From positions 96,001 to 160,000 of the forward strand of contig CAWHDT010000003.1 in NCBI GenBank assembly GCA_963828195.1: DNA of 64,000 bases, given 5' to 3'. Each line of letters starts with the position of its first letter. Positions within the stretch are counted from its first letter, which is position 1. A program made the position numbers and the translations under genes. The notes below the pieces were generated by a model. That model was not told where the DNA came from and did not search any database. It saw only the letters and a list, made by a program, of their open reading frames with translations. Positions 1 to 64,000 of the stretch are shown here, piece after piece. Origin of the DNA: Candidatus Bathyarchaeota archaeon. Its GTDB lineage: Archaea > Thermoproteota > Bathyarchaeia > Bathyarchaeales > Bathycorpusculaceae.

Positions 1-1406
1 GTTCCTACTCCGGCTATGGTGAATGCGTGGTCGATAGGCATCTTGAACGGACCATTCCATTGGCGAATAGGCGGACTGATTGAATCCTGCAGTGCCTTCT
101 TGAGGTCGTCAATTCCCTTACCTGTTAAGGCTGAGACCTCCACAATCTTTGCCTTCTCATAGGGCGTTCCCCTCAGAAGAAGCTGGATTTTCTGCTTGAC
201 CTCCTCAATTCTCTCACGGGAAGCCAAATCAACCTTGTTTAGGGCGACTACAAGATTTTTTATTCCGACGTCTTTGATTATTGCGAAATGCTCCACACTT
301 TGAACCTGAAGACCAAGATCAGCAGCCACAACCAGCACCGCTGCGTCAATTATGTTAGCGCCTGCCACTGCATGCCTAACCAGGCTGAAGTGCCCTGGCA
401 AATCAACAAGAGTAGCCAGATAGGGACCTAACGTGAAAGCGGAGAAGCCCATGTCCAGCGTCATCCCCCGCCGGGCAGCGTCTGGCGCCTTGTCCAGAGC
501 AGCCGTCGAAGGTTTTTCAGTAAGCTGGATAGCGAGCATTGTTTTGCCGTGGTCAACATGCCCGAAAAGACCAACATGAACTGGGATAAGTCCTTTGCCT
601 TCAGTCATGGTGTAACTTTTTGCGACTGCGTTTGCTTCTCTGAGGAATAATTCCACCGCATCAACAGACTTCAACCCGTCTGCCAGCGCCTTGTGCACCA
701 CTTCTTTTCTGATTACTGAAAGAGAAATGCCTAAGTCCGGGTTCTTGTACCGAGTCATAACCTCCATCATGGCTTTTCGGGTTTCCCTCTCGATTCCCCT
801 TGCCCTAAGTGATTTCTCGTCTTCCACAACTTTTTTGGGCTTGGACCTGATTGGCGCTTCAAGCCTTTTGAGAACCGCGGCAACGATGGTGTTGGCGATC
901 TCTTCGATGCTTTGCTTGCTTGGATCGACTACGGCGAGTGGTGTGTCCCATTTGTAATCGCCCTTGGGCGGGTCAAGTTTCTGGTTGATTTCCTCAATGA
1001 GAGACTGCGGTATGGGCGATCCTCGTTCGTGGTTCCATTTAGTAGCTACCTCAATGGGCGTATCAACATAGACTATGTCGTAGTCAGAGCCTGCTCGTTT
1101 GGCAATCTGCCTCAGCTCGCTCCTCATCGACTTGTAGTAGTTTAAGTCATCGCTGATGACGAGAAAACCATTCTCCAAACCAGTTGCAATCGCCTTCTCA
1201 TAAAGAGCCTTCACCGACGCTTCCCGTTCAGGTTTGAATCCTTTGGAGGAGTACGAGAGCATCTCCCGAAAATCGTCCGAGCTGACAACCATGGTCGATA
1301 TCCCATGTTTGTCCTCAAGCAGGGAAGCGACGTTTTTGCTGATGGTGGACTTTCCCGAAGAGGGCAATCCGCACATTATAAGCAGGTAAGGATAACTCTG
1401 AGACAC
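1..1406 (-). CDS. pstK-selB: PSTK (O-phosphoseryl-tRNA(Sec) kinase) fused in frame to selenocysteine-specific elongation factor SelB; 3' end beyond window edge
   Basis: Manual translation from GTG at 1406 (TTG at 1418 is an alternative): PYLLIMCGLPSSGKST ... DDLNYYKSMRSEL ... YKWDTP (PSTK motifs). Continues without a stop (..EANAVAKSYT-MTEGKG.., ATG at 608, same frame) into GHVDHGKT, RGMTLDMGFSAF, DLPGH, NKVD, VSA and KMPIDHAFTIAGVGT, typical of archaeal SelB. Missing from the ORF track because there is no stop before the edge. Confidence 0.9.
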   Translation of the reverse strand, partial: MSQSYPYLLIMCGLPSSGKSTISKNVASLLEDKHGISTMVVSSDDFREMLSYSSKGFKPEREASVKALYEKAIATGLENGFLVISDDLNYYKSMRSELRQIAKRAGSDYDIVYVDTPIEVATKWNHERGSPIPQSLIEEINQKLDPPKGDYKWDTPLAVVDPSKQSIEEIANTIVAAVLKRLEAPIRSKPKKVVEDEKSLRARGIERETRKAMMEVMTRYKNPDLGISLSVIRKEVVHKALADGLKSVDAVELFLREANAVAKSYTMTEGKGLIPVHVGLFGHVDHGKTMLAIQLTEKPSTAALDKAPDAARRGMTLDMGFSAFTLGPYLATLVDLPGHFSLVRHAVAGANIIDAAVLVVAADLGLQVQSVEHFAIIKDVGIKNLVVALNKVDLASRERIEEVKQKIQLLLRGTPYEKAKIVEVSALTGKGIDDLKKALQDSISPPIRQWNGPFKMPIDHAFTIAGVG

Positions 1407-1615
1407 CGTTTTCCCCAATTGTCTAACCCATCTTGGGTTTATAATTCTGCCGAACGTCAGACTTGATGATTTCAAGTCGCTTAGCTAGTTTGGGCTAAGA
1501 ACATCAAAAATCACATTAAGCAACGCCATCTTAACGGCTTGCAGTATGAAGACCGGACCGTTGCAACGATATTAGCGCGGAGCGCAAAGTGTAGACACAA
1601 GCACATTTTAAGAGT

Positions 1616-2197
1616 TCATTTTGAGTTGGTCGGCTGATAGGTTGCTACTATAACTCCCTTGTCAGTCGTCTTGGAGCTAACGAGCTTCAATGAAGTGAAA
1701 GGAACACCGTCGGCAAAAAGACGACGCCCTTCTCCCAGAACCAGCGGATGAATTAAAAGAACATACTCGTCTATCAGATTGCTATGCATTATTGACCGTA
1801 TCAACCCGCCGCTGCCCATTATTACAAGATCCTTTTCTAGCTCTTTCTTCAGCTTAAAAAGCGTCTCTTCAACGTCGCCATTAATCAGCGTGGAATTTTT
1901 CCATGGCAAAGGTTGCTTTAACGTTCTGGATACGACATACTTTTGCGTGTTATCCATATATGATGAGTAAGGGCTATCTGTTCGCTTGGGCCAGACTTTA
2001 AAAAAGCCCTCATAAGTCGTTCGGCCAAGCAGCAAACCGCCTGCATTAGCCATTGCCTCTCCTGCTGAAGGCATGGCTGCATACGGCGCACCCCATCCGC
2101 CACGTGTAAAGCCACCACGAGTATCCTCGTCAGGTCGCGCCGGCGCCTGCATAACCCCATCTAAAGTCAAATTCATGAATACAATGATTTTACCCAT
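1616..2197 (-). CDS. Dihydrofolate reductase / RibD C-terminal domain family protein
   Basis: N-terminal LTLDGVMQAP, LLGRTTY, GSGGL, DEYVLLIHPLVLGEGRRLF motifs. Confidence 0.9.
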   Translation of the reverse strand: MGKIIVFMNLTLDGVMQAPARPDEDTRGGFTRGGWGAPYAAMPSAGEAMANAGGLLLGRTTYEGFFKVWPKRTDSPYSSYMDNTQKYVVSRTLKQPLPWKNSTLINGDVEETLFKLKKELEKDLVIMGSGGLIRSIMHSNLIDEYVLLIHPLVLGEGRRLFADGVPFTSLKLVSSKTTDKGVIVATYQPTNSK

Positions 2198-2199
2198 TC

Positions 2200-2590
2200 T
2201 TAGAAAGCTCCAGCAGCATTAGGCATATTCGGCAGTATCTGTTGTGTAATATCCCAGTACTCGACGATTTTATCGCCTTTGATGCTGGTATAAGTGAACC
2301 TGCCTCAACCCTCCTTCGCCGGGTTTAGATTTGGAGTTCAGAAATTCAGTGTGCGCTGCGACCAAGTCTCCGTCAACAAGGACATTTTTGACGAAAAATC
2401 CAGGTTCCATGTTCTGTGTATTTAGACCTTTACTTGCTGCAATCTGGGCATCGACCAAGTTTTCTATGCTTCCAGAAGTGAATGGATTATGTGTTTTACA
2501 GTCAGGCGCGAAAAAGCGTAAGCCTTCCTTGAACTTTCCCGAGCCTACTAATTTAAAATACTCTGCAACAATTTTTTTACGGTCTTCCAT
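2200..2590 (-). pseudogene. SnoaL-like/NTF2-like protein with a +1 frameshift near 2287
   Basis: ORF ends ..RQVHLYQHQRR*, but the shifted frame continues IKGDKIVEYWDITQQILPNMPNAAGAF* (TAA at 2200-2202), the usual SnoaL-like C-terminus. One extra base in TAC-CAGC-ATC explains it. Confidence 0.75.
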
Positions 2591-2650
2591 TTTTCAAATA
2601 ACCACCTAAAAATTAACATTTTACTAAAAATAGCCTACTTTAATAAACCT

Positions 2651-2758
2651 TTGCTGACGGCGATTTTTCCTGAAGAAGGCAATCTGCGCGTTACAAGCAG
2701 GTGAGATAACTCTGAGACATCCGTTTCCCCAACGTCTATTCAATCTTCAGTCTATAAT
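2651..2758 (-). repeat. Degenerate copy of the pstK 5' end and promoter (1336-1445)
   Basis: AAGCAGGTGAGATAACTCTGAGACATCCGTTTCCCCAA vs AAGCAGGTAAGGATAACTCTGAGACACCGTTTTCCCCAA; similarity extends over the P-loop codons and TATA region. Confidence 0.8.
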
Positions 2759-2884
2759 TGTGTCACATCTCACCCTTTGGCAAACGCTTGCTTGAAACTT
2801 GTGAGTTTACGCTGAGAAAAAACAGGAAAACATGTGAAAAAATAAAAGGGATAGATGGTATTTCTAGCATAGGAGAATGACCTT

Positions 2885-3493
2885 TTGAGGAAAATTATTG
2901 TTTTGTCGTTTATAACGCTCGATGGCGTCATGCAGGCGCCGGGTGGTCAAACGGAGGATACAAGCGGCGGCTTCAAGTACGGCGGCTGGGCATTTCCGCA
3001 TTTTGATGATTTTCTGGGTAAGGTTATGAGTGATCAAATGGGGCATCCTTTTGATCTATTGCTCGGTCGAAAGACCTACGACATCTGGGCCGACTATTGG
3101 CCCATGCACAATGACGAAAGGGACCCTGTTGGTTCGGGCATTAACAAAGCGACAAAGTTCGTGGCTTCGCATTCGCCTGTAAAATCCAGCTGGCCCACTA
3201 CTGTGCAATTACAGGGAGATGTTGCTGAAGCAGTTAAGAAGTTGAAACATCAAGATGGGCCTGAACTTCAAGTTCACGGAAGCGGCAACCTTATTCAGAT
3301 GCTCTTGAAAGAGGATTTGGTCGATGAGATGTGGCTAAAGATTTTTCCGATAACGCTCGGTTCAGGAAAACGCTTGTTTGCCGAAGGCACAATGCCTGCA
3401 GCATTTACTCTTATGGAATCCAGAACCTCGCCGAAGGGAGTAATCATAGCTTCTTACAGGCGAAGCGGAAAAGTGGAAACAGGATCGTTTTGA
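2885..3493 (+). CDS. Dihydrofolate reductase / RibD C-terminal domain family protein
   Basis: ITLDGVMQAPGG, LLGRKTY, HGSGNL, GSGKRLF motifs; paralog of 1616-2197. Confidence 0.9.
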   Translation: MRKIIVLSFITLDGVMQAPGGQTEDTSGGFKYGGWAFPHFDDFLGKVMSDQMGHPFDLLLGRKTYDIWADYWPMHNDERDPVGSGINKATKFVASHSPVKSSWPTTVQLQGDVAEAVKKLKHQDGPELQVHGSGNLIQMLLKEDLVDEMWLKIFPITLGSGKRLFAEGTMPAAFTLMESRTSPKGVIIASYRRSGKVETGSF

Positions 3494-3614
3494 GGCGAAC
3501 GCAAGTTACAAAAAAATGCCGTCGTAGCAGGCAAGCAGCGTATTATACAAAGCAATAAAAGAACAATCTGAGCATTTACTGCCAAGGAGCTCGAGAACGC
3601 CAGAGGTTTGTTTC

Positions 3615-4928
3615 GTGTTGCCGTTTGATAAGTTGAAGGCCACAATCCCCAAGAGCATACTTGACAGAGGCTTAACAGTGTTAGGCACGGAGTCAGAGCC
3701 GATAAAACTGCTTTTCGAGCAAAGACGTGTGCCCCAAGAAGGCTGGAAAGACAGCCAAATCGAAGAACTGCTGAATTTGCTGGCTACGATGGATTCTGAC
3801 AAGGACAGCAAAGCAGTTTTTCTTGGCGAAAGAGAGGGCAGGGTTGCGTCCCCAGCAGTTTCAAAGTTGGCAGCTGCATTTCACCATGGGGTAGGAAGGT
3901 CAGGCGACCTCACCGAAGCCCAGCCTAAAGCGGCAGGCGCGTCTCTGATGTATTTCTTCGCTAACAAATTGGCAACTGACGCCCTGAAAAGGTTCGGTGC
4001 GCCAAACATCAAGAAGGCAGTGGTTTTTCCTGTGGCAACGGGAATGACGCTTGCTCTTGCCTTATGCGCCGCAAGAAACCAAACTGGGGGAAAAGAGGTT
4101 GTTTACCCGCAGATTGACCTCAAGACTCCTTTGAAGGCGATTCGTCTTGCTGGCCTTCAAGAAAGAATAGTTGCAGGAGAAGTCTACGGAGACGCAGTAA
4201 ACGTTCCCACAGAAGAGATAGAAAAAGCAGTTAACGAAAATACTGCCGCGATTCTGTCAACAACCACGTTCTTTGCTCCCAGAGAACCCGATAAGATCAA
4301 AGAAATCGCAAAAATCGCGGAGGAGAAAAAAGTACCGCATATCATAAACAACGCGTTTGGAGTGCAGAGCCGCGAGATCATGAAGCTGGTGAGAGGCGCA
4401 GTTGACGCGGGACGCGTAGACGCCATAGTGCAGAGCACAGACAAGAATTTCCTCACCCCGGTCGGGGGAGCAATAGTCGCTTCGCCAAACGAAGAATTCT
4501 TAGACGCCGTTTCTGAAACCTATGCGGGGAGAGCAACAGCCGCGCCCATAGCGCAGTTCTTGGCAGCCGTGCTGTCGATTGGGCTGGAAGGCTACGAGAA
4601 GCTGAGAACCCAGCAAGAAGAGAACCGAAAGTTCCTTGAATCAGCCTTGAAGGAAGTTGCAGAGAGGCATTCGCAGCGTATACTGAATGTTTATAATCCG
4701 ATATCCGTGGCTATGACGCTGGATGGATTGGACGCCAAGAAAATAGGCAAAGCCTTGTACGCGGCAAGAGTCAACGGTGCAAGAGCGCTGGAGAAAAATG
4801 ATTTCGGAGTATGCTGCCCACAGTATGTCTCATCCTACATTAACTTTGACGCCAGCATAGGAATACAAAAAAACGAAATCACCCTGGCGGCAGAGAGGTT
4901 AGACAAGGTTTTGGAAACAGTGGCGTAG
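3615..4928 (+). CDS. spcS: O-phosphoseryl-tRNA(Sec) selenium transferase (SepSecS)
   Basis: GEREGRV, HGVGRSGDLTEAQPKAAG, PVATGMTL, FFAPR, HIINNAFG, VQSTDKNF (PLP lysine), YAGRA motifs of SepSecS; next to tRNA-Sec. Confidence 0.95.
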   Translation: MLPFDKLKATIPKSILDRGLTVLGTESEPIKLLFEQRRVPQEGWKDSQIEELLNLLATMDSDKDSKAVFLGEREGRVASPAVSKLAAAFHHGVGRSGDLTEAQPKAAGASLMYFFANKLATDALKRFGAPNIKKAVVFPVATGMTLALALCAARNQTGGKEVVYPQIDLKTPLKAIRLAGLQERIVAGEVYGDAVNVPTEEIEKAVNENTAAILSTTTFFAPREPDKIKEIAKIAEEKKVPHIINNAFGVQSREIMKLVRGAVDAGRVDAIVQSTDKNFLTPVGGAIVASPNEEFLDAVSETYAGRATAAPIAQFLAAVLSIGLEGYEKLRTQQEENRKFLESALKEVAERHSQRILNVYNPISVAMTLDGLDAKKIGKALYAARVNGARALEKNDFGVCCPQYVSSYINFDASIGIQKNEITLAAERLDKVLETVA

Positions 4929-5018
4929 TGGCGGCGTCCAAGGGGAATCGGACCCCGAGACCTTGCGGGCTCATCGGATTTGAAGTCCGATGCTAGGACC
5001 ACCTAGCCGTGGGACGCC
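4929..5018 (-). tRNA. selC: tRNA-Sec (anticodon UCA), 9/4 fold, CCA encoded
   Basis: GGCGUCCCA CG GCUAGG-UGGU-CCUAGC AUCGGA-CUUCAAA-UCCGAU GAGCCC-GCAA-GGUCUC GGGG-UCCGAUU-CCCC UUGGACGCC GCCA. 9-bp acceptor (one C.U), 6-bp D stem, 6-bp anticodon stem, long variable arm, 4-bp T stem, G73. Confidence 0.97.
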
Positions 5019-5131
5019 TCAATTGATGCTTTTCTGGTGTTGAAAGAATATATAATTTATCTATTCGTTGGCTGCAAAGCGCGTTTTCTCAGAATTTTTG
5101 GGGAGCGAGACAGCGGAGTTAAGGGAAGGCG

Positions 5132-5455
5132 TTATCCATCTCTGGGCACTATCTCTCTTATCTCCACGGTGCCGTTATTCTCAAGTATTGGACAGCCTTT
5201 GGCTATTTCAACTGCTTTTTCATAACTGTCAGCCTCCACGATTATGTACCCGCCTACAGTATCGCTGCCGAAGTCCATTGTCCTCACGCCTTTTTTGGAA
5301 ATTACCCTGCCCTCCTGCTTAAACCTGCTTCCTGGAATCTTGCCGGAAGCAACCTTACCTGCCCACTCCACAAAACGGCTTGAATATTCCAAAGTCAGTT
5401 CGCTCGTTCGCAAGCCCCCTTTGAAAAGAAACGCATATAAAGTCAACCGATTCAC
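5132..5455 (-). CDS. YciI family protein
   Basis: VGGYIIVEADSYEKAVEIAKGCP..GTVEIREI C-terminal pattern of YciI-like proteins. Confidence 0.75.
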   Translation of the reverse strand: MNRLTLYAFLFKGGLRTSELTLEYSSRFVEWAGKVASGKIPGSRFKQEGRVISKKGVRTMDFGSDTVGGYIIVEADSYEKAVEIAKGCPILENNGTVEIREIVPRDG

Positions 5456-5679
5456 CGAAATATCTTGCCCTATGCATCATAAAAAACCTATTGGCTATCT
5501 GCCACAGCGCGCTGGTCTGTCCCTGAAATCGTTTAATGTCTGTTTTTGAATTGGTTTATGCGTTGACAGGTTGACTTTACATTCTGCAACCTTTTACTCG
5601 CGTAGTTCACAAAAAGGTTCTGCCCAAGCACTTATAACTAATCTATGTCATATATGGAAACTTGAGGGAGAGGTGAAGC

Positions 5680-6852
5680 ATGTTGGCCTGTCCAGGGCGA
5701 AGATTTCGCTTGAGACTAAAGACATCGGTTACGGCTGTTCTTTTAATATCAGTTTTCCTTTCAAGCAGTATTCTCGTTCAAAGCGCGCATGCCTCAACAG
5801 CAACGGACCCGCTATTCACCAACCTTTCGCCGCTGACTATGATTCCAAATGTGGGGTCCTGCAACCCCTTCGCCAATTCCCTCGCCATTTCCGAAGGCTT
5901 CTTGTATGCAAGCGGCTATGAAGACCTCTCCACTAACAATACCAATTCACAGAGCGGTGATGGTGAGAGCTCTATAACGGGTTCCGGCCAAGTAGTGCGA
6001 GAGGCAGCCGTCTATGCCAACGGAAATGAGCCCATGGCCGTAGCTATCGTCTATGCAAGTTTGACGGGAGAGCTCCCTAACGGTGTTGGCGGTTTAGTCG
6101 GCGAAACATATGGATTGGCAAGTGCGTTTTTACTGGATTGGCCATATCTAATCTTTGACAAGACAACGGGAAAACCTTTGGATTCCAAAACATATTACTC
6201 CAACATCCCTCTTGACCTCAACTACCGCTTTTCTATGACCCCTACGGGGTGGGATGCATTAGCGCAGGGAATTATCTCGTTCGGAAATAACATAACGGCA
6301 GAGTATGAAGAAGGAATAGGAGAATCTGCTGGTGTTCCATCTGGAGGATCTCCTGAGGGAACACTTTCCTTCAATTATTCTGGATATGGCGGCAGCTCAC
6401 ATTATTTAATAATTGAGGCAACAGCCATAGCAGATTCTGAGGTAAGTTTGGACGCACAAGGGTACGGCGTTAATTCGCCTGTCTCTGAGGCGCAAGCGGT
6501 TGTGGATCCATATTTATATGTTGATCCATCATCTCCCTTGGCGGGTCAGATGCAAGTTTACGTGGGCACCACCGCCAACGCCAACCCAAGTGATCCTTCA
6601 CAGTGGACGCCGTCAGTTCAAACGCCGATAGACTTGAATAACATCCTTCCGTTGGCAACTCCATTTGCAAATTCAACTGCGTCTCCTTCATCTAGTTCAA
6701 CTCCAACTGTTTCCACGTCCCCCATAGTTCCAGAGTTTTCTAGCAAATTGCTAGGAATTACGTTAGTTGCCTCTATGCTCATAGTTTTGTCTGCGGTTAT
6801 CATTGCAAAGAAGAAAATAACCTGGAAAACCCAACGCGGTCAGCATTCTTGA
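5680..6852 (+). CDS. Secreted/surface protein with PEF-CTERM-like sorting signal
   Basis: N-terminal signal peptide, S/T-rich linker, VPEF + TM helix + KKK tail. Confidence 0.7.
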   Translation: MLACPGRRFRLRLKTSVTAVLLISVFLSSSILVQSAHASTATDPLFTNLSPLTMIPNVGSCNPFANSLAISEGFLYASGYEDLSTNNTNSQSGDGESSITGSGQVVREAAVYANGNEPMAVAIVYASLTGELPNGVGGLVGETYGLASAFLLDWPYLIFDKTTGKPLDSKTYYSNIPLDLNYRFSMTPTGWDALAQGIISFGNNITAEYEEGIGESAGVPSGGSPEGTLSFNYSGYGGSSHYLIIEATAIADSEVSLDAQGYGVNSPVSEAQAVVDPYLYVDPSSPLAGQMQVYVGTTANANPSDPSQWTPSVQTPIDLNNILPLATPFANSTASPSSSSTPTVSTSPIVPEFSSKLLGITLVASMLIVLSAVIIAKKKITWKTQRGQHS

Positions 6853-7082
6853 AGAAACGATTTGTACCTGACTCACTCTTTTGTTTTGCGTTTCAGGGCG
6901 TCTTTCAAAATTAACAGGCGCCCGCGCTCGAAAGGCAACCACTGGAAGATATGAGAAGCAGTTTCCCAAACTTCAATGCATAACATCGGGACAAGTCAGC
7001 GCGCATTTTTTATAAAACCAGGAAACTATACATCATTTTTATTAACCTATAGCCAGAGACTGTTTTTGAGTGGCGAATTCAG

Positions 7083-7526
7083 ATGGCGAATTTGTTTAAA
7101 ATCTCAAAATACGCTGTGGCTCTTTTAGTAGCTGGCGGGCTCGCCTGGTTTATTGCAGGATTGTTCTTTGGCGGATCCGTTGCGATCTCTTATTTTTCAA
7201 CCGGTTCTCTCGCGAAGGCGGGCATTGCAACCCCTGGCTACCCAGCCAATGCAGTGCGCCAGATGGCCTGGGATCAATTTTACATCAACCTCTATTCCGC
7301 TGTAATCGGGTTGTTCGCAATCATGATTGGACTGACGGCGTTCAGACGAGCGGAGAAATGGGCGTGGTATGCAACATTGGTCTTGGTCATAAATGGGGTG
7401 ATTACAAGCGTCTTTGATTATTTGAGTTGGGGCGGTTGGTACACCATATTCATTACTTCTTTGCCGGCGCTTCTTGCTTTGTTGTTCTCTGCCAAAAGCT
7501 TCTTCCCAGATGCGCGTCAAACATGA
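7083..7526 (+). CDS. Hypothetical membrane protein (about 4 TM helices)
   Basis: 147-aa hydrophobic ORF with AFRRAEKWAW motif. Confidence 0.7.
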   Translation: MANLFKISKYAVALLVAGGLAWFIAGLFFGGSVAISYFSTGSLAKAGIATPGYPANAVRQMAWDQFYINLYSAVIGLFAIMIGLTAFRRAEKWAWYATLVLVINGVITSVFDYLSWGGWYTIFITSLPALLALLFSAKSFFPDARQT

Positions 7527-7884
7527 AACCGATTGGCGGTCAATTACAAAATTAGGACACACATTCACGCTCGTAGGGCAAGTGGCAAGCCCCAGCCGCC
7601 ATCGTGCCGCACTTAATCGAACGAAATCGCCTTGGCGGCAGAGCCCGTTTGGTGCTTGGTTATGGGGCTGCAACGTATTTTGGGGAGCCGTCGGCAATTC
7701 AGGTATAAACCGATTGATACCTGCTTTTCTTGCTGCTTTTTATTTTCTGCACGGGGAACAGAAAAGCTTCAGCTTGATTTGGGTTCTGAACCAAAAAACC
7801 AGCTTAAATCAACCCTGACAAGATTAAGCCTACCCTAAGAGGATCTCTAGTATTTGCATCAAAATTCCAACGCAAATATGGGTT

Positions 7885-7904
7885 GAAAAACGAAAAAGAA
7901 GAAA
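7885..7904 (-). terminator. U-rich archaeal terminator after hdrA-mvhD
   Basis: UUUCUUCUUUUUCGUUUUUC directly after the hairpin. Confidence 0.5.
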
Positions 7905-7912
7905 GGGTTGGT

Positions 7913-7942
7913 TTCGTCCTCCCGCGACGGCTCAAGAACGAA
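7913..7942 (-). promoter_or_regulatory. Candidate SECIS element in the 3' UTR of hdrA-mvhD
   Basis: UUCGUUCUU-GAG-CCG-UCG-CGG-GAGGACGAA: 9-bp lower stem, purine bulge, 3 G-C pair upper stem. Starts 8 nt after the stop and lies before the U-rich terminator. Confidence 0.6.
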
Positions 7943-7950
7943 TTCTTCGC

Positions 7951-10458
7951 CTACTTTGCTGCGGGTTGAGGGACGGGTTTAACCACAGGGGCTGGGGCTG
8001 CTGCTTTGCGTTTGAGCATGTTCTCTAAGGTTGGTTGAAGCTTTGCGTTTTCCGCTTGTATCTTTTCTTTTCCCAGTGCCTCCATCTGCTCGTTCATTTC
8101 CTTGACGATACTGACGAATTTCTCTCCTTCAGCTGATGAAACATAATCAACCCTGAATCTTTCTTTGCTCAATCCAAGCTTTGTCAGCATTCCAGCTAAG
8201 GCATCCATGCGCGCTTTCATCCTGATGTTTCCTGAGATGTAGTGGCAGTCGCTGGGAAGATGGCAGGCGGTTATCAGTACCCCTGCGGCTCCCAGCCTAA
8301 ATGCTTCCATAACGAAGTCCCGATCTACCCGCCCAGTGCACATTACCCTTATCGCCCTTGTAGTAGGAGGGTATTCCAGCCGGCTCGTCCCCGCTCGGTC
8401 CGCGCCGGCGTAACCTCACCAGTTACACATAAACGTCAGTATCTTATCCTCGGGTTTGTTTTCTAAAGCAGCTCTGATTTGCGAGGTTATTTGTTCATCT
8501 GTAAAGTGCATCTGACTTATGGCGTCTTGTGGGCATTCAGCAACGCAGGTTCCGCATCCGTGGCATTGGGCTGCATTTATCTGGGCTGGTTGTCCCTCAG
8601 CCGCGGTTATGGCTCCGAAGGGACAGCTTTTCACGCAGACCCCGCATTTTGCCTTCACGTTTCTGCATTTGGCGATGTCTACTATTGAGACAATTGGCTC
8701 TATCTTCCATTTCGGCTGCGAAAGGATGGTTGCAGCTCTCGCCGCCGCGCCGCTTCCTTGCGCTACGCTGTAGGGTATGTCCTTTGGTCCCTGGCAAGCA
8801 CCTGCTAGGAATACTCCGTCCATAGGTGTGTCCATTGGTTTGAGCTTCGGGTGGCTTTCCATGAAGAACCCGTCTGATCCACGCGTTATGTGCAGGATGC
8901 TGGCCAATTCTTCGGCTCCTTTGCTGGGTATGGCGGCGGTGCTTAGCACAACAAGTTCGGCTTCGACTTCGATGGGTTGTCCAAGCGTCGAGTCCTCTGC
9001 TCGGATAGTCAAGTTTTTGGTTTTTGGGTCTTCCATTATTTGGGACGGTTTTCCCCTGATGAAGATGATTCCCATTTCACGGGCTCTTCGGTAGAATTCT
9101 TCGTAGCCTTTGGAGGGAGTGCGTATATCTATGTAGAAAAGGTAGACTTCCACTTCGTTATGGTAGTGTTCTTTGAGAAGGATGGCTTCTTTTAGCCCAT
9201 ACATGCAGCAGAAACCTGAACAGTACTCGTACTTCTTTACGTCTCTTGAGCCGACGCATTGGATGATGGCAACGCTTTTCGGTCTCTTTCCATCGGATGA
9301 GCGGACTACGTGTCCAGCTGTCGGGCCGCCTGCTGTAATGAGTCTCTCAAACTCCAGAGCTGTAATTACGTTATCGTATTTTCCATAGCCATACCTTGGA
9401 TCGTCATATGGTAGATAAATGTCGCAGCCTGTTGTTGCTATGATTGCTCCAACTTCCAACTCAACTTCTTCTGGCTTTTGATTAAAGTTGATGGCTTCAC
9501 GCGCGCCGCAGGCATCCACGCATTTGAAGCACTCTATGCAGTAATCCCTGTTTATCGAGTAGATAAGAGGCACTGCCTGATCAAACGGAATGGAGATGGC
9601 TTTTCTCACGCCTAAGTTCATATCCCACTCATTGGGGTATTCTATTGGGCAGGCGTCTTTGCATTCTCCGCAGCCAGTACATTTGTCGGCCATAACATAT
9701 TTCGGGTTTTTGCGAACTTTAACTCTGAAGTTGCCTACAAACCCCTCTACTTTGAGGATGTCCGCATTGGTTATTACTTGGACCTTAGGATGGCGCAGTA
9801 CTTCCACCATCCTAGGTCCTTCAATTCATATGCTGCAATCCAAAGTTGGAAAAGTCTTGTCGAGCTGTGCCATGTGTCCTCCTATGCTTGTGTTCTTCTC
9901 GACAAGGTATACTTGGAACCCCATATTAGCCAGATCCAGAGCGGAGTTGATGCCGGCAATGCCGCCGCCGATAACCAAGGCGTTTTTGGTTACAGGGACA
10001 TCCATGGGTTCAAGAGGCTTAAGCAGCCTCGCCTTGGCCACCGCCATCTTTATGGTATCTTTTGCTTTTGCTGTGGCTTCTTTTGGATTACTGGGATGGC
10101 ACCACGAAGCGAACTCACGTATGTTCGCCATTTCAAACACATAGGGATTTAGCCCTGCTTCACTTACGGTTTTCCTAAATGTTGGCTCATGCATCCTTGG
10201 GCTGCAAGCGGCTACGACGACACGGTTCAATCTGTGTTCTTTTATTGCTTTTCTGATTTCTTCTTGTCCCGGGTCAGCGCAGGTGTAGCGGTTTTCTTTA
10301 ACGTAGACTACGTCAGGTATAGTTTTTGCGTACTCGGCGACTGAAGGCACGTCCACGGTTCCTGCGATGTTCATGCCGCAGTGGCAGACGAAAACGCCAA
10401 TCCGTAGCTCTTCTGATTTTTGGGTTTCAGTTTGTTTTTGGGTTTCTGGGCTGCTCAT
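7951..10458 (-). CDS. hdrA: Selenoprotein HdrA-MvhD fusion (heterodisulfide reductase subunit A with C-terminal MvhD), two Sec codons, about 835 aa
   Basis: Three ORF-track pieces are one frame broken only by TGA at 9826-9828 ([15 protein letters not shown]; canonical DCSxC) and TGA at 8416-8418 ([18 protein letters not shown]; canonical MvhD CNWC). Also [20 protein letters not shown], ferredoxin motifs and VMCTGRV. Confidence 0.93.
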
Positions 10459-11390
10459 TTCACTATCTCCACTAAGTTGAATCTTTTTGAAACTACATTA
10501 TGCCTATTCTCGCCAGCGACAGCTCTAAATTCTTTAGCAGCGTCGGTTGGTGAAGTTAGTCTTTCCAGGGCTTTGTTCCATGTGCCTGAATGAATTGAGG
10601 TATGTCTTATTTTTGTTCGTTTAAGAGTTAACGCTTCAGGCACGGGGCAAACGTTTTTGCATGCGCCGCAGTAAGTGCAGAATAATTCGTTAATGTGAAC
10701 TTTCTTGTCTTCGCCCAGCGTTAAGGCGCCGGGGATGGGGCAGATGTCGAGGCAGTCTTGGCATCCTTCGGGGCATTTTTCCTGATTGATTGCGATTACG
10801 CCTTCAAACGTTTTTTTGACTTTTATGGTGCCAGGACTGCATTTGAACTCGCATACTCTGCAAGTTGGGCAATACTCTTTTTGAATGTCAAGGCTGAGTT
10901 GGACGCGTGTCTTCTCGGTAGGTGATAAAGCCTCAAAGTTTTCGATTGGTCTGCCGTCATAACCAACCTTGGAGACTTTAATTAGCGATAGCGGGCAGGC
11001 TTTTTCGCAGTCTACGCATTCTTTCTGGCACTGGCTCGTGTCAACTTTTATGTCGCGGACCAGCTGCGGGTAACTTTCTTTCGCCAGCACAGATAGATCA
11101 TGTGCGCCGTTCAAAGTAACTTTGACTGCGCCATACGGACAGGTGACATCGCAGACGCCGCAGAAATTGCATTTTGCCAAATCAACGTCTATTTTGGCTT
11201 TTTTTGCTTTTTCCCCTTGAATTTTAGGCTGCTTCTGTATGCTTATGGCTTCTTTAGGGCAAGCCAAACTGCATATTTGGCAGCTAACACAGCGTTTTTT
11301 GTCAAGCGTTAACTTGTAATTCTTAACTTGCAAACCCCATTCTAACGTTAAAGCATCTGCCGCATCTTTCTTTACGTTTTTAAACGGCAT
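10455..11390 (-). CDS. Polyferredoxin (FwdF/MvhB-like, multiple 4Fe-4S)
   Basis: Six CxxCxxCxxxC-type motifs; ATGA overlap with hdrA. Confidence 0.85.
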
Positions 11391-11657
11391 TTATTTTATC
11401 ACCGAGAGGTTCTTTCCCGCAAAGTCAATTAGTTTAGAGCCCGAACAGGTTAATTAGAATGATTGGAGTACAGAGCTTTTGATATAAATATTGCTTGAAA
11501 AAACAACCGTTTTCCTCATAACAAACTACAAATCTTCTCCATTCCATTTTAGATTCTGATAGAGCGAATTGACCGTAAATATTAAAGATGTATCTGGCGT
11601 AATAATGCTGAACTTGAGTAATGCTGATCTATGCTTTGTTTAAGCATTAAAGGTTGA

Positions 11658-12281
11658 TTGGATGGTGGAAAAGTGAAGGTTTGTCTAGTTTCCTGTAGTG
11701 TTCTTAAAGAGGAGATAAAGGAATTAATCAAACAGGAACGCTTAGCTGGCGACGTAGTTTATGTGAGCAAATACTTCCATGTGGATTATGAACTTGTGGA
11801 GAAAAACGTTCGAAAAGTCCTGGAAAAAACCGTGCCGAAATATTTTGGAAAAGTAGTACTCGTATATGGAGATTTTTGTTTAGGCCAAGATAACGAAATG
11901 AAAAAGCTCGCTGAAGAATACGGAATTGTTAAAGTTGACGCAGTGAACTGCGTTGATTGTCAGCTTGGCGGAAAAGGCGCTTTTCTTGAAGCAGACCCAA
12001 ATCATAACCTTATGTTTATGGGTCCAGGAATGATAGAGTTCTTCAAGTACATGAAAGAAAAAATGCTGAAAGAAGGGGTTGATGAGGCAACCTTTGCGAA
12101 CATGTTCAGCGGCATTAAAGGCATCGTGCTACTAGTTACTTGTGGAAACGCAGAAAAATACAAAGAAGAGCTGAAAAAAATAGGCGTTGGGCTTCCAATT
12201 CTGGAAACAAGAGAAATAGGTTTAGAAAACTTTAGACAAGTTATTTCTGATGCACTTGAACGTGTAAGTGGAGCTCCTTGA
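11658..12281 (+). CDS. DUF1638 domain protein
   Basis: SCSVLKEEI, LVYGDFC, AVNCVDCQLGG pattern. Confidence 0.7.
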   Translation: MDGGKVKVCLVSCSVLKEEIKELIKQERLAGDVVYVSKYFHVDYELVEKNVRKVLEKTVPKYFGKVVLVYGDFCLGQDNEMKKLAEEYGIVKVDAVNCVDCQLGGKGAFLEADPNHNLMFMGPGMIEFFKYMKEKMLKEGVDEATFANMFSGIKGIVLLVTCGNAEKYKEELKKIGVGLPILETREIGLENFRQVISDALERVSGAP

Positions 12282-12395
12282 CTCTTTAACGCTTGAAACT
12301 TAAGTAATTGAATGCTTGAACATCAAGGGATGAACCGCAAATATTAAAGACGCATCCGCACAATAATGCATTCTATTACGTGTGGATGTGCTTTA

Positions 12396-15300
12396 ATGAC
12401 GCAAACGGTTACCTCTCAACCTATGAAGCGAGTTGAAGATTGGAAGTCACGGTTAATCGACCTCTCAAAAAGAAACAATCTCTTATTTTTCCATAAGGCA
12501 AAACGCGGAAACCTTGCTGTCACGCAGCCTGAACAGCAGGCAATATTCAATATGTTAGTTTTGAAGAAACGACGTTTAGAGTTCTGGATGCCTCCTGAAG
12601 AGAAAAAGCCTGAGATACAAGGCAAGGCAAAAGTTAAAGGAAAAGCTAAGGCTAAAACAGCCAAAAGCAACGTAACCGCAGCAGTTAAGCCCGATAGCGA
12701 TGCTGAAGTGCCGGAAGCATCAAAGCAGCGCCCAACCGCCAATCAGCTGGTCTGTGGGAACCTGTCTCGTACTGACCTTGAAAGAACTCTTAAAGGGTTG
12801 CAGTGGCGTTCTCTTCTTGATTACCGCGAACGAGGAGTTCGCATTCTGCATGCTGCATTCGGCACTTTGAACTGGGTAGATTTGGAGACAAAAGAAAACG
12901 TTCAGTCCCCCCTAATTCTTGTACCTTTAGAATTAACGCGGGATTCTATACGCAAACCCTACGAGATCGCGGTGCCGCCAGTTGAAGAAGAAGCAGTCCT
13001 AAACCCTGCATTGCAGGTTAAACTGAAAAACGACTACAAAATTGAGTTGCCGCCTTTGCCTGATGAGTGGGAAAACCAAAACTTGACAGACTACTTTAGC
13101 ACGGTAAATCAAGCTGTTGCTGAAATGGGTTGGAAGGCTGAGCCGTCGGTTGACCTTGGCCTTTTTTCATTCCAAAAACTCGTTATTTACAAAGACTTGG
13201 AGGCGAACGCTGATTTAGTTACCCAGCATCCGATAATTCGAGCAATCGCCGGCATAAAAGAAGACAACCTTATCTTGGAAGGCTTGCCTGACGAGAAAGA
13301 CGTGGACAAAATTGAGGCTCCAGAAAAAACCTATCAAGTTCTTGATGCCGACAGCAGCCAACGGGTTGCGATTGAGTATGCGTTGCGGGGACAAAGCTTT
13401 GTCATGAAAGGTCCGCCTGGAACGGGAAAAAGCCAAACTATCGCAAACATAATTGCTGAATGTATTGCTAACGGAAAATCTGTGCTTTTTGTTAGCGACA
13501 AGATGGCTGCTCTGGAAGTGGTTTATAAGAGGTTAAGTGAGGTTGGTTTAGCTCATTTCTGCCTTGAACTTCACAGCAGCAAAGCTAACAAGCAGCAAGT
13601 TGTGGCTGAACTCAAACGTAGTCTTGACGAAAACCTTGTTCCCCGTAAACTGCCGTCGCCTCATGAGTTCGAGCGGATGACTGAATACCGTGAAGCATTA
13701 AATGGTTATGTTACTGCGTTGCATGAGAAACGTCCATACTTGCAGAGAAGCGCTTATGAAGTTTTAAGCTTGATTTCAAGCCTTGAACGGGTTGCCTTTG
13801 TACCGGTGGGCTTAACTGAACTGGGTACCTTGACGCCTCAGAAGATGCATGAGCTTGAAGAACTTGTTTCTCAATTAAGCAAAGTGTGGCAGGTTATAGA
13901 AGAACCAGATTTTCCATGGCTAGGTTACCGCGCAAACACCTATAATCTTGAAATTCGCTCAGAAGTGTTAACCGAGCTTGAAAACATAAGCGAAACATTG
14001 CACGAACTGCAGCTGGAAAACGAAGATTTTTCCGCCAAATTTGGCGTGTTTCCGCCCGAGACGTTTGCGCGGTTAAAATGGCTTCTTGAAGTCAGCAAGT
14101 TTCTCTATGAAAGCCCCAAGCCAGAAGCTTCTTGGTTAACGAACCCTGACATTGAAAAACTCTTAAACGAAGCAAAAACCTACAATGACACTGCCGTCTG
14201 GATTAAGAACACCCGCATCAACCTTATGGAACGTTATCACCCATCATTATTCAACCTGGTCCTCAACCGGTCAACGGAAATAAAACAGCAACTTGACGCG
14301 CTCGACAGGATGTTGCCAGCGGTAGAGTTGGAAGAAAGCGAGTTTTTGCACAAACAAGAGCAGCTCTTAGCTTACCTAAGGCACACACAGTTATCATTAA
14401 AGAAGTGGCGTGAAACCTCGCAAGCGCTTGCTCCGATGCTTGGATTAGATAGCGAAGGCTTGACGATTAATCAATTAAAAGAATTATCTAAAATGGCGCT
14501 GTTATGTTTCGCAGAGGACAAACCTGAGCCTCAATGGTTCGACGCCGGCTATTTCAGGCAAGTTCAAGAAACAGTTTCAAAAGCAAAACGGCTCTACCAA
14601 GACCACAACTTGCTGAAAAGCAGGCTTGACCAAACCTACACGGACGGCATTTACGAGCTTGACCTTGACGGACTCATCGAAAGATACAACGAGTACCAAG
14701 GCTCTCTGAACATATTTAATTCCGCTTACCGCAGCGACCAAAAACAAATCGCCAGAGTAACCAACGACGGCAAAGTTCCGAAAACCGTGCTAACCGACCT
14801 CATCGACGCCCGCAAAGTCAAAAAGCTGCACACCCAGATTGAGGAGTCAGCTGAAACAGTCAGAACCTTGCTTGGTCACTACTATCATAAGTCCAAAACA
14901 GATTTTCAGGGCGCAGAAAAAGCGATGGAGTTAACTGCTGAAATTCGCAAGCTTTCTTGGGCAACCCAAATTCCAGAAAACCTCTTGAAACTAATAACTA
15001 ACACTTCCAGCCCTTCGCCGATGATTAAGAATTTAGGCTTAGAGCTTCAGGAGTCCGTTGATAAGTGGGAGCAGCTTGGCAAAGATCTGGAGCCGCTTAT
15101 ACCTCCAAGCATTCCTAAATCAGCAACCGCTATTACTCAAACGCCATTGCAGCTGCTTGAGGAATGGGCGACTGAGACAGAAAAACAACTGAACTCCCTG
15201 TTCACGCTGACCAAAGAGACAATGGCAACATGTAAGCAGGAACCTCAGAACTACAAGCAACTTTTGAAAGACCTAAGAGACGCTGAAGATATACGGAAAA

Positions 15301-18071
15301 AAGAAGCCGCCATAATAGGCGAAAAAACCCAGCTTCAAGCAAAATTCGGCTCACGCTTCCATGAGTTAGAAACGGATTGGCAAGATATTTTAGCCGTTCT
15401 AGGCTGGTCAAAAATCGTTCAAGCAGCTTTCCTTGACATCCCGATTCCACAAGCCTACGCAAGTATTGCGAGTCAGGGCCCCGCCGCCGCGCCATTAAAT
15501 ACGGAACTTAACCAAAAATTCAACGCTTCATTAAATGTTCTGTCAGCTTTTGAAGCCCGTTTTGAATCGGAAATGAAATATCAAAACCGAAGGCTGAAGG
15601 ATTTAGAAATTAAAGTAATCGGCGAAAGAATAAAAGCCCTTCGGGACCGAGTTGACGACTTGCAAGTTTGGATTGACTTCAAAGACATCAAAAACCGCTT
15701 TGCCCTAAGGGGCTTAGACCAATTCTTTAATCGTTTGGCGGAGCAGCATATTATGGCTGATGACTTAGTTGATGTTTTCCGCAGAGGAGTCTATCAAGAA
15801 TGGATAAACAACCTCTACAGTGAAGATCAGAAGTTGGGTAGGTTTAGAAGGGAAAATCATGAGCAGGTAGTTGAGGACTTCAGGAAATTAGACCAAGACC
15901 TTATTCACTTGACCTCCAGCATGGTTATTGAACAGGCAAACAGCCGAAAACCCCAGGACATACTGGTTCAGGCAGCCGACAGCGAAGCCAACATTTTGCT
16001 TAAAGAAGCCGCAAAGAAGAGGCAGTTAATGCCGATTCGCACGCTGCTGCAGAAGATTCCTAACCTGCTTGTTAAACTAAAGCCTTGCCTATTAATGAGC
16101 CCAATAACCGTCAGCCAGTTCCTGCCCCCTGAAAGCAACAAGTTTGACTTAGTTTTGTTTGATGAGGCTTCGCAGATTGTTCCTGAAGACGCCATCGGCT
16201 CAATTTACCGTGGAAAAACCTTGGTTGTTGCAGGCGATAACAAGCAGTTGCCGCCAACATCTTTCTTCCAGAAAAACCTCATTGACGACGTTGACTGGGA
16301 CGAGTTAAGCGACGAGGACCTGGAAGTCTTCGACAGCATACTTGATGAGTGTTTAGGCATCGGGTTACCAGTTAAAACTTTGAAGTGGCACTACCGAAGC
16401 AGACATGAAGACTTAATTGCATTCTCAAACCACCGCTTCTACGACGACAACCTTATAACTTTTCCCGCGGCAAAAGCCCAAACAGATAGCTTAGGCGTAA
16501 AATTAATCTATGTTCCTGACGGCGTCTATGACCGCGGCGGCAAAAGAAACAACCCGAATGAAGCAGAAAAAGTAGCCGACCTCGTTTTCGAACACTTCCG
16601 CCTGTACCCCAAGAAAACCTTGGGGGTTGTAACCTTTAGCGTGGCGCAGATGGAAACCGTTGAAGAAGCCATAGATCGCCGACTTAAAGAGCACCCTGAC
16701 TTCGAGCAGTTCTTTAAAGAAGATCGGCTGGAAGGCTTTTTCGTTAAGAACTTGGAGAACGTGCAAGGCGACGAGCGGGATGTTATATTCTTCAGCGTCG
16801 GCTACGGTTATGACCAGCAGAAACAAATGGCGATGAACTTTGGGCCATTAAACAAGCCTGGCGGCGAACGACGCTTAAACGTTGCCGTTACCCGTGCCCG
16901 CGAAAAAGTAGTTCTAATCACCTCGATTAAAGCCACGGATATTGATGCTGAAACTAAAGCAGTCGGAGTCCAAACGCTACGTTACTACCTTGACTACGCA
17001 GAGCATGGGCCTGAAACGTTAGAGTCAGTTAAGTCTAAAGAAGGCGAGTTTGAGTCAGCTTTAGACGAAGATGTAGCGGCGGAAATAAAGAAGATGGGGT
17101 ATGAAGTAGTTCCGCAGGTAGGCTGCAGCGGCTACCGAATAGACATCGGCGTGGTCAACCCAGTTAACCCTGGAAACTACCTGTTAGGCGTAGAATGCGA
17201 CGGCGCCACATACAAATCCAGCAGCAGCGCACGAGACAGAGACCGACTCCGCGAGCAAGTGCTCAGGCAACTAGGCTGGCGCATCCACCGCATTTGGTCT
17301 CCAGCTTGGGTTGCAAGACGCGACTCTGAAATCCGACGACTAAAAGACACTCTTGAACAAGCAAACAAATTACAACTTGAAAAAGACACCCAGAAACCAA
17401 TCATTGACACAAAAGAAAATATGGCTCCGAAAACCGATGTTCAGAAAAACCATTTTGCAGGTGTAGAAAAAATCGGGCAGCCCTACAAGATTTACCCGCT
17501 TAAAGCAACCTTTAACCCGTACATTAAAGTTGCGACAGCCCAATCCACGTATGATTCGCGTCAGAAAAACGAGTTTCACTTTCCCGAAAACAGGGAAGCT
17601 CAAACAAAACTTCTCGCTGAGCTTGTGCAAAATGAGGGTCCGGTGCATTTTGACTATGCTGTTGAACGTTTAGCTGCTGCGTGGGGTGCTAAGCAGGTGA
17701 CGCCGCAGATAACTCACGCGGTAAAGGAAGCGCTCAACAACTTGATAAGGGAACAGAAAGTGGTGATTAAAGGCAGTTTCCTTTGGCCGCTTGGACTTAA
17801 AGAAACGCCGATCCGCGTTCCAGTGCAGGGCATTCCTGAATCCAAACGCAAAGCCGAGTACATTGCTCCTGAAGAAATTGAATCCGCCATGACGCTGGTT
17901 GCTCAGTACGCGCTAGGCATAAGTGAAGATTCGTTGATTGCTGAGACCGAAAAAGTGTTCGGTGTCAACCATTCAGGCGAAGAAGGCAAAGCGGTGTTCT
18001 CTGAAATACTGAAGCGGCTAATGAGAGACAGAAAACTCGTCAGCAAAGACGACGTCGTCACCGCCGCTTAA
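12396..18071 (+). CDS. DUF4011 / SF1 (Upf1-like) helicase / Vsr-like REase / DUF3320 multidomain protein
   Basis: WKSRLIDLSKRNNLL (DUF4011), GPPGTGKSQT, FDEASQ, GDNKQLPP, HYRS, ENVQGDERD, RRLNVAVTRAR, RIDIGV..GVECDG..RDRDRLR..GWRIHRIWS; start taken at ATG 12396 (track 12366). Confidence 0.9.
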   Translation: MTQTVTSQPMKRVEDWKSRLIDLSKRNNLLFFHKAKRGNLAVTQPEQQAIFNMLVLKKRRLEFWMPPEEKKPEIQGKAKVKGKAKAKTAKSNVTAAVKPDSDAEVPEASKQRPTANQLVCGNLSRTDLERTLKGLQWRSLLDYRERGVRILHAAFGTLNWVDLETKENVQSPLILVPLELTRDSIRKPYEIAVPPVEEEAVLNPALQVKLKNDYKIELPPLPDEWENQNLTDYFSTVNQAVAEMGWKAEPSVDLGLFSFQKLVIYKDLEANADLVTQHPIIRAIAGIKEDNLILEGLPDEKDVDKIEAPEKTYQVLDADSSQRVAIEYALRGQSFVMKGPPGTGKSQTIANIIAECIANGKSVLFVSDKMAALEVVYKRLSEVGLAHFCLELHSSKANKQQVVAELKRSLDENLVPRKLPSPHEFERMTEYREALNGYVTALHEKRPYLQRSAYEVLSLISSLERVAFVPVGLTELGTLTPQKMHELEELVSQLSKVWQVIEEPDFPWLGYRANTYNLEIRSEVLTELENISETLHELQLENEDFSAKFGVFPPETFARLKWLLEVSKFLYESPKPEASWLTNPDIEKLLNEAKTYNDTAVWIKNTRINLMERYHPSLFNLVLNRSTEIKQQLDALDRMLPAVELEESEFLHKQEQLLAYLRHTQLSLKKWRETSQALAPMLGLDSEGLTINQLKELSKMALLCFAEDKPEPQWFDAGYFRQVQETVSKAKRLYQDHNLLKSRLDQTYTDGIYELDLDGLIERYNEYQGSLNIFNSAYRSDQKQIARVTNDGKVPKTVLTDLIDARKVKKLHTQIEESAETVRTLLGHYYHKSKTDFQGAEKAMELTAEIRKLSWATQIPENLLKLITNTSSPSPMIKNLGLELQESVDKWEQLGKDLEPLIPPSIPKSATAITQTPLQLLEEWATETEKQLNSLFTLTKETMATCKQEPQNYKQLLKDLRDAEDIRKKEAAIIGEKTQLQAKFGSRFHELETDWQDILAVLGWSKIVQAAFLDIPIPQAYASIASQGPAAAPLNTELNQKFNASLNVLSAFEARFESEMKYQNRRLKDLEIKVIGERIKALRDRVDDLQVWIDFKDIKNRFALRGLDQFFNRLAEQHIMADDLVDVFRRGVYQEWINNLYSEDQKLGRFRRENHEQVVEDFRKLDQDLIHLTSSMVIEQANSRKPQDILVQAADSEANILLKEAAKKRQLMPIRTLLQKIPNLLVKLKPCLLMSPITVSQFLPPESNKFDLVLFDEASQIVPEDAIGSIYRGKTLVVAGDNKQLPPTSFFQKNLIDDVDWDELSDEDLEVFDSILDECLGIGLPVKTLKWHYRSRHEDLIAFSNHRFYDDNLITFPAAKAQTDSLGVKLIYVPDGVYDRGGKRNNPNEAEKVADLVFEHFRLYPKKTLGVVTFSVAQMETVEEAIDRRLKEHPDFEQFFKEDRLEGFFVKNLENVQGDERDVIFFSVGYGYDQQKQMAMNFGPLNKPGGERRLNVAVTRAREKVVLITSIKATDIDAETKAVGVQTLRYYLDYAEHGPETLESVKSKEGEFESALDEDVAAEIKKMGYEVVPQVGCSGYRIDIGVVNPVNPGNYLLGVECDGATYKSSSSARDRDRLREQVLRQLGWRIHRIWSPAWVARRDSEIRRLKDTLEQANKLQLEKDTQKPIIDTKENMAPKTDVQKNHFAGVEKIGQPYKIYPLKATFNPYIKVATAQSTYDSRQKNEFHFPENREAQTKLLAELVQNEGPVHFDYAVERLAAAWGAKQVTPQITHAVKEALNNLIREQKVVIKGSFLWPLGLKETPIRVPVQGIPESKRKAEYIAPEEIESAMTLVAQYALGISEDSLIAETEKVFGVNHSGEEGKAVFSEILKRLMRDRKLVSKDDVVTAA

Positions 18072-18136
18072 GCACCCCTTTTTTGTGTGCTTTATTGTAA
18101 AAAAGCGCTCGAAGCGTTTGAGATATTGGTTTAGTT

Positions 18137-18333
18137 TTTTGAAAGAACAACAACACCCGAAAAACAACTGTTGTTCTTCTTCAATATTTTTCAAAAGAAG
18201 AAGAAGCTTGGTGAAAGTGTTTTTCTTCTTCTATGGTCCTGTTTCTTTTTTGTTGTTGTTTTTTTGCACAAATAGTAGGTAGGTCCATAGGTGGGTCGGC
18301 TGCTTAGGTCCAGGGCTTGTTTTGGTTGATTTT
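18137..18333 (-). repeat. Dispersed non-coding repeat, copy A
   Basis: 43/44-nt identical core (18137-18180) with 63846-63889 in inverted orientation; weaker similarity over ~200 bp. Confidence 0.8.
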
Positions 18334-18477
18334 TGAGTTTAGGGACATTTGCCTTGGGTTTTGGTGCTGGCATCAAAAATCACATATAAAATACTCTCAA
18401 AGACCCATTTAATGTTTTGAGGAATCGCTGTTGTGCTGAATATCTTCGTGCCCAAGCCTTCAAAGCTAAAGTGAAGC

Positions 18478-20457
18478 TCAATCTGAGGAGTCTATTTCGT
18501 CACTGGCATTTCCTTCAACTTTTACCTTTTTTTGAAAAGCAAGAACAACTACGACAACTGCGATAAAGATTACGGCTGCAACTGCTCCAAAAATTTCTTT
18601 TGCAACTAGACTTTGAGATTGAGTTTGTGTTGATAGATCCAGTGGATTCTGAGAAGGCAACGGCGTTGCTGATGGGTTGGGAGTAGTTGATCCTGATGTT
18701 GAAATGGAAGTTGCTGTGGGCATAGGCGTTGAAGTTGATTCGGGGGTTGGGGTGGCGGTGGGAGAAGGATTTGGTGTCGGTGACAGGCTTGGAGTTGATG
18801 TTGTCGTTGGGGTGGGAGTGGTTGTAGAAATAGTTGTTGGGGTTGGCGTCGCGGTTGGCGCTGGAGTAGAGGTTGGGGTCGGAGTGGCGGTTGGCTGAGG
18901 TGATGGAGACGGTGCTGGAGAGTCCACTGTAACCGAGGCGGCATTAGAGGCAGGAGAGGTAACTGGAGTTGAAGCGCTGTCAGTCACCTTGCAGGTAACC
19001 GTATGTGAGGTTCCCGCGGCAGTGTAAGAATAGCTTGCGCTGTTTGAGCCCACTTCAGAGCCATCCAAGTACCATTGATAATTAATGGTGCCTGAACCGC
19101 CGCCAGCTGTTGCGGTGAAGGTTTGAATCTGACCCGCAGTTAATGTAAGCGGGCCAACAGGAGTTATGCTCACAGTCGGCGAAGCAGCAACAGTAATCGT
19201 TGCAGCAGCGGACTTAACTGAAGTTACACCTAAACTGTCAGTAACCGTCACAGCAATAGAGTAAGGACCCAAAGAAACAAAAGAATAAGCAAGTGTTGAC
19301 GCGGTCTGGCCAGATAGCAAAACCCCATTCACATACCACTGATAACTCATGAAAGTTCCTGAACCACCGCTTGGAGTGGCAGTAAACGTCTCAGTCTGAC
19401 CATCATCCATAGCCAATGAAGTAGGCGACACACTTGCAGTTGGAGCAGAATTCGCTGTAACCGTTGCAGACGCAGTATCAGAACTGGCGTCAGTTACAAC
19501 GACAAATTGGGCACCGGTAGTGGAAGGAGTCACAGTAAAAGTCATATCCGAAGGAAGATTACCAGTCGTGCTTGTAGTGTGTGACCCGCTGAGGCTGACT
19601 GTGGAGCCACCGAAAGTAGCTGAAAGCAATGAGTTAGCGGCAAAGCCACTGCCAGTTACTGTAACTGTAATTGGCGAACCAATATCCCCCTCAAATGGAC
19701 TCAAGAAAATAGAAGTTGGAGTTATTGCGTCTCCGAACATCCACCAACTGCCGGCGGAGTAGCTGTAGCTAACGCTTTGTGTGCCTGCTGCAGTATTGAT
19801 TTGGTATTCTTGACCAGCGTTGATATTGCTTAGTTGAGCTTTGTCGTTGCCGCTTAAGTTTTGATTGTTGGGGTTGCTATTTGAGGTCCCCATTATGATG
19901 CCTACAATCAAATCATTGGAATTAATTGTTTTAACGGATACCGATTCAGAAGATCCGGTTCCCGACGCCTGAACTGGAGTAGCTAGGTTGCTGTCAAAGG
20001 GGCTGTTTGGATTTACGTTTGAGATTGATAAGCCCTCAAGAATCATTTCCCCAGTCGCTCCCATGCTCAATGTAATTGAATATTGAGTGTTGCTTGTCAA
20101 AGAAGCAGTGTTAACGTACCATGCAGTCAAAATGTAATTCGTTCCGCTAACTGTTTGCACCCCCGTTGTTGCCCTCTGGATCCACGTTAATCCGGAAGGA
20201 CCGCTTATAGTTGGGGTTGTTATTGATGAAGTGGATTCTACCGTTCCAAAAACGTAATAAATGCCCGAACTAGGTGCCTTAAGATTCAGGCTTAGACTAG
20301 TCACCGAGTTTGCACTCGTCTGTTGGTGGTCGGCTATGGCGATTGGAGTAGCTGGTGAAGCCTTAACTTGAAAATTCGCCGATGCGCAAATTATCAGCAA
20401 AACAAGAAGTGCTATTGTTATCATAATTTTTGGTTTCTTCAAGTTTTTTCCCACCAT
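18478..20457 (-). CDS. Cell-surface protein with Ig/PKD-like repeats, P/T-rich linker and C-terminal TM anchor
   Basis: Signal peptide, two FTATxxGGSG..YQWY..VTDS repeats, (PT)n linker, TM + KK. Confidence 0.85.
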   Translation of the reverse strand: MVGKNLKKPKIMITIALLVLLIICASANFQVKASPATPIAIADHQQTSANSVTSLSLNLKAPSSGIYYVFGTVESTSSITTPTISGPSGLTWIQRATTGVQTVSGTNYILTAWYVNTASLTSNTQYSITLSMGATGEMILEGLSISNVNPNSPFDSNLATPVQASGTGSSESVSVKTINSNDLIVGIIMGTSNSNPNNQNLSGNDKAQLSNINAGQEYQINTAAGTQSVSYSYSAGSWWMFGDAITPTSIFLSPFEGDIGSPITVTVTGSGFAANSLLSATFGGSTVSLSGSHTTSTTGNLPSDMTFTVTPSTTGAQFVVVTDASSDTASATVTANSAPTASVSPTSLAMDDGQTETFTATPSGGSGTFMSYQWYVNGVLLSGQTASTLAYSFVSLGPYSIAVTVTDSLGVTSVKSAAATITVAASPTVSITPVGPLTLTAGQIQTFTATAGGGSGTINYQWYLDGSEVGSNSASYSYTAAGTSHTVTCKVTDSASTPVTSPASNAASVTVDSPAPSPSPQPTATPTPTSTPAPTATPTPTTISTTTPTPTTTSTPSLSPTPNPSPTATPTPESTSTPMPTATSISTSGSTTPNPSATPLPSQNPLDLSTQTQSQSLVAKEIFGAVAAVIFIAVVVVVLAFQKKVKVEGNASDEIDSSD

Positions 20458-20835
20458 ATTTGTGCTGAATAAAAATCTGATGCCTCAAATGGCACTACGC
20501 TCAGAACTGAACGTTTCAAAAAACTGGAATTGGTTAATTATCGGTGAAAAGCAGAGTATTCTTAATTTATATAGATTGTTCAGGTCTTTTAAAGTTGTCG
20601 TCTGCTCGGTTTCTCTGTCAAAAACCGTCTGCTACTGATATTTTTCTCTTTTTCTTTTGAGGTTGAACTGTTTGAGTTACCGAAAACAAGCTAAAAGTAG
20701 GTGCGGAAGCCACAAACCCAGAGCATCTAGCGGTGCAAAAAGAGCGAGTGAAAAAATCTTTGAGCCAAGAACGATTAGCCACAGCGAAAGAATGCAAAAC
20801 CTAAATCGCCATAGGTTTTCAGGAGTTACCCACTG

Positions 20836-21021
20836 ATGACAGAAGAAAAGAAACTTGACAATTTAGATGTAACCTTGCAATTCAAAAAAGAAAACGGTGT
20901 TATAGTGACAGTATCGGCTAAATGTGGGTACTGGGAGAACATGCAAAAATTCTTAAGCGATTTCGAGAATACCCTTCTAAAGGGTAACGATGGAAAACCA
21001 CAACATAACAGCGAAACATAA
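20836..21021 (+). CDS. Hypothetical passenger protein
   Basis: 61-aa ORF with AGGAG upstream, inside the IS. Confidence 0.5.
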   Translation: MTEEKKLDNLDVTLQFKKENGVIVTVSAKCGYWENMQKFLSDFENTLLKGNDGKPQHNSET

Positions 21022-21202
21022 CATCAACATAGAAGTTAATGCTCCATGTCCGAAATGTGAAAAGGGGCATCTTTTACCTTTTATTCGTGCACGATACAAA
21101 AACGAAACGTCATATAACCCAGAAAAAGAGTTTGACCACTACGAAATATTTTATCGCTGTTCAAACTGCAACTACGCAGTAGAAAGCAATTCGTTCTTTT
21201 AG
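20990..21202 (+). CDS. Small zinc-ribbon protein (passenger)
   Basis: CPKC ... CSNC. Confidence 0.6.
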   Translation: MENHNITAKHNINIEVNAPCPKCEKGHLLPFIRARYKNETSYNPEKEFDHYEIFYRCSNCNYAVESNSFF

Positions 21203-21216
21203 CGCCATTTTTTCTA

Positions 21217-21360
21217 TTGGTGTTGAATTTGGCAAAGATTGATTTGGGTAGAAGTGAACTTAAGGCTTTCGTAAAAAGCGACAATTTTCTAAAGAAACCA
21301 GAAGAATTTGAGAAACTGTTAAGCGAATACGAAAAAAACCTAATAGAATTAGCTACGTAA
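21217..21360 (+). CDS. Possible small passenger ORF (47 aa)
   Basis: Manual translation MVLNLAKIDLGRSELKAFVKSDNFLKKPEEFEKLLSEYEKNLIELAT; fills the gap to the transposase stop. Confidence 0.3.
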   Translation: MVLNLAKIDLGRSELKAFVKSDNFLKKPEEFEKLLSEYEKNLIELAT

Positions 21361-21371
21361 CTGCTTCTGCG

Positions 21372-22496
21372 TCATTCTTTTTGTGAGAGGCAGTTTTTGT
21401 GTTTGCTTGCGTTCTGAATTAATGTTACCCACTTGTTTTTTCCCTCAATCGTTATTCCGCAAGCCTCGCTTGGAGTTTTGCCGTCTAGTGCCATGTGGGG
21501 TCTAATGTAGTTATGATAAAGTTGGTAGCCCTGCAATATTGCAGTTTCGTTGATTTTTAAGCCTCTCATTGTTTTTTCTCTGTCTCTAATTTCTCCGTTC
21601 ATCCTTTCCATTTTATTGTTGTGGATTGCACCTTTTAGCTGGATTTCTCGTATGTGGTTTGTTCCAGCAAAAACTTGTTGGCTTGCAACTGAATAGCTCG
21701 GCAGTGCATCAGTTATGAGGGTTTTGGGTTGTTTCCCCATCAACCGTTTAGCTTCCGTAAACAGTTTTCTTGCATCATGTTTATTCTTTGTTTCTGCGAC
21801 TTCTTGAGCTATCCAGAACCGTGTCTCATCATCCATCATAGCAAACAAATACTTCATGTTACCGTTAACTTTTACCCATAATTCGTCTGCTCTCCATTTA
21901 TCTGAAACATCGGGTTTGAATTGGTCAGCGTATTCCTTCATGAGTTTAACGTATTTGTTTATCCAGTTATAGACGGTTTGATGTGAAACCTCGACGCCTA
22001 ACAACCGCAAAGACGCCATTGTATTTCTTAACGATTCACCTGAAAAGTATAGTTGCATGGCAGATGTGATTGCTTGAGGATTATGCTTCATGCGTTCAAA
22101 ACCGATGTTGACTGTGAAGTAGTGGTGGCATTCTCGGCAATAGAATTTCTGGATGTTTCCTGTTTTGTTTTTTCGTTTGCCGTCTTTTTTGAGGTTGCTT
22201 GAACCGCAAAACTGGCAGATTCCAACGTTGACTTCTTGGATAACTCGGTTAGCATGAACCTCTTTTCTTAATGAGACTGAGAAGTCAACGGCGTAGATGT
22301 GTTTGCAGATTAGGTGTCGGTGCTGGTTGTCGGGGCAACTGCAAACCCATTCATCGTTGACCTTGCTTACGGTGTACTCTCCATTGTGGGATTGCGATTT
22401 TACGGTGTAGGTGTTTGCGTCTATGCGTCTGACTTGACCGTTTAGTTGGGCGATTGCTTGACCCCGTTCTTCCCGACTTGTTGTTAATGTTGCCAT
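21372..22496 (-). CDS. IS6-family DDE transposase with N-terminal SWIM and zinc-ribbon domains
   Basis: CSCPD..CKH (SWIM), CQFC..CREC, VSHQTVYNW, WRADE, MDDETR, ITD, NNKMER, HNYIRPHMAL. Confidence 0.9.
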   Translation of the reverse strand: MATLTTSREERGQAIAQLNGQVRRIDANTYTVKSQSHNGEYTVSKVNDEWVCSCPDNQHRHLICKHIYAVDFSVSLRKEVHANRVIQEVNVGICQFCGSSNLKKDGKRKNKTGNIQKFYCRECHHYFTVNIGFERMKHNPQAITSAMQLYFSGESLRNTMASLRLLGVEVSHQTVYNWINKYVKLMKEYADQFKPDVSDKWRADELWVKVNGNMKYLFAMMDDETRFWIAQEVAETKNKHDARKLFTEAKRLMGKQPKTLITDALPSYSVASQQVFAGTNHIREIQLKGAIHNNKMERMNGEIRDREKTMRGLKINETAILQGYQLYHNYIRPHMALDGKTPSEACGITIEGKNKWVTLIQNASKHKNCLSQKE

Positions 22497-22618
22497 TATA
22501 CTACACTTCTATTTTGTAGTATTAGTGATAACAGTTATAAATACTTTACTACACACGACATAACAACAACAAAAATAATAAATACTACAACAACATAACA
22601 GTTATTGGTGAAATAAAA

Positions 22619-22783
22619 GTGTCATTAGACGATAAAAAACAATTAGTAACTTCTTTACGGATAGACCCTGAAATCTGGAAAGAAGCAAAAGTAGCCGCAA
22701 TCCAAAACGACATGACCCTGACGCAATTGGTTGAGGAGGCAATAGAATGCTGGATAAAGACGAGGCAAGAAAACAAAAAATAG
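22619..22783 (+). CDS. Ribbon-helix-helix (ParG/CopG-like) DNA-binding protein
   Basis: Manual translation MSLDDKKQLVTSLRIDPEIWKEAKVAAIQNDMTLTQLVEEAIECWIKTRQENKK; divergent from the transposase. Confidence 0.75.
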   Translation: MSLDDKKQLVTSLRIDPEIWKEAKVAAIQNDMTLTQLVEEAIECWIKTRQENKK

Positions 22784-23259
22784 CCCAAAAACCAATTAAC
22801 GGCATAGACCTGCACTTTGCCTACGAATACACAGACTCCTTAAAAGAGTATTTTGAAAATGTAGATAAAGCTGAGACAAGGGATTTAGCGGTAATCGATA
22901 AAAAAGCTAAAGCCATGTTTTCTGATAAAACAACGCTATCTTACCTTCGCAATCTTGTAATTGAAGCTCATGAAAGTGCAAAAAACAATATGCTAACCAT
23001 TTTGGCTTGTGATTGCATTTATACGAAAATGGAGATTCTATCAAAAGCAGTTGTGGTATTGCTTGATAAAGTCAAGGAACTGCCTGACGCAAAAGATGTA
23101 CGGGAATTAAAGGATTTGCAGCAAAGATTAACCGTTATAGACTCAATCATGCAACAAGTGCAATCCCGAATAACTGCAAATGACAAAAACGCAGAACCAG
23201 AATCCAAAGCAAAAGACGCCACAAAAACGATTATAGGAGACAGTAGTTATGTCCGTTAA
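22747..23259 (+). CDS. Hypothetical helical passenger protein
   Basis: 170-aa ORF within the IS, overlapping its neighbours. Confidence 0.6.
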   Translation: MLDKDEARKQKIAQKPINGIDLHFAYEYTDSLKEYFENVDKAETRDLAVIDKKAKAMFSDKTTLSYLRNLVIEAHESAKNNMLTILACDCIYTKMEILSKAVVVLLDKVKELPDAKDVRELKDLQQRLTVIDSIMQQVQSRITANDKNAEPESKAKDATKTIIGDSSYVR

Positions 23260-23686
23260 TGCAATTGACGAAATTATAGATACATTTACTGAACTTAAGA
23301 GGGTTCATAACCTAAACATAGAGTTGCTAGAGCAACTTGACGTAGCATGCTCTTGGCTCTTAAGTCAAAACTCCTACTTGCCGAATGCTGAAAAATTGTA
23401 TGCCCTGCTTGCTAAAACTAAAGCGGTACTTACTGAGATTCAATCAGACGAACCCCGAACGCTTCAGTACAAAAAGATAACAGACGAAACTTTACATGAC
23501 CCCACAAACAGCCACGAACTTGACAGCACCATTGTTCAACGTTTAAAAAGTTGTTGGAGAGACCTACGATTAAATTCTGTTATGATGAAGTTAGTAAAAT
23601 CAGGTTTCTACGGATGGCAAATTAAACCGCGGCTTGAGCCTTATTTAGCTCCTTTATCAGCACGGGTAAATCCGTCAAAGAAGTAA
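23249..23686 (+). CDS. Hypothetical passenger protein reading out through the right TIR
   Basis: ORF crosses the IS end at 23530 and overlaps the convergent HAD gene. Confidence 0.5.
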   Translation: MSVNAIDEIIDTFTELKRVHNLNIELLEQLDVACSWLLSQNSYLPNAEKLYALLAKTKAVLTEIQSDEPRTLQYKKITDETLHDPTNSHELDSTIVQRLKSCWRDLRLNSVMMKLVKSGFYGWQIKPRLEPYLAPLSARVNPSKK

Positions 23687-24323
23687 CAAGGTAGTTCGCG
23701 CCGTTATTCTTCAGCTGCTCCATTGACGATACACCCGTCGGCATACCCACCGCGACGACCTTCAGTTCTCTCGCACTCTGCATGTCCACTACGCTGTCGC
23801 CGATGATAACCGCGGTCTGCGGGTTTGCACCTAACTCTTTAAGTGCAACTTCAAACTGCTCCGAATCAGGCTTAACGTACTTCACCTTGTCCCTTGCAAC
23901 CACAACATCGAAGCAGTCACATATCTTGAAGCGTTTAAGTATGTAACTTGCCGATTTCTCACTGCTTGTCGTGCACAAACCAATCTTTAGCCCCATCTGC
24001 TTAAGCTCCTTGAGCGTTTCAACGGCGCCTGGCATCAAGCTTGTACCGGCGGCAGCTTCCATCTCATATTTCTCAGCGATGGCCATCACTTGACCGCGGA
24101 TTTCATCAAACGCTAAGGGGAGTTTACCGTGTTTTCCGTTGTTTTTGACAAAAATTTCTGTTTTTGTGAGCATTTCAAAAATGCTTTCATTAACGTTTAG
24201 GAGCGACGCGGGAACGCCTGTCCGCATAAGGTACGTTCTGACTTCCGAGCGAAGAGTCTTGAAGTCCAAGTTAAAATTGGCAAGTGTCCCATCTAAATCA
24301 AAGATTACTGCTTCAATAGGCAA
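23622..24323 (-). CDS. HAD-superfamily hydrolase (phosphoglycolate phosphatase-like)
   Basis: IFDLDGTL, KPDS, IGDSVVD motifs. Confidence 0.9.
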   Translation of the reverse strand: MPIEAVIFDLDGTLANFNLDFKTLRSEVRTYLMRTGVPASLLNVNESIFEMLTKTEIFVKNNGKHGKLPLAFDEIRGQVMAIAEKYEMEAAAGTSLMPGAVETLKELKQMGLKIGLCTTSSEKSASYILKRFKICDCFDVVVARDKVKYVKPDSEQFEVALKELGANPQTAVIIGDSVVDMQSARELKVVAVGMPTGVSSMEQLKNNGANYLVTSLTDLPVLIKELNKAQAAV

Positions 24324-24460
24324 AGATTACTGGCTCCTTAGAGGGTGAAACTGGGTTAACACTAACTCTAGCAGACATATACTTTGCGGTAAAATTTTAT
24401 CTCCCAATTTTTCAGAAAATTCATGAAGTTTGGATAATCTGACCCGAAAAAAATAAGCTT

Positions 24461-25861
24461 TCAATTGCTTTTTGCTTTGGGAAGCCGTATAAAGAATTTG
24501 GTGCCCTTCCCCACTTCGCTTTCAAAGGTGACGGTGCCTCCTAACGCGTCAGTCATACGTTTAACAACGGCTAATCCGAAACCTTGACCTTTAGACTTTG
24601 TTGTAAACAGCGGCATGAAAAGCCTGCTTTCCGCTTCTTTGGGAATTCCGCAGCCCGTGTCGTCAACAGATAAGATGATGTCGCCGCCGTTTTGAAAGGC
24701 TCTTATGCATAGTTTCCCCCCTTCAGGCATAGCTTGAACTGCGTTAGTTATCAGATTAACCATAACCCGCTTTATTATATCGGGGTCAGAAGACAATTTT
24801 TTGGCGTCAGGTTCAACTTGGCAACAGGTCACCACGTTTTCTGGAATTTTAGCTTGTGAAAGCAATTCGTGGCAAACATTCTCCAGGTCAATTTCTTTCA
24901 TGTTCGGCTTAATCGGTTTGGCGTAGTCTTGGAGGTCCTGGACTATTTTGTTCACGTAGTCTATCTGGTTCTCTATCATGTCGAGGCTTTCTTTGAGGGA
25001 TTTCTTGGTTACGCTGTCTGAAAGGTCTTTCAACGCCTCCTGCGCCAAAAACACTTCACCAGCAATTGTCTGCAGAGGATTGCGGATATCATGCCCAACC
25101 ATACCTGCAGTAGCTCCAATAGCAGCTAACCGCTCCGCGTTTTTGCGTTCAGTTATATTCACGTTCGACTCGAAAATCTCAAGTATGTTACCGTTCCCGT
25201 CAAATTTAGCCAGCCAATAACTTTGAATTGAAACCTCGCGGCCAGATTTTGTTTCATGGCAGAGCTCGCCTGACCATTTCCCTTGTTTTTTGAGCTGTTC
25301 TTCTATGTTTTGAAATGATGATGAGAATTTTGTTTTAAAGAGCGCTCGACTTTTTTTGCCCAGAGCTTCCTCTTTTGTATAGCCGTAGAGTTTTTCTGCG
25401 CCTAAACTCCAGAAAGTTATCTTATCTTCAAGGTCTTTTATGATGATGGCGTCGGGGCTGAGATCTATAAGGGCAGCTTGCCTTTGAACTGCCTCATCTA
25501 GCTTTTTGCGTTCAACTGCATAGGTGATAGCGCGGGCCAAAAGAGCCCCCTCAAGTTTTCCTTTGTTTAAGTAATCCTGTGCACCTCTGCGAACCGCTTC
25601 GACGGCTTGAGCGTCATCTTTAAACCCAGTCAATACCACAATCGGCACCTGCGGGGCTACGGAATGTATATTCTCAAATGTGGCTAGTCCTTGGCTGTCT
25701 GGCAAGCCGAGGTCCAGCAATACAGCGTTAACGGAGCCTTCTGATAGGCGGCTTTGCCCTTTTGAGAGTCTATCCACATGCTCGATATTTTTCGCTGAGA
25801 ACTTTTCTTCTTTTAGCATCTCCTGAATTAGGCGGGCATCGCCAGGATTATCCTCAATCAA
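24461..25861 (-). CDS. Hybrid REC-PAS-histidine kinase
   Basis: LLDLGLPD (REC), PAS, HDIRNPL (H-box), NLITNAVQA, DTGCGI, FTTK, GQGFGL. Confidence 0.9.
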   Translation of the reverse strand: MIEDNPGDARLIQEMLKEEKFSAKNIEHVDRLSKGQSRLSEGSVNAVLLDLGLPDSQGLATFENIHSVAPQVPIVVLTGFKDDAQAVEAVRRGAQDYLNKGKLEGALLARAITYAVERKKLDEAVQRQAALIDLSPDAIIIKDLEDKITFWSLGAEKLYGYTKEEALGKKSRALFKTKFSSSFQNIEEQLKKQGKWSGELCHETKSGREVSIQSYWLAKFDGNGNILEIFESNVNITERKNAERLAAIGATAGMVGHDIRNPLQTIAGEVFLAQEALKDLSDSVTKKSLKESLDMIENQIDYVNKIVQDLQDYAKPIKPNMKEIDLENVCHELLSQAKIPENVVTCCQVEPDAKKLSSDPDIIKRVMVNLITNAVQAMPEGGKLCIRAFQNGGDIILSVDDTGCGIPKEAESRLFMPLFTTKSKGQGFGLAVVKRMTDALGGTVTFESEVGKGTKFFIRLPKAKSN

Positions 25862-25879
25862 GAGAATTTTAATGGGTTT

Positions 25880-26320
25880 TTACTCCTTCGGCGGCAGCTT
25901 AACTATGGTGAACCAAAACTCGTTTAATACATGTATTATTTCTGCGAAACGGTTGAGGTCAACTGGCTTTGTAATGTAGGCGTTGGCATGCAGGTTATAC
26001 GTCTTAATTATGTCTTCGTCAGCCTTAGAGGTCGTCAGCACCACTACTGGAATATGCTTAAGGTTTGGGTCTTGTTTGATTTCAGCAAGTACTTCGCGGC
26101 CGTCTTTTCTTGGCAAGTTGAGGTCAAGCAGTATCATGTCCGGCAGCGGTGCCTGTGAAAATCGGCCTTTTCTATGCAAAAATTCCATTGCCTCCACGCC
26201 GTCTTTAGCGACAAAGATTTCGTTTAGTACTTTTGCGTCTCTTAGTGCTTCTTTGGTTAAGCGGACGTCTCCGGGGTTGTCTTCAACGAGCAAAATGTCT
26301 ACGGGTCTTACTTCATTCAT
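25880..26320 (-). CDS. Single-domain response regulator (Rcp1-like)
   Basis: Start MNEVRPVDILLVEDNPGD at 26320; LLDLNLPRKDG, LTTS, ITKPVD. Confidence 0.9.
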   Translation of the reverse strand: MNEVRPVDILLVEDNPGDVRLTKEALRDAKVLNEIFVAKDGVEAMEFLHRKGRFSQAPLPDMILLDLNLPRKDGREVLAEIKQDPNLKHIPVVVLTTSKADEDIIKTYNLHANAYITKPVDLNRFAEIIHVLNEFWFTIVKLPPKE

Positions 26321-26324
26321 ATTC

Positions 26325-29300
26325 TCACAACTTCCTTTTACTGAGTGTAAAATAAATAGTTGAACCTTTCCCCGCCTGCGACTCGATCCAGATGCGTCCG
26401 CCATGGCGCTCCACGATTTTTTTGCAGACCGCCAACCCGATTCCGGACCCAGGATATTCTTCTCTGGTGTGCAGTCGCTGGAAAATCTTGAAGAGACGGT
26501 CATAGTACTGCGGGTCAATGCCGATTCCGTTGTCTCTTACCGCAAACTGGTATTCCGTGCCTTTATCCTTGGCTGAAACATGCACACAGGGCGGTTCTTT
26601 GCCGTGGAATTTGATGGCGTTGCCGATTAAATTCTGGAATAGCTGAACAAGTTGCCCTCCGTCCGCGCTGATAACTGGGAGTTTGTCGCGGGTTATGGTG
26701 GCTTTGTTTTCTGCGATTGATGCTTGCAGATTTTTAACAACGATGTCCAATGTTGACTCGAGGTTAGTCGGTTCAAATGGTTTGCCAAGCCTTCCAACCC
26801 GCGAATACGTCAAAAGATCATCGATTAATCCCCTCATCCGGTTGGCGCCATCCACAGCATATCCGATGAATTCGTCCGCTTCAGGATCCAATTTCCCCTG
26901 ATATCTGCGTTGAAGCAGCTGGACATAGCTTGCAACCATGCGAAGAGGCTCCTGCAGGTCATGCGAGGCAACGTAAGCGAACTGTTCCAGCTCAGAGTTG
27001 GATTGCCTGAGTTTTTCCATTGTCTGCCTAAGCTCGTTCTCCATGGCAACACGTTGAGTAATGTCTCTTGCCGCTGCAAAGACTCCCTGGATTCCGCCCT
27101 TTGGATCCCGATAGACTGATGCGTTGTATACGACATCGATTGTTTTTCCAGATTTATCCCTTATCGCTAAGGGATAATCCTTGACGAAGCCTTCTGTGAA
27201 AACCTGTTCGTACCCTGCTTTGGCTTTTTCGGGCTCGGTGAAGTAATCTGAAAAGTCGCTGCCGATAAGTTGTGTGCGTGAGCAGCCTGTGACGTCTTCA
27301 GTTGCTTTGTTTACGTCTGTTATTTTTCCTTCTGCACTAATAGTTACCAGTGGGTCAAGACTTGCTTCTAATAGGCTTCTTGAGTATAGAGATGCGGCTC
27401 TAAGTTCCTCTTCTGCTTTTTTGCGTCGAGTAACGTCAATGTCCATCTCAAGGATTAAGGGTGATCCGTCAACGTCGCTAAACGGAAAATCGTAAGCTTC
27501 AATGATACTGCCATCTGGACCAGTAACTTCCCACTGATGAGGCTTTCCGGTTTCCAATACCTTATAGCTTTCACAGAAGCTGCAGGGCTCTTTCTTTCCA
27601 AAACAATAATCGTAGCAGTGTCTGCCCTCGGACTCTCCGAATTTTTCACGGAAACTGCGGTTGGCAAAGACTACATGATGGTCAGGTGTTAGTAAGCAGA
27701 CCATGGTTGGCAGAGTTTCCAACACGTCAAAGAATCTTTTGCGTTCAGTTTGAGCCGCTGCTTCTGCCTTCTTGCGGGCAGTGACATCTCTCGCTGCGGC
27801 AAAAACTCCCTGGATCGTTCCCTTTTCATTTCGGTAAAGGTTAGCGTTGTACAGGACGTCAGTGACTTTACCTGATGTGTGGCGGATAGCCAGCGGATAA
27901 TCTTTTACGAATCCTTTGACAAAAACTTCTTGGTATCCTGCTTTGGCTTTTTCTGGTTCAGTGAAGTAATCGGAGAAGTCGCTTCCGACGAGTTCTTCTC
28001 TGGAAATGCCCGTTGCTTGTTCAGTAGCTTGGTTCACGTCTGTGATTTTTCCTTCGGCATTGATGGTTACTAGTGGATCTAAGCTCGCTTCAAGAAGGCT
28101 TCTGGCGTATTTTGAAGCGATACTTGCAGCCTCGCTCTTTCTGGCTGCTTCTTCAGCTTTTTTGCGTTGAGTGATGTCTGATCCGTAAATATTGACGTAT
28201 CCTTCGGAAAGAACTGGCGCTACCTTAAACTCGAACCAGCGCCCTCCAGCACTTTCTTCAAAGTCTAACCTACAGTTAGAAGTTAAGGCTTCGGTTACAT
28301 GACTGCGCCATTGCGTTCGGACGATTTGACCAACCTGCACGCTGATTGGCTTTGGAAGCCGCAAACTTTCCGCATTAGCGTACATAACCGTGCCGTCCCT
28401 GAAGATTCTGAGCACAGCAAAAGGATTTTCCGATGGAAACTTTGCGAGATTAAAAAGATCTTTTTCCGCTTTTTTGCGTTCCGTTATGTCGCGGAATATA
28501 AGCACCACACCCGAAATTTCTCCGTCTTTGCGCTTTATGGGTGCGCCGCTGTCGTCGATTGGAACCTCTTTTCCATCCTTTGTTATCAGCACCGTATGGT
28601 TAGCCAACCCAACTGTCACGCCTTCTTTGAGCACGCGCGTTACTGGATTCGCAACCTCGCTACGCGTCTGCTCGTTTACTATATGGAAGATTGTTTTCAA
28701 GGGCTTCTTTGAAGCCTCGGTCAGAGTCCACCCAGTTAACTTTTCTGCCACATTATTCATGAAAGTTATTTTGCCAGCTGTGTCCGTCGCAATAACAGCA
28801 TCCCCGACGCTGCTCAAGGTCGTTTGCCAGCTTTGCTCTCTTTCTAATAAGGCGTTCTGCTCTTTCTTGCGTTCTACAGCATTTTCAACTAGAACCCATT
28901 TTTTTCCCTGTTTAAGCAAAGTGCCTGCATGGTTTCTAACAACGTCCACCACGTCATTTCCGCTTGCGTTCTTGAGGCAATAAGTACATAACGCTAGCAT
29001 CCTATGTTGACCAATGACCGAGTTCACTGCTTCTTCGTAGTTAACAAAACTTTTCCAAAGGCTTCGTTCAACCCAAAATGTGTTGCCGGTAAGCCTAAGT
29101 CCCTCAAAACCATGTTTCAATGCGTCGGTTTCTTTTTTCACCCATCCTTGCAGCACCCGATCCGCATCGAATTTGCCGCCTAAAAGATACCAGTTCTCGT
29201 ATGAAACTATCTCTATCTGACCCTTCCGCAAATAAGCATCCAAGTCGGGAACGGCTTTTCGAAGCGCTTCTTCAGCTTCAGAGGCTTCCAGAGGCGAAGA

Positions 29301-29474
29301 AGTGACCCACATGCAAAACTCGTTACTGCGTAAGCCTTCAGCAAAATAGGGAACCAAAACATCGATTAAATCTTTTTTTGACTCGTAAAATTGGCAAAGA
29401 TGCGTTCCCCATGCAACATAACCTACAATCTCAATGCCAAAGTTTCGAAGAGAAGCTGAAATAGAAGATTCCAT
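26325..29474 (-). CDS. MEDS + multi-PAS sensor histidine kinase
   Basis: WGTHLCQFY (MEDS), several PAS/PAC domains, SHDLQEPLR, NLIGNAIKF, GSGIGL. Confidence 0.92.
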   Translation of the reverse strand: MESSISASLRNFGIEIVGYVAWGTHLCQFYESKKDLIDVLVPYFAEGLRSNEFCMWVTSSPLEASEAEEALRKAVPDLDAYLRKGQIEIVSYENWYLLGGKFDADRVLQGWVKKETDALKHGFEGLRLTGNTFWVERSLWKSFVNYEEAVNSVIGQHRMLALCTYCLKNASGNDVVDVVRNHAGTLLKQGKKWVLVENAVERKKEQNALLEREQSWQTTLSSVGDAVIATDTAGKITFMNNVAEKLTGWTLTEASKKPLKTIFHIVNEQTRSEVANPVTRVLKEGVTVGLANHTVLITKDGKEVPIDDSGAPIKRKDGEISGVVLIFRDITERKKAEKDLFNLAKFPSENPFAVLRIFRDGTVMYANAESLRLPKPISVQVGQIVRTQWRSHVTEALTSNCRLDFEESAGGRWFEFKVAPVLSEGYVNIYGSDITQRKKAEEAARKSEAASIASKYARSLLEASLDPLVTINAEGKITDVNQATEQATGISREELVGSDFSDYFTEPEKAKAGYQEVFVKGFVKDYPLAIRHTSGKVTDVLYNANLYRNEKGTIQGVFAAARDVTARKKAEAAAQTERKRFFDVLETLPTMVCLLTPDHHVVFANRSFREKFGESEGRHCYDYCFGKKEPCSFCESYKVLETGKPHQWEVTGPDGSIIEAYDFPFSDVDGSPLILEMDIDVTRRKKAEEELRAASLYSRSLLEASLDPLVTISAEGKITDVNKATEDVTGCSRTQLIGSDFSDYFTEPEKAKAGYEQVFTEGFVKDYPLAIRDKSGKTIDVVYNASVYRDPKGGIQGVFAAARDITQRVAMENELRQTMEKLRQSNSELEQFAYVASHDLQEPLRMVASYVQLLQRRYQGKLDPEADEFIGYAVDGANRMRGLIDDLLTYSRVGRLGKPFEPTNLESTLDIVVKNLQASIAENKATITRDKLPVISADGGQLVQLFQNLIGNAIKFHGKEPPCVHVSAKDKGTEYQFAVRDNGIGIDPQYYDRLFKIFQRLHTREEYPGSGIGLAVCKKIVERHGGRIWIESQAGKGSTIYFTLSKRKL

Positions 29475-29597
29475 TTGTATCCCTGAACGGAATGAATTGT
29501 ATATCCTGTCTTTTCTTCCCTAAAAAGCATTTCTGAACGCAGTGGAATTGGTGATTTGCCAGATTCGTCACTTAGCTTTTTCCTTTAGTTTTGCACG

Positions 29598-30395
29598 TCA
29601 AATAACGAAGTTTAAACCGAACTTCAAAAACATCTGTACACTTATAAAAATAAGTAACGCAAACAAAATCCAACGGAGCGTTTTGCTTTTTGTAATTCTG
29701 CAAAGATGAGCGCCAACTAAACCTCCAAACATCGAGCCCGAACCTATCAGCAATGCATATTCGATATTTATGTTTCCCACGCTGATATGTTGAGCCGCCC
29801 CCGCCAACGAAATGAAAACCATTGTGAAAACCGAAGTTGCCGCCACTGTCTTAAACGGCATGCGTAAAATCAAAACCATAATGGGTACCAGCAACACGCC
29901 TGGAATGCTCAGCAATCCACCTATTAAACCAGCAAAAAAGCAGAGAAAAACACCTAGGGCAACTTGTCTTTTCTGAGAGAGCAGTTCTTTTTCAGAAAAA
30001 CCCGAATCCTGCTCTGAATTTTCACAACTATTTGCTGTTCCTTTTCTGGAGACCATTTGCCACGCCACAAAAGCCAGGAAAACGCCGATAAGCAACCCTA
30101 AAATCTGCTCTGGCACTGCTGTCGTTAAGTAGCTTCCCAATATCGCGCCTGGCACAGCTGCAACTGCTAGAATTAAACCAATTTTATAGTATGTTTGCTT
30201 CTGTTTTGAATAGTATGCTGAGGCAACAGCGGTTGTCATGAGAATCGTTGTTAAGCCTGTTCCGACGGCGTTTGAAGGCGACATCGCGTAGACTAACGTC
30301 AAGAGAGGAACCACTAAAAATCCTCCTCCAAGGCCAACCATAACCGAAACTAGCCCGATCAGAAATCCTATAACGGGCAAAACTGCTTCCCACAC
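29598..30395 (-). CDS. TauE/SafE family sulfite exporter
   Basis: GLGGGFLVVPLL, AVGT, AATS motifs; about 8 TM helices. Confidence 0.85.
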   Translation of the reverse strand: MWEAVLPVIGFLIGLVSVMVGLGGGFLVVPLLTLVYAMSPSNAVGTGLTTILMTTAVASAYYSKQKQTYYKIGLILAVAAVPGAILGSYLTTAVPEQILGLLIGVFLAFVAWQMVSRKGTANSCENSEQDSGFSEKELLSQKRQVALGVFLCFFAGLIGGLLSIPGVLLVPIMVLILRMPFKTVAATSVFTMVFISLAGAAQHISVGNINIEYALLIGSGSMFGGLVGAHLCRITKSKTLRWILFALLIFISVQMFLKFGLNFVI

Positions 30396-30571
30396 AAGGG
30401 TTCCCTCGACTCGAATAACTTACGTGGTTCTATTTATAAAATGTTGATTTCTGGCAACTAACATGACGTTTACTTGTCTGCCTAATAGGGCCATTCGATA
30501 AGCCGTTTTGACTTAACAGCTAGAACAAAGTTTGGCGGCAAGGCAAGCAGCGAAGGCGACGGCTTGAATGG

Positions 30572-31573
30572 TTAGAGGTTGTTTTCAATTATCACTTTCA
30601 AAGGCTTTTCGGTTGGGTTGTCAACAATTTCTAATGCTTTTTCAAACTCTTCAAACTTGAACTTGTGGGTAACTAGCCCTTTCACGTCAACAAGTTTCCT
30701 TGCAATCAACTCAACAGCAGACGGATACTCAACTGGGGAAATGTAAATCGTAAAAAACAATGCTTCGTCTGCATTCTCCAAATTCAAGCGTCCCTTGGAT
30801 TCACCCACCAACGCGACTTTGCCCGCTTTCCTCACCAAATAAGGCGTCTGCTCCACTGTGCGGATGTTTCCCGCTGCTTCAATCACCAAGTCTGAGCCTA
30901 TTTTTGTAAGTTTTTTCACGGTTTTGACTACGTCTTCGTGTTTAGCGTTTATGGTTGCGTCTGCACCGTACTTCTCGCTGAGTTCAAGCCTGTAATCCTC
31001 AAGGTCCACTGCGATGACTCGGCATCCCTTCAACAGCGCAACCTGCGTCATAAGCAAACCTATGGCTCCCTGCCCAATCACAGTGACCCAATCGCCCAAA
31101 TTCGGCTTCATGTAATCAAGTACGCGAAGCGCCAAAGCAACAGGCTCCACCACTGCCGCTTCCTCATCGCTGACCGTTGAGGGTACAGGAATTAGGCTTC
31201 GTGGCAGCATAGCTTTGGATTCGGCGAAGAAGCCGTCCCGCGTTAAACCGTAAAACTTGCCTCGGACACAATAAGTCGGCAACCCCCGCAGGCAAAAATA
31301 GCAGTGACCACAATTTACAATCGGCACCATAACAACCCGTTCACCCGTGTCCTCGCGGATTCCCCAAGCGTCATGACCCAGGATTCTGCCCTTCTTCATC
31401 CACTTCCACTCGCCCCGGTAAAGGTGCATGTCGGTGCCGCATATGCTTCCAGCCTTAAATTTCACCAGCACCCTTCTGCCCGTAACTTGGGGCTCTGGGA
31501 CTTCTTCGATTTTGATGTTGTGAGGTCCACGATAAACAGCTGCTTTCAAAAAGACGCCTTCTCTAATAATCAA
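30572..31573 (-). CDS. Zinc-dependent alcohol/sugar dehydrogenase (MDR family)
   Basis: SICGTD, GHD, CGHCYFC..C, GQGAIG. Confidence 0.9.
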   Translation of the reverse strand: MIIREGVFLKAAVYRGPHNIKIEEVPEPQVTGRRVLVKFKAGSICGTDMHLYRGEWKWMKKGRILGHDAWGIREDTGERVVMVPIVNCGHCYFCLRGLPTYCVRGKFYGLTRDGFFAESKAMLPRSLIPVPSTVSDEEAAVVEPVALALRVLDYMKPNLGDWVTVIGQGAIGLLMTQVALLKGCRVIAVDLEDYRLELSEKYGADATINAKHEDVVKTVKKLTKIGSDLVIEAAGNIRTVEQTPYLVRKAGKVALVGESKGRLNLENADEALFFTIYISPVEYPSAVELIARKLVDVKGLVTHKFKFEEFEKALEIVDNPTEKPLKVIIENNL

Positions 31574-31668
31574 GCTGTATCGGCGAGGTATTAAGTTATT
31601 GCAGGTTGATTTGCGCGTTTTTGCGTTAGGTTAATAACCCATTTAGCGTATGCATGGTTTGAAAGCGT

Positions 31669-31893
31669 ATGAATTTAGAAGGGTACACTAAAGAGAATTT
31701 GTGGCAGCTGCTTGTTCAAACAGCTCACGCTTCCGTCATGTACCCAACTCATAAAGCTTACACCCGCGACTGCATTTTGCCGCAAAAAGCGGATGTTACC
31801 GCAAACGAGCTTGCGGAAAGGCTTGGCATGCCGCTTGGGGAAGCACTGGTAATTCTAGATGAACTGGCAGAAGAACGAAAGTGCCCAACATAG
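31669..31893 (+). CDS. Small hypothetical protein (possible HTH)
   Basis: 74 aa, ELAERLGMPLGEALVIL. Confidence 0.6.
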   Translation: MNLEGYTKENLWQLLVQTAHASVMYPTHKAYTRDCILPQKADVTANELAERLGMPLGEALVILDELAEERKCPT

Positions 31894-31973
31894 ATGCTTC
31901 TGCAGTATTTTGTTGGTGAGAATTAATAGGATTAATGAAAAAACGAAAGATTTGTGCGTAGGCTTGCGTGGCA

Positions 31974-32001
31974 ATCGTTATATTTATATAAACACATCGA
32001 T
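31974..32001. promoter_or_regulatory. ModE-box-like operator overlapping the TATA box of wtpABC
   Basis: ATCG-T-TATATT-TATATA-AACACA-T-CGAT has the 28-bp spacing of ATCG-N-TATATA-N6-TATATA-N-CGAT. Confidence 0.6.
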
Positions 32002-32043
32002 TTCAATATCAATCAATAAAAAAATTATTAAAAGGAATATAAA

Positions 32044-33237
32044 ATGACAGTTGAAAAGCCCAAACGAAGCAATATGATGTACGCATTCCTAATAATTGGT
32101 CTACTAATTGGAGTCGCTTTAGGATTTTCAGTAGGTTACTTTAGCAATCAATCGCAGATCAATTCGCTGAACACAAAAGTTGCGAACCTTCAAACCTCCG
32201 AGACGAACTCTTTGGTCAGCTTAGCCTCTAATGGGAACCCGTTTGCAGTCGGTGCAGCAGGCACTCTAACATACGCCTTTGGCTCAGAATTGACCGCTTT
32301 TGAGACACAGTATCCAAGCATTACAGTTGCACCTCCTCTATTTGAGGGAAGCAGTTTAGTTGCTCAAGAAGAGAATCTCACACAATCGTTAAGTTTGGAA
32401 GCCGCCGCTGACACAACCGCTATGCCAACCGTCCTCTTCCCGAACCAAGCTAATTACGAAATTGCCTTTGGCCAAACACCAATGGTCATTATTGTGAATC
32501 TGCAATCATCTGCCGGACAAGAACTTTATAACATGTGGACTGCCGCTAAAGGACTTGCCGTAAATTCTACTGCGTGGACTACAGCTTGGCAAAATATGTT
32601 TACTTTGATCGCGCTCAACACAACCACTACTGTCGGTGTTTCAAATCCTTTCACTGACCCTAGCGGTTTTCAAGCTGCTGGCATGCTAAGATTGGCGGGC
32701 TTATATTTCTTTGGAAATGTAAGCTACCTCTATGACGCAGTATACAACAACCCAAGTAGATATGTCATGGCAGATAGTGAAGATGATTTGGTTCCGCTTA
32801 TGCAGACTGATCACATAGATTTCATTACTTCAGCTTACGAGTCCAACGCTATACCACAGACAAATCAAACTGAAGGTAATCTTGCATGGATAACATTACC
32901 CGCCCAAGTTAACTTGGGAGTATTGGCTAACACTCCCTACTACAACGAAGCCAACTTCAACTACACGGAACTGGGAACAACCCAACAATTCGTCGTTAAC
33001 CCAGTGGTCTATTGTGTCACGATCCCAACGGTCTCCACTAACTCCGCAGCGGCTACGTTATTCATCCAAAACCTATACACCTCTACAGGCCAGGGCATAC
33101 TTGAGAATTATGGCATAACACCCTTTTCGCAGGGCATCGTCTGGCCTAGTGCTAGCTACTCCAATGTTCCAAGTGTAATCCAGCCATACACTGTGCCGGT
33201 AAACTCTACAACTTTATCCCAATTTGCTGGGGCTTGA
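32044..33237 (+). CDS. wtpA: Tungstate/molybdate ABC transporter substrate-binding protein
   Basis: AAGTL, EGS, SNPFTDPSGFQA, AYESNA, YCVTIP motifs of WtpA. Confidence 0.8.
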   Translation: MTVEKPKRSNMMYAFLIIGLLIGVALGFSVGYFSNQSQINSLNTKVANLQTSETNSLVSLASNGNPFAVGAAGTLTYAFGSELTAFETQYPSITVAPPLFEGSSLVAQEENLTQSLSLEAAADTTAMPTVLFPNQANYEIAFGQTPMVIIVNLQSSAGQELYNMWTAAKGLAVNSTAWTTAWQNMFTLIALNTTTTVGVSNPFTDPSGFQAAGMLRLAGLYFFGNVSYLYDAVYNNPSRYVMADSEDDLVPLMQTDHIDFITSAYESNAIPQTNQTEGNLAWITLPAQVNLGVLANTPYYNEANFNYTELGTTQQFVVNPVVYCVTIPTVSTNSAAATLFIQNLYTSTGQGILENYGITPFSQGIVWPSASYSNVPSVIQPYTVPVNSTTLSQFAGA

Positions 33238-34028
33238 TTGAGTTTAATGGAAAATTCAAAGCCCTACTGATCTTATGCGGCGCAATAACAATCCTTTTTT
33301 TTATTTACCCAATCCTACTGATCATAGCCCTCGGCGTCAACAACCTTATCTCCGCGCTGTCCACAGGCTCCTTCATCTCTTCAGTTGAGGTTACTTTCGT
33401 AATTGCGACCGCCGCAGCGCTTCTCTCTGTGTTAGTAGGCACTCCTTTTGCGTATCTTTTGGCTAGATCCGAATTCAGGTTTAAAGAAGTTGTCGAAGCA
33501 ATTATCGATATACCTATTGTGGTTCCTCACGTTGTTGTTGGCATAATGATAGTGCTGGCTTTCTCTTCGCAATATGGGTTAGGTCCATTTCTTCAGAGGC
33601 TAGGCATAAACATGATCGATACATTGTTGGGTGCCATAATCACAGTTACCTACCTTTCAGCAACTTACTCCATTAGAGTAACTGAGTCCTCGATAAAGAC
33701 GATTAACCCAGATGTCGAGTTGACCGCCCGAACACTTGGATCCTCACAAGCATTTACGTTTATCCACGTTGTAATCCCTCGAATCTGGAAGTCAATAGCA
33801 AACGGAGCATTACTCACTTGGGCAAGGGCAGTTGCCGAGGTGGGAGCGTTGCTCGTAGTAGCCTATTACGTGTACTTCAACGGGAACTATGTTTATCCAG
33901 CTTCAATCTACATTTACGAAGGGTTCGAAGCATTAGGGTTAGCAGGTGTAGTGAAGTATTCAGCCGCTCTTCTAATAATAGTCCTTGTTGTATTCATCAT
34001 TTACAGGTGGATTCTAAAACATATCTGA
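33234..34028 (+). CDS. wtpB: Tungstate/molybdate ABC permease
   Basis: DIPIVVPHVVVG, ARTLGS, WARAVAEVG. Confidence 0.85.
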   Translation: MIEFNGKFKALLILCGAITILFFIYPILLIIALGVNNLISALSTGSFISSVEVTFVIATAAALLSVLVGTPFAYLLARSEFRFKEVVEAIIDIPIVVPHVVVGIMIVLAFSSQYGLGPFLQRLGINMIDTLLGAIITVTYLSATYSIRVTESSIKTINPDVELTARTLGSSQAFTFIHVVIPRIWKSIANGALLTWARAVAEVGALLVVAYYVYFNGNYVYPASIYIYEGFEALGLAGVVKYSAALLIIVLVVFIIYRWILKHI

Positions 34029-34031
34029 GAG

Positions 34032-35078
34032 GTGAATGCGCTGTTTCAAATAATCAATGTTAATCTCACCTTAGGCACTTTCAAGCTGAACTCAATCAGC
34101 TTAAACGTTGATCAACAAGAATACATGATTATAATCGGACGAACTGCCAGCGGCAAGACCTCACTTCTTAAAACAATTGCAGGAGCCTACAAACCATCAA
34201 GCGGCAAAATACTGCTCAACGGCTCAGATATTACAGCCCTGCCCCCGGAAAAAAGAAATATCGCCTATGTATCACAGATTTTTTCTTCATTTGACCCGAT
34301 GAATGTCCGCGGCAACATTGAATTCGGACTTAAAGCAAGACGCGTGGCAACGCCAGAAAGAGAGCGACGGGTGAACGAGATTGTCAAAGACCTTGGCATT
34401 GGGCATCTGCTAGATAGAATGCCCGCGACGTTAAGCGGTGGGGAGCAGCAGCGTGTTTCGTTGGCGAGAGCGTTGGTTACCCGTCCAAAGATTTTGCTTT
34501 TGGATGAACCGCTTTCGATGATAGACCCTGAAACTAAAGTGCAAATTGTACGTCTGTTGAAAGCGATTCCCGAAAAATATAACATTCCAGTGGTCCATGT
34601 TACTCACGAATGGGACGAGGCTTATTCTTTAGCAAGCAGAATCGCTGTTATAAATCAGGGGCAAATAATTGAGGTGGGTGACCCCGAACAAATATTTAAT
34701 GAACCAAAAACCTATCTTACTGCCAAGTTGGTAGGTTTCTATGACATGCACAGGGGAAACGCAACTCTCACCGACTCTGGGTCTACAATAAAGCTGGAGA
34801 ACGGCTTAGAACTCAAGTCCCGAACGAAAATTAGCGGCTCAGTCTACGCATGTGTAAGACCTGAACGAGTTAAACTAAGCACTATTGACGAGCCCAATAA
34901 ATTCGAAGGACAAGTCGTAGAAGTTTTCAGAGAGAGATTTGGGTTTCGCACAATCATAAATATCAACAAAATTGAGTTTACCGTTCTCATTGACAGCAAG
35001 CTAACAAAGGGCGATGTTGTAACAATAACAATACCCGAAGACAGTGTGTACCTGATACCTTCAACCGAAGCGCGGTAA
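34032..35078 (+). CDS. wtpC: Tungstate/molybdate ABC ATPase with TOBE domain
   Basis: GRTASGKT, LSGGEQQR, LLLDEP. Confidence 0.85.
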   Translation: MNALFQIINVNLTLGTFKLNSISLNVDQQEYMIIIGRTASGKTSLLKTIAGAYKPSSGKILLNGSDITALPPEKRNIAYVSQIFSSFDPMNVRGNIEFGLKARRVATPERERRVNEIVKDLGIGHLLDRMPATLSGGEQQRVSLARALVTRPKILLLDEPLSMIDPETKVQIVRLLKAIPEKYNIPVVHVTHEWDEAYSLASRIAVINQGQIIEVGDPEQIFNEPKTYLTAKLVGFYDMHRGNATLTDSGSTIKLENGLELKSRTKISGSVYACVRPERVKLSTIDEPNKFEGQVVEVFRERFGFRTIININKIEFTVLIDSKLTKGDVVTITIPEDSVYLIPSTEAR

Positions 35079-35170
35079 CGCCCCTTGCTATCCTACCCGA
35101 ACTGCCCAAAAAAAGGAGGAAGCATTCCCACTCAAAAAAAGATTTTTCCCCGAATAATTTTTGGGGCTTC

Positions 35171-36013
35171 TTAATGGTTCAATTTTTTGTCCCACCACAT
35201 AAGTGCATGCAGACTTGGTTTTTTGTTGCTGAATCTGTAGGCGCCGTCTTTTGTTTCGGTTAGGGTCTCTGTGAGGTATTTCTTTAACTTGATTTTTTCT
35301 TCTTGAGTTAATGCTTCATTTGTGTTTCTTCTTTCAAATCTTTTGCCATGTTCAGACAGTGCATCATCTATGCTTTTGTAGGTAATTGCTGAGGGTTTGG
35401 TTTGGAAAATTTCGATGTTCGCCCGAATTCCCATCTGATAAAGTAAATTGTAAATCACTATGTACATGCGAGTTTCCCCGTACGGTCTGCCTATCGCTTT
35501 GTATAAGCCTATGTCAAACTGTCTGTCGCCTGCTCCCCAAATCACATATGCGCGTTTTTTTGCGGCTTCATCCATGTTTCTTAGGAACGTCTCTAAGTTG
35601 CGTTCCCAACCCATTGATCGGGAAGCAACGACAATGTCATGTTTTTCCACATCTTTGCCAATGACTGCGGTCTCAAACGCCTTGTTTATGTACGTAATGT
35701 TGCTGACATTTTTCTTTTCAGCGTTTTGTTTTAGGTACTTGAGCATCTCACCTGAAATATCAAGAGCAGTGAGGTGTCTGCATTTCTTTGCGAGCGGTAT
35801 CGCCAATAAACCTGGTCCGCAACCGACGTCCAAAGCTGTCCAGTCTGGTTTGATTTTGATTCTTTTCATTACTTTTTTGCCGTAGTCATCTGCATCCTCT
35901 TTGTTCCATCTGGACGCGGCGTGATCCCAGCTTGTAGCTTTATCTGCGTTGCCTGCGAAAAAGATTATGCCGTCTCGCCAAACTGCACTCCAATCAATTT
36001 GATTCGGATCCAT
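35171..36013 (-). CDS. Class I SAM-dependent methyltransferase
   Basis: LDVGCGPG, ALDISGEML, VVASRS. Confidence 0.9.
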   Translation of the reverse strand: MDPNQIDWSAVWRDGIIFFAGNADKATSWDHAASRWNKEDADDYGKKVMKRIKIKPDWTALDVGCGPGLLAIPLAKKCRHLTALDISGEMLKYLKQNAEKKNVSNITYINKAFETAVIGKDVEKHDIVVASRSMGWERNLETFLRNMDEAAKKRAYVIWGAGDRQFDIGLYKAIGRPYGETRMYIVIYNLLYQMGIRANIEIFQTKPSAITYKSIDDALSEHGKRFERRNTNEALTQEEKIKLKKYLTETLTETKDGAYRFSNKKPSLHALMWWDKKLNH

Positions 36014-36166
36014 ATTAGTTTGCCTCCTGACCCCGCTGGATCATGAAGGAGCATTTTTTTGATGTTGCTTCTGGTATCTCTGGGAATATTGTTTTGGTTG
36101 TGTTTGTTGGCACAACCTTTTTAAATATGCGATATGTTTTGGCAAACATAACGGAGATAATAATAA

Positions 36167-37633
36167 ATGAAAAATAAATATGTTTACATAACTATCGGAA
36201 TAATCGCAATCATTGTAATTTCACTAGCAGCCTACATGTACGTGGATAATCCTCTTGACATTGCTACTGCGCCATCTGCAACCTCCACACCCTCCGCAAC
36301 TTCGACACCGTCTGCGACTTCTACACCATCCGCAACCTCCACACCGTCTGCAACCTCCAAACCATCTGCAACAGCTACGCCGACTGCAACAACAAATCCG
36401 GGTATTCCCATTACTTTCGCGGCATCAGGTTTGGATAGCTCTTCAAACAGCACTGTAGTAACCACCAGCATAGGTGATTTTGATTACGCACAGCTGCCTT
36501 ACACCGTAAATGTTGCTTCTGGACTCGTGGTTACCTTCTCTTACACGGTCAATGTGACCACTGTTGTTCCAGACTGTTTTTTCACGTTATCTAGCGCTCC
36601 AAGCTCAACTTCCGTCACAGTGAACAGTGCAACAACTGTGAACGCTACCTACGGCAGAGCCATCATAGACTACAGCGGAACCATGGTCCAAATACCTCAA
36701 GCATCCCAAATCAACCGAATAGCAGACTCATGGGCAGCACACAATACAGAAGTAATTCTCTGCGGCGACCAAAGCAAAATCGTAGCTACCACACCTACCG
36801 ACACAACGATAGCTATGCTTAATATCATGTATCCCAACATGGCAACAATGTCCGCGCCTTTTGCTAGTTCAGGCACCCCGAATATTGAACAGCTCCTCGC
36901 AGACAACCCCGACATAGTCTTCATGTCCTACAGCGCCAGCGCCCAATCGGCATACCAATCCATGGTAAGCGCAGGTTTATGTGTAGTGCAAATGTACTTC
37001 GCTACTTTCCCCGACATGCTAACCACTGTCCAGCAAACCGGCTGGATTCTAGGTCCAACTGCACTGGTTAAGGCAAACGCTTACGTATCATACTTTGACA
37101 GCGCTTTAGCAAATGTCACCGCGGTAACTTCGCAGATTCCACAAAGTCAACAGGTAACTGTGCTGCACATTAGTGGAACAAGCCCGCTCTACGTTGATGG
37201 AGGCACCACCCTCATTGACACCTGGATCAACACCTGCGGAGGAATCGACGCCGCATCGTCAGTCAGCGGCAACATGCAGCAGATTACTCTTGAACAACTG
37301 CTTTCATGGAACCCACAGGTCATCCTTGTCGGGTCAGCTACAGCAACCAGCATAGCAAATACACTCATGACTAATCCTCAATATGCTTCACTAAGTGCGG
37401 TGCAAAACGACAAAGTGATTGTGAACCCGATGGGTGTGTTCGATTGGAGCCGCTACAGCATCGAAGAAGCACTTAACATACAATGGGTCGCACAGACACT
37501 ATACCCTAACCTGTTTACCAACATTAACATGGCATCGCAAACAGTATACTTCTATCAGACATTCTATGGGTACACACTTTCCAACGATCAAGTGCAAGCT
37601 ATACTGAGCAACACAACTCCACCATCTACCTAA
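36167..37633 (+). CDS. Metal-chelate (Fe-siderophore/cobalamin-type) ABC substrate-binding protein with S/T linker
   Basis: N-terminal TM, (PSATST)n repeat, PNIEQLLADNPDIVF, ITLEQLLSWNPQVI, AVQNDKV. Confidence 0.85.
   Translation: MKNKYVYITIGIIAIIVISLAAYMYVDNPLDIATAPSATSTPSATSTPSATSTPSATSTPSATSKPSATATPTATTNPGIPITFAASGLDSSSNSTVVTTSIGDFDYAQLPYTVNVASGLVVTFSYTVNVTTVVPDCFFTLSSAPSSTSVTVNSATTVNATYGRAIIDYSGTMVQIPQASQINRIADSWAAHNTEVILCGDQSKIVATTPTDTTIAMLNIMYPNMATMSAPFASSGTPNIEQLLADNPDIVFMSYSASAQSAYQSMVSAGLCVVQMYFATFPDMLTTVQQTGWILGPTALVKANAYVSYFDSALANVTAVTSQIPQSQQVTVLHISGTSPLYVDGGTTLIDTWINTCGGIDAASSVSGNMQQITLEQLLSWNPQVILVGSATATSIANTLMTNPQYASLSAVQNDKVIVNPMGVFDWSRYSIEEALNIQWVAQTLYPNLFTNINMASQTVYFYQTFYGYTLSNDQVQAILSNTTPPST
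36271..36378 (+). repeat. 18-bp coding tandem repeat (PSATST x ~6)
   Basis: CCATCTGCAACCTCCACA-like units with synonymous variation. Confidence 0.7.
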
Positions 37634-37655
37634 ATCAGCCAACGAGCGATTCAAG

Positions 37656-38711
37656 ATGTCTCAAGCAAATGAAGGAAAGCGTCGATCACCTTTAAGCTAT
37701 GAACTTAAAGGCTCCCTCTTACTCATTTGCACAATTCTTATTTTTTTAGTTTCGCTCGGAATAGGAAGATATAACGTTCCTATCGCTGACTTAATTAAAA
37801 TCTTGTTATCACAGTTCATTAATATTCAGCACAATTGGCCAGCCACGATGACCACCGTCGTAATACAAGTCAGGTTACCACGCTTAATCATGGTGGCTTT
37901 AGTGGGAGCTGCCCTAGCAATTTCAGGAGCAACTTTCCAAGCCGCTCTAAAGAACCCGCTTGTTTCCTCAGATATACTTGGAGTATCTGCTGGAGCTGGT
38001 TTTGGCGCAGCGGTAGGTTTGTATTTCAACCTAAACTTATTCACGGTCCAGATTCTTGCGTTAGTCGTAGGAATGGCTGCCGTTGGAATGGCCTACGCAA
38101 TCTACAGTTTAACCAAAAGATCATCGACTCTGATTCTTGTTTTATCAGGCATAATTATCGGTTCTTTTTTTTCTGCCCTAGTTTCGTTAATGAAGTTTCT
38201 TGCAAATCAAAGCGTAGCGAATAACGGTGCATTCACCGCCATTGTGTTTTGGCTCTTGGGAAGTTTCTCTACCGCCGGCACTTACACAAACGTTATTGAG
38301 TTTGGTCCTCCAATCCTGCTTGGAATAGTTGTCCTTTTGTTGTTAAGGTGGAGAGTTAACGTTCTCTCACTTGAAGACACTGAAGCTAAGGCGTTAGGTT
38401 TAAATGTTAAACTATATCAGGGAATCATCATATTTTCCGCCACACTTATAACAGCATCCGCCGTCAGCGTGGCTGGCCTAGTAGGCTGGATTGGATTGTT
38501 TGTGCCGCACGTCGCACGGATGTTGGTTGGATCAAATAACAGCAAGGTCTTGCCTGTCTCAATATTGATAGGTATATCCTTTTTAATCGCCATGGACGAC
38601 ATTGCACGTTCCCTCACGCCATATGAAATTCCCATCGGCATCCTGACCGCAATCGTCGGGCTCCCGCTATTCGCATACTTACTGGTACGCCAAAGAGTTG
38701 GTTGGTCATGA
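37656..38711 (+). CDS. FecCD/BtuC family ABC permease
   Basis: RLPR, NPLVSSDILGVSAGA, GWIGLFVPH, EIPIGILT. Confidence 0.92.
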   Translation: MSQANEGKRRSPLSYELKGSLLLICTILIFLVSLGIGRYNVPIADLIKILLSQFINIQHNWPATMTTVVIQVRLPRLIMVALVGAALAISGATFQAALKNPLVSSDILGVSAGAGFGAAVGLYFNLNLFTVQILALVVGMAAVGMAYAIYSLTKRSSTLILVLSGIIIGSFFSALVSLMKFLANQSVANNGAFTAIVFWLLGSFSTAGTYTNVIEFGPPILLGIVVLLLLRWRVNVLSLEDTEAKALGLNVKLYQGIIIFSATLITASAVSVAGLVGWIGLFVPHVARMLVGSNNSKVLPVSILIGISFLIAMDDIARSLTPYEIPIGILTAIVGLPLFAYLLVRQRVGWS

Positions 38712-39529
38712 ATCTAGAAGTAAATAACGCAACTTTCTCCTACAAAAAAGGCAGCCCCGTTTTCAAAGACATATCCTTCACTTTAAAACAAGGCGACATC
38801 TTTTGTATTTTAGGTCCAAACGGAGCTGGAAAATCCACCCTGCTAAGTTGCATCGGGAACTTGTTCGATTTAGAAAAAGGCTCAATAATTCTTGATGGCA
38901 AAGCTATATCCTCTATGGGTCGAAGGGACATAGCAAAAAGGATTGGTTATATCCCTCAGTTTCATACTCCAGTTTTTCCCTACTCTATTTTCGATTTCGT
39001 TTTGATGGGTCGCACTCCTCACATCGGCGCGTTTTCTTCTCCAAAAAAAAGCGACATAGACTTAACGGAAAAAGCATTAGAGGCAGTCGGCATATCGCAC
39101 ATGGCTAAAAGACCCTACAACGAGATCAGCGGCGGCGAAAGACAGCTTGTCATGTTTGCGAAGGTGCTGGCGCAGGAGCCAGACATCATCCTTCTTGATG
39201 AACCAACGTCGCATCTGGATTTTGGAAACCAATTCAAGATTCTTAATATTATTGAAAACTTGGCTAAAAGTGGCTTTTCCGTGGTTATGACTTCTCACTT
39301 TCCTGACCACGCCTTCTTGATTTCCACTAAAGTCGGCGTTATGAAGGAACAGTCATTTATTGATATTGGAGCAGCAAACGATGTAATAACTGAAGAAAAC
39401 ATGAAGCAAACATATGGCATAGACGTGAAAATCTCATTTATTGAACAAGCAAACAGAAAGGTGTGTATTCCTCTCAAAAATCTTTCAGGCAACTCCACTT
39501 TTGGCTTCTCAAAGCCTGAGCAACAGTAG
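38708..39529 (+). CDS. ABC transporter ATPase (FecE/BtuD-like)
   Basis: GPNGAGKST, ISGGERQ, LLDEPTSHLD; ATG at 38708. Confidence 0.92.
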   Translation: MNLEVNNATFSYKKGSPVFKDISFTLKQGDIFCILGPNGAGKSTLLSCIGNLFDLEKGSIILDGKAISSMGRRDIAKRIGYIPQFHTPVFPYSIFDFVLMGRTPHIGAFSSPKKSDIDLTEKALEAVGISHMAKRPYNEISGGERQLVMFAKVLAQEPDIILLDEPTSHLDFGNQFKILNIIENLAKSGFSVVMTSHFPDHAFLISTKVGVMKEQSFIDIGAANDVITEENMKQTYGIDVKISFIEQANRKVCIPLKNLSGNSTFGFSKPEQQ

Positions 39530-39656
39530 CACCCTTGAACGCCGAGGCGTTCTTTGGATAAGCCGGCAACAAATTTGGCTCGAATAACGAAAACATTATG
39601 GGGAAAGCAAAAGCTAGTAAAAAAGCAAGCTATTAAGGGGATAGCTTCTGAAAATG

Positions 39657-39947
39657 TTAGGGCTTCTGCGTTTTAGCCCATTCTTCTTTGACAAGCTTGG
39701 TTATGTTATCCAAGTTTGTCTGTGCAGTAAGGTCGGCGATGACGTTGTTGAGTTCGTTCTTTATCAACAAAGCAACTTCACTTGGTCTTAGCGGTTCTGG
39801 CCTTGTGGCTTGATAAACTCTGAGTGCGCGCAGACAGAACTTCATCATTAGTTTTTGCTGTTGGTCCTGTAAATCTGAAAGCTCGTTTTTGCTGTTTTTC
39901 ATCAGCTTGTCAAACTTGTTTGAATCCCATTTTCCTTCTTCAGTCAT
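39657..39947 (-). CDS. Hypothetical protein
   Basis: 96-aa ORF downstream of pyrG. Confidence 0.6.
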   Translation of the reverse strand: MTEEGKWDSNKFDKLMKNSKNELSDLQDQQQKLMMKFCLRALRVYQATRPEPLRPSEVALLIKNELNNVIADLTAQTNLDNITKLVKEEWAKTQKP

Positions 39948-40015
39948 GTTTAAACTATCCTTACCGTTTCATATCAATCATGCATTATAGCCTTTTCTAC
40001 TAAAGCTCTTGGGTG

Positions 40016-41644
40016 CTAAGAAATAGCGGCTTTTGGTTTTCCCAGCTTCTTATTAACGCATGCTTGGATAAACCCCAAGTATTCAGGTGAAGGTCTTCCA
40101 GGCCGACTTTTGAATTCGCCGTGAAACTGAGATGCAAAGAAGAAGTAGTTTTTTGGTAACTCCAAGGTCTCCATTCTTCTGCCGTCGGCGCTTTTGCCAG
40201 TGAAGCATAAACCATTGTTCTTCAGGTTTTCTTGGTAGTCCAAGTTTACTTCAAAACGGTGTCTGTGCCGCTCGTAAATTTCTTCTTGCCCATACATGCT
40301 GTAGGCAAGGGTCCCTTTTTGCATAATCACTTTGTGCGCACCCAGACGCATCGTTGCACCCTTGACTTCTACGCCCCGCTGCTCCGGCATAAGGTCTATG
40401 ACTGGATGTGGCGTTTCAGGATTGATTTCGGTGCTGTTTGCATCTTTTAAGCCGCATACTTGTCGAGAGTACTCTATAACTGCCAGTTGGAAACCGTAGC
40501 AAATGCCTAAGAATGGAATATCGTTCTCTCGGGCAAACTGGACCGCTGCGATTTTGCCTTCAGTGCCTCTTGGGCCAAATCCGTATGGAACAAAGATTCC
40601 GTCGAAATTGGCAAGGTCTTTTACGCATTGCGGTTCATGCTCAAGTTTCTCAGCCTCTAAGTATGAAATGCAAACCTTAGTTTTGCATGCGCCTCCGCCG
40701 TGCCGAAGCGCCTCAGTCATGCTTACGTAACTGTCAGTTAACCCAGCATACTTACCCACTAAAGCTATCTTTACTTCGTTTTCAGGATTTATCAGACCCT
40801 CCACATATTGCTGCCAAGCGCCGAAATCTTTAGTCTCGCATTTGATGGCTAGTCTTTGACAGATAAAGTCGCCCATGCCCTGTTTATCTAAAATAAGCGG
40901 CACCTGATACACGGATTCAGCGTTATAGGAGCAGAAGACTGCGCTTTCGGGGATGGTGCCGAATAACGCTATTTTTCTGAGGGTTTCAGCATCGATCATT
41001 TTGGGGCTTCTAGCAACTATCGTGTCGGGCTGAACGCCGATCCGTCTTAACTCGTTGACACTGTGCTGTAACGGTTTAGTTTTCATTTCACCAGTAACAT
41101 CCAAAATCGGCACCAAAGCCAAATGCACATACAGCGTATTTTCGTAGCCTTCCTCCATACGCATCTGTCGAATAGCTTCCAGAAACGGTAAGCCTTCAAT
41201 GTCGCCGACTGTTCCGCCAACTTCGGTTAAAACAACATCAGCGCATGCAGTTTTGCCGACGGTTTTGATGCGGTTTTTGATTTCGTTGGTTACATGTGGC
41301 ACAATTTGGACGCATCTACCTAAAAAGTCGCCGCGTCGCTCCTTCTCAATTACAGATTTATAAATCATTCCGGTGGTTAAGTTGTTTTCCTGTTTGAGGC
41401 TTAAGTCTAAGAAGCGTTCGTACCAGCCTAAATCTAGGTCGGTTTCTCCTCCGTCGTCGGTTACGAAGACTTCGCCATGCATGTAGGGATTCATCGTTCC
41501 CGCATCAACATTCACGTAAGGATCAATTTTTACAACCGTAGGCTTTAGTCCCCGAGCCTGAAGCATTTTGCCTATGGAAGAAGTCAATATGCCTTTGCCG
41601 ACCGAACTTAATACGCCTCCCGTCACGAAAATGTACTTAACCAT
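40016..41644 (-). CDS. pyrG: CTP synthase
   Basis: KYIFVTGGVLSSVGKG, ETDLDLG, KTKPLQHS, GICYG, ERHRHR, QFHGEF. Confidence 0.97.
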   Translation of the reverse strand: MVKYIFVTGGVLSSVGKGILTSSIGKMLQARGLKPTVVKIDPYVNVDAGTMNPYMHGEVFVTDDGGETDLDLGWYERFLDLSLKQENNLTTGMIYKSVIEKERRGDFLGRCVQIVPHVTNEIKNRIKTVGKTACADVVLTEVGGTVGDIEGLPFLEAIRQMRMEEGYENTLYVHLALVPILDVTGEMKTKPLQHSVNELRRIGVQPDTIVARSPKMIDAETLRKIALFGTIPESAVFCSYNAESVYQVPLILDKQGMGDFICQRLAIKCETKDFGAWQQYVEGLINPENEVKIALVGKYAGLTDSYVSMTEALRHGGGACKTKVCISYLEAEKLEHEPQCVKDLANFDGIFVPYGFGPRGTEGKIAAVQFARENDIPFLGICYGFQLAVIEYSRQVCGLKDANSTEINPETPHPVIDLMPEQRGVEVKGATMRLGAHKVIMQKGTLAYSMYGQEEIYERHRHRFEVNLDYQENLKNNGLCFTGKSADGRRMETLELPKNYFFFASQFHGEFKSRPGRPSPEYLGFIQACVNKKLGKPKAAIS

Positions 41645-41758
41645 GGTTTTCCCCACAATAACCTAACCTTTCAAGCTGACTTAATATAACTCTTTTGTGT
41701 ACAGAGCTGCAAAAATGTGCAATACAGAATGATTTACCTTAAACATGTAAGCAGCTAA

Positions 41759-41856
41759 GTGAGGCAAGGCTGCTTTATTTGCGGTTGTACTTTTTCTTCA
41801 GCTGTGGGCTGCGCCTTAACTGCCGTGAGGCAAGGCTGCTTTATTTGCGGTTGTAC
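41759..41856. repeat. Two identical 32-bp direct repeats separated by 34 bp
   Basis: GTGAGGCAAGGCTGCTTTATTTGCGGTTGTAC at 41759-41790 and 41825-41856. Confidence 0.85.
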
Positions 41857-42120
41857 AGCCTCTCTTTCATAATCCCCCGTTAAACTGTGTAGGTTTAAGG
41901 CTAGAAACAATAGAAATAATGAGTGACCAAAAAATAAGGCTGATGATAAAAAATTTCTACTCATCTAAATGGCACGCCAAAATTGGAACGCGGGTTAATT
42001 ACATGTTTTTTAGAATAGTTTTTATAAATTTATTTGGCTGACAATTTGATTAAAAATTTGCCTTTTTCGGCAGAAATATTTAATTCAGAACACTGACTAA
42101 TTATGAGTGGGGAATTGAAA

Positions 42121-42354
42121 ATGCCTAAGGCCTTTGTATTGATAAATGTGGAATCGGGCTCGGAAGAAGATGTTCTTGACCAAATCAAAAAAATTGAAGG
42201 CGTGGACGAAGCATACTACTCTTACGGCGTGTACGACATAATTACTAAAGTAAAAGCGGAGTCGATGGAAAAACTTAGGGATACGGTAACGCGGAAAGTA
42301 AGAACCATAAGCAGAGTCAGGTCAACTTTAACGCTGATAATGATGGAAGAGTAA
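42121..42354 (+). CDS. Lrp/AsnC ligand-binding (RAM) domain-only protein
   Basis: MPKAFVLIN..YGVYDII..VRSTLTLI; no HTH. Confidence 0.9.
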   Translation: MPKAFVLINVESGSEEDVLDQIKKIEGVDEAYYSYGVYDIITKVKAESMEKLRDTVTRKVRTISRVRSTLTLIMMEE

Positions 42355-42609
42355 CGCGGAAGAACCCGTTCTCTTATTTTTTATTGAATATTTTGTAACA
42401 ATTAATTTGATTATAACTAATTTTGAATCCCCTTCCGACAAGGATATTGGGTTTTTGCTTTTAGGTTGCTGTGAGAAATGCCGTGGACGGGCGTTAAATT
42501 AGGGGAAAAGTTGGTGTTTAGGCGGCAATCAAACGGTAACTTGATAGCTTTCTAGGAAACATTTTAATGCAGACTTAACTAATCAATTATTATAGGAATG
42601 GATGAAGAT

Positions 42610-42846
42610 ATGCCAACAGCCTTTGTTTTAATAAACACTGAGATAGGTTCCGAATCTGATGTGTTGAAAGAACTCAAAAAAGTCGAAGGTGTTGAAGAAG
42701 CCTCAGCCGTCTACGGAGTCTACGACATTGTGGCAAGAGTCAAAGCAGATACCATGGATAAATTAAAAGAAATAGTTACCTGGCGCATTCGACGGCTAGA
42801 CAAGGTGCGGTCAACGCTAACGATGATTGTTGTTGAAGAAAAATAA
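42610..42846 (+). CDS. Lrp/AsnC ligand-binding domain-only protein
   Basis: MPTAFVLIN..YGVYDIV..VRSTLTMIV. Confidence 0.9.
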   Translation: MPTAFVLINTEIGSESDVLKELKKVEGVEEASAVYGVYDIVARVKADTMDKLKEIVTWRIRRLDKVRSTLTMIVVEEK

Positions 42847-43327
42847 CCCTATTTAACTCCCTTTCTTTTACGTACCTCAAAAACTCGCGCCGTTCTCAGC
42901 ACAACCGAGCCATAATCTTAATCCGATGATTTAACGAGAAGAACGTAATCTCGGTGCATAACCGACTTCCAAAAGAAGAGTTTCTGTCCATAAAAGAATC
43001 CGTCCCATAAAAATGCTAACTTGTGACTGTATCAAGCTAGTCACATAATCTTAAATTTTCTACAACTTACCTAACTTTCAGTGCGTCTGGAGTAACGAAC
43101 GAATGAAAGTAAAGATGAAAATCCACGAAGATAAGACGGGGAGTAGCCACGTTACGGTGAGCATGCTCCTTGTGAACAGACGCACTGAACTTTTTATAGG
43201 TTGGACCAAGCGGTTTCGAAGCACAATGAGCCTTTTTATGTTCCCCTCGAACAAGAAAGATTCTTCGAACCTCTAAATCCAACCACCCATCCCCCCTCTC
43301 AAAAAATTGAAAGGAGATTGTTAAAGA

Positions 43328-43615
43328 ATGCCCACAGCATATATCCTTTTAAATACCGAAATAGGAGCCGAGAATCAAGTACTAAAAGCCTTGAAAAAAA
43401 TCGACGGAGTCGAAGAAGCACATCATCTTTGGGGTGTCTACGATATAATAGCGAACGTAAAAGCAGACAACCTGGAGAAACTCAAATATATTGTAACGAG
43501 GAAAATCGAGAAAATCGGCAAAATAAACTCAAAACTAACCATGATAATAAGTGAACCCCAAAAACCAATTCTGCATGAACAAGTAATCTTTGAACCAACC
43601 CCAGTTCTTCAGTAA
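43328..43615 (+). CDS. Lrp/AsnC ligand-binding domain-only protein
   Basis: MPTAYILLN..WGVYDII..SKLTMI. Confidence 0.9.
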   Translation: MPTAYILLNTEIGAENQVLKALKKIDGVEEAHHLWGVYDIIANVKADNLEKLKYIVTRKIEKIGKINSKLTMIISEPQKPILHEQVIFEPTPVLQ

Positions 43616-43696
43616 ACATAGGCTATATTCTTTTTCGGCTAACAATATTTTTTACCTTCGCAGTTTCTTTCCTACTTAACTTGGAGAGCAGCTGCT

Positions 43697-45046
43697 TTGA
43701 CTACACCACAGGTAATGCACATTGGGCTAGATGATACTGACTCAACAAAAGGCGGCTGCACAACTTATCTTGCTGCTTTGCTTATTGAAGCGCTCGAAAA
43801 GTTTCAGGTTGAATTTACTGATTATCCAAACTTAATTAGGCTTAACCCAAACGTGCCTTGGAAAACAAGAGGCAACGGCGCCCTATGCCTAAGATTCAAG
43901 TATGGTGCCGCATTTGAAGAGCAAATAAAAGATATGGCTTTAACTTTATGGGAAGAAAACTCCGCTATTAACGAGAGAGGCACCGATCCTGGAATAGTTT
44001 TTTTCAAGGGACATGAGGTTCCCGAGGAACTTGAGATTTTTGCGAAAAAAACGGAGACCCGTATTGTAACACTCAAGGAAGCCATGGCGCTTATCAAGAA
44101 GTTTGGGGCTGAAGCATGCGGCTTTAACTCTTGCAGAGGCATCATCGGCGCGTTGGCAGCCATCGGGGAAACACTCAACTGTGACCACACCTACGAGCTC
44201 ATTGCTTATAGGGCACCACAGAATTGGGGTTCAAAGAGAAAAGTTGATGAAGCATCCATTTTTGAAATGGATAAGTTAACTGAGCCTTACACCTTCAATA
44301 ATGTGGATTGTGAAAAGCGCAGAGTAATCATTACGCCGCGGGGACCAGACCCAATTCTCTTCGGAGTAAGAGGAGAATCGCCAGAATTACTGAAAAAAGC
44401 TTTCAGCATAATTAAGCCGCTTGAAAATGTTGAGCGCTGGGTTATTTTCCGTTCAAACCAAGGAACCGATGCCCACCTAAAGACTGTGGAAGCGTTAAGC
44501 AAGATTAAGCCTTACAGTTCAGTAATTGCGAAAGGTGTTGTGTCGCAGAACCCACGGATAATTCCTCTTCGGCACGTGATATTTTCAATTAAAGATGAGT
44601 CGGCAGAAGTGGATTGCGCCGCTTACGAACCAACGGGCAACCTGCGCAAAATCGCAAGGGAACTTGTCGTCGGCGACATTGTTGAGGTCTATGGAGCCGT
44701 GCACAAGTCAACAGGGGGCAAGTTACCAACAATTAATCTTGAAAAAATCAATATTTTGAATCTTGAACCAAAAACAGTGTTGGAGAACCCGTTCTGCCCC
44801 AAATGTGGAAGACGGTTGAAGTCAATGGGCAAAAACCAAGGGTTTCACTGTGAAAAATGTGGCGTGAAATGTGCCGACTTAACAAAAATAAAGACAATTA
44901 TCCCCAGAACACTTACTGCGGGTTTATATTTGACATCTACAAGGTCGCAACGTCATCTTACTAAACCTTTAAGGCGCTACGGCTTGGAAAAAGCTCGTTA
45001 TGAAAAAATACCGCTGATTAAGGTTTGGCACTCGTCAATCGCTTGA
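43697..45046 (+). CDS. tiaS: tRNA(Ile2) 2-agmatinylcytidine synthetase
   Basis: IGLDDTDSTKGGCTTY, RLNPNVPWKTRGNGA, PRGPDPILFGVRG, SNQGTDAHL, AAYEPT, zinc ribbon CPKC..CEKC, RHLTKP. Confidence 0.95.
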   Translation: MTTPQVMHIGLDDTDSTKGGCTTYLAALLIEALEKFQVEFTDYPNLIRLNPNVPWKTRGNGALCLRFKYGAAFEEQIKDMALTLWEENSAINERGTDPGIVFFKGHEVPEELEIFAKKTETRIVTLKEAMALIKKFGAEACGFNSCRGIIGALAAIGETLNCDHTYELIAYRAPQNWGSKRKVDEASIFEMDKLTEPYTFNNVDCEKRRVIITPRGPDPILFGVRGESPELLKKAFSIIKPLENVERWVIFRSNQGTDAHLKTVEALSKIKPYSSVIAKGVVSQNPRIIPLRHVIFSIKDESAEVDCAAYEPTGNLRKIARELVVGDIVEVYGAVHKSTGGKLPTINLEKINILNLEPKTVLENPFCPKCGRRLKSMGKNQGFHCEKCGVKCADLTKIKTIIPRTLTAGLYLTSTRSQRHLTKPLRRYGLEKARYEKIPLIKVWHSSIA

Positions 45047-45195
45047 ATGCTACCTCATACTTGACTTCGCAAATCTTGTCAAGTCGGCTTCGTAAGCTTG
45101 CGCCAAAGTTGACAACACACGTTAATTGATTTTTCAAAAACCTATAAAACTGGTTCAAACGCTAACAAGCTTCAGAAACTAAGGAAGAGAGAGAA

Positions 45196-47370
45196 ATGAA
45201 AACAAACAATAAAGAGAAAACACGCCATTCAATGAATCTTCGCAAGTTCGCAAAACCAGCGGCCCTCTGCATCATTGCAATCTTTGCAATAAGCATCTTT
45301 TCAGCTTTCGCATTTAACGGAGTTCACGCTGCATCGGCAACGCTGGCGCTGCATACTTCTGGAACCCAGATACTTGACTCAAATAACAACCCAGTCTATC
45401 TTCGAGGCATGGGGGTAGCTGGGATGACTCCAGACCTCATTTTGTGGGGAACAGGCTCCAGCGACAGTTGGGGCGACCAGTGGGGGTCAGCCTCGTCAAC
45501 AGCAGTAACCCAAACGTTTACGGAGTTGTCAACAGTCTGGGACGTTAACATGATACGCGTCTTCATCTATCCGGAGTGGTGGATGCTAAATGGAGCTGAC
45601 GGCACTGCAAACGGCGAAAACGTACAGAGCTACGTTGAAACCTTAGCTAGTGAAGCAGAAGCAGCCGGCATCTACATCGACATCGTACCCTACCAACTCA
45701 CAGCCTGCTCAGGCTCATTCAGCTCAGACCCATATCTAACACCTAACCAGGCAGGATCCCAAGGACTACCGATGTGCGGCAACTGGGACAGCGCAGCCTC
45801 AGCGTTTCTGAGCTATGAGGAGAGCCAAAACGGCTATGCTAATGAGCAGGCTTTCTGGACCGCGTACTGGACGTCTATGGCTAACGCGCTCAAAGCTTAC
45901 CCAAACGTGATCTTTGAGGCTTGGAATGAGCCTATGGGTTCATCTACCAACACGGTGACTTCCGGGTACATGACTTACCTAACCACGATGTACAATGCGA
46001 TTCGCAGCACTGGCTCAACGAATTTGATTTTTATGCAGTGGAACTGCGGATGGGAACCAAACGTTGGCCAGACACTGGGCTGGGCATCAGCAATGACTTC
46101 AGCGATCGGAAGCCCAACGAATTTGGCTTTTACAACGCACCTCTACTACTACGCTCCCTCTGATCTTACTCAGTTTTGGGATTCAAGCGGAAGCGACTCT
46201 TCAGGCGTTCCTATGACTACGTCCCAGCTTGAAACGCAGCTGCAGGGCTTACAAAGCGGCATGGATGTCAGTGCGCCTTTGGTTATCAACGAGGAGGGCT
46301 CTTGTCTTTCTTCGTCCAGCAACACTGCAAATGACGCGACTTGGTGGAGTAATTTACTCGCAGCTCAATATGCCTGTGGAATCGGCGACGGGGCTTATTA
46401 TTGGCTTAGCAGCAGCGGTCTTGGCGGTACTTATGATGGTGAGGAGCTGTTGTCAAGCGGTTATACGGCGAACACTATGGGACAAGACTACATCAACGCG
46501 TACGTAGCGCCAACACCGACGCCTACGCCAACCGCTACTCCAACACCTACAACAACTCCAACTCCCACTCCAACACCAACCCCAGTACCCACAGCAACGC
46601 CAACTTCAACGCCAGCCCCAACGGCAACCCCAACGCCAACACCAGTTCCAACACCGACACCAACTGCAACGCCCACGCCTACTCCAATTCCTACTCCTGT
46701 ACCAACGCCAGTGCCGACCGCAACACCAACTCCAGTCCCAACACCCGCCACAACTTCAACACCGACAACAACGGCAGTGCCAACAGCAGTACCTACTACT
46801 CAATCTTCACCTTCATCAACCATGATCCCGTCTGCGTCACCAACCCCTACTACAACACCTACAGCCACGCCTACACCAACAACTACTCCAAGTCCAACTG
46901 TTGTGCCAGCGGAAACAGGCAACGATTCATCAATAGATCTTGCAATCACCGGAAACGTAACCAGCAGCCAGATGTCTGACGTCACAATTTCAACAAACCA
47001 GTCTGCAACAACAACATCAGTCTCTTTCACCGTGACAGGGGAAAACGGCAACATTGGCTTTAGCAACGTCACCATCCCAAAGAGCGCAGTGCCATTCGGA
47101 ACAACACCTGCAATCTACATCGACAGCCAACCAGCCCAAAACCAAGGCTACACACAAGACAGCAGCAACTACTACGTATGGTACACAACTCACTTCAGCA
47201 CACACCAAATAACAATAACGTTCGCTGCAGCATCGGCGCATGGCTCCACGACGCATTCAAGTTTGCTTCTATATCTAATCGGTGGAGTAGCAGCTACAGT
47301 AGCAGTAATGGCAATCTCCGCAGTAGCGTTCGTAGCAAGAAAAACCATAATAAAACCAAAGCTGAAATAA
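45196..47370 (+). CDS. Membrane-anchored glycoside hydrolase family 5 (cellulase-like) with PT linker
   Basis: Signal peptide, LHTSGTQILDSNNNPVYLRG, FEAWNEP (acid/base), HLY, VINEEG (nucleophile), long PT linker, YYVWYTTHFSTH domain, TM anchor. Confidence 0.85.
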   Translation: MKTNNKEKTRHSMNLRKFAKPAALCIIAIFAISIFSAFAFNGVHAASATLALHTSGTQILDSNNNPVYLRGMGVAGMTPDLILWGTGSSDSWGDQWGSASSTAVTQTFTELSTVWDVNMIRVFIYPEWWMLNGADGTANGENVQSYVETLASEAEAAGIYIDIVPYQLTACSGSFSSDPYLTPNQAGSQGLPMCGNWDSAASAFLSYEESQNGYANEQAFWTAYWTSMANALKAYPNVIFEAWNEPMGSSTNTVTSGYMTYLTTMYNAIRSTGSTNLIFMQWNCGWEPNVGQTLGWASAMTSAIGSPTNLAFTTHLYYYAPSDLTQFWDSSGSDSSGVPMTTSQLETQLQGLQSGMDVSAPLVINEEGSCLSSSSNTANDATWWSNLLAAQYACGIGDGAYYWLSSSGLGGTYDGEELLSSGYTANTMGQDYINAYVAPTPTPTPTATPTPTTTPTPTPTPTPVPTATPTSTPAPTATPTPTPVPTPTPTATPTPTPIPTPVPTPVPTATPTPVPTPATTSTPTTTAVPTAVPTTQSSPSSTMIPSASPTPTTTPTATPTPTTTPSPTVVPAETGNDSSIDLAITGNVTSSQMSDVTISTNQSATTTSVSFTVTGENGNIGFSNVTIPKSAVPFGTTPAIYIDSQPAQNQGYTQDSSNYYVWYTTHFSTHQITITFAAASAHGSTTHSSLLLYLIGGVAATVAVMAISAVAFVARKTIIKPKLK

Positions 47371-47502
47371 GTTCCTTCTTTTTATTTTTTTAGTCAAATA
47401 GGCATATGTCAGCGTTGATTTTTAGCTAACGATTTAAATGCAAGATTCTCGTAACCCATTAAAAGCTAATAAAAATATTAAAACACATGGAGCGTCAAAA
47501 GT

Positions 47503-50304
47503 TTGAAGCAGTTCACGGCAAAAGATTATGATCTTCCATTCTTTAAACAGGAAGGCTTCGTTAGAAAGCATTGCCCGAAATGCGGCGAATACTTTTGGAC
47601 CCAGAACGCCGAGCAGGAAACCTGCGGCGAATCCAGCTCTGACGAATGTGGATACTACACTTTCATTAATAATCCAGCCGCAAAGAGAAATTTCAGCCTT
47701 GCCGAGATGAGAGAAGCTTTTCTTTCCTTCTTCGAGAAAAATGGGCACACCCGCATTAAACCTTATCCGGTTGTTGCGAGGTGGCGCAAAGACATTTACC
47801 TAACTCATGCAAGCATAATTGACTTCCAACCCTACGTCACCGAGGGAATTTCACCCCCGCCTGCAAACCCACTAGTGATTTCCCAGCCATCCATCAGGCT
47901 GACAGATATTTCTAACACCGGACCCACCTTTGGGAGGCACTTAACCATTTTTGAGATGGGAGGAGCCCACGCCTTCAATTACCCCGACAAAGAAGTTTAT
48001 TGGAAAGACGAAACCGTGCGTTTCCACCAGAGATTCGCCACTGAAGCACTGGGCATAAAATCTGACGAGATAATTTACAAAGAGGGCGTGTGGGTTGGCG
48101 GCGGCAACGCTGGTCCCGATGTCGAATGCATCTGCCGCGGCTTGGAAGTTGGCACTTTGGTTTTCATGCAGTACAAGGTAGTCGGCGAAGACTTCGTCGA
48201 ATTGCCAATCCGCACTGTAGATACCGGTTACGGAATTGACAGGTTTGCCTGGATCAGCCAAGGCGTACCGAGCGCGTTCCAAGCAATTTACGGCAAAATG
48301 CTTGACAAAATCTACGCTATGGCAGGGATAACCGATGTTGACAACGAATTTTTGTCAGCTGTGGCGAAGTATTCTGGTTTGGTAAGCGTTGACAAAACCG
48401 CCAATAGGATGGTGACTCGGAGACGCGTAGCAGAGCTTTCAGGCATCGATATAAAAACACTCGAAAAAGTTTTGGTCCCCATTGAGAACGCTTGGGCAGT
48501 AACTGACCATACTAAAACTTTGAGTTTCATGCTCTCAGAAGGCGTTGTCCCCTCAAACATCCAAGAAGGCTACTTGGCGCGGCTGCTGTTCCGCCGAGTT
48601 TACCGTTTAATGCGAACCCTAAACATGGAACCGGCAAAACTCTACGACATCATAGACATGCAAGTGGATTACTGGTCTAAAGATTTCCCCCGCCTAAAAG
48701 AAATGCAAAACGAAATCATAGAAATGCTCAAAGTAGAAGAAGAAAAGTTCGAAGACACCCTCAAACGGGGCGAAGGCATGGTTAAACGAATAGCCACCGA
48801 GCTAAAGGCAAAGGGCACGGGCAAGCTGCCGATGGATACACTCACTGAACTATACGATTCACATGGACTCCCCCCAGAAATCGTTAAGCAAGCCGCCGAA
48901 AAAGAAGGCGTGCAAGTGGAGCTTCCTGAGAACTTCTACACCTTAATCGCTAACCGGCACATGCAGGCATCCAAGCCCGCGGAAGAGGAAGAGAGCCAAG
49001 CAGAGAAAACTCTCGAGAAAGCGGCTGAGCAACTGCCAGCAACAGAGCAACTGTATTATTCTGACACTTACATGCGCGAGTTCGACGCAAAAGTCCTCAA
49101 AATAATCAGCGACAAGTACGTTGTGCTAGACGGAACATGTTTTTATCCTGAAGGCGGCGGTCAACCCGCAGACCATGGATGGCTAATTGTGGGTGCCTCA
49201 AAATTCGACGTGGTTGATACTCAGAAAATCGGGAAAATCATCGTGCATAAACTCGGCACTTCGACGACATTCAGAGAAGGCAGCATAGTTCACGCCGTTC
49301 TTGACTGGGACAGACGGTACTCGTTGATGAAGGCGCATACAGTTACGCACCTGATCAATGGCGCTGCAAGACGTGTTTTGGGCGAGCATGTTTGGCAATC
49401 AGGCACGCAGAAAGGCTTGGAAACTTCACGGCTGGACATTACGCATTATCGAAGGCTGAGCCCCGAAGAAGTCCACAAGATTGAGATGCTGGCGAATGGG
49501 GCAATTGCAGCAGACATGAAGATTGATGTGACTTGGTATCCGCGGAACGAGGCGGAAGCACGCTACGGCTTCAGGCTCTACCAAGGCGGTGCAGTTCCAG
49601 GCAAAGACATCCGCGTTGTAAAAACTGGCGATTGGGATGTGGAAGCATGCGCTGGAACCCATCTGCGAAGCACCTTGGAAGTTGGGTTCGTAAAAATCGT
49701 CTATACCGAGCGCGTGCAAGATGGCGTTGAACGTTTAGGCTATGCGGTCGGGTTGGAAGCGTTAAAAGCGGTGCAGAATCAGGAAAGCTTGCTATGGAAA
49801 GTTTCGGAAGTTCTAATGGCACCTATTGACAAGATGGATAAAACTGCTGAGAAAATCGTGAAAGAACTCAAAGACGCCCAGATTGAGAAGCGCAGGCTAA
49901 TCAAAGAATTGGCTGAGAAAGAAAGCGCAGTTGGGCAAACGCAAGCATGTGAAGCAACGGTTGAAGCCAGCGGTGTCGCCATTGTGAAGCGGGACTTCGG
50001 AGAAGTAATTGACGTTAACCGCATGATTCAGACTGCTACAGAAATGATAAAACGCAACGAAGCAACTGTGACGCTGTTTTATGGTTCTGACGGAAAAACC
50101 TGCAGACTCATGGTTATGGCTGGAGAAATCGCAGTGCAAAAAGGCGTAAACGCAGGTAACATAGTGAAAGAGGTTGCGCCGATTTTCGGCGGCGGAGGCG
50201 GCGGCAGACCAAATTTTGCACAGGGGGGCGGAACACAACCTGACAAACTACCCGAAGCTGTAAAAGCGGCTGAAGGGGCAGTTAAAAATCAGTTGAAACA
50301 CTAG
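47503..50304 (+). CDS. alaS: Alanyl-tRNA synthetase (archaeal type)
   Basis: YPVVARWR, ASIIDFQP, GRHLTIFEM, VDTGYG, FYPEGGGQ, HTVTH, CAGTH, GGGGGG. Confidence 0.97.
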   Translation: MKQFTAKDYDLPFFKQEGFVRKHCPKCGEYFWTQNAEQETCGESSSDECGYYTFINNPAAKRNFSLAEMREAFLSFFEKNGHTRIKPYPVVARWRKDIYLTHASIIDFQPYVTEGISPPPANPLVISQPSIRLTDISNTGPTFGRHLTIFEMGGAHAFNYPDKEVYWKDETVRFHQRFATEALGIKSDEIIYKEGVWVGGGNAGPDVECICRGLEVGTLVFMQYKVVGEDFVELPIRTVDTGYGIDRFAWISQGVPSAFQAIYGKMLDKIYAMAGITDVDNEFLSAVAKYSGLVSVDKTANRMVTRRRVAELSGIDIKTLEKVLVPIENAWAVTDHTKTLSFMLSEGVVPSNIQEGYLARLLFRRVYRLMRTLNMEPAKLYDIIDMQVDYWSKDFPRLKEMQNEIIEMLKVEEEKFEDTLKRGEGMVKRIATELKAKGTGKLPMDTLTELYDSHGLPPEIVKQAAEKEGVQVELPENFYTLIANRHMQASKPAEEEESQAEKTLEKAAEQLPATEQLYYSDTYMREFDAKVLKIISDKYVVLDGTCFYPEGGGQPADHGWLIVGASKFDVVDTQKIGKIIVHKLGTSTTFREGSIVHAVLDWDRRYSLMKAHTVTHLINGAARRVLGEHVWQSGTQKGLETSRLDITHYRRLSPEEVHKIEMLANGAIAADMKIDVTWYPRNEAEARYGFRLYQGGAVPGKDIRVVKTGDWDVEACAGTHLRSTLEVGFVKIVYTERVQDGVERLGYAVGLEALKAVQNQESLLWKVSEVLMAPIDKMDKTAEKIVKELKDAQIEKRRLIKELAEKESAVGQTQACEATVEASGVAIVKRDFGEVIDVNRMIQTATEMIKRNEATVTLFYGSDGKTCRLMVMAGEIAVQKGVNAGNIVKEVAPIFGGGGGGRPNFAQGGGTQPDKLPEAVKAAEGAVKNQLKH

Positions 50305-50406
50305 TTGCTCGTTATTTTGCAACTAACCGCCGCGTGTTACTTAGCTAGATGATGGATAATTTAATTATTAGAATGCGCATTTCTGGAGCAGCGGATAGGT
50401 GAATGT

Positions 50407-51060
50407 TTGATAGCTAATGCTTATCTGAAAAAGATTTTCAGTTTGGCGTTGACTTTCAATTCTCTTCTCAGCATTTTTTCGGTGTTAGGCGTTTTGATGG
50501 GGTTTTATTCAGCAAGGTATCATTGGAAACCTTATCCGCCGTATCTTATTGATGGCTCCATCTTTTGGTTCGCGGTTTTAGCTGCAATGTTCAACATCTA
50601 TCTGGTCATAAGGATTGGCAGGGTGAAAACAGGGCGGTTGTGGTTTCACCATTATGTTTGGGGATTTGCCCTGTTTGTTTTAGCGTGTGCTTTGCTTCTG
50701 TTGTTTGGTTCCACTTCTTTTTTTAGCATATTTGTTGGGAACGGGTATAGTTTTGCGGTTTATGCTGGACGTTTCTTTGTTTTGGGCGGTTTAACTTTGT
50801 TCATCGACGATTTTGCTGATGTTTCAAAGAGATTAACGTTTTTTCTGAGGCTGGCTCGGTCGAAGATTTATAGAGTTCGAGGAGCGATTCGCGTTGTTCA
50901 GGGTATTTTAGGCTTTATGTCCTTCTACATTTTCCTATGCGTTATCTTCTCAACTTCATTGCTGCAGGGAAGTAACTGGGTGGGTAATTTGGTTTTAGCT
51001 GGAACTTTGTTGGTGACGAGTCTCACTTCTCTGGCAAGTGCATATATGAAAATATGGTAG
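50407..51060 (+). CDS. Hypothetical membrane protein
   Basis: About 6 TM helices, RLWFHHYVWG and GLTLFIDD motifs. Confidence 0.7.
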   Translation: MIANAYLKKIFSLALTFNSLLSIFSVLGVLMGFYSARYHWKPYPPYLIDGSIFWFAVLAAMFNIYLVIRIGRVKTGRLWFHHYVWGFALFVLACALLLLFGSTSFFSIFVGNGYSFAVYAGRFFVLGGLTLFIDDFADVSKRLTFFLRLARSKIYRVRGAIRVVQGILGFMSFYIFLCVIFSTSLLQGSNWVGNLVLAGTLLVTSLTSLASAYMKIW

Positions 51061-51232
51061 CCTTCACTAAATTATGTTCGGAGCTTTTTAAAAGCTGCAG
51101 CGCCGCTTTTGACTATAAACTGTTTTTAGTTTTTGTTAAAGCAATTATTGGTTAATTCCTCGGGAGAAAATATATAAGCAACTATGTGCATTGCTGCATT
51201 AGGTGAAATGGTGCAGAAGCACTTAAGCACTG

Positions 51233-51643
51233 ATGATGTATATGCGTAGAAGTTTAACGGTAACCCCTGAAAACGACAAAAAGATTCTACTTACAAAAGG
51301 GCGGTTCCTAACTGGAGACGCCCCCTTCGACATCGACTATACAACACTTGTAAACATATTCATTGAACTAGGCCACAAACTGATGACTTCAGCATGGAAC
51401 GACAGCGCAAACCCCAACGTTGTCATAGACAAAAATGAGATTATAGAATCCTTCAAAAAACACTTCTTCAACGCCGAACTTAAAGAAGAAGCAGTCGGAG
51501 ACATGGTAGCCGAAATCATATTTAGAAAACTCGTCGAACAATCCAATGAAGCATGCGACCAAACTGGAAAAAGTCCAACGCCTGAGTTGCCTGCTGAACA
51601 GCCAAGTCAAAAGGACACAAAAAAGGAAAAATACATCGCATAG
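51233..51643 (+). CDS. Hypothetical protein upstream of grpE
   Basis: 136-aa ORF after a TATA box at ~51171; co-oriented with grpE-dnaK. Confidence 0.6.
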   Translation: MMYMRRSLTVTPENDKKILLTKGRFLTGDAPFDIDYTTLVNIFIELGHKLMTSAWNDSANPNVVIDKNEIIESFKKHFFNAELKEEAVGDMVAEIIFRKLVEQSNEACDQTGKSPTPELPAEQPSQKDTKKEKYIA

Positions 51644-51669
51644 AGTTAAACAATGAGGAAGACGCCAAA

Positions 51670-52206
51670 ATGGTTGATGAAGAACAAGAGCAGACTGTTA
51701 ACCGCTTAGAGCAGCTTCTAGATGGTGAGCGGAAGCGTGCAGAAGACTATTTGAATAGGTTGAGTTATCTGCAGGCTGACCTGGAGAACTTTAAGAAGCG
51801 GTTTGATAGAGAAACGGAGCAGATAAAGAATTACTGCACCGAACGCTTCGTCATCCAACTGTTAGATGTAGTGGATGAATTGGAGTTAGCGGTTAAAAAC
51901 GGCGAAATCTCAACGTCGCCTGACGCTTTAATCGTAGGTGTAGAAATGACGCTTAAGAAGTTTAGAAAGATTCTTGAGCAAGAAGGTGTTACACCAATAG
52001 AGAGCCCCGAAGGCAAAGTTTTTGACCCCACCCGTCATAACGCAGTTGCCGTAGTTGAGCAAGCTGATGTAGCTGACGGCACGGTGCTTGAGGAAATAAG
52101 AAAAGGCTACATGATGAAGGGCAAAGTAATTCGTCCCACCATCGTCAAAGTAGCAGTCAAATCAAAAAACATTGAAAGTAACCAAACGGAGGAAAAAAAT
52201 AAATGA
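51670..52206 (+). CDS. grpE: Nucleotide exchange factor GrpE
   Basis: [31 protein letters not shown]. Confidence 0.95.
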
Positions 52207-54131
52207 GTAATCAAAATCAAAAAACAAACCAGAAAGTATTGGGAATAGATTTGGGAACAACCAATTCAGCAGCCGCCATATATGAAGGCGGACACGCAAC
52301 GGTTATTCCAAGCGCGGAAGGCCCAACAATGGCGGGAAAAATGTTCCCCTCAGTAGTAGCCTTCACAAAAGACGGACAACTCTTGGTAGGCGAACCAGCG
52401 AAACGCCAAGCAGCCACCAACCCGGAAGGAACAATTTTTGAAATAAAACGCAAAATGGGCACCGACTACAAAGTCAAAGCTTACGGAAAAGAATATACTC
52501 CACAACAAATCTCGGCGTTCATACTTCAAAAAATAAAGAAAGACACTGAAACATATCTTGGCGGCTCAATTAACAAGGCAGTCATCACGGTTCCAGCGCA
52601 CTTTAACGACAACCAGCGTCAAGCCACCAAAGACGCAGGCGAAATCGCAGGGTTCCAAGTTATGCGAATAATTAACGAGCCCACTGCTGCGTGCCTCGCG
52701 TACGGCATAGATAAGGTTCAGCAGGAAATGAAGATCCTTGTGTTCAGTTTCGGCGGGGGAACGCACGACGTCACAGTGATGGATTTCGGCAAAGGAGTCT
52801 TCCAGGTTCTCAGCACCAGCGGCGACACTCAACTCGGCGGAACCGACGTGGACAAAGCAGTCATGGACTACATTTTAGGCGAGTTCAAACGGCAAACAGG
52901 GATAGATATTTCAAACGACAAAATGGCAATGCCTAGGCTTAAAGACGCAGCTGAAAAAGCCAAAATCGAGCTCTCCACGCTGATGAGCACCGACATCGAC
53001 CTGCCATTTCTAACAGCTGACGCTTCAGGACCCAAACACCTGCACCTAACATTAACCAGAACAAAACTTGAATCTTTAGCGCAACCCATCGTGCAGCGAA
53101 CACAACCCACACTGCTGAAAGCTCTCGAAGACGCAAAATTGACGCCGCAGGGAATCGACAAAATCATCCTAATCGGCGGAATGACACGTATGCCGCTTGT
53201 GCAGAGGTTTGTTGAGCAAATCCTGGGCAAAGCACCAGAACGCGGAATTGACCCGATGGAAAGCGTTGCAATAGGAGCAGCCATTCAAGCAGCCGTCGTT
53301 ACCGGCGAAGTCACAGATCTACTCTTGCTCGACGTTACACCATTATCGTTGGGTGTCGAAACCATGGGCGGCGTATTAACCAAAGTAATGGATAAAAACA
53401 CAACCATCCCCACCAAGAGAAGTCAAATCTTCACAACAGCAGCAGACTTCCAGACCGCAGTTACAATTCACGTGCTTCAAGGCGAACGTGCAATGGCGGG
53501 AGACAATGTTTCACTAGGCATGTTTAACCTTGTCGATTTGCCGCCAGCGCCCAGAGGCATCCCCCAGATAGAAGTAACCTTCGACATCGACGCCAACGGC
53601 ATAATGAACGTCACCGCGAAAGACTTGGGCACAGGAAAACAATCAAAAATAACCATAACAGCAGCTACTAAGCTGTCAAAGGACGAAAAAGAACGTTTAA
53701 TCAAAGATGCCGAACAATATGCGGAGCAAGACAAGAAGAAACGTGAAGAAGCTGAAGTGCGCAACAACGCTGATAGCCTAGTATACACTGCGGAACGAAC
53801 AAAAACTGATCTTGCAGGCAAAATCAGCCAGGAAGAAGTAGGCAAAATCGATGCGGCAGTCACAGAGCTCAAAAATGCCTTGGCAACCAACGACATGGCG
53901 CAGGTCAAAGCAAAATCCGACGCGCTCCAGAAGGTACTGCAAGAAGTCGGAACAAAAGTTTACCAGCAAGCAGCATCAGAATACGCAAAACAGCAGGGAC
54001 AGCAGCCAGGGCAAGGACCTCAGGCAGGACCAGGCCCACAGGAACCTCCAAGCGGCGGTCCTGAAAGTCCAGAACCCGAACCCTCAGGCGAGGAACGAGT
54101 GGTCGATTCAGAAGACTACAAAGTAAAATAG
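52203..54131 (+). CDS. dnaK: Chaperone DnaK
   Basis: [41 protein letters not shown]. Confidence 0.98.
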
Positions 54132-54405
54132 AACCCACAGGCATAACCTCATTTTTTCTTTTGTTTTTGATGTTTGCATTCCATAGGCACTTTTCTAACT
54201 AAAAGATGCTAAAAAATAAAAATTACCCTATCTTCTTTTTAGGTGTAAACTTTTTAATCGTTGGCTCTTTATTTTCTGAAATTAAAGCGTCTGGAGATTT
54301 AGCTTTTCTCAATAAATAAGCAGCGTATTGATCTGGTGTAAAGTCTTTTCTAAACTTGTGTTCTTTACCCAAAGTTTTTTCACCGATTATTGATCACATA
54401 AATTA

Positions 54406-54732
54406 TCAAGAAGGCAGAGGGGCGTTCTGAGAGGGGTTCTGTTTTGCTTCGTTTGTCCTTTGGAGTCCGATAATGAAATATAAGTTTACCATTATTGCAA
54501 GTAAAAATAGTGCCAAAGTAAAATTAAAAGTGAGTGCTGTACCAGAAGCACCGCCCTCAGCTAATTCTCCAATCCCCCATGGAAACATGGCGCTTATTTT
54601 TACGGGCACATTGTTAAACGTGAACGTATTTAGACTTAAGAATTCACCCCATTCGACAAGTACGTACAGAACAACAAATACAACATTGACCAAAAAGATA
54701 TGTTTCAATTGATTATTCATATCAGTCAACAT
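54406..54732 (-). CDS. Hypothetical membrane protein
   Basis: 108 aa, 2 TM helices, between dnaK and dnaJ. Confidence 0.55.
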   Translation of the reverse strand: MLTDMNNQLKHIFLVNVVFVVLYVLVEWGEFLSLNTFTFNNVPVKISAMFPWGIGELAEGGASGTALTFNFTLALFLLAIMVNLYFIIGLQRTNEAKQNPSQNAPLPS

Positions 54733-54848
54733 CTTATTTGTTTTGACCTTGCTTAAAAGATTTCATTCGTTAAGATATGTTATTTTCAGTAGTGAATCAA
54801 TCGAAAGCATAATTAAGTTTTAAAGTATCCATCTGCATTAAAGTAGTC

Positions 54849-55028
54849 ATGTTGCTTTCGCTTTCCTTTGCTCAAAAGGTGTGCTTAATCGGGTTTGCTC
54901 TGATTTTCGGTACTTGGGGAATTGCTCTTGTGGCTAAAACTACAAGTATTCCGTTGACTGTGCTTTTTTTTGTCGGCATGCTTTGCGTTACCTATAGCCT
55001 ATGTGAAAACGTAAACATTCCGAAGTAA
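54849..55028 (+). CDS. Possible small 2-TM protein (59 aa)
   Basis: Manual translation MLLSLSFAQKVCLIGFALIFGTWGIALVAKTTSIPLTVLFFVGMLCVTYSLCENVNIPK; TTTAAA about 25 nt upstream. Confidence 0.4.
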   Translation: MLLSLSFAQKVCLIGFALIFGTWGIALVAKTTSIPLTVLFFVGMLCVTYSLCENVNIPK

Positions 55029-55227
55029 GGGTTCAGACTCAGCGAATTAACTGGCATAGAGGCACAAGGCATAAGCGCGGGTTTTTCAATTTGTCCTAGC
55101 CAATCAGTCAGCGGGTCACTTTACCTTAGCTTTTGCGGAAAACAAAATTAACAAGGGAAATGGTATAAATTACAGTCTGGTTCTTACTAAAAAGTCAAGT
55201 AAAAAGTTAATCCAAGGTTAAGTGCTG

Positions 55228-56331
55228 ATGACTGAAAAACGGGATTACTATGAAGTTCTCGGCGTTCAACGCAACGCATCAAAGGACGAAATCAAAGACG
55301 CCTACAGAAAACTAGCTATGCAGTTTCATCCAGACCGCAACAAAGATCCAGGCGCGGAGGAAAGATTCAAAGAAATCAGCGAAGCCTACGCCGTTCTCAG
55401 CGACGACCAAAAAAGACAAACATACGATCAGTTGGGTCATTCAGGCTTTGATCAGCGATACCGTCAGGAAGACATTTTCAGGGGAGCCGACTTCGACTCG
55501 GTTTTTAGAGACATGGGTTTCGGCGACATTTTCCGAACTTTCTTCGGCGGAGGATTCGGAGGCGAAAGAGGCAGCATAGGGCAAGACTTAGCTATTGATC
55601 TTGAAATCACGCTGGAAGAAGCCGCCCGAGGAGTCGAAAAAGAAATTGAAATTCCACGAACCGAAAAATGCGACGTATGCGAGGGCTCAGGCGCAGCGCC
55701 GGGTACTTCCGCCAAAATCTGTCCAAGATGCGGCGGCTCCGGGCAAGTGCAAAACATGCGTAAAAGCGGATTCGGAATGTACGTGCAGGTGACGGCTTGC
55801 CCAACATGTAAAGGAAAAGGCAAATTGATTGAAACGCCCTGCCCTAACTGTCACGGCTCAGGAAGAGTTAGAAAACGCCGTAAAATCACCGTTAAAGTGC
55901 CCATGGGCATAGATGAAGGCAACCAGCTTAGGCTCAGGGGCGAAGGAGAAATGGCTCAGAACGACGGCGAACCAGGAGATCTTTATGTCGTGGTTCACGT
56001 TAAGCCGCACCCGCAATTTCTACGGGAAGGAGATAACCTGTGGCATGTAGCCATGATTACTTATCCGCAAGCTGCGTTAGGCGCAGAAATTGCTGTTCCC
56101 ACCCTTGAGGGACCGACAACGGTGAAGATTCATCCGGGAACGCAGGTGGGCGAAGTTTTAACTTTAAAGGGAAAAGGTATGCCTCGGTTCAGAGCTTACG
56201 GCAGAGGCGACTTAATAGTGCGCGTAGGAATCTCGGTTCCAGAAAAACTTACAGGTCAGCAAAGAGCACTTCTTGAACAGTTAGCGAAAGAATTCGACAG
56301 CGAAGTGACGAAACACAAATTCCACTTTTAG
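55228..56331 (+). CDS. dnaJ: Chaperone DnaJ
   Basis: DYYEVLG, HPD, G/F region, four CxxCxGxG repeats. Confidence 0.97.
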
Positions 56332-56400
56332 CAATTAACTTATGAAGATTATTTTTTTCTTGATGGAAAAAAGGTTTTGAAAAAGAAAGAAAAGAATTGT

Positions 56401-58368
56401 TTATTTGGTTACCTGTTTGCGTAGCTCGTTGTATGTTGCTTTTATGTCCTCGATTGAGCCTTCGTCTTCAATTGTCGATGTGTCGCCCAGCGGTGCTCCT
56501 GTAAGTACGGCTTTAAGTAGTCTGCGCATGATTTTGCCGCTTCGTGTCTTCGGCAGCTTGTTTACTATGATGATGGCGTCTGGTGTAGCTATTGGACCGA
56601 TTGTTGTTCGGATCTGTTTTATGAGGTCTGCACGAAGCTCGTCTGATGGGGTGAATCCGCCTCTGAGAACAACGAATGCTACTGGAACTTCGCCTTTCAC
56701 TGCGTCCTCCTTACCCATCACTGCTGCCTCAGAAACTGCTGGATGTGCAACTAACGCGCTTTCAAGCTCTACTGTTCCGATGCGGTGCCCAGCAACTTTT
56801 AGAACTTCGTCTGCTCTGCCAAGAAGCCAATAGTAGCCCTCTGGGTCTCGGACTGCGTAGTCGCCTGAGTAGTATATTCCTGGCCACCTGCCAAAGTATG
56901 TTTGTTTGAAGCGGTCAGCATCTTTCCAAATTGTCTGCAGCATTCCAGGCCACGGCGATTTGATTACGAGAACACCTTTAGTGCCTGCCTGTACTGGCTG
57001 TCCCTTCTCGTCGAAGATGTCAGTGTTGACTGCGGGCATCGGAAAAGTTGCGCTGCCAGGTTTCAAGGGTGTAAGTTCTATTCCTGCGGTGGGGGAAATC
57101 ATGAATCCGCCAGTTTCTGTTTGCCACCAAGTGTCAATTATCGGGAGTTTTTCTTTGCCGATTACGCGGTAGTACCATTTCCACGCTTCTGGGTTTATGG
57201 GTTCACCTACTGACCCCAGAATGCGCAGGGTGCTTAAGTCATGTTTTGTTACGCATTGTTCGCCGAATTTCATGAACATTCTAACGGCGGTTGGTGTGCC
57301 GTAGAGGATGGTTACGCCGTGTCTTTCAATCATGTCCCACCAGCGGTCTTGTCCAGGGTAATCAGGTGTGCCTTCGAAGAGGAACGCGGTAAGGCCCAGG
57401 CTTAATGGTGCATAAACGTTGTATGTGTGCCCCGTAATCCAGCCGATGTCTGCAACACACCAGTAAATGTCCTCGTCTGTTGGGTTGAAAGCCCACTTAA
57501 GCGTCCAATAAGCCCAAACAAGGTATCCGCCTATCCCATGTTGAACGCCTTTGGGTTTGCCCGTTGTTCCTGAAGTGTAGAGGATGAATAATGGGTCAGT
57601 TGATTTCATGCTTTCGGGTTCAACGTAGGCGTCTGCGCCCGCATTTGCAAGTGCATCATGGTACCAAACGTCTCTGCCTTCCTTCATCGTTACAGGTTGA
57701 CCAGTCCGCTTAACAACAATGACTTTTTCGATGCAAGGCATGTTTGGCAATCCTTTGTCTGCGTTGTCTTTGATGCCGATTGGTTTTCCTCTTCGGAAGG
57801 AACCGTCCGCTGTAACTAAGACTTTTGCGCCGCTGTCGTTAACTCTGTCAGCTAATGCTTCAGCACTGAACCCAGAGAATACAACTGTGTGGACTCCGCC
57901 GATTCTTGCCGTCGCAAGCAAAGTTATGGGCAGCTCAGGAATAACAGGCAGGAAAACTGCGACGCGGTCGCCTTTTTTGATGCCGAATTCCTTTAGTGCT
58001 TTTGCAAGTTTGTTTACTTCGCGGTAAAGTTGATAGTAACTGTAAGTTTTTACTTCGCCCATTTCGCCTTCCCAAATGTAGGCAAGCTTGTTTTTACGGT
58101 TGCCTTTAATATGCCTATCAAGGGCGTTGTAGGAGATGTTTAGTTCGCCGTCGGGGAACCATTTGTAAAACGGCGGGTTAGAATCATCAAGAACCTTGCT
58201 AAAAGGCTTAAACCAGTCGATGGCTTTTGCTTTTTCCTCCCAATATTCGTCCGGGTTCTTTATTGATTTCTCCCATTCTTTCTTGCGTTTTTCTCCACTG
58301 GAAAATTTTGCTCCGCTTGGACAAAACTTTTCATCAAAGGGTAAACTTGATTCTGACATTTTGCTCAA
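56401..58368 (-). CDS. acs: Acetyl-CoA synthetase (AMP-forming)
   Basis: LYTSGTTGKPKG, DTWWQTETGG, PKTRSGKIMRR. Confidence 0.96.
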   Translation of the reverse strand: MSKMSESSLPFDEKFCPSGAKFSSGEKRKKEWEKSIKNPDEYWEEKAKAIDWFKPFSKVLDDSNPPFYKWFPDGELNISYNALDRHIKGNRKNKLAYIWEGEMGEVKTYSYYQLYREVNKLAKALKEFGIKKGDRVAVFLPVIPELPITLLATARIGGVHTVVFSGFSAEALADRVNDSGAKVLVTADGSFRRGKPIGIKDNADKGLPNMPCIEKVIVVKRTGQPVTMKEGRDVWYHDALANAGADAYVEPESMKSTDPLFILYTSGTTGKPKGVQHGIGGYLVWAYWTLKWAFNPTDEDIYWCVADIGWITGHTYNVYAPLSLGLTAFLFEGTPDYPGQDRWWDMIERHGVTILYGTPTAVRMFMKFGEQCVTKHDLSTLRILGSVGEPINPEAWKWYYRVIGKEKLPIIDTWWQTETGGFMISPTAGIELTPLKPGSATFPMPAVNTDIFDEKGQPVQAGTKGVLVIKSPWPGMLQTIWKDADRFKQTYFGRWPGIYYSGDYAVRDPEGYYWLLGRADEVLKVAGHRIGTVELESALVAHPAVSEAAVMGKEDAVKGEVPVAFVVLRGGFTPSDELRADLIKQIRTTIGPIATPDAIIIVNKLPKTRSGKIMRRLLKAVLTGAPLGDTSTIEDEGSIEDIKATYNELRKQVTK

Positions 58369-58454
58369 CCTAATTTGCTGAGAATGATAAACTCTGAGAA
58401 TATAAGTTTTTAGTATCTAATTTATTTAGAAAAATAAAAAGAGAGTTAGTTGTT

Positions 58455-59030
58455 TTAGCTGGTAGGGTAAATTGGCAAGACAGTTTTTTGGTTTGCTTCA
58501 TTTAAGACTTCAGCTAATCCAAGATACACCGCACTTAAGCCGCAGATGACACCTTCGACGCCCGTGATTTTTGTGAAAGTTGCGCCTCCACCGTATTGTC
58601 CAATTGCCAGCATAAAGAACAGTATAGTTAAGCTTCCGAAAACGAACTGCAAAGCGCGATTAGCTTTTAACGTGCCAAAGAACATGCCGAAAGTAAAGAT
58701 TCCCCACATTATGAAATAAGCTGCCAAAGAAGCCGCGTTGGGACCGCTGAAGCCCGTAAATTTAGGTAAAACCAAAAGCATCACGAAACTCCACCAGAAT
58801 AAACCATAAGACATGAAAGCCACAGTGCCAAAAGTGTTGCCTTTTCTGAACTCCATTGCACCAACAATTATCTGTGCTATTCCCCCGTAAGCCAAGCCCA
58901 TTGCTAAAATCACTGAATTCAGCGGATAAGCGCCTGCGTTAGCCAAGTTAAGAAGAACAGTTGTTACGCCAAAACCAAGTAGTCCTAAAGGTGCGGGATT
59001 CGCCAATTTTGATATCAGATTGTTACTCAT
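58455..59030 (-). CDS. satP: Acetate uptake transporter (GPR1/FUN34/YaaH family)
   Basis: [23 protein letters not shown]; upstream of acs; start MSNNLISK at 59030. Confidence 0.92.
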
Positions 59031-59348
59031 TTTCCGTATTTCCTCAAGTTGCTGTATTACCCCTTGAATGCAATGATTGCATTTTAAAGCTTTTCGGGTG
59101 ACCACACTGATTGTTTTTCCCGATGCCGTGTACTTAAATTCTGAGATGATAAAATTCAAGCGTTAAATTTTTCTAACTATAGGAAAGGCAATCTTTTGAT
59201 AAAGGCTCCACTTCGCCTTTTTTTAAAGCCCTTAGTTTAGCTTTGAAGTATTTTGGGTATGCATATTTTTTATAGACGGGTTAGCCGCAAAGTTTATTGA
59301 CTTTATAATTATACTAGAATTTGGTATTTTAAAGGCGACGTGATTTTT

Positions 59349-60053
59349 ATGAAGTGGGAAACAAAAATCGAAGAAATTATACCTAGAACTGCTGATGTGA
59401 CCAGTTTCAGATTTGCCCGACCGTCAGAATTAGCTTACAAGCCGGGGCAATACTTTTTTGTAGCATTAAAACAAGGCGACAAAGAATTAACTCACCATTT
59501 CAGCTTCAGCAGCAGCCCAACAGAAACAGACCACTTTGAATTCACTAAAAAACTAACTGACAGTGAATACTCAAAGACGCTAAAAACCGCCAAAGCAGGC
59601 GACTGGGCAAGAATAGACGCGCCTTATGGGCAATTCACCTTTGAAGGAGAATACCCCAAAATCGCGTTACTTGCAGGAGGAATCGGAGTCACCCCGTTTG
59701 TGAGCATATGCAAAAACGCCACAGACAAACACTTGAACACGAAAATCACGCTCTTCTATGGCTGCCGCACAGAAAATGACATAGCATTCAAACAGGAATT
59801 CGAGAAGATGCAAGAAGAAAACAAAAATCTAAAAATTGTTTTCACCGTCAACGAAGCATCCCCTCAGTGGAAAGGCGCAGTCGGCTTAATCACTGCGGAC
59901 ATGATACAAAAAGAACTGCCTGACTACAAAGAAAACATGTTTTACCTTTGCGGACCGCCGCCGATGGTCACAGCGATGGAAAAACTTATAGTAAGCATCG
60001 GCTTACAAAAAGAAAAATTAAAACTGGAGTATTTCACAGGTTACCCACAATAA
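59349..60053 (+). CDS. FAD-dependent ferredoxin-NADP reductase-like oxidoreductase
   Basis: YKPGQY, FSFSSSP, AGGIGVTPF, YLCGPPPM. Confidence 0.9.
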   Translation: MKWETKIEEIIPRTADVTSFRFARPSELAYKPGQYFFVALKQGDKELTHHFSFSSSPTETDHFEFTKKLTDSEYSKTLKTAKAGDWARIDAPYGQFTFEGEYPKIALLAGGIGVTPFVSICKNATDKHLNTKITLFYGCRTENDIAFKQEFEKMQEENKNLKIVFTVNEASPQWKGAVGLITADMIQKELPDYKENMFYLCGPPPMVTAMEKLIVSIGLQKEKLKLEYFTGYPQ

Positions 60054-60204
60054 ACCAAATTTTTTTGCTACCTTTAGGAAAAAAGAATTCTTCTTCCAAA
60101 GGTACTTGAGTTTTTTACGAATAGACTATTTTAAATTATTTTCTTGTCGATACTTTGTTTCTGACGCAAACAAGTTTTTAAAATAGCAGCGGGTTGATGC
60201 TAAC

Positions 60205-60492
60205 ATGGATAAACTCAAGATTGTTGTCTTGATTATCGTAGTGGCGATATTTTTTGAAATATTTTACATATATGAAACAAATACGATATACATGCAGACG
60301 AACCCTTCAATACAAGAAATTAGCCACAACGCTAAAACCTACACTATGGTTTGGGACGCCGGTAACTCGACGGTGACAATAGTTAGCCCAGAGGGAAATA
60401 CAACACTTAATGTGGTAAGCGGGCAAGAATTTGTCTGTAACGGCTCGTCAACCTTGTATCAGGGCAAAACCATAATTTTTCGCACGCCCTAA
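60205..60492 (+). CDS. Hypothetical membrane-anchored protein
   Basis: 95 aa, N-terminal TM. Confidence 0.55.
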   Translation: MDKLKIVVLIIVVAIFFEIFYIYETNTIYMQTNPSIQEISHNAKTYTMVWDAGNSTVTIVSPEGNTTLNVVSGQEFVCNGSSTLYQGKTIIFRTP

Positions 60493-60525
60493 TTGCTCAA
60501 CATGTTTTCTTAAGAAAGGGATGTT

Positions 60526-61809
60526 TTATGGGTAGAACCTGCGCGTTGTCCTTGGGAACGGGATTGCATCAATGATGTTGTCTAGGTCCAGCATCCACGT
60601 TAACAATCGCTCAAGCCCCATTCCGAAGCCGACATGGGGAACTGTCCCGTAGCGTCGCAGGTCAAGGTACCACTCGTAGTCTTCAGGTTTCAAGCCTTGC
60701 GCCTTCATGCGTTGGATAAGTATATCTTTGTTTTCTTCTCTTGCTCCGCCTGTGCTGATTTCGCCGATTCTGGGCACCATCATGTCAACTGACATCGCCA
60801 CTTCGGGGTGGTCTTGGTAGGTTTTGCAGTAAAACGCCTTAATCTCTGTGGGGTAATCGTAAACGAAGAATGGCTTGCCGAAGTCTTCAGCTAAAACCTT
60901 CTCGTCCTCATAACCCAAGTCAGCGCCCCAGCTCAAAGCAGGATTTTTCACTTTAAGCCTGTCGATGGCTTCCGCGTAGGTTATGCGTGGAAAGGGGGTC
61001 TGCACTGTTTTGAGTTTGTTTATGTCGGCGCTCAGTTCTGTGAATTCTTTTTGGCAGGTGTCGCCGATGGTTTTGCAGATATGCGTCATCATGCCTTCTT
61101 CAAACTTCATCAAATCATTCATGTCGGCAAACGGCCATTCAGCTTCCATGTGCCAGTACTCGGTTAAATGCCGAATTGTCCTGCTTTTTTCAGCGCGGAA
61201 CGAAGGCGCGATGCAGTAGACGTTTTCTAAAGAGAAGATTAGTATTTCGAGGTAAAGCTGGCTGCTCTGGGTTAAGTATAGGTCTTGGTCGAAATATTTT
61301 AAGCCGAAAAGTGTGGAGCCGCCTTCCACTGCCGCGGATATAAACATGGGCGGCGAAACTTCGGTGTAATCTTGGCTTTTGAAGTATTTCCGTGCTGCCT
61401 CTAATGTGTCAGCGCGAACCTTCATCATCAAATTCATTTTTCGGCTACGCAGCCACAGATGCCGCATGTCACGGATGAACTCTTCACTTTTATCTTTGGC
61501 AATGGGGAAGGTTTCTGCTAAACCGATTATTGTGATGTTTTCCGCAGCGATTTCGTATCCGCCGGGGGCACGTTTGTCTTCTTTGGCAACGCCTTCAAGC
61601 GTCAAGCTGGATTCAATTGTTAAGAGCTGCGCTTCCGTCCATGCTGGACTGGCTTTTTTAACGGTGCACTGGATTACTCCTGTGGAATCGCGCAGAACCA
61701 GAAAAATCAGTTCTTTTCCTTCACGTTTACGGTAAACCCAACCGCGAACCGTGACTTTTTGGTCTGGACAGCAGCCTTCAAGTATTTTGCCTATTTTAGC
61801 TAAAGCCAT
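60526..61809 (-). CDS. asnS: Asparaginyl-tRNA synthetase
   Basis: RHLWLRS, YLTQSSQLYLE, FRAEKSRTIRHLTEYW, RRYGTVPHVGFGMGLER. Confidence 0.92.
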   Translation of the reverse strand: MALAKIGKILEGCCPDQKVTVRGWVYRKREGKELIFLVLRDSTGVIQCTVKKASPAWTEAQLLTIESSLTLEGVAKEDKRAPGGYEIAAENITIIGLAETFPIAKDKSEEFIRDMRHLWLRSRKMNLMMKVRADTLEAARKYFKSQDYTEVSPPMFISAAVEGGSTLFGLKYFDQDLYLTQSSQLYLEILIFSLENVYCIAPSFRAEKSRTIRHLTEYWHMEAEWPFADMNDLMKFEEGMMTHICKTIGDTCQKEFTELSADINKLKTVQTPFPRITYAEAIDRLKVKNPALSWGADLGYEDEKVLAEDFGKPFFVYDYPTEIKAFYCKTYQDHPEVAMSVDMMVPRIGEISTGGAREENKDILIQRMKAQGLKPEDYEWYLDLRRYGTVPHVGFGMGLERLLTWMLDLDNIIDAIPFPRTTRRFYP

Positions 61810-61944
61810 AGAGCATCAACCGTTTGCATTAATACTTAATTTCAAACCTAAATGCCTATCGATTTAGACTTTTAACTTTTAGATACATTAAACCGAAATT
61901 CTTTCCATAAAAAGGGGAATCGCTGGCGACATTTCCAGTTACGT

Positions 61945-63375
61945 CTAAATCTGATTATTTATCGAACGCGTGCTGTTTCGCTCTGCTCTTTTACCTAAAA
62001 AGAATGCGACGACTGCCACTGCAATAAATGCTATTGCTACTGCTGCAACAGTCAAATCTTGAGGTGCAGATGCATTAGACTTCTGTGATTGCAGAGTTAA
62101 AGGTGACGCGCTTGGAGATGTGGTTGATGAAGTGGTTGTGGATACAGGTGTTGGCGCCGTTTTGTTGGGCGGATTCTGGGATTGTATTGAGGTTGAATTG
62201 GAAGTTGTGGTTGGCGTGGCTGTCGAGGGCGATGCGTTAGGGGTTGGTATAGGCGCATTTGGGTTAGGCAGTGCATCAGGGTTTGGAGCAGTCAAAAAGG
62301 GAACGAAATTAACTGTGCCCACGGTAAAGTCATCTTTATAGTCGTAGATTGTTTGGTTGATTGCCTGTTGGTCACTTGTTCCCCACCAATTATTAATTAA
62401 GTTAATTTCTGAAGTTGCATCTAGGGTAAGTTTGGCGTTCAGTTGATTGTCATAAATGTTGTTGTCAACTATTGTGGGGACAATGGAGCTTTCAACTTGA
62501 ATCCCCACAGCATTGTTGGTGATCGTGTTATTTTCGACAGTAACAGCGCTGGCGTCTGAATTTTGAAAGTCTACAGAGATTCCGACGAGGCTGTCGTTTA
62601 TCAAGTTAAACTCGATTAAAGTTGAAGCTGTGGATCCAGATTCATCGTTTAAATACAGGCTGAAGAGGGTGTTGTCGGCGACGACGCTGCTTCCGGCGCC
62701 AATGTAGAGGTTGCCTGTAATCTGGTTATTTGAAATTACTGGTGATCCGCCTGTGACGCTGAGCGGTGTATCAATGTTATTGTTTTCAATTGTAGGTGAT
62801 CCGCCTGTAAGAGTGAGGGCGCCGCTTAGCAGAGAACTGTCGCTAATTCTTACGCTGCTTGAAATCTCAAATTCAACGTTGGAAATCACGGTATTTTCTA
62901 TTACTGACCCGGAATTTGTCTGTTGGTTCCAACTTGTGCTGGAGGATGAAAAAGTGATTGCGGAGTAAAAGGCAATGATGATGTGCCCCTGCACGTCGCC
63001 GTTTATGTAAATTGGGTTGCTGCTTGTGCCTACTGCAGACAAAACGCCGTTAACATCTATGCCGTCGCCTATGAGTCCCATGGTGATGTTAGCGCCTGGT
63101 TGAATGATTAGGGAACCATTATCCTCTAGGTAATAGTTGTTGAGGTTGACTGTGGCATCAGCACCTATTGTTAAAGTGACTCCGCTGTTAACAAGGACGT
63201 TTCCAGTGAAATTGTAGGGGCTATTTGCTTGACTCCAAGTGGTATCTGAGCTAATTATGTAGCTGACGTTTGTGCCGCTTTGAGCTTTTCCAAAAGGCAT
63301 TGTGCCAACAAAAGCTAACCCGCCGATCATAAGTGCAATCAAGAATGCACTCAAAAAAGCTTTAGTCTTTGCCAT
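61945..63375 (-). CDS. Surface protein with right-handed beta-helix (NosD-like) repeats and TM anchor
   Basis: Signal peptide (MAKTK..), SDTTWSQANSPY, N-rich repeats, NNWWG, S/T linker, TM + KR. Confidence 0.85.
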   Translation of the reverse strand: MAKTKAFLSAFLIALMIGGLAFVGTMPFGKAQSGTNVSYIISSDTTWSQANSPYNFTGNVLVNSGVTLTIGADATVNLNNYYLEDNGSLIIQPGANITMGLIGDGIDVNGVLSAVGTSSNPIYINGDVQGHIIIAFYSAITFSSSSTSWNQQTNSGSVIENTVISNVEFEISSSVRISDSSLLSGALTLTGGSPTIENNNIDTPLSVTGGSPVISNNQITGNLYIGAGSSVVADNTLFSLYLNDESGSTASTLIEFNLINDSLVGISVDFQNSDASAVTVENNTITNNAVGIQVESSIVPTIVDNNIYDNQLNAKLTLDATSEINLINNWWGTSDQQAINQTIYDYKDDFTVGTVNFVPFLTAPNPDALPNPNAPIPTPNASPSTATPTTTSNSTSIQSQNPPNKTAPTPVSTTTSSTTSPSASPLTLQSQKSNASAPQDLTVAAVAIAFIAVAVVAFFLGKRAERNSTRSINNQI

Positions 63376-63578
63376 AGCACTCACTAAATTATCTGTACTG
63401 CGTGAGCGCTTAAGAGAGTTTTTGTAAAAATTTGTTGACACAAGATTTCTTGACTATGCAGAACCAATCTTGCTTTCAAAACGGCTTTAGCTTTTCAAAC
63501 GATAGTCATGTCCAGTGTAGCGGGACGAGTGATATATCGACTTTAAAAGTTTAGACGTATGTGTTTAAGGAGATGTTT

Positions 63579-63665
63579 ATGGTGAAGAAAACAACCATAA
63601 TCTTGCGGGATGATGTCTACCAAACTTTGAAAGAGAACGCGGGCGCCCAAAACATTTCAAGGTAA
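63579..63665 (+). pseudogene. Truncated RHH antitoxin-like ORF
   Basis: AGGAG RBS; MVKKTTIILRDDVYQTLKENAGAQNISR* stops at the start of helix 2. Confidence 0.5.
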
Positions 63666-63691
63666 CTCAGATTCAAGCCCAAAACCCACAC

Positions 63692-63889
63692 AAATCAAAC
63701 TGAAATAAGCCCTGAATTTGACCAGCCTACCCTATGAGGCGGTCTAGTATTTACACTAAAAATCCACTGTAAATATGGCAGGCAGAAGAAGAAGAAAAAT
63801 TGTTTTCATCAGCTTCTTCTTCTTTTAAAAATAAATATTTTGCCGAGAAGAACAACAGTTGTTTTTTGGGTGTTGTTGTTCTTTCAAAA
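63692..63889 (+). repeat. Dispersed non-coding repeat, copy B
   Basis: Inverted homolog of 18137-18333. Confidence 0.8.
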
Positions 63890-64000
63890 TTGAAAATTGG
63901 TAACAAAAATTCAGCCAAACAGCGGCTTTTTTATGCTTCTTTGATGCTTGGCTCATAAACTTTCCAAAAAATAAAAATTGAAAGCGGAATCGCGGATGCT

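Follow-up and report, generated by a model that had tools for sequence, protein, structure and literature searches.

A selenocysteine gene cluster of a Bathyarchaeia archaeon with a conserved hairpin six nucleotides past each UGA of hdrA-mvhD

The left end of the window (the whole stretch of 64,000 nt that was analyzed, taken from the genome G000) carries a selenocysteine (Sec) locus comprising tRNA-Sec, SepSecS and a PSTK-aSelB fusion ORF, with a two-UGA HdrA-MvhD gene about 3 kb off. This raises the questions of whether the cluster is native to its host and what could mark the two UGA codons for Sec insertion. The cluster is real and complete, and its type, PSTK-aSelB fusion included, has already been published (Mukai et al. 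2022, PMC8762117); what is new is a stable, conserved hairpin located 6 nt past each UGA of hdrA-mvhD.

Every component of the Sec machinery named in the original prediction was found in its place, and in a profile search the machinery genes were all intact, with scores over or near the curated cut-offs. PSTK and SelB are indeed both present, but they form one fused ORF and not two separate genes. This fusion gene (1..1475, minus strand, with 491 codons from the TTG at 1475 inside the window; 95214-97475 of contig C3) extends 786 nt past the left window edge; counted from the first TTG, its uninterrupted frame spans 753 aa. Its start is likely the GTG at 1406, and in relatives of 731 aa the first residue aligns with V24, encoded by that GTG. 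A KTI12/PSTK domain (Pfam, aa 31-243, E 2.3e-37) is followed by GTP_EFTU (aa 300-466); the protein scored 276.3 bits against the selB model TIGR00475 (cut-off 242.25) and 153.1 bits against TIGR03574, under its cut-off of 290.5. The SelB part (aa 299-746) aligned to the whole structure of M. maripaludis aSelB (PDB 4ac9, E 1e-71), and this comparison revealed the archaeal layout of four domains, with neither a C-terminal extension nor an added domain of the kind that binds SECIS in bacteria. The SepSecS gene, encoding O-phosphoseryl-tRNA(Sec) selenium transferase (3615..4928, plus strand; PF05889, E 1.7e-117), reached 482 bits against TIGR03531 (cut-off 224.85). The tRNA-Sec with anticodon UCA (4929..5018, minus strand) was detected by ARAGORN, at 4933-5018, and by Rfam RF01852 (65.8 bits, gathering score 47); it has a 9-bp acceptor stem with one non-standard pair, at position 8, and a 4-bp T stem, and its gene encodes G73 and CCA. 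A genome-wide search located a Cys-type selD on another, unlinked contig (C7, 117717-118580; 232.8 bits, cut-off 125), and the Sec system is therefore not degenerate.

The assignment of the host to Bathyarchaeia holds, as the relatives at 81-90% protein and 82-94% locus identity are labeled 'Candidatus Bathyarchaeota/Bathyarchaeia archaeon'. Sec use is, however, not novel for this lineage, since Mukai et al. (PMC8762117; Front Genet 2022) describe a Bathyarchaeota Sec-encoding system with a PSTK-aSelB fusion, and a review (PMC9499178) repeats this. The locus analyzed here resembles that system in the PSTK and aSelB joined in one ORF, the Bathyarchaeota host, the archaeal/eukaryal-type tRNA-Sec and the clustering of the machinery with a Sec-using gene. 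The rationale given in PMC8762117, namely that in the absence of SepCysE the fusion shields Sep-tRNA(Sec) from SepCysS, is contradicted here, because the genome contains neither SepRS (47.2 bits, cut-off 380.65) nor SepCysS (41.1 bits, cut-off 365.25).

The selenoprotein gene itself, hdrA-mvhD (7951..10458, minus strand, translated with TGA=U), encodes an HdrA2-like fusion scoring 1079 bits against NF040770 (HdrA2; cut-off 1100), with a VhuD match at aa 672-801. Its Sec codons are U211 (9826-9828) and U681 (8416-8418), both aligned with Cys in 8/8 Cys-type orthologs. The prediction of a two-UGA selenoprotein near the machinery was borne out, the same two TGAs and their downstream frames being retained in every Sec-type gene examined; the locus and the UGA retention are far beyond chance. 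Directly upstream, a polyferredoxin gene (10455..11390, minus strand; multiple Fer4 families, partial FwdF/VhuB-like matches) shares 4 nt with the start of hdrA, which makes co-transcription of the two probable; it adjoins HdrA in 14/18 related loci and also in the Sec-free genome G003. When the genome was scanned for Cys/Sec paralogs, the two HdrA sites were the only credible candidates, and among 7,194 open-context TGAs scanned for hairpins they ranked first (UGA-211) and fourth (UGA-681), the remaining top-ranking TGAs looking non-coding. Among the five FlpD matches in the genome, only the copy of the window has a TGA; none of the NiFe hydrogenase matches contains one, and molybdopterin enzymes were not found. 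Hence hdrA-mvhD is the only selenoprotein gene found in this genome, within the limits of scans that would overlook a gene lacking a Cys paralog and having only a weak hairpin.

According to the original prediction, the cluster mixed with accessory genes could be a horizontally acquired recoding island. The genes lying among the Sec genes are two RibD_C-like genes (1616-2197, minus strand, and 2885-3493, plus strand), a SnoaL-like gene (2270-2590, minus strand) and a YciI-like gene (5132-5455, minus strand; Pfam YCII), all recognized by Pfam, together with a 390-aa secreted or membrane ORF (5680-6852, plus strand) and a 147-aa membrane ORF (7083-7526, plus strand), neither of which matched a Pfam family. 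The RibD_C, SnoaL, YciI and 390-aa genes occur in 0/18 related Sec loci and are private insertions of this genome, outside the Sec system; the 147-aa ORF, likewise listed as a private insertion, occurs in 1/18. In the related genome G099, merely ~580 bp separates the fusion gene from SepSecS.

Several features would nevertheless suit an island. The distribution is patchy, with a full SepSecS in 10/120 genus genomes and 13/401 genomes sampled across the class, and there is a clean presence/absence at the syntenic site, where the left-flank gene lies 2.3 kb from a Cys-type HdrA in G003 (closed, Sec-free) and 9.1 kb from HdrA in G000. Mapping Sec presence onto the trees of UvrA and AlaRS, which are single-gene proxies of the species tree (UvrA being a poor marker), requires 7-8 changes. 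The GC content of the Sec genes (0.49-0.50) is slightly raised (genome mean 0.439; 95th percentile of 2-kb windows 0.488). Furthermore, the HdrA tree and the AlaRS tree disagree on the position of the genome G123, which may reflect some exchange inside the genus, and two Archaeoglobi fusions are nested within Bathyarchaeia on the SelB tree (94 SH-aLRT); the module can therefore move. Against an island, all 29 fused rows of the SelB tree form one clade (support 100), of which the genus is a 17-row subclade (support 100), the identities of SepSecS and HdrA to their G000 counterparts run parallel to those of the host markers UvrA and AlaRS, and the deepest genus lineages on the rooted AlaRS tree (G087 and G132) are Sec-positive. 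The host falls in a known Sec-using lineage with trees that are, in essence, largely congruent. At least one apparent absence (G016) results from an assembly break, the contig stopping 134 nt into SelB past the syntenic flank, and an unsystematic look noticed no integrase or mobility genes. Taken together, we regard a horizontally acquired island as improbable.

Under vertical descent, the patchy distribution fits repeated loss, with a Cys-type HdrA-MvhD paralog taking over at the same site. Sec-type and Cys-type HdrA form two deep clades (support 100 each), and both types are carried by G132 (in tandem) and G087 (apart). Methanococcus has Sec/Cys isoenzyme pairs, i.e., Vhu/Vhc and Fru/Frc, which are comparable in that the two HdrA types coexist or replace each other; unlike in Methanococcus, most species here hold a single version, and the entire Sec machinery accompanies the Sec-type gene.

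As regards the possible recoding signal, hairpin 1 (9780..9819, minus strand) begins 6 nt past UGA-211 and is a 15-bp helix with a single bulged A, closed by an apical loop that varies (dG -26.7 kcal/mol, z -6.5, equaled by 0/200 shuffles). Hairpin 2 (8379..8409, minus strand), again starting 6 nt past its codon, UGA-681, has 6 + 2 + 2 bp with 1x1 and GA/GA internal loops and a 5-nt loop; its dG of -23.7 kcal/mol (z -2.37) was equaled by 5/200 shuffles, and in a second run (z -1.8) by 15/300, this hairpin being GC-rich and modestly better than shuffles. The stems of both are invariant in 8 genomes, with variation confined to the loops, and because of this invariance they give no covariation signal. 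In 8 Sec-type genes, synonymous diversity dropped to 0.06-0.13 at hairpin 1 (codons ~205-235) and to 0.08-0.10 at hairpin 2 (codons ~675-695), against a gene mean of 0.30, whereas in the equivalent codon windows of 8 Cys-type orthologs it was 0.34-0.54 against a mean of 0.46. No comparable hairpin is present at either site of the Cys-type orthologs (dG -6.5 to -10.1 and -8.8 to -15.8, respectively). Both hairpins exist and are under selective constraint; a function in recoding is what we infer for them.

It could be argued that this conservation is unrelated to Sec decoding and reflects mRNA stability, regulation or an overlapping feature, or that the locus is decaying and its UGAs are plain stops. 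The evidence is all sequence-based, and hairpin 2 exceeds its shuffles only marginally, which leaves some room for such explanations. However, the constraint coincides exactly with the two UGAs and is equally strong nowhere else, it is absent in the Cys-type orthologs, both reading frames continue past the UGAs in all Sec-type genes examined, the machinery is intact, and similar UGA-adjacent hairpins recur across unrelated selenoprotein families. We therefore consider both alternatives very improbable.

The recurrence was observed in distant Bathyarchaeia, where hairpins lie 5-7 nt past the UGA in SelD, the UGSC family and a secreted-protein 'CU' family. In the CU hairpin, 95.5% of 44 cells are paired, with compensatory changes in 3/11 pairs, while slid controls pair in 25-50%. 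The rule is not universal, since at three SelD sites of distant Bathyarchaeia no hairpin reached significance (z -0.5 to -0.9). In Asgard HdrA orthologs whose Sec residues match in position, a hairpin of this kind is lacking past UGA-211 (6/6 sites, dG -3.4 to -11.2), and the values after UGA-681 are -7.2 to -16.3 (4/4 sites). Because such hairpins are absent in Cys-type and Asgard orthologs and similar ones are found in other Bathyarchaeia selenoprotein genes, they suggest an in-frame, UGA-adjacent Sec-insertion signal.

In bacteria, the SECIS is a coding-sequence hairpin immediately downstream of the UGA, bound by SelB. The hairpins described here are alike in that each UGA has one stable in-frame structure a few nt 3' of it, constraining synonymous sites; the spacer is 6 nt, as compared with ~11 nt between UGA and SECIS in E. 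coli fdhF, and the system differs from bacterial ones in PSTK/SepSecS synthesis in place of SelA and in the archaeal four-domain SelB. The eukaryotic selenocysteine codon redefinition element (SRE) of SEPN1 starts 6 nt past the UGA. This SRE is a conserved stem-loop that lies in the coding sequence immediately 3' of the Sec UGA and works with a 3'UTR SECIS (PMC2248747). The hdrA-mvhD hairpins share the conserved coding-sequence stem-loop, whereas a conserved 3'UTR structure could not be shown.

This likeness leads to the possibility that the hairpins do no more than enhance UGA redefinition locally, with the true SECIS being separate and in the 3'UTR. Three reviews (PMC9499178, PMC11227280, PMC13188914) place archaeal SECIS elements in UTRs, those of euryarchaea and Asgard archaea being in the 3'UTR, 30-1,500 nt away, one per gene; the term SECIS occurs 0 times in the main text of PMC8762117. 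The present system shares the machinery families with euryarchaeal and Asgard ones, as well as the selenoprotein, with HdrA and MvhD carrying Sec at corresponding residues, and differs in that each UGA has its own adjacent hairpin. Directly past the hdrA-mvhD stop codon there is a conserved motif of ~30-40 nt (7910..7950, minus strand), about 30 nt of it common to 7/9 Sec-type genes. In G000 alone it folds into an 8-bp helix with a purine bulge, three G-C pairs and a small loop, resembling the euryarchaeal SECIS presented in PMC13188914. The motif may represent a 3'UTR element or else a remnant, and could be the real SECIS; the aSelB part devoid of a bacterial-type RNA-binding extension, and the cooperation of SRE stem-loops with a distal SECIS (PMC2248747), would agree with this. 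On the other hand, no common fold was found across the 7 genomes, the motif is absent in G132 and G087, which retain both hairpins, and the constraint at the hairpins far exceeds any other in hdrA-mvhD. A separate 3'UTR SECIS thus seems unlikely to us, although it deserves more weight than the other alternatives.

We consider it probable, with reasonable confidence, that this is a native 'encode-and-use' Bathyarchaeia Sec cluster, ancestral to the genus and repeatedly lost, in which the hairpins act as a local recoding signal for each UGA. SerRS would charge tRNA-Sec with serine, which the PSTK module at the N-terminus of the fusion protein would phosphorylate; SepSecS would then make Sec with selenophosphate supplied by the unlinked Cys-type SelD, and the aSelB module at the C-terminus of that fusion protein would bring Sec-tRNA to both UGAs of hdrA-mvhD. 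There, after the 6-nt spacer, each hairpin would serve as a recoding element inside the reading frame, placed as in bacteria or the eukaryotic SRE and unlike the single 3'UTR SECIS of other archaea. Genomes without the cluster carry a Cys-type hdrA-mvhD paralog in its place. If the hairpins are insertion signals, this suggests a bacteria-like placement of such signals where archaea were not thought to have one.

The tRNA-Sec gene of the window, with the anticodon UCA, lies at 4933-5018 on the minus strand; it scores 65.8 bits against RF01852 (gathering score 47) and is called as tRNA-SeC by ARAGORN, which finds no other tRNA within the 64 kb. In the RF01852 alignment its acceptor stem has 9 bp (one non-standard pair), the D stem 6 bp, the anticodon stem 6 bp and the T stem 4 bp, which is the 9/4 acceptor/T layout of archaeal/eukaryal tRNA-Sec (UCA, long variable arm), and both G73 and CCA are encoded in the gene. 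The SepSecS gene (3615-4928, plus strand; PF05889, E 1.7e-117; TIGR03531, 482 bits versus a cut-off of 224.85) is convergent with it. PSTK and aSelB share a single ORF starting at 1475 on the minus strand; on the genome contig this frame extends 786 nt beyond the left edge of the window and encodes 753 aa, with a KTI12/PSTK domain (aa 31-243; Pfam KTI12, E 2.3e-37) and an EF-Tu-type GTPase domain (aa 300-466) and no intervening stop. The aSelB part exceeds the TIGR00475 (selB) cut-off (276.3 versus 242.25 bits) and covers the 482-aa M. maripaludis aSelB of structure 4ac9 over practically its whole length (aa 299-746 here, 20-476 there; E 1e-71). The PSTK part obtains 153.1 bits over 227 of 249 positions of TIGR03574 (selen_PSTK), under the equivalog cut-off of 290.5; its P-loop and DD/NYY columns are invariant in the alignment of 13 fusion proteins, and no second PSTK-like match was found elsewhere in the genome. 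Since the 731-aa relatives begin at the residue aligned with V24 of this protein, the true start of the gene is probably the GTG at 1406. A selD gene of the Cys-type is located on a different contig (232.8 bits versus a cut-off of 125; by NF010705, 343.2 versus 291), and curated cut-offs are thereby exceeded by SepSecS, SelB and SelD alike. The selenoprotein gene, hdrA-mvhD (7951-10458, minus strand), encodes an HdrA-MvhD fusion of 835 aa when TGA is read as U, with Sec at residues 211 and 681 (NF040770 HdrA2, 1079 bits; VhuD match over aa 672-801).

The original prediction of a Sec locus was thus confirmed for tRNA-Sec, SepSecS, PSTK, aSelB and the two-UGA selenoprotein, and so was its assignment of the host to Bathyarchaeia. 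The scan of GTDB contigs yielded 80 loci, and those 82-94% identical to the locus of the window are titled Bathyarchaeota or Bathyarchaeia, the exceptions being a few contigs with bacterial or other titles, which are probably mis-binned. A protein search with the fusion gave 253 matches; almost every one of the top 120 has a length of 683-741 aa and both domains, and most of those with a name come from Bathyarchaeota or Bathyarchaeia. Both domains are present in more than 100 database clusters of about 731 aa, and an uninterrupted PSTK-aSelB frame occurs in 28 of 28 loci of Bathyarchaeia type or Archaeoglobi that were scored as fused. The work of Mukai et al. 2022 (PMC8762117) already describes a PSTK-aSelB fusion system of Bathyarchaeota, an account repeated in the review PMC9499178. 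Given the titles of the related proteins and loci and this published system, the host is correctly assigned and the locus adds one more member to an already published cluster type; the idea of an undocumented Sec-using lineage is not supported. It is also worth mentioning that four loci with an archaeal Sec cluster or archaeal SelB (L085, L090, L092, and L117) are filed as Limnocylindrales, Nanoarchaeia, Sulfotelmatobacter, and Deferrimicrobium; these are probably mis-binned contigs of those assemblies.

The system of the window resembles the published one in having PSTK and aSelB in a single ORF, but differs in its surroundings, as coexistence with SepRS and SepCysS is part of the published rationale for the fusion, and neither was found in the 96% complete genome holding the window (best matches of 47.2 bits versus a cut-off of 380.65, and 41.1 bits versus 365.25, respectively). 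The reason proposed for the fusion in PMC8762117 is the shielding of Sep-tRNA(Sec) from SepCysS where SepCysE is absent. With no SepRS and no SepCysS here, this rationale fails for the genome, and the sole published explanation of the fusion is taken away.

All Sec-positive genomes of the genus encode an ortholog of HdrA-MvhD (85-93% identity) in which the same two codons are UGA; in Sec-free genomes the counterpart is 69-73% identical and has Cys in place of both Sec residues. Eight of eight Cys-type orthologs have C opposite U211 and U681, and the UGAs are retained in the Sec-type ones. The two types form deep sister clades (100 each, starred) and coexist in two genomes, in tandem in G132 and apart in G087. 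The replacement of Sec-type by Cys-type genes at a single syntenic site neatly illustrates how the Sec trait is lost in nature. In three related loci (L037, L038, and L039, of genomes G095, G123, and G098), a stretch about 40-110 nt past the stop of the Sec-type hdrA resembles, by eye, an MvhD-type coding fragment; possibly it is what remains of a tandem Cys-type copy, like the one kept by G132, that was deleted. The closed genome G087 also has, besides its dispersed first set, a second, divergent Sec locus (L097; G087:C1:2827961-2829725), with a PSTK-aSelB 53% identical to that of the window, its own tRNA-Sec-like gene (86-88% identical) and, nearby, a 205-aa ORF with an in-frame UGA and no Pfam family. 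Furthermore, window positions 6704-7005, 7700-7881, and 18247-18344 have many matches of 70-93% identity in G016, G099, and G087, and look like dispersed intergenic repeat families, one of them just downstream of hdrA.

Eight Sec-type hdrA-mvhD genes were codon-aligned, and pairwise synonymous differences were computed in 15-codon windows. The mean over the gene is 0.30. Each UGA coincides with one of the two deepest troughs, where windows beginning at codons 205-220 gave 0.13, 0.07, 0.06, and 0.09, and windows beginning at codons 675-680 gave 0.08 and 0.10. In eight Cys-type orthologs (mean 0.46), the same windows gave 0.34-0.54 and 0.45-0.53, respectively. A third dip, at codons 60-80, corresponds to an A-rich Glu/Lys stretch without a clear fold and was set aside. 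Six nucleotides after each UGA, within the coding sequence, a hairpin begins on the minus strand: hairpin 1, at 9819-9780 (15 bp with a bulged A), has a dG of -26.7 and a z-score of -6.5 and was equalled by none of 200 shuffles; hairpin 2, at 8409-8379, has a dG of -23.7 and a z-score of -2.37 and was equalled by five of 200. Both stems are invariant in the eight genomes and the loops carry the variation; the few stem changes are one-sided or at helix ends, and no covariation was detected at these two sites. Fifteen near-relative loci, overlapping in part with the genomes of the genus, retain the hairpins (-20.7 to -27.7 at site 1, -22.4 to -24.3 at site 2), and Cys-type sequence at the same places folds at -6.5 to -10.1 and -8.8 to -15.8, respectively. 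Among the 7,194 TGAs of the genome in open context (30 open codons before, 18 after), UGA-211 and UGA-681 rank first and fourth by folding energy, the remaining top-ranked ones having junk-like translations.

As an external control, counting the strong hairpins that follow open-context TGAs in loci of Asgard archaea and Methanobacteriota was rejected, as three high-GC loci confounded it, and orthologous Asgard Sec sites were used in its place. In Asgard HdrA/MvhD orthologs with Sec at the same residues, the sequence folds at -3.4 to -11.2 after UGA-211 (6/6 sites) and at -7.2 to -16.3 after UGA-681 (4/4 sites). The HdrA/MvhD genes of L197 and L202-L206 (loci of Freyarchaeota and Borrarchaeum) have up to four in-frame UGAs, aligned to positions 27, 211, 681, and 732 of the protein of the window, i.e., two Sec sites more than the Bathyarchaeia enzyme.

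In distant Bathyarchaeia loci, whose fusion protein is 41-46% identical, an in-frame UGA followed by a hairpin occurs in three further gene families, the main stems starting 5-7 nt after the UGA: in SelD, at the position of the active-site Cys; in a UGSC-family protein (PF24696, E 1.8e-21); and in five secreted Ig-like/CARDB-like proteins, each with a signal peptide. The genes of the latter (L101:641-1678, 4053-5048, and 5217-6371, minus strand; L111:4026-5483, minus strand; L103:213-962, minus strand) adjoin Sec machinery, and in three of the five the UGA directly follows a Cys codon; they may represent an undescribed family of extracellular selenoproteins. A z-score of -2.5 or lower was obtained at eight of the 13 sites scored; three SelD sites were not significant. 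Four members of the secreted family have a common 11-bp stem, in which 95.5% of 44 cells are paired and three of 11 pairs are changed on both sides; shifting the partner by 1-3 columns lowers the paired fraction to 25-50% and leaves 0-1 pairs with such two-sided changes. In Archaeoglobi, Borrarchaeum, Sifarchaeum, and Promethearchaeota, the sequence flanking the PSTK/SelB genes, whether fused or adjacent, yielded no selenoprotein gene with a hairpin. The SelD beside the Archaeoglobi fusion of L109 has no stop across the active-site position that is Sec in some Bathyarchaeia SelDs.

The genome holding the window seems to contain a single selenoprotein gene, the scans being blind to any gene whose hairpin is weak and that lacks a Cys paralog. 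A six-frame Sec/Cys paralog scan returned 130 C-aligned matches, almost all of them out-of-frame shadows of repeated families, and its only credible sites were the two of HdrA; a codon-usage filter discriminated poorly at 44% GC, and none of six candidates examined was convincing. Of five FlpD matches in this genome only that of the window has a TGA, its NiFe hydrogenase matches have none, and no molybdopterin enzyme was found in it; a UGSC search of the genome was also without a match, as was its control anywhere. One of the six, a 243-codon frame at G000:C5:824132-824863 of the same genome (minus strand) with two CDGSH-type motifs, has one TGA in a Cys-Pro-Ser-Gly motif and no strong hairpin. 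This TGA stands where relatives presumably have a small residue, and the interruption may reflect pseudogenization, an error of sequencing or unusual recoding.

It had also been proposed that the cluster is a horizontally acquired recoding island. Within the genus, PF05889 was matched in 17 of 120 genomes, ten at full strength (that of the window included) and seven weakly (72-141 bits), the latter taken to be a related PLP enzyme; across the class, SepSecS was found in 13 of 401 sampled genomes and six of 131 genera. Some absences are assembly artefacts, e.g., in G016, where synteny runs up to the contig end, 134 nt into the SelB 3' end. Between the left-flank gene and the HdrA-polyferredoxin pair there are 2.3 kb in the closed, Sec-free genome G003 versus 9.1 kb here. 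Within 10 kb of the fusion gene, 18 near-relative loci carry tRNA-Sec (16/18), Sec-type HdrA (15/18) and SepSecS (14/18). Since RibD_C, SnoaL, YciI and a 390-aa ORF occur in none of these 18 loci and a 147-aa ORF in one, such accessory genes are private insertions rather than cargo. The GC content of the Sec genes is 0.49-0.50 (genome mean 0.439, 95th percentile 0.488).

For the host phylogeny, the initial "species marker" proved to be UvrA, missing from other families, and AlaRS was added. The Sec label requires seven changes on the UvrA tree (26 rows) and eight on the rooted AlaRS tree (27 rows), with starred branches forcing at least three and at least four changes, respectively; on the latter tree the deepest lineages of the genus, G087 and G132, are Sec-positive. 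SepSecS and HdrA identities to the genome of the window decrease in parallel with the UvrA and AlaRS identities. In the SelB-domain tree (79 rows, without L096 and L098, neither of which has a 330-aa stretch), all 29 fused forms constitute one clade (100, starred), with the genus as a 17-row subclade (100, starred), and the unfused Asgard SelBs a separate one (97, starred). Two Archaeoglobi fusions (L109 and L110) nest among Bathyarchaeia (SH-aLRT 94), which suggests transfer of PSTK-aSelB from Bathyarchaeia into Archaeoglobi. A recent foreign island, which would show tree conflict together with shared accessory cargo, is a poor fit to distribution, synteny, trees and composition taken together; one local conflict remains, the differing position of G123 in the HdrA and AlaRS trees. 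The single fused-SelB clade, the identities that track host markers and the lack of shared cargo speak against the island, and the cluster is consistent with an ancient trait of Bathyarchaeia that has frequently been lost and then replaced by the Cys-type paralog.

We infer that the hairpins would direct or stimulate Sec insertion, in which case they may be a novel form of the Sec-insertion signal. Their closest analogues are the bacterial SECIS and the eukaryotic SRE of SEPN1 (PMC2248747). As in the bacterial SECIS, a hairpin in coding sequence lies directly 3' of each UGA; unlike bacterial SelB, which reads the SECIS with C-terminal winged-helix domains, the aSelB part of the fusion has no extra C-terminal domain and no extension of the bacterial type. 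A two-element model, in which an SRE-like hairpin would be combined with a distal SECIS, is a possible alternative. Seven of nine Sec-type genes share a motif of about 30 nt immediately downstream of the hdrA-mvhD stop, and in the genome of the window it can adopt a shape resembling the euryarchaeal SECIS (GAA_A bulge, three G-C pairs); however, it does so in this genome alone, G132 and G087 lack the motif, and no common 3'UTR fold was found among 7-9 Sec-type genes (RNAalifold on seven sequences, -0.8).

In three reviews (PMC9499178, PMC11227280, and PMC13188914), archaeal SECIS elements are placed in UTRs, eukaryote-like, and UGA-adjacent ones in bacteria only; PMC9499178 (2022) gives the 3'UTR with one 5'UTR exception, and PMC11227280 (2024) has them "instead of the coding region". 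Full-text literature searches returned no paper on a coding-region Sec signal in archaea, the figures and supplements of PMC8762117, which could bear on the point, lying outside the search. A possible, though somewhat doubtful, reading is that Bathyarchaeia, and perhaps the fused-gene Archaeoglobi, have a third, hybrid Sec architecture, combining PSTK/SepSecS synthesis, as in eukaryotes and archaea, with a cis-signal of bacterial logic. Every UGA would then be followed after 5-7 nt by one in-frame hairpin, and a 3'UTR SECIS would be absent; either PSTK-aSelB or a partner that it recruits would recognise the hairpin, and the fusion would serve decoding or channelling, not the shielding of Sep-tRNA(Sec) from SepCysS.

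Such genes are truncated at the UGA by gene callers and would escape SECIS finders that look in the 3'UTR, which may be the reason for the absence of Bathyarchaeia from recent selenoproteome surveys (no mention of Bathyarchaeota or Bathyarchaeia in the accessible text of PMC11227280 (2024) and PMC13188914 (2026)). If the hybrid architecture is true, archaeal synthesis together with UGA-adjacent in-frame hairpins would break the split between domains into UTR-located and UGA-adjacent signals and would bear on the evolution of SECIS position across domains, and the fused factor, SepSecS, the tRNA and a hairpin of 31-40 nt would make up a compact, portable recoding cassette.

Follow-up and report, generated by a model that had tools for sequence, protein, structure and literature searches.

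The window analysed, a stretch of 64,000 nucleotides (G000:C3:96001-160000), carries at its left edge a minus-strand gene that extends beyond this edge (G000:C3:95214-97406; L003 5214-7406). The gene consists of one open reading frame (ORF) encoding 730 amino acids from a GTG start codon, in which an L-seryl-tRNA(Sec) kinase (PSTK) is followed by an archaeal SelB (aSelB) with no stop codon in between, the arrangement that defines the PSTK-aSelB fusion class. The minus-strand frame is unbroken from window position 1475 past the start codon at 1406 to window base 1, and from there to G000:C3:95214. The window itself holds the first 469 codons only; the SelB part continues beyond window base 1 for 786 nt, which include the sequence for its domains II-IV, and the whole aSelB module comprises residues 267-730 with four domains. 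The GTG (1406-1404), the ATG at the beginning of the SelB part (608-606), and an A5 run just ahead of it (T5 on the plus strand, 621-617) were all located in the letters of the window (Table 1). The choice of the GTG as start codon agrees with the relatives, for example, with the N-terminus MSQSYPYLL of P0122. A preliminary description of the window had placed PSTK (GTG 1406) and SelB (ATG 608) in one stop-free frame, which was confirmed when the ORF was read beyond the window. The product would be one polypeptide.

Table 1. Position and identification of the selenocysteine-related features in the window
Feature	Position in window	Strand	Evidence or remarks
PSTK-aSelB fusion gene, part inside the window	1..1406	-	One open frame; matches to TIGR00475 and PF08433
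PSTK module, residues 1-266 (P-loop kinase domain and C-terminal helical domain)	609..1406	-	Alignment to 3adb/3a4l
Junction, residues ~263-273, short coil	588..620	-	AF2 secondary structure and pLDDT; F254-H277 spacing
aSelB module, residues 267-469 in the window (G domain with GHVDHGK motif)	1..608	-	Alignment to 4ac9; Pfam
SepSecS (O-phosphoseryl-tRNA(Sec) selenium transferase)	3615..4928	+	PF05889, 392.9 bits, profile positions 1-389 of 389
tRNA-Sec, anticodon TCA	4933..5018	-	ARAGORN; Rfam RF01852, 65.8 bits (gathering score 47)
HdrA-MvhD-like gene	7951..10458	-	Two in-frame TGA, at residues 211 (..DCSIU..) and 681 (..CNWU..)

The N-terminal module matched the Pfam family KTI12/PSTK (PF08433) at residues 8-220 with 128-130 bits (cut-off 22). 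The top NCBIfam kinase match was TIGR03574 over model positions 1-227 of 249. Its score of 153-157 bits is below the equivalog cut-off of 290.5, so the module is regarded as a divergent PSTK. Residues 6-257 were aligned to chain positions 6-245 of the L-seryl-tRNA(Sec) kinase of M. jannaschii (3adb/3a4l; E ~1e-30, 6e-30). This solved PSTK is a separate protein, which the fused module matches from end to end at roughly 30-35% identity as judged from the printed alignment. Conservation was assessed in an alignment of 93 fused sequences, consisting of the query and 92 of the 120 best database matches. Close matches (at least 77% identity) were used only at 100% query coverage, by which 28 N-terminally shorter or truncated sequences were dropped, and the distant matches were all kept. 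Residues G13, P15, G18, K19, D86, and D87 are invariant in this alignment. The P-loop and the acidic, Walker-B-like motif, which we take to be the catalytic motifs, are thus kept, and the module extends over its full length, with the C-terminal tRNA-binding domain present. No PSTK match other than the fused gene was obtained in the genome (G000). The view that the module is degenerate and does no more than bind tRNA was rejected as the leading one, since both motifs are unchanged throughout the alignment and a second PSTK is absent from the genome. As this sole PSTK match occurs in a genome with SepSecS, tRNA-Sec, SelD, and a TGA-containing HdrA gene, the module is predicted to be a Ser-tRNA(Sec) kinase.

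The C-terminal module was recognized by the NCBIfam model TIGR00475 (selB) with 276-278 bits (276.4; cut-off 242.25). The Pfam domains GTP_EFTU (residues 277-443), GTP_EFTU_D2 (468-533), and aSelB_III (576-641; 27.2 bits, cut-off 19) follow one another, and residues 276-723 align to positions 20-476 of the M. maripaludis SelB chain 4ac9, that is, to nearly the whole chain (E 9.5e-72). The M. maripaludis aSelB, too, is a separate protein that the fused module matches from end to end; in contrast to such separate PSTK and aSelB proteins, the two modules are here connected by a linker of about 11 residues within the same polypeptide. No variation was seen among the 93 relatives in G279, G282, H283, H286, K288, and T289, and almost none in D335, N390, and D393; by our own reading, these conserved G-domain residues belong to the motifs G1-G4. 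The module, thus, has the score above cut-off, the four domains, and the intact GTP-binding motifs of an archaeal SelB. No second SelB was found among the matches listed for this genome. Judged from the alignments to the solved structures, both modules are full length and neither is a fragment.

The genes for SepSecS and tRNA-Sec are located 2-3.5 kb from the fused gene, and SepSecS catalyses the step between the two fused activities. A gene for SelD was identified on another contig (232.8 bits, cut-off 125). The HdrA-MvhD-like gene encodes an HdrA-like flavoprotein/ferredoxin that reaches its MvhD-like tail only when both TGA codons are read as Sec, and both codons are at usual Sec positions. 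With the names read from Fer4/FAD matches and motifs, the gene probably encodes a double selenoprotein. From its gene content, the organism appears to run a complete, working Sec system. Kinase and elongation-factor function would both have to come from the product of the fused gene, the only PSTK match of the genome and its only SelB among the matches listed. As aligned by Rfam, the acceptor stem of the tRNA-Sec comprises 9 bp, with one non-standard pair close to its base, the D-stem 6 bp, and the T-stem 4 bp. A U6:U67 feature is reported for Bathyarchaeota tRNA-Sec in the available part of a 2022 review (PMC9499178).

The fusion is the normal state of the gene among its relatives. The preliminary description had proposed to search for proteins with PSTK and SelB domains together, and such proteins were found. 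In a search of 5.8 billion proteins, both PF08433 and PF00009 were present in 118 of the best 120 database relatives (42-90% identity); 116 of the 120 are 683-741 amino acids long, and the two exceptions are encoded on contigs of 1.5-1.75 kb. The named sources of these sequences are Bathyarchaeota, Bathyarchaeia, and Nitrososphaerota, with one record labelled Nanoarchaeia. The closest named relatives among the matches listed (P0026, P0038, and P0059; 81-85% identity) are labelled Candidatus Bathyarchaeota or Bathyarchaeia archaeon. In a sample of 401 genomes of the same class, 13 carriers with 14 PSTK matches were detected, all of them in frames whose length exceeds that of a separate PSTK. 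For 13 matches, the open frame comprises 706-771 amino acids. In the 14th (G262, 555 amino acids), a frameshift interrupts SelB, and the junction is intact. The junction was read at 12 loci and is in frame in every one of them, down to 41% identity; the other two matches (the second copy of G413 with 740 and G250 with 706 amino acids) were judged by the length of the open frame. Outside the family, but within the same order, G039 has a fused ORF of 732 amino acids (45% identity) directly followed by SepSecS, and a divergent ORF of 283 amino acids beside it is SelD-like by eye. A library of representatives at 50% identity gave a similar picture: the PSTK half has its seven nearest full-length relatives among proteins of 704-737 amino acids, and separate PSTKs (~250-270 amino acids) start at 39% identity and below. 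The complete Sec system of this organism, thus, has an unusual but conserved architecture.

The distribution of the fusion in this sample of 401 genomes is patchy, with 4 carriers among 40 other genomes of the same genus and 4 among 12 of a sister genus. G413, which belongs to the same genus, has two fused genes (G413:C1:952757-953539 and G413:C1:2828770-2829552) with 69% and 59% identity over the PSTK part and open frames of 744 and 740 amino acids. In another genome of the genus, G016, a stretch of 44 residues (G016:C10:79446-79577) is 84% identical to the SelB C-terminus, and no other PSTK- or SelB-specific match was found among the matches listed for this genome; the stretch looks like the remnant of a lost gene.

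The joint between the modules was further characterized at the level of structure prediction, spacing, and codons. In the AF2 model built from the 93-sequence alignment (mean pLDDT 87.7, pTM 0.67), the last PSTK helix (residues 247-262) leads into a coil of about 11 residues (263-273) with lower confidence, which connects to the first G-domain strand (274-282). In 85 of the 93 fused proteins, the invariant-like residues F254 and H277 show a spacing of exactly 22 residues. As the linker length is nearly fixed, we infer a compact two-module protein. Complex prediction for the PSTK module with the SelB module, based on the same alignment, gave a median score of 0.33, and one control reached 0.43, which favours neither contact between the modules nor its absence. 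Across the 33 junction codons, 86 synonymous and 39 non-synonymous codon differences to G000 were counted in seven of 11 relatives; L029 was left out because of a one-codon insertion and L033-L035 because they are too divergent.

Fusions of this type have been described before. In the preliminary description, no such fusion was known to its author, an assessment that has to be corrected: single-ORF PSTK-aSelB fusions were reported for diverse Bathyarchaeota and one Archaeoglobus (Mukai et al., 2022, Front Genet, section 3.4.1; PMC8762117), and the available part of the 2022 review covers them as well (PMC9499178). The module order is the same in the published class and in the present gene, with PSTK at the N-terminus and aSelB at the C-terminus of one ORF. 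The present gene is clustered with SepSecS and tRNA-Sec, and its architecture is no different from that of the class described by Mukai et al. (PMC8762117). Because the closest named relatives among the matches listed are Bathyarchaeota or Bathyarchaeia, the locus belongs to this described class, for which occurrence in Bathyarchaeota was found here in P0026, P0038, and P0059. It is one more example of an already published architecture and not a discovery. For a small Sifarchaeia lineage, the accessible portion of section 3.4.2 of the same article (PMC8762117) describes adjacent PSTK and aSelB ORFs separated by a stop codon. Gene order and adjacency are the same there, whereas the frame is continuous in the present gene and its sampled relatives. 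No experimental study of a fused PSTK-SelB protein was recognized in the literature searched, and the fusion is not mentioned in the available part of a 2026 review (PMC13188914).

On the sequence evidence, it is highly probable that the gene is a genuine, conserved, bifunctional PSTK-aSelB gene from a member of the Bathyarchaeia that uses Sec, and for this gene a hand-over of tRNA(Sec) is proposed. The N-terminal module would phosphorylate Ser-tRNA(Sec), SepSecS would turn the Sep product into Sec-tRNA(Sec), and the tethered SelB module would bind the Sec-tRNA(Sec) together with GTP and carry it to UGA codons. The tether would hold the first and the last handler of tRNA(Sec) in proximity and at a 1:1 ratio, which might favour a hand-over without the release of mis-acylated intermediates. 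That the fusion channels tRNA(Sec) from synthesis to the ribosome, as suggested in the preliminary description, is a reasonable assumption. Solved PSTKs dimerise, and if the PSTK module does the same, two SelB modules would be paired. A more far-reaching version seems possible rather than likely: the fusion might serve as a tRNA(Sec) carrier, and not for protection from SepCysS, in which the C-terminal domain of PSTK holds the body of the tRNA while the acceptor end moves from the kinase to SepSecS and on to SelB, with the PSTK dimer forming a two-headed SelB. If this holds true, synthesis and delivery of archaeal Sec-tRNA would be physically coupled in one particle.

The alternative that survives best is that free SelB is also produced by internal initiation at ATG 608 and that the fusion mainly couples the expression of the two activities. 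The ATG is placed where a separate aSelB would begin, about 10 residues ahead of the GHVDHGK strand, and some Met is found within 14 residues upstream in 49 of the 93 relatives. A Met in the column of ATG 608 itself, however, is present in only 23 of the 93; the residues found there in the others include Leu (21), Lys (19), Ile (7), Val (5), and Arg (5). At the position of the ATG, G387 has GTG and G391 has ATA. No Met is present near the junction at three loci (L025, L031, and L035) or in G075, and the sole Met of L034, as in G136, is about 10 codons ahead of the HVG motif. By eye, no GGAGG/GGTG-like stretch was seen in the 30 nt before the ATG, and the nearly fixed length of the linker points to a constraint on the joined protein. 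Internal initiation, therefore, appears improbable, and a product that acts in the joined form is preferred.

A different purpose of the fusion has been put forward in the literature, namely, the protection of Sep-tRNA(Sec) from SepCysS in organisms that possess the SepRS-SepCysS pathway and lack the adapter SepCysE (PMC8762117, section 3.4.1; repeated in the available part of PMC9499178). The proposal rests mainly on one Archaeoglobus genome (PMC8762117). Mukai et al. (PMC8762117) tie the fusion to SepRS-SepCysS without SepCysE, whereas neither SepRS nor SepCysS was detected in the 13 carriers of our sample. In 14 genomes, comprising these 13 carriers and G036 with a separate PSTK, SepRS (TIGR00470) and SepCysS (TIGR02539) were above the cut-off in none and CysRS in all 14, so that the trait associated with the fusion class was not observed here. 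The SepRS model works in this class of archaea, as 40 of the 401 genomes scored above the cut-off, none of them a carrier; since only ~1.3 overlaps with carriers are expected by chance and related genomes are not independent, this mutual exclusion is not significant. The carrier genomes are 84-98% complete, so a gene may have been missed once, but that this happened 13 times is unlikely. With 13 of 13 carriers devoid of SepRS and SepCysS, shielding from SepCysS cannot explain the fusion in these genomes and is considered a very improbable reason for its existence. What the genome comparison does show is that carriers retain the fusion in the absence of the pathway from which it was proposed to give protection. 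A hand-along of tRNA(Sec) or a fixed stoichiometry would be the more likely purpose. The only published functional rationale is, thereby, removed for these genomes. The absence of SepRS and SepCysS in carriers goes beyond the text of PMC8762117 and the available part of PMC9499178, but the figure or the supplements of PMC8762117 may already show it.

Besides its CysRS, G000 has a second, shorter CysRS-like gene (G000:C5:234635-235879; 309.6 bits, cut-off 340) with an open frame of 416 amino acids. Counterparts in four relatives each contain one in-frame stop codon (TAA, TGA, or TAG). Three tRNA-Cys genes are present in G000.

The weakest alternative is an artefactual or very recently arisen fusion: one extra nucleotide in the A5/T5 run (617-621), introduced by sequencing or assembly error or by a new mutation, would have joined two genes whose normal arrangement is an ATGA overlap. 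Homopolymers are error-prone, and the arithmetic behind this caveat of the preliminary description is correct: removal of one base from the run leads to ..KVTP* in the +1 frame, with a stop codon overlapping the SelB ATG. A close public relative, P0122 (91% identity), is a PSTK of 268 amino acids with a frameshifted tail, but the tail begins about 17 codons ahead of the junction. One contig carries P0129 and P0136 as two pieces, and several short related proteins are encoded on contigs of 1-2.5 kb. Such split or short relatives resemble occasional breaks or truncations in a gene that is normally fused. Against the artefact stands the frame itself, which is shared through the junction by all 12 loci and by 118 of the best 120 database relatives. 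The run is shorter in three close relatives: G262, G247, and G391 have GCT AAA AGT (an A4 run) instead of the GCA AAA AGT found here and keep an identical frame. In L028-L031, which belong to the same family, the ATG position is followed by a codon with G as its first base, which leaves no ATGA overlap there. The Met-free junctions at L025, L031, and L035 and the predominance of synonymous over non-synonymous codon differences speak against it as well. A stop overlapping the SelB ATG, which at all orthologous loci would have refuted the fusion according to the preliminary description, was found at none of the 12 junctions, and an origin by a recent insertion or assembly error is refuted by the comparison. 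A homopolymer error, plausible as it was, can thus be dismissed with near certainty, and the sequence comparison confirms the fusion as a genuine conserved gene.

Two paralogous genes for proteins with a RibD_C domain (dihydrofolate-reductase-like) are located between the PSTK-SelB gene and SepSecS at window positions 1616-2197 (minus strand) and 2885-3493 (plus strand); no link of these paralogues to the Sec system is evident. A copy of about 115 nt at 2650-2762 (minus strand) is 78-79% identical to window positions 1335-1449, which cover the upstream region and the first ~25 codons of the fusion gene including the P-loop. Between this relic and the start of the fusion gene lie, both on the minus strand, a weak SnoaL-like match (2270-2590, below the Pfam cut-off) and the first of the two RibD_C genes, which suggests an insertion or a local duplication. 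By eye, the copy contains a 1-nt deletion followed by a stop codon and looks non-coding.
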